A stretch of DNA of 32,000 nucleotides from Candidatus Heimdallarchaeota archaeon (GTDB taxonomy: Archaea > Asgardarchaeota > Heimdallarchaeia > JABLTI01), in the NCBI GenBank assembly GCA_030614005.1, contig JAUWKS010000017.1, positions 26,214 through 58,213 of the forward strand. Direction: 5' to 3'. A program made the position numbers and the translations under genes. The notes beneath the pieces were generated by a model. It saw nothing but the letters and a program-made list of their open reading frames with translations. It did no database searches and was not told the DNA's origin. Position 1 is the stretch's first letter. The number at the start of each line of letters is the position of its first letter. Below are positions 1-32,000 of the stretch, in pieces.

Positions 1-2
1 AA

Positions 3-1835
3 GGTGTTAATTTTCTTATTCTATCTAATCCAGTAAATATCATTGGCGATGGAAAGATCCAAGAAGTAGAATTAGTTAGAATGGAGCTTGGTGAACCAGA
101 TGAAAGTGGTCGGTGTCGACCAATTGTTTGTGATGGGTCAAATTATTGCGTTGATGTAGACACAGTCATCTTTGCAATTGGACAAAGACCAGATTATGAG
201 CTCTTAGCTCAACATGGTTTGGAACATCATAGCTGGGGTGGTGCAAGATATGATGAAATCACATATGAAACAAACCTCCCAGGAGTGTTTGTTGGTGGAG
301 ATGTAGCAATTGGTGCAGCCACCGTCATTGAAGCAATTGCAACGTCTAAAAATGCAGCGCAAATGATTGACTTTTACCTCAAAGGTACTCTACCTAAAAT
401 CCGAGAGATTATTAAAGAACCTTCGAAACATCTTGATGAAATTTATTCTGATGAAAAGCTCAAAGAATTCCTCTTGAAATATTATCCCTATAATCATTGG
501 AAGAAAGTTACTGAAGAAGATTACAAAGATAGAAAACGACAAGAAAGAGCAAAAACAAAGCTCCTTCCAGCAAAGGAACGAGCAAAAACGTTCGATGAAG
601 TTGAACTAACTCATTCAGAAGAAGACATTTTGAAGGAAACTGAAAGATGTATGTCTTGTGGTTGTCTTGATTCTTTTGATTGCAAATTGAGAGAATACTC
701 TATGATGTATAATGCTAAACAAGATACTTTTGAAGGAGAATTACAATCCGATGTTGTAGATGAATCACATCCTCATGTTATTCTTGATAACAACAAGTGT
801 ATTTTGTGTGGCAGATGTATTAATTTAACTCACGAAATAACTGGCGAAGGGTTAATTGATAATCTCAACCGAGGATTTACAACTAAAAATGGCCCCCCTC
901 CAGGAACTAAGCTTGGTGAAGTTAAAGGTGATTTCATCGGTCAATTTGTTGATGAATGTCCAACAGGTGCATTTGCACTTACAACTCCTTATCCAAAAGA
1001 TGGTCCTTGGAATGTTACTCCCAAACCAACTGTCTGTAATGACTGTGGTATGGGTTGTGAAATGAATATTGATATCTACAAAGGAATCCCAGTAAACGTT
1101 TCAACTATTGATAACTCTTGGAATCATGGTTTAGTTTGTGATAAACCAAGATTTGGCAGAAGTTGGGAGAAAAGCGTAGAAAAGCCTATGCAAAAAGATG
1201 GCAGTAAATTCAAAGAAATCTCTGATGATAAAGCTAAAGCTATTCTCAAAGATCATCTCGAGAGTTTAGCCATTGTATTAACTCCCAGTGTAACGAATGA
1301 TGAAGCACAAGAGTTAATGAAATTTGCAAAGGAACATAATTTTGCTATTGGAGCTATCTACGACGAAGGTATTTCTACAACCAAATTTGCTACTATTTTT
1401 ACTAGCAAACGTATACAATTGGATGTTGATTTATCAGACTATCCCGTATTGAAAACATTTATCCACATTGCAAAGAAACAAGGTGCAATCATTACTAACG
1501 AAGAACCAGATATTGCTATAGTTAATGCACCAGCAAAACCAAAAGACATTCCAACAATTATTATGCACAAAGGACTGAATGAAGTAGGACTTATGCAGCT
1601 CGGTTTGAAAATGATTCCAAAAGCAAAGAATTACCTTGTTATTGGATCATCTGATAAAAAGTTCAAAGGATTCACCATATCTATGGGTGAAAACAAGAAC
1701 GCCGATTTAGTCTTACCCCTACCAGCTTGGTTGAATAGAACCGGCAAAGTAGTTACTTCAGAAGGTCGTGAATTAGAAGTTAAACAGGTCTTAGATGGAC
1801 CGTCCATTATGAAGATTTTGCAATCTTACTTCTAA
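3..1835 (+). CDS. 5'-truncated GltD-like flavoprotein fused to NuoG/FdhA-like Fe-S domains and a degenerate molybdopterin-oxidoreductase C-terminus (NsoC/SfrAB-like NAD(P)H oxidoreductase)
   Basis: The frame is open from base 3 (GVNFLILSNPVNIIGDGKIQEVELVRMELGEPDESGR), so the true start lies upstream of the window. GltD motifs: VDTVIFAIGQ, GVFVGGDV. Fe-S motifs: CMSCGC-x5-C, CILCGRC...CPTGA, CNDCGMGC...C. The C-terminal ADLVLPLPAW..TG...SEGR resembles the Mo-bisPGD family tail. Confidence 0.8.
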   Translation, partial: GVNFLILSNPVNIIGDGKIQEVELVRMELGEPDESGRCRPIVCDGSNYCVDVDTVIFAIGQRPDYELLAQHGLEHHSWGGARYDEITYETNLPGVFVGGDVAIGAATVIEAIATSKNAAQMIDFYLKGTLPKIREIIKEPSKHLDEIYSDEKLKEFLLKYYPYNHWKKVTEEDYKDRKRQERAKTKLLPAKERAKTFDEVELTHSEEDILKETERCMSCGCLDSFDCKLREYSMMYNAKQDTFEGELQSDVVDESHPHVILDNNKCILCGRCINLTHEITGEGLIDNLNRGFTTKNGPPPGTKLGEVKGDFIGQFVDECPTGAFALTTPYPKDGPWNVTPKPTVCNDCGMGCEMNIDIYKGIPVNVSTIDNSWNHGLVCDKPRFGRSWEKSVEKPMQKDGSKFKEISDDKAKAILKDHLESLAIVLTPSVTNDEAQELMKFAKEHNFAIGAIYDEGISTTKFATIFTSKRIQLDVDLSDYPVLKTFIHIAKKQGAIITNEEPDIAIVNAPAKPKDIPTIIMHKGLNEVGLMQLGLKMIPKAKNYLVIGSSDKKFKGFTISMGENKNADLVLPLPAWLNRTGKVVTSEGRELEVKQVLDGPSIMKILQSYF

Positions 1836-1882
1836 TTTCTTTTTTCATTTAATTGAAAGGACATCATTGTGATTTCCTTTCA
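1836..1882 (+). terminator. T-tract plus imperfect hairpin downstream of the oxidoreductase
   Basis: TTTCTTTTTT follows the stop directly. Then TGAAAGGA(1854-1861)-C-ATCA-TTG-TGAT-T-TCCTTTCA(1875-1882) forms an 8+4 bp stem. Confidence 0.4.
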
Positions 1883-2072
1883 TAAAATCTTTTATTCTAA
1901 AAATCAAATTTTTCCTATTTTAATAAGTTTAGAGTTAGTCTTTTTTAACTAGAAAGCATTATTTATTTAATTAATTCATTTTAAGGAATTGATATTTCAA
2001 CATTTGATTAAGTAAACCAAATCTTTAATGAACATTCTTGAGATTAATGAATATATTACGAAGTGAAATTAA

Positions 2073-3680
2073 ATGGCAGAAGAAGTAAACCTTGATTTAT
2101 TGGATTTAAAAGTGATGTATCCAAATACAATGCTATTAGATTATATAAATAAAAAAGAATCAATGTCAAAATTCTTTGGAGGCGTTTATGATAAAATGCA
2201 TCCAGTCAAATTCCGAGGAGATCGAGGAATAATAAAGGATATTTTAATGAAATATAATAAATCAATTAATGCTCAAAGTAAGGTTTTCGAAAATATTGAG
2301 TCAATTGAAAACGAAGATGTAAAATTTGTTATTACTGGTCAACAACCAGGCCTTTTCACTGGGCCCATGTATACCATCTATAAAACATTCTCAGCAATAA
2401 ATTATGCAAAAAAGTATTCTACTGATGATGTAAAGCTTGTACCATTATTTTGGAATGCTTCTGAAGATCACGATGTTGAAGAAGTAGATAATATTTGGAT
2501 TTTAAATAAAAAAAATGATGTTAAGCATATTAAATTCGATAGTAGTGCTTTATTAGGAAAGAGTTTGGAGAATGTCCAAATTGAACATAACCATTTTGAT
2601 ACTCTTCTTACTAAAATGAAAAGTTCGTTTGTAGAAACAGAATTTTCTGACTCCATTTTTGATATGTTAAGTGGCATACTCAAGAAATCAGAAAAATGGG
2701 GCGAGTTCTTTAGCAGGACACTTTCTTTCTTGATGGGAGAATGGGGCCTTATTTTACTTGAGCCTAAAATTCTACGTCCTCATTTGAAAGATTATTTCAC
2801 GGTAGTTCTTAATAACACAGTAAAGTATAACTCTATCTTCCAAAAAACTACTGATGGTTTGACAGATTTAAGTTACAAACCTAAAATGCATAAGAAAGAA
2901 AATATCGCAGGATTATTCTACATTGATGAGGAATTAAATAGATTAACTATAACACTTAAAGAAAAAGGAATGTATGAATTATCTGATGGTAAAACATTTA
3001 CTCGAGAAGAAATTCTTAATGAAGTTCAAACTCATCCTGAGCAATTCAGTACTAATGCTATTTTTCGACCACTTGCTCAAGATATAATGATTCCAACACA
3101 TGTTTTTGTTGGAGGTCCATCAGAAATTGGTTACCATATCCAAATCAAAGATTTGTATAAGGAGTTTGATTTAACTCAACCTAATGTTGTTTTTAGAATG
3201 GGTGCAACAGTAATTGAAAGGCATATTAATAAAATAATTGAGAAATACAACTTTTCAATCACGGAATTGCGCGATTTGAATAGATTGAGCTCAAAGCTTG
3301 TTGCTAGTGAAAGCGAATATAAATTGCAAGGGCATTTCAATAATATTTCTGAAATATTAGATACGATGAATACAGAGCTAAATGATTATAATAAAGAACT
3401 TGGCTCTCGAGTTCAACATCGTAAAAAATCCATAATGAAAGAATTAGAAAATATTGAGAAGATGTATATTAAATATGTCAAAAATGACAACCAACTTTTG
3501 ACCAATCAATTAACTAAGACTCGAGCTTATTTATTCCCAAGTGATAAACCTCAAGAACGAATGTTTAATATCTTCCAATATCTTAACAAGTATTCATTAA
3601 CTCTCCTAGATTGTATGAGAAATCTCTTAACAAAAGATCAACCAGGAAAACATGTGGTATTAAAATGTTGGATGTTTTAG
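2073..3680 (+). CDS. bshC: Bacillithiol biosynthesis cysteine-adding enzyme BshC
   Basis: 535 aa. Family motifs ITGQQPGLFTGPMYTIYK, PLFWNASEDHD, NAIFRPLAQD, GGPSEIGY and C-terminal P..KPQERMFN, preceded by a helical/coiled-coil region. Confidence 0.93.
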   Translation: MAEEVNLDLLDLKVMYPNTMLLDYINKKESMSKFFGGVYDKMHPVKFRGDRGIIKDILMKYNKSINAQSKVFENIESIENEDVKFVITGQQPGLFTGPMYTIYKTFSAINYAKKYSTDDVKLVPLFWNASEDHDVEEVDNIWILNKKNDVKHIKFDSSALLGKSLENVQIEHNHFDTLLTKMKSSFVETEFSDSIFDMLSGILKKSEKWGEFFSRTLSFLMGEWGLILLEPKILRPHLKDYFTVVLNNTVKYNSIFQKTTDGLTDLSYKPKMHKKENIAGLFYIDEELNRLTITLKEKGMYELSDGKTFTREEILNEVQTHPEQFSTNAIFRPLAQDIMIPTHVFVGGPSEIGYHIQIKDLYKEFDLTQPNVVFRMGATVIERHINKIIEKYNFSITELRDLNRLSSKLVASESEYKLQGHFNNISEILDTMNTELNDYNKELGSRVQHRKKSIMKELENIEKMYIKYVKNDNQLLTNQLTKTRAYLFPSDKPQERMFNIFQYLNKYSLTLLDCMRNLLTKDQPGKHVVLKCWMF

Positions 3681-4348
3681 TTTTTGGCCCCCATCCTGAT
3701 GATGCCGAACTTGGTGCAGGTGGAGCAATAGCAAAAGCTGTTGCAGAAGGATTGAAAGTAGGCATTATTGATCTAACTGCTGGTGAAATGGGTACACTCG
3801 GTACTAAGGAAATTCGTTTGAAAGAAGCAGAAAGTGCTTCAAAAATACTTGGTGTGAAATTCAGAGAAAATCTAGGATTACCAGATGGATATATTGGTTT
3901 AGATATTTCACAAGAAGACATTTTTGCAGTAGCAAAGAAAATTCGTCAATATCAACCTAAAATTGTCTTAGCACCATATTGGGATGACAGGCACCCAGAT
4001 CATGCTGCTAGTTCGGAGATAATCACTAAAGCAGCTCATTATGCAAAATTGAAAAAATTTAATCTTGAACATCCGCAACATAAAATTCAACAACTTATCT
4101 ATTATGAATTAAATGGTCAATTTACTCCATCATATATTATAGATGTAAGCGACTTTTTTGAACAAAAAAAAGAAGCAATAATGAGTCATAAATCTCAATT
4201 TAAAGAGTTTTCAAAAGAATATCTTCCTTTTCCTTTAGTTGAAAGATGTGCCTATTATGGGTCATTAATTAATGCCTCTTATGGTGAGGCCTTTATGGTA
4301 AAAGGCTCGTTAAAAGTTGATAAATGGGAAGTCATTATAAATAAATGA
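3665..4348 (+). CDS. bshB1: N-acetylglucosaminyl-malate deacetylase BshB1 (PIG-L family)
   Basis: The likely start is ATG 3665 (MLDVLVFGPHPDDAELGAGG), overlapping the bshC stop. Zn-binding HPDD and HPDH motifs, DLTAGEMGT.GT...R..EA, and C-terminal YGEAF. Confidence 0.9.
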   Translation: MLDVLVFGPHPDDAELGAGGAIAKAVAEGLKVGIIDLTAGEMGTLGTKEIRLKEAESASKILGVKFRENLGLPDGYIGLDISQEDIFAVAKKIRQYQPKIVLAPYWDDRHPDHAASSEIITKAAHYAKLKKFNLEHPQHKIQQLIYYELNGQFTPSYIIDVSDFFEQKKEAIMSHKSQFKEFSKEYLPFPLVERCAYYGSLINASYGEAFMVKGSLKVDKWEVIINK

Positions 4349-4375
4349 TAATTTACTATATCCGAGGATATTACG

Positions 4376-5470
4376 ATGAAAATTGGTATAATTAATTATC
4401 CCACATTTGGTGGTAGTGGAATTGTTGGTACTGAGTTGGGATTAGAGCTTCAAAAAAGAGGACACGAAGTTCATTTTATTTCCTATCAAATACCTGAACG
4501 ATTAAAACTAGAAGAGGATTACATTTTTCATGAAGTCAATATTTTATCCTATCCTCTCTTTAAGTATAAACCTTATACGATTATCTTGGCATCTCTATTG
4601 CACAAGTTAGTTAATGAACATGAATTGGACATTCTCCACGGCCATTACGCAATCCCCCATGCGACATCATTGTATCTTGCAAAATTAAGTAATGATAAAG
4701 CGAAAATTATATCGACAATTCATGGTTCTGATATGCATCTTCTAGGTCTTGATGATGCGTACAAACCGATTTTAGTTAATAGTTTAAATAATCATGATGC
4801 ATTAACGACGGTATCCAAATGGATGAGACAATTCGTAGTAGACAATTACGATATGGAAAAAGATATTGATGTAATATATAATTTCGTAAACCCCAAGAAA
4901 TTTTCCAACATTAAAAAACCAGTAAAAGAGGAAGTTGTTTTTTGCCATGTTTCTAACTTTAGAAAAGTCAAGCGCTCACCAGATATTGTTAAAGCATTTG
5001 CAATCGAAGCAGAGAAATATAATCATATCAGATTAGAAATGATAGGAGAAGGTCCTGAACGAGAATATTGTCGAGATTTAGCAATATCTTTAGGCATTAA
5101 TGATAAGGTTGTGTTTAGAGGGAGCCTTCTTAATGTCCCTCGTGTTTTATGTTTTACTGATGTTTTTGTTATTCCCTCAGAAAAAGAAAGTTTTGGTTTG
5201 GCTGCTTTAGAAGCAATGGCTTGTAGTATACCAGTTATTTCTTCAAACGCAGGTGGTTTACCTGAAGTTGTTGAACATGAAAAGACTGGTTTTGTTATTG
5301 AACCGGGAGATATTGATGCTTTAGCGAAATATATGAACATTATGATTGAAGATGAACCTTTAAGAAAGAAATTAGGAAAAGCTTCTGCTCAACGTGCTAA
5401 GGGAGTATTCCATCCTGATAAAATCATCCCTCAATATGAATCATTATACAAGAAAGTGATTGAAAAATAA
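4376..5470 (+). CDS. bshA: N-acetyl-alpha-D-glucosaminyl L-malate synthase BshA (GT4)
   Basis: BshA-diagnostic segments MKIGI..YPTFGGSG.V.TELG, HGHYAIPHA, TIHGSD, HVSNFRKVKR and EKESFGLAALEAMAC. Confidence 0.93.
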   Translation: MKIGIINYPTFGGSGIVGTELGLELQKRGHEVHFISYQIPERLKLEEDYIFHEVNILSYPLFKYKPYTIILASLLHKLVNEHELDILHGHYAIPHATSLYLAKLSNDKAKIISTIHGSDMHLLGLDDAYKPILVNSLNNHDALTTVSKWMRQFVVDNYDMEKDIDVIYNFVNPKKFSNIKKPVKEEVVFCHVSNFRKVKRSPDIVKAFAIEAEKYNHIRLEMIGEGPEREYCRDLAISLGINDKVVFRGSLLNVPRVLCFTDVFVIPSEKESFGLAALEAMACSIPVISSNAGGLPEVVEHEKTGFVIEPGDIDALAKYMNIMIEDEPLRKKLGKASAQRAKGVFHPDKIIPQYESLYKKVIEK

Positions 5471-5488
5471 AATATTAAATGGAAACAA

Positions 5489-6151
5489 TTATCGTTTCCA
5501 TAAAGTTATTTTTGTAATTACAATGACGATTAGTGGGACACCAACTATTATTCCTCCAGCCAACCACCAAGTCCAATTTTGAGGTGCTTGCTGTGGTATA
5601 TCCAAACGGGGCGTTGAAGGTACCGGTGATATTTCAAATGAAAATGCTTGTCCAATAAAAGTTTCCCATTCATTGTTATGATAGTAGGAAACATTCAAAT
5701 TATTAATTCCAACAAAACCTTCTTCTGTACAATTTGCTGCAAACCAGAATGAGTGAAAAGAATCAGGTACGATTTTTGCCCAAGTGACATTAACATACCC
5801 TACATCCCAGTAGAATAAAGGTTCAGTATTATTTACATCAAGATAATAATCTGTGGAATTGTAAAAGGTCATATTATTTGAAACACCATAAACATCTGAG
5901 ATATTGAATGAAGCTGTCGCATCAAAACTTATTGTAGTGTTATACATACTTTCTGTACTATTGAGTGCATTTCTAAATACAACTGTAGTATTTACAAATT
6001 GCCCTACATAAGGATTAATTATATCAGGTGCCATATATACTATTACATTATTTAATGGCGTCTCAGCAGTAGCTGTTCCCACACCATTTACAAACAATAG
6101 TATTGTAATTGCGATCGTTGCTGTGATAGGTAATAGTTTCTTATACTTCAA
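5489..6151 (-). CDS. Secreted, C-terminally anchored surface glycoprotein (hypothetical)
   Basis: N-terminal signal peptide, beta-rich body, C-terminal hydrophobic helix followed by KITLWKR. 11 N-X-S/T sequons in 220 aa. GGTGA upstream on the minus strand. Confidence 0.7.
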   Translation of the reverse strand: MKYKKLLPITATIAITILLFVNGVGTATAETPLNNVIVYMAPDIINPYVGQFVNTTVVFRNALNSTESMYNTTISFDATASFNISDVYGVSNNMTFYNSTDYYLDVNNTEPLFYWDVGYVNVTWAKIVPDSFHSFWFAANCTEEGFVGINNLNVSYYHNNEWETFIGQAFSFEISPVPSTPRLDIPQQAPQNWTWWLAGGIIVGVPLIVIVITKITLWKR

Positions 6152-6503
6152 GGCTAATTCTCACCAGATTAAGTCAAATGAGTTGGTTTTTCACACATTA
6201 ATAAATGATTCGAAGTAATAGAAAATTACTTCTTAATAATTATTATTTAAGTTCAAGTATAATTCAAAAAGAGTTAAACATTAAGAGAATTAGTTGCTAA
6301 TTTTGATAAAATAGCACTAAATCAAAGATGTAACTAAAAAAGACCCCTTTCGAAGTTTTTTTATAGTGTGTGTTTAATTTGTTGTATAGCAAATAATATG
6401 TAGGTATGATTTATCGTTTAATACCACAATCAACTTATACCTAAATACAAACAATATTATTGTCAAAAAAACATTGACCTATTAATCCTCAGAAGGTGTA
6501 AAA

Positions 6504-6935
6504 TTGCAGCGCAAAGATGAACAAGTTTCAAGAGAAGATTTACTCTCAGTAATCGGTTTCGGATCGGCTGGTGGAAGAAACACTGAGCTAAATAACTTAC
6601 TAAAAGAATTGGAATCATCTGTTCCAGAGATCGAAGCAGCAGCCGTAGTTAGTGTTGAAGGTTTACCCATTGCTTCTGCATTGCCTCGAGACATAGAAGA
6701 AACCCGATTAGCCGCTATGACAGCAGCAATGTTGTCCTTAGGTGAAAGAGTTATTGAGGAAATGAAAAAAGGTCATATTGAAAGAGTTTTCATTGAAGGT
6801 TCAGAGGGGACAATCATTTCAATGAACGCAGGTCCAAATGCTGTTTTAACAGTTAGTTCACGAAAAGATGCTAAACTTGGTTTAATCTTCCTCGAAATGG
6901 GCAGAGCAGCAAGAAAAATAGCTGATATTTTATAA
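6504..6935 (+). CDS. Roadblock/LC7 (MglB-like) domain protein
   Basis: IEAAAVVSVEGLPIAS, RLAAMTAAMLSLGER, IEGSEG.I, GPNAVLTV, KLGLIFLEM. TTG start with GAAGGTG upstream. Confidence 0.9.
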   Translation: MQRKDEQVSREDLLSVIGFGSAGGRNTELNNLLKELESSVPEIEAAAVVSVEGLPIASALPRDIEETRLAAMTAAMLSLGERVIEEMKKGHIERVFIEGSEGTIISMNAGPNAVLTVSSRKDAKLGLIFLEMGRAARKIADIL

Positions 6936-6954
6936 TTCATTATTTGAGACCAAC

Positions 6955-7000
6955 TCTGCTGTTCATTTTCAGCAGATAACTTTTCTTTTGTTATTTTTTA
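6955..7000 (+). terminator. Hairpin plus T-tract after the Roadblock gene
   Basis: TCTGCTG(6955-6961)/CAGCAGA(6970-6976) inverted repeat followed by TAACTTTTCTTTTGTTATTTTTT. Confidence 0.45.
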
Positions 7001-7216
7001 ATTATAATTTGATTTTATACTCAAAAGAGTACTATTGATGAAAGGAAATCAAGTAGAATTATCATTATTTTGTTTTTCTCGTTGAATTCTTCAGAATAAC
7101 TATTTTTTTGCCAAAATTGATGGAAAATGAGATAGTAAAAGATATAGCAGCTATACAACAAGAAATATATGAGTAAGTAGGTAAAAAAGCACTTGTAAAG
7201 CGGTTGTTGGCAGTTT

Positions 7217-7981
7217 ATGAAAATCAAAAATCCTATCTATGCAATTTATGAGAAAAGATTATGGAAGCAAGTTAGGAAATATCCAAAACCACAACATATT
7301 GGTGTTATATTAGACGGAAATAGAAGATTTGCTCGAAAAAAGGGTTTAGATGCTAAAGAAGGACATGTGTTCGGAGCACAAAAAGTAGAGGAACTACTTA
7401 ACTGGTCATGGAAAATTGGAATCAAGATTATTACAATCTACGCATTCTCTACAGAAAATTTCTCAAGAGCTCCAGAAGAAGTAAAACGCATTATGGAATT
7501 ATTAGTTGAAAAATTACACCGATTGAAGAACGAACCCTTAATTGTTAAAAATAAAGTAAAAGTAAAGGTTATTGGTCGTAGAGAAACTCTGCCAGATAAA
7601 ATCAATAAATTAATTGATGAAATTGAAGAGAGTACGAAAGATTACGATAATTTTCAGCTAAACATAGCAATTAGTTATGGGGGAAGAGCAGAAATAGTTG
7701 ACGCTGTTAAAAAAGTAATCGAAAAAGTACAGAAGAATGAGTTATCTTTAGAAGAAGTAGATGAAAAATTAATTGGCGAACATCTTTACACGAAAGGTTT
7801 GCCAGACCCTGATCTTATTATCAGAACATCCGGTGAAGAAAGGTTAAGTGGATTCTTACTATGGCAAAGTGCTTATTCGGAATTATACTTTACCGATATA
7901 TACTGGCCTGCATTCCGAAAAATCGATCTTTGGCGTGCAATAAGAATTTATCAGCAACGAGAAAGAAGGTATGGAAAGTAA
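7217..7981 (+). CDS. uppS: cis-prenyltransferase (polyprenyl/undecaprenyl diphosphate synthase)
   Basis: HIGVILDGNRRFAR, YAFSTENFSR, NIAISYGGRAEI, PDPDLIIRTSGEERLSGFLLWQSAYSELYF, and C-terminal RXG (RRYGK). Confidence 0.95.
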   Translation: MKIKNPIYAIYEKRLWKQVRKYPKPQHIGVILDGNRRFARKKGLDAKEGHVFGAQKVEELLNWSWKIGIKIITIYAFSTENFSRAPEEVKRIMELLVEKLHRLKNEPLIVKNKVKVKVIGRRETLPDKINKLIDEIEESTKDYDNFQLNIAISYGGRAEIVDAVKKVIEKVQKNELSLEEVDEKLIGEHLYTKGLPDPDLIIRTSGEERLSGFLLWQSAYSELYFTDIYWPAFRKIDLWRAIRIYQQRERRYGK

Positions 7982-7996
7982 CCTTCAGTTTGTAAA

Positions 7997-8473
7997 ATGG
8001 TGAAGATAATGGTGTTAAATAGAGTTGGTAAAGCCTTACGAATAATATCCGATGAAGATAAAAAGAAAATTGCCGTAGTTATAGATGGTCCTACAATCCT
8101 TCCTGATTTCCCTTTTTCGAAAATGAAATCATTAAGGAAATCTCTAAATCAAATTGGCATAGTCAGAACTGGCAAAATAATCACTGATACTCAAATTAGT
8201 CAAAAAGATTCAGAGTTATTGAAAGCACAAGGATTTAGCGAAGAAATTGTTGGCAGTGATGTAGATATTCATGTCTCTATTCGCGCATTAGAGATGATGA
8301 ATAATGAAGGAATAGACATAGTTGCAGTTGGAACAGCAGATACAAATCTTTTTCCTATTCTATCTCAAATAAAACATAAAAAAAGTCTTATAGTAATAAT
8401 TTGGGAAAAAGATATTACTCCGGCTATTGAGTCAATTGCTGATATAATTCTAACATTGGATCTACTCAAGTAA
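7997..8473 (+). CDS. NYN (PIN-like) domain protein, archaeal TIGR00288-like
   Basis: IAVVIDGP, GSDVDI, VAVGTADTNLFPIL, and C-terminal ESIADIIL. 15 nt downstream of uppS. Confidence 0.7.
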   Translation: MVKIMVLNRVGKALRIISDEDKKKIAVVIDGPTILPDFPFSKMKSLRKSLNQIGIVRTGKIITDTQISQKDSELLKAQGFSEEIVGSDVDIHVSIRALEMMNNEGIDIVAVGTADTNLFPILSQIKHKKSLIVIIWEKDITPAIESIADIILTLDLLK

Positions 8474-8500
8474 GTAATACTCGAACGTGTTGATTCTATT

Positions 8501-8920
8501 ATGGAAAATAACAAAAATGAAGTTGGAATTGAATATCCGTTTTATTTTAGAGAAAGTGAAAATCTTCAGATAATTGCAACAGATTTCGAGAACGGTATTT
8601 TCATCGCTATTTCCCATGTAGGAGCAAATAAATTAGGAACAACTGCGCTTTCTCTACCTGTTGATACAAGTTTAGGCCTCTCAAGTGAAAGAAGATATTC
8701 CGATTCACCTTCAGGGAGAAGAGGATTGACAAGTGCAACTGTTATAGGTTCAAGGAACGAAATTTATACTAAAGCTCTAGCTGAAAAGGTAGCAATAGCT
8801 ACGAGTAAAATTGTTTACTTGTCAACTAATTTTAAAGAGCAAAATGAAAATTTGTTTACAGAGGCAATCACTCTTGTGGATGATCTTTTGAAACAATTTT
8901 TTGAAACAGACAAACTTTAA
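8501..8920 (+). CDS. Proteasome assembly chaperone 4 (PAC4)-like protein
   Basis: The pattern FENGIFI.IS....KLGTTALSLP...S.TVIG.RN....KALAEKVA....KIVYLS matches my recollection of the archaeal PAC4-like family. Not verified by search. Confidence 0.5.
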   Translation: MENNKNEVGIEYPFYFRESENLQIIATDFENGIFIAISHVGANKLGTTALSLPVDTSLGLSSERRYSDSPSGRRGLTSATVIGSRNEIYTKALAEKVAIATSKIVYLSTNFKEQNENLFTEAITLVDDLLKQFFETDKL

Positions 8921-8946
8921 AAATGGAAAATTATGCCCAAAGGGAT

Positions 8947-8997
8947 TTTTATATAAAGGGTAAGGATAATAAATGTCTAAATATGCACATTTAGATA
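8947..8997 (+). promoter_or_regulatory. TATA box and dyad-symmetric site upstream of the gelsolin gene
   Basis: TTTTATATAAA at about 8947-8957. Near-perfect palindrome TCTAAAT-A-TGCA-C-ATTTAGA (8976-8995) lies where a TSS would be expected. Confidence 0.4.
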
Positions 8998-9060
8998 AGA
9001 ATAAAAGATTAAATGTATCAATCTTAAATAGTAGTGCGTACTTAATGGAGAAAAACTAAA

Positions 9061-10089
9061 ATGTCTATGAAATTTTATTTAGTACTAGAAGATGGGACTT
9101 TAGATGAAGAAAAAGAGTTTAACCAAGAAAGTACTAGAGTAATAATTGTAGTTGATGATCAATTTAAACGAATCTTTCTATGGAAAGGGGCAAATTCAGG
9201 TATAAAGAAGAAATTCATTGGTAGTAGAGCCGCTGCCGAATTACGAAAAACCTATTATGGATTTGCATACCGATTATCAGTTGTAGAAGAGGGAGATGAA
9301 ACGAATGAATTTGAGTTTACAATTAAAAGATCAAGAGGAGAAGCAACCGTTGGTGTTGTTGAAGAAACTACTCGCGGAATTCCAACTAGCCCATCAACAA
9401 TGGGATTAGAGCAGAATGTTGAATTTAAATTGAGAGGGGAAGAACCAGGTAAAAGGATAATTTATACTGATAAAGATAAAGCAGGAGCAAACCAATTCGC
9501 TGGTTCACGAGCAGAATCAGAAGGCAAAGGAACATCAAATGGTCCTAGAGCAAAGAGACCTGATCCTCAACCTCAAGGTCAAAAACAACCTCAAAGACAA
9601 AGAACTATTTTAAGTGAAATGATGAGTAGTGGTGAAGAACCTCAAATGATTCGACCAGCACCAATTCAAGCAAAAAAGCCAGTAGCGAAAACTGCTGAAA
9701 TGATTACCCCTCCACCTACTCCAACACAAACATCAGCACCACCCCCACAACCGGCTTCACAAAAAATGACGGAAGAAATAGATCCAACTTATGCATTCAA
9801 AATCATTAAAGAGTTAGGAGTACCAGCAGGGTATGAAAGAGATCTAGTAATTGTTGGAACTGGCGTTTACAAACAACAAGGAACTGAATTTCTTGTTCCT
9901 CCTAATCCACCTGAAGGAGTATTCTTAGCACCTGATCGTGTTCCAAGAATTGTCATAGAAAATGGTGTAGTTAAAGTTGTCGAAGTATTAAAGAAGCTTG
10001 AAAAACAAGTAAAGAAAAAGGAAGAAGATGTACAATTTGACCAAGGTATAGAAGATTTGATGAGTACATTCCAAATAGAAATAGAGTAA
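9061..10089 (+). CDS. Asgard single-domain gelsolin protein with disordered Pro/Gln-rich linker and C-terminal 'X'-like domain
   Basis: The N-terminal IIVVDD..KRIFLWKGANS..KKKFIG..AA..LR.....L.VVEEGDE..EF is a gelsolin/villin repeat. Low-complexity middle region. The C-terminal ELGVPAGYERDLVIVG..VY...PEGVFL....PRIVIENG.V..VEVLKK resembles the tail domain of Asgard gelsolins. Confidence 0.75.
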   Translation: MSMKFYLVLEDGTLDEEKEFNQESTRVIIVVDDQFKRIFLWKGANSGIKKKFIGSRAAAELRKTYYGFAYRLSVVEEGDETNEFEFTIKRSRGEATVGVVEETTRGIPTSPSTMGLEQNVEFKLRGEEPGKRIIYTDKDKAGANQFAGSRAESEGKGTSNGPRAKRPDPQPQGQKQPQRQRTILSEMMSSGEEPQMIRPAPIQAKKPVAKTAEMITPPPTPTQTSAPPPQPASQKMTEEIDPTYAFKIIKELGVPAGYERDLVIVGTGVYKQQGTEFLVPPNPPEGVFLAPDRVPRIVIENGVVKVVEVLKKLEKQVKKKEEDVQFDQGIEDLMSTFQIEIE

Positions 10090-10127
10090 AGGAAAAAATA
10101 ATAAAAGAAATTTGAGAGTGAGAAATT

Positions 10128-10526
10128 ATGTCAATAAAAATTCCACCTGAAAAAGCAAAAGAGCTTGTAGCAGTATTACAGCAAATAACCGCAGAAACTC
10201 AACTAGGAGCTCTAGCAATTGTTTCAGAAGCAGGAGAAAGAGTTGCTTTCTTTGCACAAAACAAAGAAATCGACCCTGTAGAACTCTCTGCAATGGCAGC
10301 TGCTCTTGTTTCCACGAGTAAGCTCTATCTTGATCGGTTGGCATTTAGTCCTCTTCAAGACATTATCCTTAGAGGAGCAAATGGTTTTATGGTAATGAAA
10401 GATCTTGGTAGATTTTATTTAATTGGCGGATCTACTGATCAGAAATCAATGCCACTAACAGTAAAAAGCTTGTCTACTCATGCTCCAACGCTATCACAAA
10501 TAATGGGTTCTGTCCCGTCTTCATAA
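10128..10526 (+). CDS. Roadblock/LC7 domain protein
   Basis: LAIVSEAGERVA, VELSAMAAALVS.S, IILRGANGFMVM. The helix-beta-helix layout is typical of Roadblock proteins. 38 nt downstream of the gelsolin gene. Confidence 0.75.
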   Translation: MSIKIPPEKAKELVAVLQQITAETQLGALAIVSEAGERVAFFAQNKEIDPVELSAMAAALVSTSKLYLDRLAFSPLQDIILRGANGFMVMKDLGRFYLIGGSTDQKSMPLTVKSLSTHAPTLSQIMGSVPSS

Positions 10527-10702
10527 TCTGGTGAAAAAACAATTACTTGTGCTTTGGGAAATATTCCCTCAGTCACATCTATTTCTCCTTTTTTAATTAG
10601 ACAACATTTATTTGTGTAAATTTTTTTATAATGATAAGTTTATGTTGTCTATAGAAGGGATAACAAGAAAGAGAAAGAAGAGATCCAGAGGAGTTACAGG
10701 AA

Positions 10703-11998
10703 TTGAATCCATCCAAGATTAAAAAAATACAATTTATTAAAGATCCAATCCATGGGTATATTTTCATAGATGATTTAGTAAGAGAACTTATAGATACTAG
10801 ATATTTTCAGCGATTAAGAAGAATAAAACAACTCTCAGGATCGGAATATGTTTATCCAGGAGCAAATCATACTCGTTTCGAGCATTCTCTTGGAGTTAGC
10901 TATTTAGGAGAAAAAATGGCTCGTTCAATTACTAACGATGAAAACGTAACTCTTTCTGAAAAGGATATTAATTACGTAAAAATTGCTGGTTTATTACATG
11001 ACATAGGTCATGGTCCTTTCTCACATACATTTGAAGCACTTCTATCTAAAGCAGACAAACATCACGAGGATCTTTCAAGATGGATTATTCAAAAAAGTGA
11101 AATCGCTGACATCCTGAAAACTAATGGAGTGAATGTTGATATTGTAACAGGGTTAATCAATGGAAATAAGACTATTAAAGGCAAGGGGTATCTGAATCAG
11201 ATTATTTCGGGCGCTTGTGATGTAGATAAAATGGATTTCATTGTTCGAGATTCCTATCATACAGGAGCAGAATATGGTCAAGTAGATATTATGAGAATAC
11301 TCTATACAATGGGTGTATTTGAAGGAAATTTAGCAGTAAATTATTCAGCCTTACCTGCATTTGAAGCGTTTCTTATCGCTCGAGTAGAATCCTTTAGAAC
11401 AATTTATTTCCACAAGGTTTCGAGGGCATCTCAACTTATGATCGTTCGTGCTATGGAATTAGCTGAAAAAGAGCTTGGTTTACTAGATTTCAAAACACCT
11501 GAAGATTATCTAAAATTAGATGATTTTACAGTTTGGACTAAGCTATTAGAGAGTAAATCATCTAAAAAAATAATGAAGAAATTAGCTGATAGAAAACTCC
11601 TGAAGGTTGCTTTTGAAAGGGAATTTATGACAAGAGATGAATTTTTACAATCAACTTTAATCAAAGAAGATTATCGTCAAAGATTGATTGAGGAAATTGC
11701 TAATAAAGCGAAACTAAAAGCAGAAGACATATTCATCGATATTCCAACACTCCCTAGTGTTCCTTATTCTCATTCAATAGATTTGCCAGCTTATGAAGTG
11801 CCTATGTTTAGAAGAGATGGAGTAAGTCAAGAGAAAAAAGAAGTCAAAATTAGAAACGTATCAAGAATATTCGAATCCCTAATGGGTATGCTGTATATTT
11901 TTAGAGTTTATTCATTTGAAGAAAATAGAGAACAAGTGAGAAAGGCAGCAATAGAGGTTTTTGGTGAAAAGTCAATTGGAACTCAAATATCATTTTGA
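10703..11998 (+). CDS. HD-domain phosphohydrolase (SAMHD1/dNTP triphosphohydrolase-like)
   Basis: IKDPIHGYI, FQRLRRIKQL, YPGANHTRFEHSLGV, LLHDIGHGPFSH, DVDKMDFIVRDS, IYFHKVSR. Confidence 0.9.
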   Translation: MNPSKIKKIQFIKDPIHGYIFIDDLVRELIDTRYFQRLRRIKQLSGSEYVYPGANHTRFEHSLGVSYLGEKMARSITNDENVTLSEKDINYVKIAGLLHDIGHGPFSHTFEALLSKADKHHEDLSRWIIQKSEIADILKTNGVNVDIVTGLINGNKTIKGKGYLNQIISGACDVDKMDFIVRDSYHTGAEYGQVDIMRILYTMGVFEGNLAVNYSALPAFEAFLIARVESFRTIYFHKVSRASQLMIVRAMELAEKELGLLDFKTPEDYLKLDDFTVWTKLLESKSSKKIMKKLADRKLLKVAFEREFMTRDEFLQSTLIKEDYRQRLIEEIANKAKLKAEDIFIDIPTLPSVPYSHSIDLPAYEVPMFRRDGVSQEKKEVKIRNVSRIFESLMGMLYIFRVYSFEENREQVRKAAIEVFGEKSIGTQISF

Positions 11999-12013
11999 GT
12001 AGGTGTAAATGAA

Positions 12014-12397
12014 ATGTCAAACAAAACAAACGAGGATGGAATTAAAGCAATTGCAGAAGCATTACGTGCAGGTGGCACTTTACTAAGTACAGCTTGTCCC
12101 GTATGTGATTCTCCCTTAATAAGGATCAATGATAAAATTTACTGTAAAGTGTGCAATAAAGAAGTGATGATTTACAAAGATGAAAGTGAATTGCCGAAAG
12201 AAGTACAAAGAGCTCTTAAAAAGAATGCTGCATCCACTGGTGATTCAAATGAATCTAAGGTTCAGCAAACTATTAATAAAAAAATTGAAGCACTAAGAAA
12301 AAGACTTGAGGAAGCAGATGACCCAGATGAAATAATCAAGCTTTCAGATGCAATTGAAAAATTGCATGCAACGTTAACAAAAATAAGAGACGAATAA
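12014..12397 (+). CDS. Auto_anti-p27/UPF0148 (SSSCA1-like) zinc-ribbon protein
   Basis: LRAGGTLLSTACPVCDSPL....KIYCKVC, with a C-terminal helical hairpin (IEALRKRLE...IIKL..AIEKL). Confidence 0.85.
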   Translation: MSNKTNEDGIKAIAEALRAGGTLLSTACPVCDSPLIRINDKIYCKVCNKEVMIYKDESELPKEVQRALKKNAASTGDSNESKVQQTINKKIEALRKRLEEADDPDEIIKLSDAIEKLHATLTKIRDE

Positions 12398-12410
12398 TAA
12401 AAATTGAAAA

Positions 12411-14879
12411 TCAGTCTTCTGGTTGATATTTCATTTTTATTATCTCAAGTATTTCTTTAGCCATTTTCTTTCCTATCCCTTTAAGCTCTTGAAGTTCTTC
12501 AGCAGAAGCATTGAAGAAATTTTCCAGAGAATCAAATTTTTTCAAAATACGTCTGGCAAGAACAGTGTTTATTTTTGGGAATCCAGCAACAATAAACTCT
12601 AACAATAATGCAGGATCAGTAGGAGCTTTTTCATTTCGAATTAAAGGAGTTTTATCAGATTGTAATTGTTCTCTTTTTGCAATATTTCGTAAAAATCTTG
12701 CAGTATCCTTTGGGTTTCTACTCCAAATTAAACCAATGTCAAAATTAATCACAATAGATGAAATTGCACCTCTAATTGCTTCAGGATTCAAGGCTCTATG
12801 ACCGTATAATGTTTCTCCTTCGATTATTAAAATTGGTTTTTCATAGTTTCTTTTGAGAGCAATTAATTGAGGAAAGAGACGACCGTCAATAATACTTTGA
12901 CTTAAATCTGCAACATCTTTTCTTTCGACACCAACACGAGAACTTAGAATATAATCAGCAATCTCCAGCTGTTGTAAATCTATTTTTACTCCTAGTTCAG
13001 TTAATTCCTTTGCAATACCTGATTTTGATTCTCGAGTGTCAACAAAAATTTTAATTTGTTGATCTTTTGTTGGTTTATCGTCAGGGGTTGTTTTAAAATC
13101 TAGCAATGCAGAGAATTCATTTTCTGAAGGTTCAATTATTTCTGTAATTTCTCCAGTTTCAGCTTCAACCTCCAACTTGCTTAATGCTTCATCAGAGAAA
13201 ATTGAAAGGTCATCAAGTCCCCCCTCATCTAATACTTTGTCTTCCTCTATTGGTTTTTCATCATTAGAAGATGAAGCTGCAGCGAAGAAATCTTCCATTG
13301 TTCTTTGTTGCAAATCAATTTGAGGTTTACGTATTTTCTCTAAATCTCTAAGATTTCTTTTCATTTGTCTTTCTTTATGTCTTGCAGCCCAGAAATACCC
13401 TTCATCACGAGTTCCTTTCGTTATTAGCACTACAACTCTACCAGCTCTATTCCTACCCGTTCTTCCTCTACGTTGAATATTCCTTATCGCTGAAGGCACA
13501 CAATCATAAAAAGTGACTAAATCACATTCAGATATATCTAAGCCTTCCTCACCAACACTGGTTGCAACTAAGCAGTTTAATTCGCCATCACGGAATTGTT
13601 GCATTATTTCGAGTTGCTTCTTTTGAGAGAAACCTTTATCACCAGATTTTGAAGCTTGTCCAACAAATCTAGAAGCTTTAACACCTTTCAATTTATTCAA
13701 AGTATCTGCCAGCAATTTTGCTGAATTTCTATATTGAGTGAAAACCAATATTCTCGAATCAGGACTTGTAGTAATAGATTCTTGAACGATCTTTTCCAAT
13801 TCAGGGATTTTAGGATGCTCTAAACCTTCTTCCCGGATTTGATGTGAAACATCATATGCGACAACCAGCGCATCCTCATTTATCAAATTTATCAGAGTGC
13901 GAGTTGCTTTTGACCCTTTAGCTTCTTTTCTCATTTTATCAAAATATTTGAGCAATGAGCTAATGCTTTGTGTTTCCAATAGCTCTAAAGCATGTGTTAA
14001 TCTAATAGAAGAACCAACTAAGCCTAATGCAAGATAAAGTTCAGAAGGGTCTTCGGTCTGATCAAACTGTTTTGTTATAATTGGAGGAAGCTGAAGTAAA
14101 TCGCGGCGTTTAATATTTACTCCAGATGTTTTTATCCAACCTAGTCGTTTCAATTCCTTTAGCTTTCTTGACAGAGAGCCTTCAAGAAGTGATTTGATCC
14201 TTAGAAATTTTTTCGGAAGTTCAACGTGAATCCAATCCACATCAGTTTTTTGAACGTAAGGTTGAACATCTTTTGAAGTGTCTAATCGGGTCTCAACATT
14301 TCTTATTGAAAGATTTTCACAAACATGATTGATTTTTTCTTTATCAGAACCAGGAGAAGCCGTTATCGCAAAAATAAGTTTGTTTTTTGCTTTTCTCATA
14401 TATTGTTTAGCAACATAAACATAAGCGTACTCTCCAACTGCACGATGGGCCTCATCAACACCCAGCAATGAACATCTAGACAAGTTCAAGCGCTCAGCTA
14501 GTAAATCGTTCTCAACTACTTGTGGTGTGGCAATTATTATTTGCCCTTGTTTCCAAATTTTTCTTCGTTTTTCTGGAGCAGTTGAACCTGAGAGCATCAC
14601 AATTTCTTCATCTATTATATTGAAGACTTTTTGGAATGTTTTGAGATGCTGTTCAACTAAGGGTTTTGTTGGTGCCATAATAAGAATAAAAGAATCTGGA
14701 TGTTGTTCCATTCTTCTTGCAGTAAGTAAAGCTAGAATAATCGTTTTTCCTAAACCGGTAGGTAGAACAACTAGAGTATTATTTGAGAGACTACTCGCAA
14801 AAATCGTTTGTTGGTAAAGACGAGCTTCAATGGTGCCCGGTTTCAGATATTTATGTTCTACGAACTTCTTTTCACTCAT
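12411..14879 (-). CDS. hef: Hef (FANCM/XPF-like) SF2 helicase-ERCC4 nuclease
   Basis: LPTGLGKT, DEAHRA, TASPG, ATSVGEEGLDI, QRRGRTGR; acidic linker; VDTRE, GVERKDVADL, GRLFPQL; C-terminal HhH (LKGIGKKMA). Confidence 0.95.
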   Translation of the reverse strand: MSEKKFVEHKYLKPGTIEARLYQQTIFASSLSNNTLVVLPTGLGKTIILALLTARRMEQHPDSFILIMAPTKPLVEQHLKTFQKVFNIIDEEIVMLSGSTAPEKRRKIWKQGQIIIATPQVVENDLLAERLNLSRCSLLGVDEAHRAVGEYAYVYVAKQYMRKAKNKLIFAITASPGSDKEKINHVCENLSIRNVETRLDTSKDVQPYVQKTDVDWIHVELPKKFLRIKSLLEGSLSRKLKELKRLGWIKTSGVNIKRRDLLQLPPIITKQFDQTEDPSELYLALGLVGSSIRLTHALELLETQSISSLLKYFDKMRKEAKGSKATRTLINLINEDALVVAYDVSHQIREEGLEHPKIPELEKIVQESITTSPDSRILVFTQYRNSAKLLADTLNKLKGVKASRFVGQASKSGDKGFSQKKQLEIMQQFRDGELNCLVATSVGEEGLDISECDLVTFYDCVPSAIRNIQRRGRTGRNRAGRVVVLITKGTRDEGYFWAARHKERQMKRNLRDLEKIRKPQIDLQQRTMEDFFAAASSSNDEKPIEEDKVLDEGGLDDLSIFSDEALSKLEVEAETGEITEIIEPSENEFSALLDFKTTPDDKPTKDQQIKIFVDTRESKSGIAKELTELGVKIDLQQLEIADYILSSRVGVERKDVADLSQSIIDGRLFPQLIALKRNYEKPILIIEGETLYGHRALNPEAIRGAISSIVINFDIGLIWSRNPKDTARFLRNIAKREQLQSDKTPLIRNEKAPTDPALLLEFIVAGFPKINTVLARRILKKFDSLENFFNASAEELQELKGIGKKMAKEILEIIKMKYQPED

Positions 14880-15077
14880 TATTTTGATTCCTACAATATT
14901 TTACTCTTGAAATCATTGATTGTGGGATAGTTTAAAGTATTCTACAGGGAGATAACCAAAAGTAAATTACAAAAGTTTTATGTTCATTGCGATAAGTCTT
15001 TGTTGTGTTTCACATGAGAACAAACAAATTTTAAAAGAATTAAGAAATATAATAATTGCAATAGGAGCAACCGCAAT

Positions 15078-15548
15078 ATGGCAACTAAAATAGATGAAAG
15101 CAACATAGAATCTAAAAAGATGATTAAACTTGAAGAAAGAAAAGAATATCTCTCCTATTATTTGCAGCAACGTAAAGTAATTTTGTCTATACTAATTTCA
15201 ATGTATGTTGTTCTGAATGTAATTGCTTCAATATTGACAACCTACTATCATTTTGTCAGTATATTTCTCTATGTAGGATTAATTATGTTAGTAATTATTT
15301 CTGGAATCATTGTAACAATAGTTTACGAAGGCGATTATTTTATAGCATTTCTGAGTTCAATTGTTATTGGAGTAATTCCAACTATCGAACTAATAATCGG
15401 TTTAGCAATTGCTAATCTTTATGGAGTAAATCTAATTTTAGTTGTTATTTCATTGATCCTATCTGTATGCTTGATATTTGTTCCATCTGTTTTAGTTCAT
15501 TATAAATTAAAGAAGAGCAATATCAACAATAAGGAAGAACAGGAGTAG
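15078..15548 (+). CDS. Hypothetical membrane protein (about 4 TM)
   Basis: Four long hydrophobic stretches with charged termini. AGGAG upstream. Confidence 0.6.
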   Translation: MATKIDESNIESKKMIKLEERKEYLSYYLQQRKVILSILISMYVVLNVIASILTTYYHFVSIFLYVGLIMLVIISGIIVTIVYEGDYFIAFLSSIVIGVIPTIELIIGLAIANLYGVNLILVVISLILSVCLIFVPSVLVHYKLKKSNINNKEEQE

Positions 15549-15555
15549 AGAAAAA

Positions 15556-16140
15556 ATGACTGAAAAAAACGAAACCACAATTATTGAGAGACTTAAAGAT
15601 CCTTATTCAATGTACAGTTTTTTGACTTTAATCAGTTATATTATTATGATAATACTATATTTTGTTTTACCAGTTATAAAATCATATAATAATGAAACTA
15701 AAACAGTAGCATATTATTATTGGAACGGCAACTTTCAAGAATTCGATTTATTGTCCGGGGATTTGGTTTCAACAGGAGTTTATGAAACGCTTCCTGTTGA
15801 TGCACATTATATATTGATAATCAGTATTTTCTTGCTTATGGCTTTATCAATTGCACAGATAGCAACGATAATTTTCAGTAAAAAATTAACGAAAAAGAGT
15901 TTCCTCAACATCTTTATCATTCCTACCTTTTTGTTCAACTCACTATTGCTTTTCGGTTTTTTTTCATTTTTTCATTGGATACGAACAAGATCGTCGAATG
16001 ATTTGACTTTTAATATGGTGACGCCGTTAATCTATATTTTATTTATTGGAATATTGCTAACATTAGTAGTAGTGATTTATGCGGCGATTCTGACGATAGC
16101 CGAAAAAAGGAAAGATAGCAGAAGAAGTCAACTCAGCTAA
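15556..16140 (+). CDS. Hypothetical membrane protein (about 4 TM)
   Basis: Hydrophobic segments with an extracytoplasmic loop after TM1. Starts 7 nt after the previous stop with GGAG upstream. Confidence 0.6.
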   Translation: MTEKNETTIIERLKDPYSMYSFLTLISYIIMIILYFVLPVIKSYNNETKTVAYYYWNGNFQEFDLLSGDLVSTGVYETLPVDAHYILIISIFLLMALSIAQIATIIFSKKLTKKSFLNIFIIPTFLFNSLLLFGFFSFFHWIRTRSSNDLTFNMVTPLIYILFIGILLTLVVVIYAAILTIAEKRKDSRRSQLS

Positions 16141-17087
16141 ACAAAATCAAATAAGCTTTTTTGTCCTTTCATTTCGGACTTTTCTTCGCTTAAATTAACA
16201 TACAAGCCAATCAATGAAGATAGATTTGTTGTATAATATGTTGCACCATTTTTTAAAACAAGGATAGTGCCTTTTACACCCACAATTTCTCCATTTAGCT
16301 CAAATGCATCATTTGCTATTTTCTTCACCAATGGTCGTGCACTAATTTTAGGTATATTTCCATGATAAGAATTGAGATAAGTAATTTCTTCAAGCTTATT
16401 TCTAGGCAAGAGTATTTCTGATTTCATTGAACTATAAATTTCATCAATTGCTCTATGCAGTTCCTCATGAATTTTATTCTTTCCAATAGACTTTCCGAGG
16501 AATTTCATTTTTTGAGTTATCCGAACAGCTAAAGGTAAAGACAATTTTAGACCAATCTGGTGTTCTAAAGCACGAGGAGCAAGTCCAACTCCTTCAGCAA
16601 TACAAATTCCAGCATCGCTTCCTTGACCTAACCAGCGTCTAAGAGAATTCGTTGATGAACCAACTTTAATCTTACCAGCAATATGGGTCAAGTATACACA
16701 CGCGGTTGTTTTCCAACAATGATCTTTTGCTTCATTACTTGACGGATGGCAGAAATCTCCTTGGCAGCTAGCACGACAAATGTAAAATTCGTTAAATGAA
16801 CATGATTGACGTTGCATTCTATTGCTCTCAACCAATTCACTTGTTGGACAGGGAAGATGTTCACCATTTGTTGAACTGAAACCAACACAAAATTTTTTCT
16901 TAGGTTCACTCACTCGAATATTGAGATAATTTCCGGGAGTAAGATCATAAACTCGTTCTTTTCCATTTTTTTCATCATCAACGTAAAGAATGAATGCACC
17001 TGGTTTTGGTTTTAATTTCCACCCAACATGAACAACGAACTTTAACACACAAACAACATTCCTGATTTTTCCACTTAAATGTGCCAT
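16137..17087 (-). CDS. DUF2797-like Cys-rich protein
   Basis: The likely start is ATG 17087 (MAHLSG); the longer ORF-track start overlaps the divergent DHH gene. FCVG...CP...C motifs, VYL....KIKVG, RWL.QG, A..LEH.I, GEIVGVKG.ILVL. Confidence 0.7.
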   Translation of the reverse strand: MAHLSGKIRNVVCVLKFVVHVGWKLKPKPGAFILYVDDEKNGKERVYDLTPGNYLNIRVSEPKKKFCVGFSSTNGEHLPCPTSELVESNRMQRQSCSFNEFYICRASCQGDFCHPSSNEAKDHCWKTTACVYLTHIAGKIKVGSSTNSLRRWLGQGSDAGICIAEGVGLAPRALEHQIGLKLSLPLAVRITQKMKFLGKSIGKNKIHEELHRAIDEIYSSMKSEILLPRNKLEEITYLNSYHGNIPKISARPLVKKIANDAFELNGEIVGVKGTILVLKNGATYYTTNLSSLIGLYVNLSEEKSEMKGQKSLFDFV

Positions 17088-17167
17088 CCATTCATTTAAA
17101 ATAATTGCTTCCCATAACATAAATAAGAAAGTATAGTTCAAAATAAAGTTTAATTTGGTGTATATGG

Positions 17168-18151
17168 ATGGTTCAAACAGTAATAATGTGTCATGGTGAC
17201 TGTGATGGGATAACATCAGGAGCAATTGCATTAGCAGCAAATCCTGGTTCAAGGATATGGTTAACAAATCCAATAAGATTAGATGATGATTTGAGAAAAA
17301 TTCGAGATATACCTGAACGAATAATTATAACAGATATTGCCTTGAATGATAGATCAATTAAAAAAATTTTTGCTGAAATGGAACGATTAACGAAATTAGG
17401 TGTTGAAATTATTTATATCGACCATCATCCTTTACCTAAAGGAATGCACTATAATAATATTCCTGCTACAACAGTGGTTCATCGAGAGGAGGGATGTGCA
17501 GCAGAATTAGCCTATCTTCATTTTGAGAAGAAATTAGGATGGGAACATAAAATCCTCGCTGCAATTGGTGCAGTAGGAGACTACGCGATGGATTCTGTCT
17601 TTGCAAAAGAAGTATTACGTGATTTTGATGCAAGAAGCATCGCATTTCAAGCGGCAATAATTGTACAGGCATTGGGTGAAATTCCAACTTCTGATGATTT
17701 GAATATGAAAAAAAGTATTATTGAAAGGTTAGCATTAGGAATGTTACCTAGCGATTTAAACAATCTCGTAGAAAAGGCATTACGAGGTTCTGTTGTTGAA
17801 AGAGCAGTTAGAGAATATGTTCACGAGCATGCAGAAAGTAAAAAGAATTTGGGTTATATTTTAGATATTCCAACAGGAGGAGGATTCAATGGAAAAGGAG
17901 CATTATTTGCTGCTTCAGTTAAAGACAAAGCTGTCGGTGTTTGTGGAAATACTAAAGGAAAAAAAATATCCATATCCATTAGACGCAGAGATGAAAATGT
18001 AGACCTTAATCTTGCTACAAGGAAAGCTGCAAAAGAAGCAAAAGGAACAGGCGGAGGTCATCCAGCAGCTTCGGGTGCAACAATTAAGTATGAAAACTGG
18101 GATAAATTTCTTAGCTTGCTAGACTATGAAATCCAGAAGCAATTGAAATAG
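17168..18151 (+). CDS. DHH/DHHA1 phosphoesterase (RecJ/GAN-related)
   Basis: HGDCDG, TDIA, IDHHP, AAIGAVGD, SISIR, GGGHPAASGA. Confidence 0.88.
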   Translation: MVQTVIMCHGDCDGITSGAIALAANPGSRIWLTNPIRLDDDLRKIRDIPERIIITDIALNDRSIKKIFAEMERLTKLGVEIIYIDHHPLPKGMHYNNIPATTVVHREEGCAAELAYLHFEKKLGWEHKILAAIGAVGDYAMDSVFAKEVLRDFDARSIAFQAAIIVQALGEIPTSDDLNMKKSIIERLALGMLPSDLNNLVEKALRGSVVERAVREYVHEHAESKKNLGYILDIPTGGGFNGKGALFAASVKDKAVGVCGNTKGKKISISIRRRDENVDLNLATRKAAKEAKGTGGGHPAASGATIKYENWDKFLSLLDYEIQKQLK

Positions 18152-18163
18152 TAGGGTAGAAAA

Positions 18164-18943
18164 TTGATCACTCATATACTTAATAACACAAGAGAATTAC
18201 AAAAAACACTATCAAATTGGCTTGATGAAAACTATGATGAGAAATTATTAGAGAATCAGAGAGTTTTTATTAAACCAAATATGGGGTACCCAAAACCAGC
18301 ACCATTTACTACATCAATTGATATTATTACTAGTACGATAAAAGTTCTAGCAAATGCTCATGCAGAAGAAATAACAATTGCAGAAGGATCTACTAGCAAA
18401 TCATCAGCGATAGATAATTTTCGGATAACAGGTCTTATCGATGCGCTAGAGGAATATGATGTGAATTTCATCGATATTGATACTTACGAGAATTCAGAAG
18501 TTGTCTTAGATTCAGGTGTAAAACACTATCTCCCCAAGTATTTGCAACAAATGAATCTAAGAATTTCTATGCCAGTAATCAAATTTTATGACGACGATGA
18601 AGGAAATACTTTTCTTTCAAATGCAATAAAGAATTTCTTTGGCCTCCCTCAAAAGAAAATGTACAAAATGAATGAAGATTCGTATAAGAGAGATAAACTA
18701 CACAAAGATTTACATAAATCTGTTGCAGAAATCTTTCAAGCAGTGCAAAAGTTTGCTCCTTTTGATTTATACATTTGTGATGGGCTTAACATACTACGTG
18801 GAGAAGCTGAACATGGACAATCAGAAAAATGGGGCAAAATTCTCTTCTCAGATGATGCTATAAATGTGGACCTGAAAGTTCTTGAAATTTTGAATAAAAA
18901 GCAACCTCGATACTTTGAGCATTTACTTGAAAGCAAAAAATAA
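18164..18943 (+). CDS. DUF362-domain protein
   Basis: VFIKPN, FTT, IAEGS, AIKNFFG, LYICDG. No fused ferredoxin domain. Confidence 0.7.
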   Translation: MITHILNNTRELQKTLSNWLDENYDEKLLENQRVFIKPNMGYPKPAPFTTSIDIITSTIKVLANAHAEEITIAEGSTSKSSAIDNFRITGLIDALEEYDVNFIDIDTYENSEVVLDSGVKHYLPKYLQQMNLRISMPVIKFYDDDEGNTFLSNAIKNFFGLPQKKMYKMNEDSYKRDKLHKDLHKSVAEIFQAVQKFAPFDLYICDGLNILRGEAEHGQSEKWGKILFSDDAINVDLKVLEILNKKQPRYFEHLLESKK

Positions 18944-18986
18944 AGAGAAAGAATGACAACCAAATATTAGTTGTAAATCATTTTTA

Positions 18987-20135
18987 TTAGCCAGCAGTTA
19001 AGGATAATAAATGTGGACCTGAAGCGTCATTTCCTGGGTCTACGAAAGTTATGAATTGAATATATTTGTAATAATCGAGATAGAATCCTGCTGTATGGGT
19101 ATGAATGGGTTGACCTGGTGAATCAGATTGATAACCCAAATCGATTTCTGTTATCAATCCACTTGGAGCAGAGATACAAACATCTCCTGGGTTTGAGTTA
19201 TACCACCAATCATCAATATATTCGTGACCCATCTCCCAAATAGAGGAGGTGCCATCTGTATACGTAATATTAAGAGTTAATGCAGTTGCTCCTACTGGAA
19301 ACTCATCACCCCATGACCCGGCTAATCCTAAAAGAAAGAACTTTCTAGCTTTGAAAGGATTACTCGTTCTATTTATTTGTTGAACAGTTGGTTGTCCGGT
19401 TAAATTACCATTTGTTGAATGAAAAATAACTATTTTACCTGTAATATAAAATGGCACATAGGATGTTTCATTTATTACTGGCAAATAAACAGATTGACCT
19501 TCAAACAAAGGACCAAATTCATCTCCACCATTAGTATTATAATTATTTGAAGGCCAACCAGGTACATCAATTGATCCTTCTAAACCCCATGCTTGTAAAT
19601 CAAAAGACTCAAAATCAGACAATAGGTCAGAGAAATCAGCCTCATCATTTAGCAATTTCCAATTGCTAATATAGGCATACTTTTGCCCTTTGTATTCGAT
19701 TTCTAACCTATAATACGTTTGTTCAGCTATGGACAACACAATTTGATCGGTTCCATTAACAATCATTTCCTTTGGGCTTGAAGGAGCGACCATATTATCA
19801 TTAGGATTTTTCAGACCCCAAGCTTCGTGTCTAGTCCATTGACTTTGAGTACCAAGGAGACCTTTTGGAACAGACCAAACATGAATATTCAAAATCTCAA
19901 TATTGTTTGTTCCGCCATTTGTAACTATAATTTTGATCTCATCGTATCTCGAATCTTTGTCTGTATCTCTAACGCTTTTCACAAAAGCAAAGAGCTGTGT
20001 ATTATTAAAATATGGGATGACTACAAAGTAGACTAATGCAATTGATGAAACAGTTAAAGCTATAAGTAAAATAGTTGCAATAACAGGACTTATTGCTTTT
20101 CTTTTTCTAATAATTTTTTTCAATGTTTTAAGCAT
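18987..20135 (-). CDS. Large type IV pilin/archaellin-like protein, paralogue A
   Basis: Class III signal peptide RKRKA/ISPVIATILLIALTV, GGTGA upstream, DxDxD motif (DTDKD), and a large C-terminal beta domain. Confidence 0.8.
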   Translation of the reverse strand: MLKTLKKIIRKRKAISPVIATILLIALTVSSIALVYFVVIPYFNNTQLFAFVKSVRDTDKDSRYDEIKIIVTNGGTNNIEILNIHVWSVPKGLLGTQSQWTRHEAWGLKNPNDNMVAPSSPKEMIVNGTDQIVLSIAEQTYYRLEIEYKGQKYAYISNWKLLNDEADFSDLLSDFESFDLQAWGLEGSIDVPGWPSNNYNTNGGDEFGPLFEGQSVYLPVINETSYVPFYITGKIVIFHSTNGNLTGQPTVQQINRTSNPFKARKFFLLGLAGSWGDEFPVGATALTLNITYTDGTSSIWEMGHEYIDDWWYNSNPGDVCISAPSGLITEIDLGYQSDSPGQPIHTHTAGFYLDYYKYIQFITFVDPGNDASGPHLLSLTAG

Positions 20136-20297
20136 AAGGGGGTCACCATTAGACTTTGGGATATGATATTTTAAACATTATTAGATTACACTATTATTAT
20201 ATTTACTACTAAAATAAATCCTTTCGCCTTGAGGTATATAAAAAAAAAGAAGATTATTTTTGAGCTCGCTAATGAATTTCAAGCTCAAAAAAGCTAT

Positions 20298-21449
20298 TTA
20301 TCCAAAGGTTAACGATAGTAAATGTGGACCAGAGTCATCATTGTCAGGATCTGTAAAGGTAATTGATTTGACGTATTTAAAGTAATCAAAGTAGAAACGC
20401 GTTGAATGAGTATGAATATGTGCTCCTGAGCTACTTCCCTCTATTTGCCTTCCTAAATCTAATTCAGTTATCTTACCACCAGGTGCTGAAATACAAACAC
20501 CTCCTGGATTAGAACCATAATACCAATCATCGATATAATCATGACCCAGAAGAAAAGAAACATACGTATTGTCAGTATATTCAAATGTAACATTCAGAGC
20601 CCAACTAGATGCAGGAAACTCATCACCCCATGACCCAGTTAATCCCAAGATAAAGAATTTTTTAGCTCTAAAAGGTGTAGAAGAGAAATCTATTTTCTGT
20701 TGAGGTTCTCTAACAAAATCAGCATTATCAGATGGAAAAATGACAATCTCATTAGTTACCAAAAAGGGAATATATTGTGTTTCATTTAATACTGGCAAGA
20801 GATTTATTGACTGATTAACCAATTGATAATCACCAGTATCGTCAGTATAATAATTATTTGGGTTATTTTCTTCATCATCAACTGTACCACCAAAACCAGC
20901 AGCAGTTAAATTAAAAGTTTCAAAACCAGAAAGCAAATCACTTAAATCTAGAAAGTCTTCACTTACTCTGACCCAGTCAGTTACAAGTGCATTTTTCATC
21001 CCAAGATATTCGATTTCCAATCTAAAATATGTTATCTCATAAATAGATAAACCAATTTGCGAGGTTCCACTTAGTTTCACAAAATCAACTTCAGATGGTT
21101 GAATAAGCGATTCTGTTGGAGTATCAAATGTCCATCCTGTATGAGAAAGCCAAAGAGCTTGGTTTTGAATTTCAGTTTGAGCACAGGTCCAAATAGTTAT
21201 TTGTGTAATATTGATATTTTTGGTTCCAGAGTTAACAAACTGAATTTCTATTTGATTATATAATGAATCCCTATCTGTATCAGATATTTTTACTACGCTA
21301 GCATCAAGTTTAGTTGTATTGAATATTGGAACAACAACAAAATAAACAATTGCTGCTGCTGCAACTGTAAGCGCTATTAATAATATTGTAGCAACAACTG
21401 GACTTATTGCTTTTCTTCGAGTGTAGAGTCTTTTTATCTTCTTGATCAT
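20298..21449 (-). CDS. Large type IV pilin/archaellin-like protein, paralogue B
   Basis: RRKA/ISPVVATILLIALTV and DTDRD. Colinear with paralogue A, sharing GSWGDEFP, YIDDW.Y.SNPG.VCISAP.G.ITE.DLG and SGPHLLSLT.G. Confidence 0.8.
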   Translation of the reverse strand: MIKKIKRLYTRRKAISPVVATILLIALTVAAAAIVYFVVVPIFNTTKLDASVVKISDTDRDSLYNQIEIQFVNSGTKNINITQITIWTCAQTEIQNQALWLSHTGWTFDTPTESLIQPSEVDFVKLSGTSQIGLSIYEITYFRLEIEYLGMKNALVTDWVRVSEDFLDLSDLLSGFETFNLTAAGFGGTVDDEENNPNNYYTDDTGDYQLVNQSINLLPVLNETQYIPFLVTNEIVIFPSDNADFVREPQQKIDFSSTPFRAKKFFILGLTGSWGDEFPASSWALNVTFEYTDNTYVSFLLGHDYIDDWYYGSNPGGVCISAPGGKITELDLGRQIEGSSSGAHIHTHSTRFYFDYFKYVKSITFTDPDNDDSGPHLLSLTFG

Positions 21450-21579
21450 TTATAGATACCACCAATAAATTAGCATAATCGTTTATAGCAGTTCGTTCTA
21501 TAAATATATTACACACTACTTCAAAATAAACTCTTCTAATAATGATAGTGTCTTGATGTAAAAACTTCTGAATAAAAAT

Positions 21580-22263
21580 TCATTTTTCTGCAATTATGAA
21601 TAAATTGTGCAATGACTTTTTACTGGAAACGATTCTTAAATTTGCGTTTAGAATTAAATCTTCTAATTCTTGTTTCTCGAATAGATAGTAATATCTCATT
21701 ATTTTTGTTTTGTCAGGCATTGTCCATGGAACAAGAACGTCCTTTTCTCCTTGATCAATGATTTCCTTCAAATCTTCCTTTTCAAATCTAGGATGAGTTC
21801 TTAACCAGCAACTTACGAGCACACGTCCCTTACTTTGCATTATTCGAACAACTTCTTGAAGAGCTTGTTTTCTTTTCTCTTGACTATCCAAATGGTGAAA
21901 AACAGCTATCATTACAATGCGATTAAAAGATTCATCCTTAAAAGGTAAAGAATCAATATCAGCATTAATTACACCTGATAGAAGTTCTGTTACAGAAGAG
22001 AGCTCATTTTTTAATGCTGTTTTCAAAATGTTAAAGGAGATATCCATGCCAATAGTGTCTATTCCTTTTTCCAAAAATATTCTTGAATGACGTCCATTTC
22101 CACAACCTAAATCTAACGCTAGATTGTTTGTGTCTATTGTATCAATAAACTCCGTAACATCCCCCCACGGTGCTTTTCTTTTAGTATCAAAACTTACAGC
22201 AATCTGATCATACACTTTTGAGATGGGTTGATATTCTTTTGATTTTTCTTCGGGAGGAGTCAT
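21580..22263 (-). CDS. trm9: Trm9/ALKBH8-like class I SAM methyltransferase (tRNA U34 carboxymethyl methyltransferase-like)
   Basis: VYDQIAVSFD.KR.APW, LDLGCGNGRH, IAVFHHL, DVLVPW and RYYYLF...ELE parallel Trm9/ALKBH8 motifs. The start is uncertain (22263, 22272 or 22293). Confidence 0.65.
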   Translation of the reverse strand: MTPPEEKSKEYQPISKVYDQIAVSFDTKRKAPWGDVTEFIDTIDTNNLALDLGCGNGRHSRIFLEKGIDTIGMDISFNILKTALKNELSSVTELLSGVINADIDSLPFKDESFNRIVMIAVFHHLDSQEKRKQALQEVVRIMQSKGRVLVSCWLRTHPRFEKEDLKEIIDQGEKDVLVPWTMPDKTKIMRYYYLFEKQELEDLILNANLRIVSSKKSLHNLFIIAEK

Positions 22264-22376
22264 TTGTAACATGAAAACCTTAGCAATGTTCATTTTAAAT
22301 TATTTGTTGTTAAAAGGGTGTAAATTACATTTGATATAAAACAATATACTTAAGTTACTTTTTCCATAGTCTTACT

Positions 22377-22446
22377 TGGCAATGATGTGACGTACGGTCT
22401 CGCTAGTCTGTGCTGACAATGATCGAAATCTGGGGTAACTGAGCCA
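22377..22446 (+). ncRNA. Box C/D methylation-guide sRNA (dual guide)
   Basis: Terminal stem TGGC(22377-80)/GCCA(22443-46); C box ATGATGT(22382-88); D' CTGA(22413-16); C' ATGATCG(22419-25); D CTGA(22439-42). It is a GC-richer island in an AT-rich intergenic region, and both guides are complementary to recalled conserved 23S rRNA sequence. Confidence 0.8.
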
Positions 22447-22543
22447 TTATTACATTTTGAGAACAATCAAATAACAGTAGAAAAAATAATAACCTAACTT
22501 TACTAATTAATTTTTAATCTAAAATACGAAGAGCTGATTATCA

Positions 22544-23563
22544 TTGGCAAAACCTTTCAAAGTAATTCAAGTCGGATTTGGACCCATGGGTCAATTAGTA
22601 ACAAAATTGCTTTTAAAACGAAAAAATATCGAACTAGTTGGAATTATTGATATAGCCAAAGAATTTCAAGAAAAGAAAATTAGTGAATTTTTGGGTGCAG
22701 ATATAGACTCTGATCTTAATGTCACTTCTGATCTTGAACGGGTTCTAACTAAGGATATTGATGTGGTGATTATTGCTACCTCATCGTTCTTTGAAAAAAT
22801 TGCTCCAATGATACTTGAAATTGTAGGCGTTGGAGTAAATGTTATTTCACTTTGTGAACAATTGGCTTATCCTTTTGACTTTCATCCTGAACTTTCGAAA
22901 AAAGTCAATACTGCTGCTAAGAAACAAAATGCAACCGTTGTTGGTACTGGTATTAACCCCGGTTACTTAATGGAGCTTTTACCTATTATGTTAACTGCAC
23001 CTTGTGAGGTAGTAGAAAAAATAACTATTACACGAATGATGAATTCAAGTAAGAGAAGAATACCATTCCAAGTGAAAATAGGTACCGGATTAAATGAAGA
23101 AAAATTCGAGAAAAAAATGTCCGAAAAGAAAATCACATGCCATGTTGGTCTTGAAGAATCTATGCAAATGATTAATGCTGCTTTGGGTCTTGAACTTGAT
23201 GAATTCATTGAATTACCTCCTAAAGCAATGATCGCTGAAAAACCATTTGTTTATGATAATATTGAAGTTCCAAAGGGACATGTTTGTGGTTTACATAGTC
23301 AAGGCATAGCCAAAAAAGACGGGAAAGAAATTTTGAAGCTTGATTTCATTGCTTATTCAGGTGATCACGAAGAATTTGATAGTATTGAAATCATTGGAAT
23401 ACCAAACATTAAGCAAATAATCAAAGGCGGAGTTCATGGTGATGTTGGAACGGCTTCAATGGTTGTCAATTTAATCCCCAAAGTAGTAAAAGCAAGGAGT
23501 GGATTACTTACAATGATAGATTTACCTGTTCCTTGTAACACTGCAAATATTTGGAAAGAATAA
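22544..23563 (+). CDS. NAD(P)-dependent dehydrogenase, 2,4-diaminopentanoate dehydrogenase (Ord)/DapB-related family
   Basis: Rossmann VIQVGFGPMG, GVNVISLCEQL, GTGINPG, HVGLEES, GGVHGDVGT. Confidence 0.7.
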   Translation: MAKPFKVIQVGFGPMGQLVTKLLLKRKNIELVGIIDIAKEFQEKKISEFLGADIDSDLNVTSDLERVLTKDIDVVIIATSSFFEKIAPMILEIVGVGVNVISLCEQLAYPFDFHPELSKKVNTAAKKQNATVVGTGINPGYLMELLPIMLTAPCEVVEKITITRMMNSSKRRIPFQVKIGTGLNEEKFEKKMSEKKITCHVGLEESMQMINAALGLELDEFIELPPKAMIAEKPFVYDNIEVPKGHVCGLHSQGIAKKDGKEILKLDFIAYSGDHEEFDSIEIIGIPNIKQIIKGGVHGDVGTASMVVNLIPKVVKARSGLLTMIDLPVPCNTANIWKE

Positions 23564-23622
23564 TCTACTTGAATATACTTCTCTAGAGATTCGATTTCCT
23601 CTCGAGAAGATATCACTCTTTT

Positions 23623-24885
23623 TCAAAATTGAATCGTTGGGAGCAATTTAAATGCTAATTTAATCACAGCGGGATCTTTAAGCAACGATAAAATTATTTC
23701 AGCTTGACTATCGATGTCGCCTTTCTCTTCTATCAATTTTCCCAAGTCATTTTCAACTGCGGTTTCAAATGCTCTATTAAATGCTTCATCAGTCATTCTG
23801 TTTAGCAACCACCTAAATAGAGACATCGCTTTTAACTGATTTCTTAGAATAGCTTTCCACTGTGTATCATATTTTTTCAAAAATTTACTACTATTATTAT
23901 TCTTTTGAATAGCTAACGAAGCAACTTGCCCAGCAATTATTCCTGCTAATCCACCGGTGATAACCCCTCCGCCTGTTGTTGCTTTTGTTTGCCCTGCAGC
24001 ATCACCTGCAACCATAACTCCGTTTGTTGAAGTTTTTTTCATTAAACCACTTACAATCACTTCACCGCCGTATTTTTTGATAATTTTTGCTTTTTGAAAT
24101 CGGTGTTTTGTGATTGGATACTTTTTCAAGAAATAATTGAGTCGAAAAACAGCATCCTTATCTCTAGTTGCTAAACCAACCTTAGCAGTATTTTCCGAAA
24201 TTGGAATGATCCAGGTAAAGAATCCCGAGGAGATAAAATTGCTAAAGTACATCTCTACAAATTGAGTGTCAAGATCAGAAACATTTTCAATTAAATACTG
24301 AAATCCTGATAATCGATATTTTTTCTTAGGTGGTTGAAATCCAATGCTTTTAGCTAATCTTCCCAATCTTCCTTCAGAAATGATTACTATTGGTGCAGTC
24401 AATGATTTGATAGGGGAGGAAGGTTGTAATTTATTTTTGATTTTCATAGTTATTTTTTTGGTATTATTATTGTATTGAAGGTTAGTTACTTTGGAATTTC
24501 TTAAAATTGTTGCACCGCTGTTTTCTGCTTTTGTTGCTAAATATTGATCAAACAGTGTTCTATCCACAACTAATGCTTGTGTTGAATTTCTTTTCACAGT
24601 TAAGTTTGTACCATCTGGTGAATATATTTTCGCCCCAATTATCTTCTCACTTTGAACTATGGATTTAGGCAAGGAATCTAAACCGATTTTTTTTAGACCT
24701 GTTTTACTTATTAGTCCAGCGCAGTGATCAGGAACACCAATTGTAGCTCTTTGTTCAAGTACGATTACTTCTGCCTTATTTCTACTTGCCTGAATGGCAG
24801 CTAAGGTTCCTATTGGTCCTGCACCAACAATTGCAATATCAGTTTCCAATGAAGATTCCACCTCATTTAGTGAGAATAAATTCAC
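23623..24885 (-). CDS. Geranylgeranyl reductase-family flavoprotein
   Basis: DIAIVGAGPIG, HCAG, DRTLFDQYL, FFTWIIP, AKVGL, GDAAGQTKATTGGGV. Confidence 0.88.
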   Translation of the reverse strand: MNLFSLNEVESSLETDIAIVGAGPIGTLAAIQASRNKAEVIVLEQRATIGVPDHCAGLISKTGLKKIGLDSLPKSIVQSEKIIGAKIYSPDGTNLTVKRNSTQALVVDRTLFDQYLATKAENSGATILRNSKVTNLQYNNNTKKITMKIKNKLQPSSPIKSLTAPIVIISEGRLGRLAKSIGFQPPKKKYRLSGFQYLIENVSDLDTQFVEMYFSNFISSGFFTWIIPISENTAKVGLATRDKDAVFRLNYFLKKYPITKHRFQKAKIIKKYGGEVIVSGLMKKTSTNGVMVAGDAAGQTKATTGGGVITGGLAGIIAGQVASLAIQKNNNSSKFLKKYDTQWKAILRNQLKAMSLFRWLLNRMTDEAFNRAFETAVENDLGKLIEEKGDIDSQAEIILSLLKDPAVIKLAFKLLPTIQF

Positions 24886-24994
24886 GTGCTTCGTTAAAAG
24901 AAATTTGGTACAGTAGATATATTAAGTATAAATTTAAACATTGAAAAGAGTAATAAAGTGTAAATGTTTTTCTAAAATTGCGAGCGAAATAAGA

Positions 24995-25363
24995 ATGAAC
25001 GATATCAACTTTCAATACAAAATGGTAATTGTCATTAGAACTGATTTAAAAATGACCAAAGGCAAAATTGCTGCTCAGGCAAGTCATGCTGCAGTCATTT
25101 GTGTGGAAGAGGCAAAGAGAAACAAACAAAACTGGTTGAAAACTTGGTTCTATGAAGGACAAAAGAAAGTTGTTGTACAGGTTTCTTCAAAAGAGGATTT
25201 AGAATTAGTGTTTCAAAAAGCTCGCAGTAAAAATTTACCTTGTTCATTCATTAATGATGCTGGAATGACTGAACTTCCTCCTGGAACACCGACAGCTGTT
25301 GCTATTGGACCCGCACCAAATAATAATATCGATAATATTACTTCAAATTTGAAATTACTGTAG
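24995..25363 (+). CDS. pth2: Peptidyl-tRNA hydrolase Pth2
   Basis: KMVIVIRTDLKMTKGKIAAQASHA, W...GQKKVV, DAGMTELPPGTPTAVAIGP. The likely start is ATG 24995. Confidence 0.95.
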   Translation: MNDINFQYKMVIVIRTDLKMTKGKIAAQASHAAVICVEEAKRNKQNWLKTWFYEGQKKVVVQVSSKEDLELVFQKARSKNLPCSFINDAGMTELPPGTPTAVAIGPAPNNNIDNITSNLKLL

Positions 25364-25389
25364 AATATCGAAACAGAAGAGGATTACAG

Positions 25390-26658
25390 ATGAACTCAAC
25401 CAATTTACGAGAAAGTCATCCAATAGAGCAGGTAATGGGAATTAAATATTATAGTTCTTTATCGGATGGGATCGGTGGTAAAATTCGTTTTTTCCCGAAA
25501 GATTTCAAGGTAGAAGAAATTTTACCTGATGGAAGAAGAATAAAATTGGATGATGAGAATTTCAGTTTAGGCGAAGATGAACCAGGGCTGTTTACCGAAT
25601 TTATTCTAATAAAAAAAGACATCGAAAGTCATAGGGCACTACACAACATCTGTCGAGCATTAGGTGTGCAGAAAGAAGACATCAATGTTGCAGGTACAAA
25701 AGATAAAACGGCTCACACAGCTCAACATGCAACAATCTGGAAAGTTCCAGGAGAAAAGCTATTGGAATTGCAGCTAAGAGGAATAACGATTCGTTCTCCG
25801 AGAACAACAATTTACAAAACCTATTTAGGAAATCTCGTTGGTAATCATTTTACAATCACTATTCGAGAATGTCCAGATGAATTTGAAGAAATCCAGAGAA
25901 GAATTACTGCAATTACTAAAGAAATTGAAGAGTTTGGTGGAGTAGCTAATTATTTTGGTCATCAACGGTTTGGCTCGAAAAGACCAATTTCTCATAAAGT
26001 TGGTCGAGAGATCTTATTAGGAAATATGAAAGAAGCAATTTGGATGTATCTAACAGACATTTCTGAAAATGAACATGAAAAAACCACGAGCACAAGAAAA
26101 AAATTACTCGAGACAAATGATTATGCAACTTGTATGGCAGAATTTCCTCCTGAGATGATGTTTGAAAAAAATATTCTGCGTCATCTAACAAAATATCCAA
26201 ATAATTTTCAAGGTGCTTTCAACAGCATTCCTAAGAACCTTCGAAGAATGTTCATACACGCGTATCAATCATTTATCTGGAATTCAATGTTATCAGAAAG
26301 GATGAAAAATGATGGAAATGTTCGACCTAAGAAAGACGATATCTATTTGGATAGTGGTGTAGTTCAACCAATAATTGGTTATGATACTGATCTTACGGAC
26401 AATCGATTAAATGATTTTCTAAAAGAGCTATTAGAGAAAGATGGACTCACTCTTGAGCATTTTAGACTACCACATATTCCAAATATGAAATTTGCTGGAA
26501 CAAACAGACGTATAGATATACGCCCTGAAAATTGGTCTGTTAATTTTGCTGAAAATGAAGGTGATAAATTTGTTAACAAGCAATTCTCCTTAAAACGAGG
26601 ATCTTATGCAACAATAATTTTGAGAGAATTTATGAAAGTTTCACCTATTTACTACTAG
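25390..26658 (+). CDS. truD: tRNA pseudouridine(13) synthase TruD/Pus7
   Basis: DFKVEE, AGTKDK.A.T.Q, LVGNHFTI, NYFGHQRFG, HAYQSFIWN, F.LKRGSYAT.ILREFMK. Confidence 0.95.
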   Translation: MNSTNLRESHPIEQVMGIKYYSSLSDGIGGKIRFFPKDFKVEEILPDGRRIKLDDENFSLGEDEPGLFTEFILIKKDIESHRALHNICRALGVQKEDINVAGTKDKTAHTAQHATIWKVPGEKLLELQLRGITIRSPRTTIYKTYLGNLVGNHFTITIRECPDEFEEIQRRITAITKEIEEFGGVANYFGHQRFGSKRPISHKVGREILLGNMKEAIWMYLTDISENEHEKTTSTRKKLLETNDYATCMAEFPPEMMFEKNILRHLTKYPNNFQGAFNSIPKNLRRMFIHAYQSFIWNSMLSERMKNDGNVRPKKDDIYLDSGVVQPIIGYDTDLTDNRLNDFLKELLEKDGLTLEHFRLPHIPNMKFAGTNRRIDIRPENWSVNFAENEGDKFVNKQFSLKRGSYATIILREFMKVSPIYY

Positions 26659-26691
26659 GGAAAAACAGAGAGTGTTTTTTATAAACACTTT

Positions 26692-27225
26692 CTAACGAAA
26701 TTCTGTTCGTATTTCTTCTCCAGTAAGAAGTTTTACTAATTTTTTTAATTCTTTTAACGTGCTTGGAAGATTTTCTTCATCATCAGCTGAAATAACAACT
26801 ACCATTTCTTCTTCTATAGAAGGTTGTCCGGGTTTTGCATTACGAGTTGGTACAAAAAGAGTGTTTATCCCTGTAATCACTGCAGGTGCGAAAATCTCAT
26901 CTATTATTTTTCTTTTGTTCTTTCCTTTTTCCATTATCTTTACAGATTTGTTTAATTTCCGTTCAAGTTGTTTATCAAAGTCTAAAGAACCACCGGTAAG
27001 AAATCTAGTATCACCAGGTGAAACTAATAAAATAATAAAAGTTGGTTGTTCAATAGTTTTAATGATGTTTACTTTGGATGAATGGGGATGAGCTTTTTCA
27101 AATTCAGCAGCTATTTTTGATATTTCAATATCGCTTGGAGAAACCTCTCCGTTATTAACTTTCGTTTGACAATCTTTGCAAAGCATTCCAGTTTGGGCAC
27201 AAAAGGTACAAATCGCTGTTTTCAT
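26692..27225 (-). CDS. Archaeal NusA-like KH-domain protein with N-terminal Cys cluster
   Basis: MKTAICTFCAQTGMLCKDC (likely start ATG 27225), then a KH-like segment (LERKLNKSVKIME...EIFAPAVITGIN). Confidence 0.6.
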   Translation of the reverse strand: MKTAICTFCAQTGMLCKDCQTKVNNGEVSPSDIEISKIAAEFEKAHPHSSKVNIIKTIEQPTFIILLVSPGDTRFLTGGSLDFDKQLERKLNKSVKIMEKGKNKRKIIDEIFAPAVITGINTLFVPTRNAKPGQPSIEEEMVVVISADDEENLPSTLKELKKLVKLLTGEEIRTEFR

Positions 27226-27373
27226 ATTAAAGAGCACCAACAAATTCCTATTGAATATTGTTTATGAACACACCCTCTAGAATTTTTTTACTTATTAAAT
27301 CCTCCGATATTGCATAGCTCGTTTGAGAATAACTAAAAGAAAAAATATTAAAAAATAAAGAGAAAGTGAATGT

Positions 27374-27898
27374 TCACTTTGATAAAATAATCTCAATCGC
27401 AGAAACGTTTGCCATCCCACCACCTTCACGGCGTTGGACTTGTTCTGTACTTGTAATAATACTTTTTACTTTAAGATCAGGCATCAATTTATTTCGAGTC
27501 AATTCTGCCACATCAACTGCGCTACTGATTGCTCGACCTCGAGCACAAATTCTGACTTCTGTAGCATTATTGTCATTAAAACAAGTCATAACAGCTAAAA
27601 CGTACGTCATTGCGGGTTTATTGCCAACGAAAACAGTGTTCTTAGGTTTGGATTGTGGCTTGGCTGCAGGTGTTGGTTTCTCTTCTTTAGCTTCAGTAGG
27701 TTCTGGTTTCTTTTCTTTAGCTTCAGTAGGTTCAGGGTTCTCTTCTTTAGCTTCAGTAGGTTCAGGTTTCTCTTCTTTAGCTTTGGTAGACTTTCTTTTA
27801 GCTTTTAATTTGGTAGTTTTTTCTTTCGTTGCTTTCGTTTTTGTAGTTTTATCTTTTTTCTCAGACTTCTTTGCTTTTGATTTCTCGTCTTTGGGCAT
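27374..27898 (-). CDS. albA: Alba DNA/RNA-binding protein with 85-aa charged N-terminal extension
   Basis: Core [43 protein letters not shown] upstream. Confidence 0.92.
27675..27783. repeat. 30-bp in-frame tandem repeat (about 3.6 copies) inside alba
   Basis: Units at 27681, 27711 and 27741, plus a partial unit at 27771, with consensus TCTTCTTTAGCTTCAGTAGGTTCAGGTTTC. They encode [10 protein letters not shown] / [10 protein letters not shown] / [10 protein letters not shown]. Confidence 0.95.
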
Positions 27899-28254
27899 TT
27901 ATAGAGTTCCTCCAAAATATCATTTTCATGACCGACTGCGTTAGTATTCATGTTAAGTAGTCACAAATATTCTCGATAACCTTTCTTAAGACTAAATAAC
28001 TTAAAAATTCTTTCTAAGGAAATTAGTGAAATGTGTCGTGAGAAGCACTTTTTTAGCTATTTTATTTTTGTCAAGAGAAAAAAAAACTTTAACAGAATTT
28101 AGTTTCCGAAGGTTTAAAAGCAAAATCAGACCAAAATCAATTGATTGAAAGATCAACATTTTTGAAGACGAATCTAGAATTTTATTGTTATTTCTAGAAA
28201 TAACTTCACTAAAAAATTCCTTAGTAATTGTTTTGAGTAAAACTCAGACAATCT

Positions 28255-28887
28255 ATGAGGTGTGGGAATCTGTCTAAAGAAAAAAACTTCGAATTTAAAC
28301 CAGATAAAAAACTGTTGACCAAATATTTTGTAAGTTCAATAGTTATTTTCTTTGCAGCAATACTTTTTTCGGTAGCATTTTTAGTACCGTTATCTATTGT
28401 TGAAGGCAATTCGCAAATTGGTATTATCGGATCTATTGTTATGGGAAGTATAACCGTCGCAGGATTAGGATGTGCAATGATCATTTTGCCTTTCTACTAT
28501 CGTTCAATTCGATATGAATTGACAGATAAGGAAATGATTGTTCACAAGGGATTTATTCAGAAAATAATGAAAGTTGTACCATTAAGAGCGATTACCAATA
28601 TTGCGGTTGTAAGAGGACCTTTAGATAGGATCATCGGAATAGGCAGAATACAAATACATACTGCCGGATATAGTACTAGTCAAGGGCCTGAAGAAAAAAT
28701 CGATGGATTAATTCAATATCAGGAAATCTACGAAGCACTCAGTCAAAAAATCAAACAATTGAGACCTATGACACCCCTTGCTAGTCTTGAAGAAGAAGAA
28801 GATCTTCCTATCAAAGAACCTACAGATATCAACTTAGCTATTCTTAGCGAGCTTAAAGAAATTAAGAAGATTTTAAAGAATAAATAA
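28255..28887 (+). CDS. Membrane protein with bacterial PH (bPH_2/YdbS-like) domain
   Basis: Two TM helices, then YELTDKEMIVHKG......VP...I.NI.V.RGPLDRI.GIG.I.IHTAG. Confidence 0.85.
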   Translation: MRCGNLSKEKNFEFKPDKKLLTKYFVSSIVIFFAAILFSVAFLVPLSIVEGNSQIGIIGSIVMGSITVAGLGCAMIILPFYYRSIRYELTDKEMIVHKGFIQKIMKVVPLRAITNIAVVRGPLDRIIGIGRIQIHTAGYSTSQGPEEKIDGLIQYQEIYEALSQKIKQLRPMTPLASLEEEEDLPIKEPTDINLAILSELKEIKKILKNK

Positions 28888-28907
28888 TTCTTTTCTGTGA
28901 TTCTCTC

Positions 28908-31094
28908 TTAATTCCTTTTTTTTCTTTTTATGTAGTAAAAAGAAGCACTGGATATTATAATTAGAACAATTCCACTACCAATACTGAAAAACCAAATAAT
29001 CCAACTTGTATCTTGTAAATCCAAATACAATTCAGAAACCAAAACTAAACTACTTCCATTAAAATACACTATTCCACCAAATGTTAATTGTATTTCATCA
29101 AGAGTTTCAAAATGGTTGTTACCTGAATCATTGATTTCTAAGAAAAATTTTACCATGTCTGGATTTTGATTATTTTTACTTGTTCCTTTGAAATTAGCAA
29201 TTTTTACAATTATGTCCGTAGAGTTTGTGTAAGGATTCAATAGCGTGTATGGACTTGCATTTGTTGTTATTGGTGAAGAATAATTTACTTGTTCTGAGAG
29301 AACTTCTAAAAAATAACTCAACTTTGTTGATGCATCATTTTGATGACCAAAGAGAATATCGCGCCAATATTCTTCTCCAATTCGTTTACGAATATAAGTT
29401 GAATTTTCATTATTCACTAGTAAAGCAGTTGAAGCATAATTTGTACCGAAAAAAGTTTCTAATCCAAAATCTGTGCGTTGAGTACCATTATGAAAATATA
29501 ATGAAGTTAAAGCTGTTGAAATTACAGGTTTAGTTGTCGCAAAATCATGAATATAATCCATTTCAGAAGTGTTTAATGCTGCGACATCTGGTAGAACTAA
29601 CATTTGTACATCCAAGGCATCTAAGTAAGGCAAATGTCTCGAAGTAATAATTTTCACTGGAGTATGAGATTGAAGCAGCATAGCTGTAATGCCAAACAAA
29701 TCGTAACAATGGTGCCCTCCAATATATTCATCATAACTTTCCCAGATTTGATCATCAATGACCCCTCCAGAATTGACAATTGGTTCTTGTGAAGCATTCA
29801 ACGAATAAACGAAATTCCTTGTTTGTGGACTAAAATAAACAGCAACAGGCTCCATAACTTCCCACGAGTCATAGAGATATTGATTATTACTCTGTATCCA
29901 ATTGAACAGTTGTTTTCGGTAATCTAATCCTACAGTATCAGACATTTCAGGTCCCTTTGTTTCCCAAAAATTGCCCTCAAATAAAATGTTCGCAGCAGCA
30001 AGCACAGTGGAATCTAATTGTTCATCAGCGTAATCTAAAACCCAACTAGGATGCTCAAAGTCCAGAGCTCTGTAAATTAAATTTTTTATTACGGTATAGA
30101 GCCATAACTCTTCATTCATCGCTTTTGCATCACCTTTTATTCCAAATTCATGTGCAATTGCATCTACATATTCATATAGAAAATAGGGATCCGCACCAGA
30201 ATACAAACCATGTAATCCTTGAGCTAACCACAGTTCTGCAATAATTTTAATCTCTGGATTTATTCCTTTTGCGATGTTAGATACTTCTTCAAAGAATTCA
30301 TTTACAATATCGATTCTAAATTGAATCCATTCTATGAATATTGGATTGCTCAAAGAAAATTCTGACTCTGTTTGTGGTGGTGAATGACCATATCTATTTT
30401 CAAATTCTGCTATAGTATAAGCATCAAAACTTCCCCAAGTATATTCATTTGTATCACTGTACCACATTTTCCAATAAGGAATATCAATATAGATTCCATC
30501 AACACCAGTTGCTGCTAATTCAGCAATAATTGAAAGATATTGGTTTCTCCACTCAGTTGCTAAAGGAGTAACCCAGGCAGATTCATCTCCTCGTTCCACC
30601 CAAAAACCTAATTCTGAACCATAAACAGCATAATTCCCTTCGAGATCTTGTTGTAACCAATCAGGATGGTCCATCAAAACAGAATGGTCTTTTCTATTTG
30701 CCTTTTCCGTTATTATTTCAAAACCGGAAATATATTCAACAACCGCCAACCCCTCTTCGTGAGCAATTTCTACTATTTGTTCTGTCGCTTCAATATAGAT
30801 ATCAGGATTGAAGAAAGTCTCATACAGATGAATTAAACCAATATCAAGTTCTAAAACATTAACATTTTGCTCCACCAAATCTTGAACTTTCTCGCGAACC
30901 TCTTCATCTGTCATATCTTCCCAAAAATCACCACCCGCAATCCTTGCTGATTTCAACCAGTCTGAATTAGATAGTTCTGCTGTTGTTGTAGTGGTTATAG
31001 GATACATTTCCATTGATATAGAATGATTATTCAAAGTTGGTAGGTTGATTAGAATCAGAATAATTGCTAATGTAATTGATTTTGAGGAATTCAT
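28908..31094 (-). CDS. Secreted, membrane-anchored putative glycoside hydrolase (TIM barrel plus class I GATase-like/trimerisation domain)
   Basis: Signal peptide; HPDWLQ, W...Y....AEL...GVDGIYID, FD.YT...F...YG..P, WIQFR; later VAVYFS and MLVLPDVAAL..SE...I..F; C-terminal TM followed by KRKKRN. Confidence 0.6.
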   Translation of the reverse strand: MNSSKSITLAIILILINLPTLNNHSISMEMYPITTTTTAELSNSDWLKSARIAGGDFWEDMTDEEVREKVQDLVEQNVNVLELDIGLIHLYETFFNPDIYIEATEQIVEIAHEEGLAVVEYISGFEIITEKANRKDHSVLMDHPDWLQQDLEGNYAVYGSELGFWVERGDESAWVTPLATEWRNQYLSIIAELAATGVDGIYIDIPYWKMWYSDTNEYTWGSFDAYTIAEFENRYGHSPPQTESEFSLSNPIFIEWIQFRIDIVNEFFEEVSNIAKGINPEIKIIAELWLAQGLHGLYSGADPYFLYEYVDAIAHEFGIKGDAKAMNEELWLYTVIKNLIYRALDFEHPSWVLDYADEQLDSTVLAAANILFEGNFWETKGPEMSDTVGLDYRKQLFNWIQSNNQYLYDSWEVMEPVAVYFSPQTRNFVYSLNASQEPIVNSGGVIDDQIWESYDEYIGGHHCYDLFGITAMLLQSHTPVKIITSRHLPYLDALDVQMLVLPDVAALNTSEMDYIHDFATTKPVISTALTSLYFHNGTQRTDFGLETFFGTNYASTALLVNNENSTYIRKRIGEEYWRDILFGHQNDASTKLSYFLEVLSEQVNYSSPITTNASPYTLLNPYTNSTDIIVKIANFKGTSKNNQNPDMVKFFLEINDSGNNHFETLDEIQLTFGGIVYFNGSSLVLVSELYLDLQDTSWIIWFFSIGSGIVLIIISSASFYYIKRKKRN

Positions 31095-31235
31095 TATACC
31101 AACTCATTTAAATCGAGAAATATTGCTTTTATTTATTGGTATTAAATAGCTCGAGAACTAATAAAAAGCTGTTTAAAGGATAACTAGATACTGACTTGCT
31201 TATCCTTGAAAACAGCTTCACGAGAAAAATAAGAC

Positions 31236-31817
31236 ATGAATTCTAAAACTAAAACTATCCTTTCAATCGTAATTATGATATCAATTTCAACACAAATTCT
31301 TACATCTACCACAGTTGAAAGTGCAGACCCTATTGAAAAATCGTACAGTCTACCGGCACAAAGTTGGTTTTTCATACTTGAGGATGAGAATGTAACTGCA
31401 AATACAGTCTTTAGTTTTGAATGGTCAAGTGATATTGAAATCCAAGGAACACCTGTTTCAGAGACCGATTATACAGATATGCAAGCAATGAGCTTGTCAG
31501 AAAGATCTTCTTACTTTGAAAGTCTATCATATATAGAGGGAAAATTCGATTCAGGTAAAGTTACTGCAAATCAGAATGGTGAAGTCTTCTTCGTATTTTT
31601 CAATTCGGACACAGTTCAAGCGAATTTAAATTTACAATTGGAATCAAATACCGGTTCTTTATCGCCAACAGTAATTGGTTTGATTTCAGCACTCGCAGCA
31701 ATAATTTTTCTCAGCATAATAATATACGTAACAATGAAAATTAGGCAAAAAATGCTAAAAGAAGCTGAAGAAGAGGATGAATTAACCCCACAACAACGTT
31801 ACATGCAAAATCAATGA
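31236..31817 (+). CDS. Type I membrane protein (signal peptide, beta-sandwich, TM, charged tail), hypothetical
   Basis: N-terminal hydrophobic leader, beta-rich ectodomain, TM VIGLISALAAIIFLSIIIYV, tail KIRQKMLKEAEEEDE. Confidence 0.65.
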   Translation: MNSKTKTILSIVIMISISTQILTSTTVESADPIEKSYSLPAQSWFFILEDENVTANTVFSFEWSSDIEIQGTPVSETDYTDMQAMSLSERSSYFESLSYIEGKFDSGKVTANQNGEVFFVFFNSDTVQANLNLQLESNTGSLSPTVIGLISALAAIIFLSIIIYVTMKIRQKMLKEAEEEDELTPQQRYMQNQ

Positions 31818-31896
31818 TTTCCCTTCGTGCTACAATGAAATTTTTATTAAGTAGCAGAACGTAATTACTTCATAGAGTATTTGAGTGGATAATAAT

Positions 31897-32000
31897 ATGA
31901 ATACTATAAGTCTTTTCTGGGGATATTTAGTAGGAGAAGAACATCTCACAGATGAGCAGTTTGCAAGCATAGACTTTGGTGATCCTTCAATTGATACTGA
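31897..32000 (+). CDS. Possible 3'-truncated ORF
   Basis: ATG at 31897 is open to the window end (MNTISLFWGYLVGEEHLTDEQFASIDFGDPSIDT). Too short to classify. Confidence 0.3.
   Translation, partial: MNTISLFWGYLVGEEHLTDEQFASIDFGDPSIDT

Follow-up and report, generated by a model that had tools for sequence, protein, structure and literature searches.

A predicted bacillithiol operon, bshC-bshB1-bshA, in a Heimdallarchaeia genome and its probable acquisition as a block

Three adjacent genes in a stretch of Asgard archaeal DNA of 32,000 nucleotides (the window) encode proteins of the BshC, BshB1 and BshA families, which in combination are predicted to synthesize bacillithiol. The reading that we favor, with a probability of roughly 0.78, is that they constitute a genuine chromosomal bshC-bshB1-bshA operon of Heimdallarchaeia, which carries the bacillithiol pathway and was likely acquired as a block. 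The host stems from marine or cold-seep sediment and is an apparent anaerobe. Its cassette is of the canonical, bacterial type, is vertically inherited within one archaeal family (f1), and is a xenologue of the divergent gene trio that sister families carry.

According to the open reading frames of the window, all three genes are located on the + strand within positions 2073-5470 (Table 1). The initial annotation had described them as co-oriented and tightly packed, and both distances that it gave are exact: bshC and bshB1 overlap by 16 nt (3665-3680), and bshB1 and bshA are separated by 27 nt (4349-4375). The longest frame of bshB1 opens further upstream, at a TTG at position 3611. Because the reading frames overlap or nearly abut, a single bsh transcript is implied, i.e., the three genes are probably co-transcribed. 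The position of the spacer in front of bshC and its lack of open reading frames suggest that the promoter might reside there. An RNA scan of the window found no tRNA or Rfam family.

Table 1. Positions of the bsh genes and of the upstream spacer in the window.
Feature	Position	Strand	Length	Description
Spacer	1836..2072		237 nt	Presumed operon promoter region; AT-rich, upstream of bshC, ORF-free
bshC	2073..3680	+	535 aa	Putative cysteine-adding enzyme of bacillithiol synthesis
bshB1	3665..4348	+	227 aa (from ATG 3665)	GlcNAc-malate deacetylase (predicted)
bshA	4376..5470	+	364 aa	UDP-GlcNAc:L-malate glycosyltransferase (predicted)

Comparison with TIGRFAM and Pfam models bears out the proposed gene identities: BshC, BshB1 and BshA all exceed the cut-offs of the respective NCBIfam equivalogs, and that three neighbors each pass a curated threshold for one and the same pathway is far beyond chance. 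BshA scores 405.9 bits against TIGR03999 (cut-off 273.7), with TIGR03088 as the runner-up family (139 bits) and MshA at 76 bits. It comprises the GT4 N- and C-terminal domains (PF13439 and PF00534), aligns over its full length to the BshA structures 2JJM, 3MBO and 5D00 (E about 1e-84 to 1e-82), and has the two-domain GT-B/GT4 fold and the motifs common to solved BshA structures. The two motifs highlighted in the initial annotation, HYAIPHA and HVSNFRKVKR, were located at residues 90-96 and 191-200, respectively, and an E-x7-E motif at residues 271-279. BshB1 reaches 236.6 bits against TIGR04001 (cut-off 182.5), and competing models score lower (BshB2, 66.4 bits; Mca, 31.9 bits; MshB, 28.7 bits). 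Its Pfam match is PIG-L, its structural matches are PDB 1UAN (5.9e-51), 2IXD and 6P2T (a BshB1), and the LmbE/PIG-L metal-site motifs PHPDD (residues 9-13) and HPDH (110-113) align with those of 2IXD and 1UAN. BshC was recognized by a score above the curated cut-off (386.4 bits against TIGR03998, cut-off 265.8) together with the presence of both a Rossmann-like and a coiled-coil domain; the Pfam domains PF10079 and PF24850 cover residues 12-376 and 378-530, and B. subtilis BshC (4WBD) aligns end to end with residues 7-528 (E 5.5e-51). Identity to BshC relatives outside the family is only about 25-35%.

By homology to the characterized bacterial enzymes, BshA would form GlcNAc-malate from UDP-GlcNAc and L-malate, BshB1, as a zinc deacetylase, would convert it to GlcN-malate, and BshC would add cysteine to yield bacillithiol (Cys-GlcN-malate). 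We know of no in vitro reconstitution of cysteine addition by BshC for any organism. The BshA, BshB1 and BshC proteins of Bacillus subtilis, B. anthracis and Staphylococcus aureus (PDB 5D00, 2JJM, 6P2T, 2IXD, 4WBD) belong to the same families at the equivalog level, and because families, domain architectures and catalytic motifs all match, the chemistry is predicted to be the same as in bacteria. The genetic setting is different: here, an archaeal host carries a single bshC-bshB-bshA operon, whereas bsh genes are split in Bacillus, and likewise in the two bacterial loci to which the comparison of gene order extended. Another difference from the Bacillus system concerns the redox partners. In the host genome, which is 90% complete, YpdA/Bdr (TIGR04018) was not found, the best candidate being thioredoxin-reductase-like (89 bits, cut-off 339.9), and neither BrxA/B (PF06491) nor BrxC/YtxJ (TIGR04019) had a match, while both were detected in a B. 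subtilis control. The recycling system of the Bacillus type is therefore missing. Candidates for another disulfide reductase would be the thioredoxin-reductase-like genes of the host genome at G000:C11 and C35 and its CoADR/Nox-like gene at C94:10037-11341. Bacillithiol would presumably be produced by this organism and might act as its redox buffer; a role as thiol buffer, in detoxification or in metal handling is conceivable. As to glutathione synthesis, the sole GCS2 match is a stretch of 49 residues (26.7 bits) inside a frame of 1081 aa, and was taken as spurious. The initial annotation had also connected the operon to oxygen tolerance, but this link is unsupported, since a search of the genome, at 90% completeness, yielded neither a heme-copper nor a bd terminal oxidase.

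Canonical BshC is rare in the phylum: it is present in 10 of 300 genomes, all of them members of the host family, and was found in 9 of the 10 members of the host genus; BshA occurs in 133 of the 300. Most Asgard lineages, both other families of Heimdallarchaeia and other classes, encode a divergent “Asgard-type” trio, which consists of BshA, a divergent PIG-L protein and a BshC-like protein. Measured against the curated models, the Asgard-type BshA stays above the cut-off (292-397 bits), and the PIG-L and BshC-like proteins score 57-62 and 65-98 bits, respectively. The trio resembles the f1 cassette in its three protein superfamilies and its tight clustering, and presumably serves to make a related Cys-GlcN thiol. 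Unlike the f1 cassette, it varies in gene order and orientation, and its BshC-like sequences form a separate clade. The BshC of the window, at 386 bits, falls outside this clade, and an Asgard-type BshC-like copy was not found in the host genome (90% complete).

The gene order bshC-bshB-bshA recurs in other archaea, namely in CP070683.1 (L044), a closed genome labelled Bathyarchaeota in which all three Bsh proteins pass the cut-offs, in a Theionarchaea-labelled MAG, and in the contigs L045 and L049. These cassettes share the tight packing, they include the nearest BshC relatives outside the family, and the Bathyarchaeota- and Theionarchaea-labelled genomes lack YpdA as well. They differ from the f1 cassette in sequence (identities of 31-35% for BshC, 42-48% for BshB and 45-47% for BshA) and in their flanking genes, which are not alike; a DinB_2 gene adjoins the cassette only in L044. 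In the trees, whose bacterial sampling is narrow or without taxonomic names, the archaeal canonical BshC proteins group together with moderate support (87/87). Phylogenies, which the initial annotation had proposed as a way to the donor, did not single out a bacterial one. The nearest matches outside the family are of Bathyarchaeota type, and hence archaeal, for BshC (31-36% identity), of Firmicutes and Theionarchaea type for BshB (41-49%), and of Bacteroidota for BshA (44-48%); given this disagreement, no donor can be named. Nor does BshA by itself name one, because its tree is an unresolved trichotomy of f1, the Asgard type, and the Bathyarchaeota type plus Bacteroidota, and the approximately unbiased (AU) test keeps three alternative groupings: f1 with all Asgard-type sequences (p 0.48), with the Bathyarchaeota type (p 0.25), or with the Bathyarchaeota type and Bacteroidota (p 0.49).

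Could the bsh genes stem from bacterial contamination, or from a chimeric insert in the contig? In favor of this, such a pathway is typical of bacteria, and the host genome, a MAG in 126 contigs, has an estimated contamination of 3.4%. This explanation has nonetheless become practically negligible. On its 58-kb contig the cluster lies 28 kb inward, flanked by archaeal genes on either side, and its GC content (0.319) is equal to that of the genome (0.336 +/- 0.012). Both junctions are bridged by contigs of two independent studies, with even depth in X2. A matching neighborhood recurs in at least five diverged genomes from different projects, and the order bshC-bshB-bshA-(220-aa gene)-Roadblock-UppS-NYN is kept across genomes of the genus even where BshC identity is just 57-62%. 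The check for a chimeric assembly thus uncovered no break. The identification of the host as an Asgard archaeon, already suspected in the initial annotation, and as a member of the Heimdallarchaeia is likewise supported: the same contig encodes Hef (923 bits), Pth2, archaeal RecJ, geranylgeranyl reductase and a NusA-like KH protein, elsewhere the genome contains ESCRT-II (PF05871, 72.8 bits; no match in any of 14 control genomes) and actin-family matches (97.7 bits), and the nearest named records are Heimdallarchaeota MAGs. The product of the operon might be a variant of bacillithiol or some other compound based on GlcN, e.g., N-methyl-bacillithiol or a conjugate with a different acceptor acid. 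Such variants do exist in bacteria, where NmbA generates N-methyl-bacillithiol (bioRxiv 10.1101/2025.07.06.663066), and both the low identity of BshC to relatives outside the family (about 25-35%) and the missing Bacillus recycling enzymes could be read in this way. We regard a variant product as unlikely, since the three enzymes surpass equivalog cut-offs that were built for bacillithiol synthesis, BshA retains the motifs of solved BshA structures, and no methyltransferase gene lies within the operon or next to it. The closest methyltransferase (21580-22293) has generic matches only, as do the other methyltransferases checked, and a dedicated model match to NmbA was not obtained.

A different objection concerns origin rather than product. 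The cluster might be ancestral to Asgard archaea, in which case evolution in f1 would have been slow enough to preserve a canonical look, the other lineages would have diverged, and no separate acquisition would be needed. The wide occurrence of BshA in the phylum would fit such a history, and the AU test tolerates f1 and all Asgard-type sequences as one clade not only for BshA but also for BshC (p 0.34), so that the position of the root is uncertain. On the other hand, a 100/100 clade unites the Asgard-type BshC-like sequences of three classes and leaves out f1, despite f1 sharing its class with f2, f4 and f6, and a clade of f1 with the Asgard-type sequences of its own class is rejected for both BshC (p 1e-86) and BshA (p 0.002). 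Moreover, BshC and BshB of f1 are closer to the Bathyarchaeota and Theionarchaea types (31-48% identity) than to those of class-mates (21-31%), and the two types differ in gene order and orientation. Shared ancestry of this kind appears slightly less probable, even, than a variant product. The relation of the f1 cassette to its class-mates is not vertical, and its acquisition by transfer is the preferred reading. The cassette most likely arrived in f1 as a ready-made block of three genes of the type seen in Bathyarchaeota- and Theionarchaea-labelled records. The initial proposal that this archaeon acquired the whole pathway at once thus holds in outline, given the rejected kinship with class-mates and the gene order common to other archaea, but the event is older than the family and not specific to this archaeon.

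A broader scenario, which we put forward as tentative and somewhat short of even odds, is that a canonical cassette, built out of genes found dispersed in the sampled bacteria, circulates among archaea of anoxic sediments (Bathyarchaeia, Theionarchaea and one family of Heimdallarchaeia) and displaced an older Asgard-type cluster in f1. If true, these archaea would synthesize bacillithiol proper and regenerate it through some reductase distinct from YpdA, and theirs would be the first bacillithiol system to lie outside Bacteria. Archaeal homologues of BshA and BshC, mostly from Asgard archaea, have been reported before, and no detection of bacillithiol itself is on record for any archaeon (Rawat and Maupin-Furlow, 2020; PMC7278568). 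A survey of RefSeq in 2025 even stated that the full pathway occurs in no archaeon (bioRxiv 10.1101/2025.07.06.663066), and Heimdallarchaeota MAGs at NCBI already contain proteins named BshA, BshB1 and BshC. Since databases and the 2020 review had flagged these genes earlier, the complete bsh set described here is a confirmation, not a discovery. What is added is the confinement of canonical BshC to one family, the rejection of vertical kinship with class-mates, and the gene order shared with Bathyarchaeota- and Theionarchaea-labelled records. With all three enzymes above equivalog thresholds, this locus ranks among the cleanest in archaea, and the proteins are good candidates for a heterologous proof of archaeal bacillithiol synthesis. 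The cassette says nothing by itself on how tolerant of oxygen the lineage was when eukaryotes arose, as it is present in one family only and no terminal oxidase was found. The difference between the canonical cassette and the divergent Asgard-type trio amounts to a natural experiment on the role of BshC.

Two further proteins of the host genome were considered. A protein of 983 aa encoded upstream of bshC was evaluated as a possible disulfide reductase, but just two of the relatives examined have it next to bshC, and it matches models of the glutamate-synthase-small-subunit and NuoG types; because of the few adjacencies and these matches, it was kept apart from the operon. The other, met in the search for a DinB/YfiT-type thiol S-transferase of the Bacillus kind and without an NCBIfam assignment, is a single DinB_2 protein, encoded at G000:C93:271-759, with a score of 30.7 bits (cut-off 24.8).

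The genes named bshC, bshB1 and bshA in the initial annotation (see table) are what these names imply: all three proteins score above the curated NCBIfam equivalog cut-offs (BshC, 386.4 vs. 265.8 bits; BshB1, 236.6 vs. 182.5; BshA, 405.9 vs. 273.7), with the second-best NCBIfam families far below, and Pfam recovers both BshC domains, PIG-L in BshB, and the N- and C-terminal GT4 domains in BshA. Full-length alignments were obtained with solved bacterial structures for BshA (2JJM, 3MBO, 5D00), BshB (1UAN, 2IXD, 6P2T) and BshC (4WBD). BshB retains the metal-site motifs PHPDD and HPDH, while BshA retains the E-x7-E motif and carries the previously quoted HYAIPHA and HVSNFRKVKR at residues 90-96 and 191-200. 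The spacing claimed for the operon, a 16-nt overlap and a 27-nt gap, is exact.

Features of the bsh operon, its surroundings and the loci compared
Feature	Location	Strand	Remarks
983-aa fusion oxidoreductase (C-terminal part)	window 3-1835	+	runs upstream to G000:C20:25098
bshC	window 2073-3680	+	535 aa
bshB1	window 3665-4348	+	227 aa from ATG preceding PHPDD motif; longest frame from TTG 3611
bshA	window 4376-5470	+	364 aa
220-aa protein	window 5489-6151	-	
HD protein	window 10703-11998	+	HD + HD-associated region
Hef helicase-nuclease	window 12411-14879	-	full-length
CoADR/Nox-like flavoprotein	G000:C94:10037-11341	+	464 aa
DinB_2 protein	L044:5338-5823	-	
Asgard-type trio	L026:5864-8643		
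Asgard-type trio	L032:5931-8733		
Asgard-type trio	L035:6205-9852		
Asgard-type trio	L036:5129-8778		
Asgard-type trio	L034:5214-9143		
Asgard-type trio	L041:5501-9198		
Asgard-type trio	L038:189-3941		
G000, the window's genome; L044, CP070683.1; other L numbers, loci compared

The window makes up the final 32 kb of its 58,213-bp contig; the genome totals 3.6 Mb (126 contigs, 90% complete, 3.4% contamination). This contig also encodes Hef nuclease (923 bits), Pth2, archaeal RecJ, geranylgeranyl reductase, a NusA-like KH protein, TruD, UppS and a Roadblock/LC7 protein; elsewhere, the genome encodes actin-family proteins and an ESCRT-II subunit, whose family was matched in 0 of 14 control genomes. 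Among named records, MAGs labelled “Candidatus Heimdallarchaeota archaeon” are the nearest. Together with these genes, they make the proposed Asgard (Heimdallarchaeia) host well founded. The HD protein adjoining Hef has weak dGTPase-like matches; both are ordinary archaeal genes. Besides this archaeal context and the synteny with further genomes described below, the GC content of the cluster (0.319) lies inside the genome spread (0.336 ± 0.012), and both cluster junctions are bridged by contigs from two different studies, one spanning window positions 1497-2170 and 4658-6053 (X1), the other 1200-2542 and 3066-5865 at even depth (X2). These observations practically rule out a chimeric bacterial insert. 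Near-identical sequence was found in cold-seep and marine-sediment metagenomes of several studies.

Among 300 genomes of the phylum, BshA exceeds its cut-off in 133 and BshC in only 10, which belong to the window's family (f1) apart from a single 5.3-kb contig assigned by binning to a different family. Canonical BshC, i.e., BshC above the cut-off, occurs in nine of the ten genomes of the window's genus, the lone exception being 64% complete. In the other BshA-bearing families of the class and phylum, BshA, again over its cut-off, is part of a tight trio whose two further members, a PIG-L deacetylase (57-62 bits) and a BshC-like protein of about 540-590 aa (65-98 bits), are divergent; gene order and orientation vary. 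No copy of this Asgard-type trio was found in the 90% complete genome of the window. The sole canonical BshC outside f1 (L039, G078:C95, 5,331 bp) lies on a contig with no genes other than bshA-bshB-bshC, which are 48-68% identical to their window counterparts. In the tree it falls within the f1 clade; either wrong binning or another transfer could account for it.

In the BshC tree, the Asgard-type proteins, on a long branch, and the f1 proteins fall into two separate clades, each supported at 100/100; the f1 clade groups with moderate support (87/87) with Bathyarchaeota-labelled proteins, a Theionarchaea-type group and two unassigned sequences, among presumably bacterial representatives. AU tests, whose groups were set by taxonomy but which were run with the tree already known, reject a clade of f1 and its class-mates' Asgard-type genes for BshC (delta lnL 324, p-AU 1e-86) and BshA (p-AU 0.002); for neither protein do they reject f1 plus the full set of Asgard-type sequences, so that the root is uncertain. 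Tightly packed bshC-bshB-bshA is also found in the closed 1.68-Mb Bathyarchaeota-labelled genome CP070683.1, with all three proteins over cut-off, and the same compact order recurs in a Theionarchaea-labelled MAG and two more contigs. The two bacterial loci sampled hold bshB-bshA without bshC (a Firmicutes MAG) and bshC alone (Ignavibacteriaceae). It is plausible that f1 took up, instead of the Asgard-type trio, a ready-made canonical cassette of a type common to sediment archaea. The earlier suggestion of acquisition as a block thus gains plausibility from the rejected kinship with class-mates and the gene order common to other archaea, but a bacterial donor cannot be named, because the best non-family matches differ in phylum for each gene.

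That archaea possess bsh genes is already known, since NCBI names the proteins of close relatives (Heimdallarchaeota and Asgard MAGs) “bacillithiol biosynthesis cysteine-adding enzyme BshC”, “BshB1” and “BshA”, and 39 archaeal matches to BshA and as many to BshC, most of them Asgard, have been reported, along with only two archaeal YpdA homologues and the statement that bacillithiol was never detected in archaea (Rawat and Maupin-Furlow, 2020; PMC7278568). A 2025 preprint states the opposite from a RefSeq search, i.e., a complete pathway in no archaeon (bioRxiv 10.1101/2025.07.06.663066), presumably because MAGs are largely outside RefSeq. The observation itself stands; its significance was overstated. 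The new points are modest: f1 has the canonical rather than the Asgard-type cassette, this cassette is common to other archaeal lineages, and YpdA was found in none of these cassette-bearing lineages.

Judged by homology, the operon would turn UDP-GlcNAc and L-malate into GlcNAc-malate, GlcN-malate and then bacillithiol, the product that we infer for it. In the window's genome, the proteins of Bacillus-type thiol recycling and relay, YpdA/Bdr (best match 89 bits vs. a cut-off of 340), YtxJ/BrxC and BrxA/B, were not found, nor was a convincing glutamate-cysteine ligase; the Bathyarchaeota- and Theionarchaea-labelled genomes likewise yielded no YpdA. One DinB_2 protein with no NCBIfam assignment, thioredoxin-reductase-like flavoproteins, and a CoA-disulfide-reductase/NADH-oxidase (CoADR/Nox)-like flavoprotein (304.7 bits vs. 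a cut-off of 578.8) are encoded and could be involved with the putative thiol, the last being a candidate for reducing low-molecular-weight disulfides where YpdA was not found. Immediately upstream of its canonical operon, CP070683.1 encodes a DinB_2 protein that weakly matches mycothiol transferase, which hints at a thiol S-transferase partner; a rubrerythrin is encoded nearby. Since neither heme-copper oxidase nor cytochrome bd oxidase was found in the window's genome, and metagenome matches place the organism in anoxic sediments, the predicted thiol would serve an apparent anaerobe, so that the proposed connection with oxygen tolerance close to eukaryote origins is unsupported.

Five further genomes share the order bshC-bshB-bshA-(220-aa gene, opposite strand)-Roadblock-UppS-NYN, at a BshC identity to the window of only 57-87%; the side upstream of bshC is variable. 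The 220-aa protein, whose gene immediately follows bshA in every relative examined (27-83% identity), matches no Pfam or NCBIfam family, and its hydrophobic N-terminal segment, numerous N-x-S/T sequons and C-terminal membrane anchor make it look like a glycosylated surface protein. Upstream of bshC, and preceded by 185-aa and 522-aa genes, lies the fusion oxidoreductase gene, whose product joins an FAD/NAD(P) domain like that of the glutamate synthase small subunit to NuoG-type ferredoxin and molybdopterin Fe4S4 domains; as the gene adjoins bshC in only two of the relatives examined (L017, L020), a relation to the operon is improbable. Contigs with the f1 operon carry conflicting NCBI labels (Heimdallarchaeota, Asgard group, Thorarchaeota, Bathyarchaeia, Zixibacteria; proteins P0126, P0010, P0125), and MAG organism labels are not reliable at face value. 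L020 (DATKZI010000037.1, identical to G009:C37) is labelled Bathyarchaeia; its synteny is the same as the window's and, measured against the window, its BshC, BshB and BshA have the same identities as those of L011, a locus of genome G009 in the window's genus.

Follow-up and report, generated by a model that had tools for sequence, protein, structure and literature searches.

A candidate gene for a box C/D sRNA conserved in a Heimdallarchaeial family, with two predicted guide sites in domain V of 23S rRNA

Does the 250-nt spacer separating two genes of a Heimdall archaeon contain a guide RNA gene and, if so, which ribosomal nucleotides would its guides select? The question is raised by a 70-nt block (22377-22446, plus strand) of the window, by which we mean the whole stretch of 32,000 nt analysed here (Candidatus Heimdallarchaeota archaeon, contig JAUWKS010000017.1, positions 26,214 to 58,213 of the forward strand). 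The initial annotation described this block as a dual-guide box C/D sRNA, with guides predicted to direct 2'-O-methylation to positions equivalent to E. coli 2441 and 2454 of 23S rRNA, on either side of A2451. The analysis reported below supports a dual-guide box C/D sRNA in this Asgard (Heimdall) archaeon, keeps the first of the two sites and replaces the second.

The terminal stem UGGC/GCCA, the C box AUGAUGU, the D box CUGA and the C'-like box (A)UGAUCG were all found exactly as originally described, as was the D guide stretch UCUGGGGUAA (22429-38). All features of the locus are collected in Table 1. Box C matches RUGAUGA at six of seven positions. In the predicted terminal k-turn, a textbook C/D k-turn, the 4-bp stem is accompanied by a 3-nt AAU bulge, which includes A22381, and by the pairs G22384.A22442, A22385.G22441, U22386.U22440 and G22387-C22439. 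The two spacers (22389-22401 and 22426-38) are 13 nt each in the window and 12-13 nt in relatives, a symmetry typical of archaeal C/D sRNAs. Save for a degenerate C'/D' motif, the predicted architecture is that of an archaeal dual-guide C/D sRNA.

Table 1. Predicted features of the sRNA locus, in window coordinates.
Feature	Position	Strand	Remark
Methyltransf_11 gene, divergent	21580-22293	minus	Left neighbour of the sRNA spacer
TATA/BRE-like, putative promoter motif: CAATATACTTAAGTTACTTTT here, CAATAAAYTTAATTGATTTT in relatives	22342-22362	+	About 15-35 nt before the RNA 5' end
Terminal stem, 5' half, UGGC	22377-22380	+	Pairs with 22443-46; the same in all 11 distinct sequences
Box C, AUGAUGU	22382-22388	+	Read from the sequence; invariant in all homologues
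D' guide, GACGUACGGUCUC	22389-22401	+	From the homologue alignment
D'-like box, GCUA	22402-22405	+	Invariant; provides 4n (G), 3n (C), 2n (U) and 1n (A) on the non-bulged strand of the putative internal k-turn
Internal hairpin, GUC / loop / GAC	22406-22417	+	C-stem of the putative internal k-turn; from the homologue alignment
C'-like box, AUGAUCG (AUGAGCU in relatives)	22419-22425	+	AUGA kept; A22418-U22420 form the 3-nt bulge
D guide, AAAUCUGGGGUAA	22426-22438	+	Pairs with own 23S 2544-2553
Box D, CUGA	22439-22442	+	Invariant in 11 distinct homologues
Terminal stem, 3' half, GCCA	22443-22446	+	Pairs with UGGC; invariant
T-rich tail, TTATTACATTTTG	22447-22459	+	T-runs trail the element in all homologues
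2,4-diaminopentanoate dehydrogenase-like gene	22544-23563	plus	Right neighbour of the sRNA spacer

The TATA-like motif was the sole feature shared by the upstream flanks of 10 homologues. We infer a promoter role from its location, which is the usual one for an archaeal promoter, and the T-rich tail likely acts as an archaeal oligo-T terminator. With such a motif upstream and T-runs downstream, the element has the look of an independent archaeal transcription unit and would be transcribed as such. The DNA datasets that carry the sRNA sequence are marine-sediment and cold-seep metagenomes; no RNA dataset was listed either for the locus or for the sRNA.

Could box-like motifs have arisen by chance in this AT-rich spacer, without any gene? 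A naive box scan of the genome returned 29 candidates versus 8 in a reversed-genome control, mostly within coding sequence; the scan was uninformative, and boxes alone are therefore weak evidence. An Rfam search of the element gave no match at gathering thresholds and only noise at E values up to 10, and the single-strand fold of the element was not better than that of shuffles (z = +0.9). Both absences would suit a chance origin. However, the C/D families of Rfam are lineage-specific, so that the miss says nothing on class membership, and a lack of fold signal is expected for a protein-scaffolded guide RNA.

Conservation argues strongly against a chance origin. A blastn search of 40 related genomes detected the sRNA in eight of the genus's ten other members and in the only sister-genus genome. 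In the more distant of these genomes the matches covered query positions 28-97, i.e. exactly 22377-22446. Identity ranged from 84 to 96% overall and from 84 to 88% in the more distant genomes, while the surrounding spacer could not be aligned. The same pair of genes flanked the element in every case, with protein identities for these genes of only 49-65% in distant relatives. In the two genus genomes without a match, the locus was absent from the assembly or broken by a contig end; within one Heimdallarchaeial family, the sRNA is thus present wherever the locus is assembled. The bounds of the conserved block coincide with those originally proposed, which places the element far beyond chance. 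With a block so sharply bounded and shared by two genera and several metagenomes, there is almost no room left for the reading as chance motifs, and we consider it very probable that 22377-22446 is a real box C/D sRNA gene.

A covariance model built from seven homologues was run on 82 genomes of the class. It gave ten matches, the window's own copy and nine relatives, all in the window's own family, and none in the 70 genomes of the class's other six families. A metagenome scan in which the guide was left unspecified added seven further copies on contigs, including four new variants, and a 19-mer scan of species genomes returned only the same representatives together with chance bacterial matches. 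The homologue alignment comprises 11 distinct sequences. One contig (L062, DATKZI010000037.1) bears an sRNA identical to that of G009, a genome of the window's genus, under a record titled Candidatus Bathyarchaeia; this title is probably a mislabel.

Orthologues were found and compared for compensatory changes, but no pair of the proposed structure covaries: all pairs are invariant, and the covariation count is uninformative. Support for the structure therefore comes from conservation and from a coordinated change in arm length, described below. As regards conservation of the boxes in relatives, boxes C and D and the terminal stem are invariant; the D' box CTGA (22413-16), on which the original layout was built, is not conserved.

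That layout placed the D' box at CUGA 22413-16 and C' at UGAUCGA, as a K-loop, and used the guide 22403-11 on ACAG(A/G)CUAG with methylation of G2454. It has one attraction: in this genome alone, CUGA stands 3 nt ahead of the C'-like box, the canonical archaeal K-loop spacing. Yet the nearest variants (G010, G001 and L090) have CAGA instead of CUGA, and in the rest the box is absent, its position falling within a hairpin arm or loop. T22414, a substitution in the hairpin arm that is private to this genome among the 11 variants, weakens the stem and accidentally makes CTGA. The layout would also require a D' spacer of 24 nt against a D spacer of 12-13 nt. The segment 22403-11 itself belongs to the conserved hairpin, the conserved D' guide being 22389-22401, and its best rRNA match is no better than those of shuffles (p ~0.8). 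Lastly, the genome's own 23S differs from the sequence used for the prediction, so that the segment forms only five contiguous pairs with ACAGAGUCG (A2451-A2455), followed by G.G and U.C mismatches. We regard this layout, and with it G2454 as a target, as highly improbable.

What is conserved in its place is an internal motif composed of GCUA, a hairpin, a 3-nt bulge ending in U, and then GA(U)C(G) or GAGC. The hairpin stem has 3 bp in the window (GUC/GAC), 4 bp in G010 (GUCU/AGAC) and 5 bp in most relatives (GUCUU/AAGAC), both arms varying in length together. Pairing of GCUA with 22421-24 gives 1b.1n G.A, 2b.2n A-U, 3b.3n U.C (G-C in relatives) and 4b.4n C-G. In the C'-like box, the GA dinucleotide and the U at bulge position L3 are invariant, while in the D'-like box GCUA just the closing A of the consensus GA is retained, and the third position has U, not the consensus G. 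This arrangement suggests a k-turn variant that may serve as a putative second L7Ae site. An A-U pair at position 2b.2n has a precedent in Kt-23 of the Thermus thermophilus 16S rRNA, which folds normally (Schroeder & Lilley 2009, PMC2790904).

The guides were compared with the 23S rRNA of the window's own genome (contig 95, 25794-29052). Around the peptidyl-transferase nucleotide A2451 it reads UUACCCCGGGGGUAACAGAGUCGUCG, not the archaeal sequence used in the initial annotation. With own 23S 2544-2553 (UUACCCCGGG), the D guide forms seven Watson-Crick pairs, then G.U, G-C and G.U, a duplex to be read with the caveat that it includes one or two G.U pairs. Its fifth nucleotide faces the second C of the H74 strand UUACCCCGG(G), own nt 2548, which is E. 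coli 2441; pairing with the own 23S thus agrees with the proposal that this guide, by the +5 rule, selects 2441. Tested against shuffled guides, the best rRNA match of the D guide had an ungapped p of ~0.05 (0.12 for the commonest guide variant) and a duplex-energy p of 0.01-0.04. Positions 2-9, the core CUGGGGUA, are identical throughout the genus and correspond exactly to the paired positions. Variation occurs at positions 1 and 10-13; at position 10 the variants have U, A or C, and the C of variant L074 would add a G-C pair. Since guides in the same register occur in three published sRNAs, this part of the earlier proposal is supported and has precedents. We conclude that the D guide probably directs 2'-O-methylation at E. 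coli 2441.

Boxes, hairpin and D' guide persist in the sister-genus ortholog (G011, L011:1504-1572, +), but its D guide is wholly different (AAACCUAUGAACA). This looks like a guide replacement. The complement of AAACCUAUGAACA resembles what we take to be the GUUCAUA stretch of E. coli H89. If the sister-genus 23S matches a UGUUCAUAGG-like H89 stretch, the two genera would illustrate guide switching within domain V.

No part of the sRNA is more strongly conserved than the D' spacer (22389-22401), which, as just noted, is kept even where the D guide has been replaced. Counted from the D' box, its positions 2-8 and 10-12 are invariant among the 11 distinct sequences, and positions 1, 9 and 13 vary. 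Positions 2-8 (ACGGUCU), directly before the D'-like box, pair perfectly with AGACCGU of the own 23S (2763-2769), and positions 10-12 pair with CGU (2770-2772) if U22393, at position 9, bulges. The nucleotide opposite the fifth position is own nt 2766, the first C of GACC, which is E. coli 2590 at the base of H93. For the D' guide of relatives, the bulged duplex at 2590 is the minimum-energy duplex over LSU plus SSU. Precisely the three variable positions lack a Watson-Crick partner in this model, a coincidence with a chance of 1 in 286 that was noticed post hoc. By energy or pair score the D' match is no better than those of shuffled guides (p ~0.8-0.9). The duplex is short, with seven contiguous Watson-Crick pairs, or ten with a guide bulge, and a bulged guide nucleotide within a C/D guide duplex is non-standard. 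Two independent observations, the pattern of variable positions and the published guides in the same register, favour 2590 despite the weak score, and methylation at 2590 is the outcome that we consider somewhat more probable for the D' guide than all others together. Both predicted positions (2441 and 2590) lie in domain V around the peptidyl-transferase ring, in keeping with the initial annotation, which had its own pair of sites bracket the peptidyl-transferase centre.

The main rival target for the D' guide is the 23S A-loop (H92), where CGUACGGUCU would pair with GGGUUGUACG (own 23S 2724-2733) and select 2551, beside U2552. An ungapped run of ten pairs speaks for it, as does the A-loop's status as a methylation hot spot in five of seven archaea studied, U2552 being a known hot spot of archaeal guides (PMC4644070); moreover, the four genomes with both the sRNA and an assembled 23S all read UGUAC, fitting guide nucleotide U22393. 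On the other hand, four of the ten pairs are G.U, including the +5 pair, the score is no better than for shuffles, and the +5 nucleotide is 2551, not U2552. G012 has UGUAC yet gave no sRNA match, and the U-to-C change at guide position 9 in L074 and L092 would break the pairing. We judge the A-loop quite unlikely to be the target.

Other searches brought no competitor to the sites at 2441 and 2590. In the 90%-complete assembly, a genome-wide search with the D' core found no convincing site, and its four one-mismatch matches look random. A site in domain I (own 23S nt 474) was rejected for the D' guide: its 8-mer match borrows a nucleotide of the D' box. For the D guide, a perfect 13-nt complement in the genome is at C63:2233-2245 (+), antisense to an ORF; it lies off the mRNA strand, about 0.14 such matches are expected by chance, and it was discarded as a target. 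The ORF on the opposite strand is, judged by eye, TruA-type pseudouridine synthase-like. Nothing convincing was found among the 24 tRNAs called by aragorn. Aragorn also called a putative tRNA-Pyl(CUA) in this genome (contig C71:90626-90718). No 16S rRNA gene was found in the assembly, in which the 23S gene stands alone on contig 95, and the 16S was therefore tested with same-genus sequences only; these gave no good match. In G009, too, 16S and 23S are on different contigs.

The comparison of 23S sequences revealed several peculiarities of the group, whose 23S genes are 3.3-4.3 kb long. In H89, an insertion of about 65 nt lies between GAGAGCUCACA and UCGACC (own 23S nt ~2582-2647, L001 ~4082-4147) and is also present in G010; the own-23S pairs A2455-U2496 and G2456-C2495 of this helix are compensatorily changed relative to E. 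coli. The 23S of G005 (L035) is interrupted after GGGGGUAA (A2451) and that of G012 (L034) after GGGGUAAC (C2452), breaks that look like rRNA introns at the catalytic centre. The A-loop reads UUGUAC where CUGUUC is usual (E. coli 2551-2556), with U2555 changed to A (own 23S nt 2724-2736, L001 ~4224-4236). UUGUAC also occurs in G005, G009, G010 and G012, and the U is kept in G007, G016 and G015; the crenarchaeal sequences given in PMC4644070 have C at position 2555.

A genuine C/D-type k-turn RNA might also play another role, as an orphan guide (of a tRNA or some other RNA), a pure rRNA-folding chaperone or an L7Ae-binding regulatory leader of the dehydrogenase-like gene. Taken alone, the D' match is statistically weak, and the same gene always follows the element on its strand, at a distance of about 100 nt; binding of L7Ae to mRNA k-turns has been reported (PMC5539422). 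Against a leader, T-runs stand between the element and the 2,4-diaminopentanoate dehydrogenase-like gene. Against another role in general, both guides match, in register, published guides for recurrent 23S sites, and no better target was found in the genome, the 24 aragorn tRNAs or the same-genus 16S sequences. Some such role keeps a minor share of the probability, perhaps the largest among the alternatives weighed here.

Our preferred reading is that of an independently transcribed C/D sRNA which, in an RNP with L7Ae, Nop5 and fibrillarin, guides modification at 2441 and 2590; as a whole, we give it a probability of about 0.6. L7Ae would bind both the terminal C/D k-turn and the non-standard internal k-turn, in which GCUA and a hairpin of 3-5 bp are followed by the AAU bulge and then by the C'-like GAUCG or GAGC. 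Nop5 and fibrillarin would then bridge the two k-turns across the two 13-nt spacers. On the H74 strand, the D guide (22426-38) would place own 23S nt 2548 (E. coli 2441) for 2'-O-methylation, and on AGACCGU (plus CGU with 22393 bulged) the D' guide (22389-22401) would do so for own nt 2766 (E. coli 2590). The sequences themselves show the anatomy, the conservation, the complementarity and the protein genes; that the sRNA is transcribed, joins an RNP and directs both methylations is what this scheme predicts. Genes for the three proteins are present in the window's genome: an intact fibrillarin ORF (PF01269, 309 bits), an adjoining Nop5 gene (PF01798, 196 bits) and an L7Ae gene (PF01248, 97.5 bits).

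The two sites, about 150 nt apart in E. coli numbering, are both in domain V and flank the ring, so that either a double-guide or a chaperone reading is conceivable. As a chaperone, the sRNA would grip the H74 strand and the base of H93 simultaneously, as some eukaryotic snoRNAs act, and would help to close the peptidyl-transferase ring during assembly by means of its non-standard k-turn and bulged duplex. That this would be its main function seems unlikely to us.

With this sRNA, the Heimdall group of Asgard archaea gains a C/D guide RNA that is well delimited and backed by sequence comparison; our literature search found no catalogue of such RNAs for this group. It also suggests that the predicted 23S sites 2441 and 2590 recur in the lineage closest to eukaryotes. 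The sRNA, previously unannotated, represents an ordinary addition to a known class of RNA. Its use lies in annotation and in future RiboMeth-seq, and it leaves views on C/D RNPs or on the origin of snoRNAs unchanged.

Among known systems, a eukaryotic counterpart can be named for one of the two sites. By our own tentative alignment with yeast, we take E. coli 2590 to be C2959 of the 25S rRNA, the first C of UUUAGACCGU. Yeast Cm2959 is guided by snR73 (bioRxiv 10.64898/2026.03.20.713187). On this presumed alignment, snR73 of Saccharomyces cerevisiae modifies the nucleotide equated with 2590; unlike the Heimdall sRNA, this eukaryotic snoRNA forms a long guide duplex. For the internal motif, the resemblance to Kt-23 of Thermus thermophilus lies in the A-U pair at 2b.2n (PMC2790904); Kt-23 is a ribosomal k-turn, not a C'/D' motif, and binding of L7Ae to the internal motif of the sRNA is a prediction.

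The nearest parallels are among the archaeal C/D box sRNAs identified by RNA-seq, with predicted targets, by Dennis et al. 2015 (PMC4644070, Additional file 1); the same-register matches described here were found post hoc, and the targets given there have in turn only been predicted. Sulfolobus acidocaldarius sR128, Methanopyrus kandleri sR16 and Ignicoccus hospitalis sR425 have alignment position C2715 as predicted target, which we mapped to E. coli 2441 by counting in the alignment block of PMC4644070. In these three (Sac-sR128, MKAsR16 and IHOsR425) the D guide ends in (C/U)GGGGUA(A/C/G) right before box D, in the register of the Heimdall sRNA, and Sac-sR128 also shares the C box variant AUGAUGU. 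They differ from it in that their D' guides aim elsewhere (G2697, C2698 and C2772), their C'/D' motifs are nearer the consensus, and their spacers and loops are different. As the H74 target is invariant, the shared guide may be convergent rather than a sign of overall sequence homology.

For 2590, the published guides with this predicted target (C2864, PMC4644070) are Pyrobaculum calidifontis sR30, Ignicoccus hospitalis sR27 and sR124, and Thermoproteus tenax sR52. PCAsR30 (ACGGUCUG before D' GCGA) and IHOsR27 (ACGGUCUC before CUGA) carry ACGGUCU at positions 2-8, in the same register as the Heimdall sRNA. The partner D guide of sR30 and sR52 is directed to C2880 (E. coli 2606) in the opposite strand of H93, whereas the partner guide of the Heimdall sRNA addresses H74. 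The latter further departs from the Pyrobaculum sR30 group by its hairpin between D' and C' and by U, in place of G, as the third nucleotide of D'. Published Methanopyrus sRNAs do include some with such an internal hairpin (PMC4644070). Both sites have already been predicted as targets in Crenarchaeota and Methanopyrus, and the special relevance to snoRNA origins suggested at first does not follow, targets and architecture being closely paralleled in the crenarchaeal and Methanopyrus sRNAs (PMC4644070). PCAsR30 comes closest in detail: it has the GC-initial D' box GCGA and the C' box AUGACCG, close to GCUA and AUGAUCG of the Heimdall sRNA, and its duplex at 2590 is likewise only about 8 bp.
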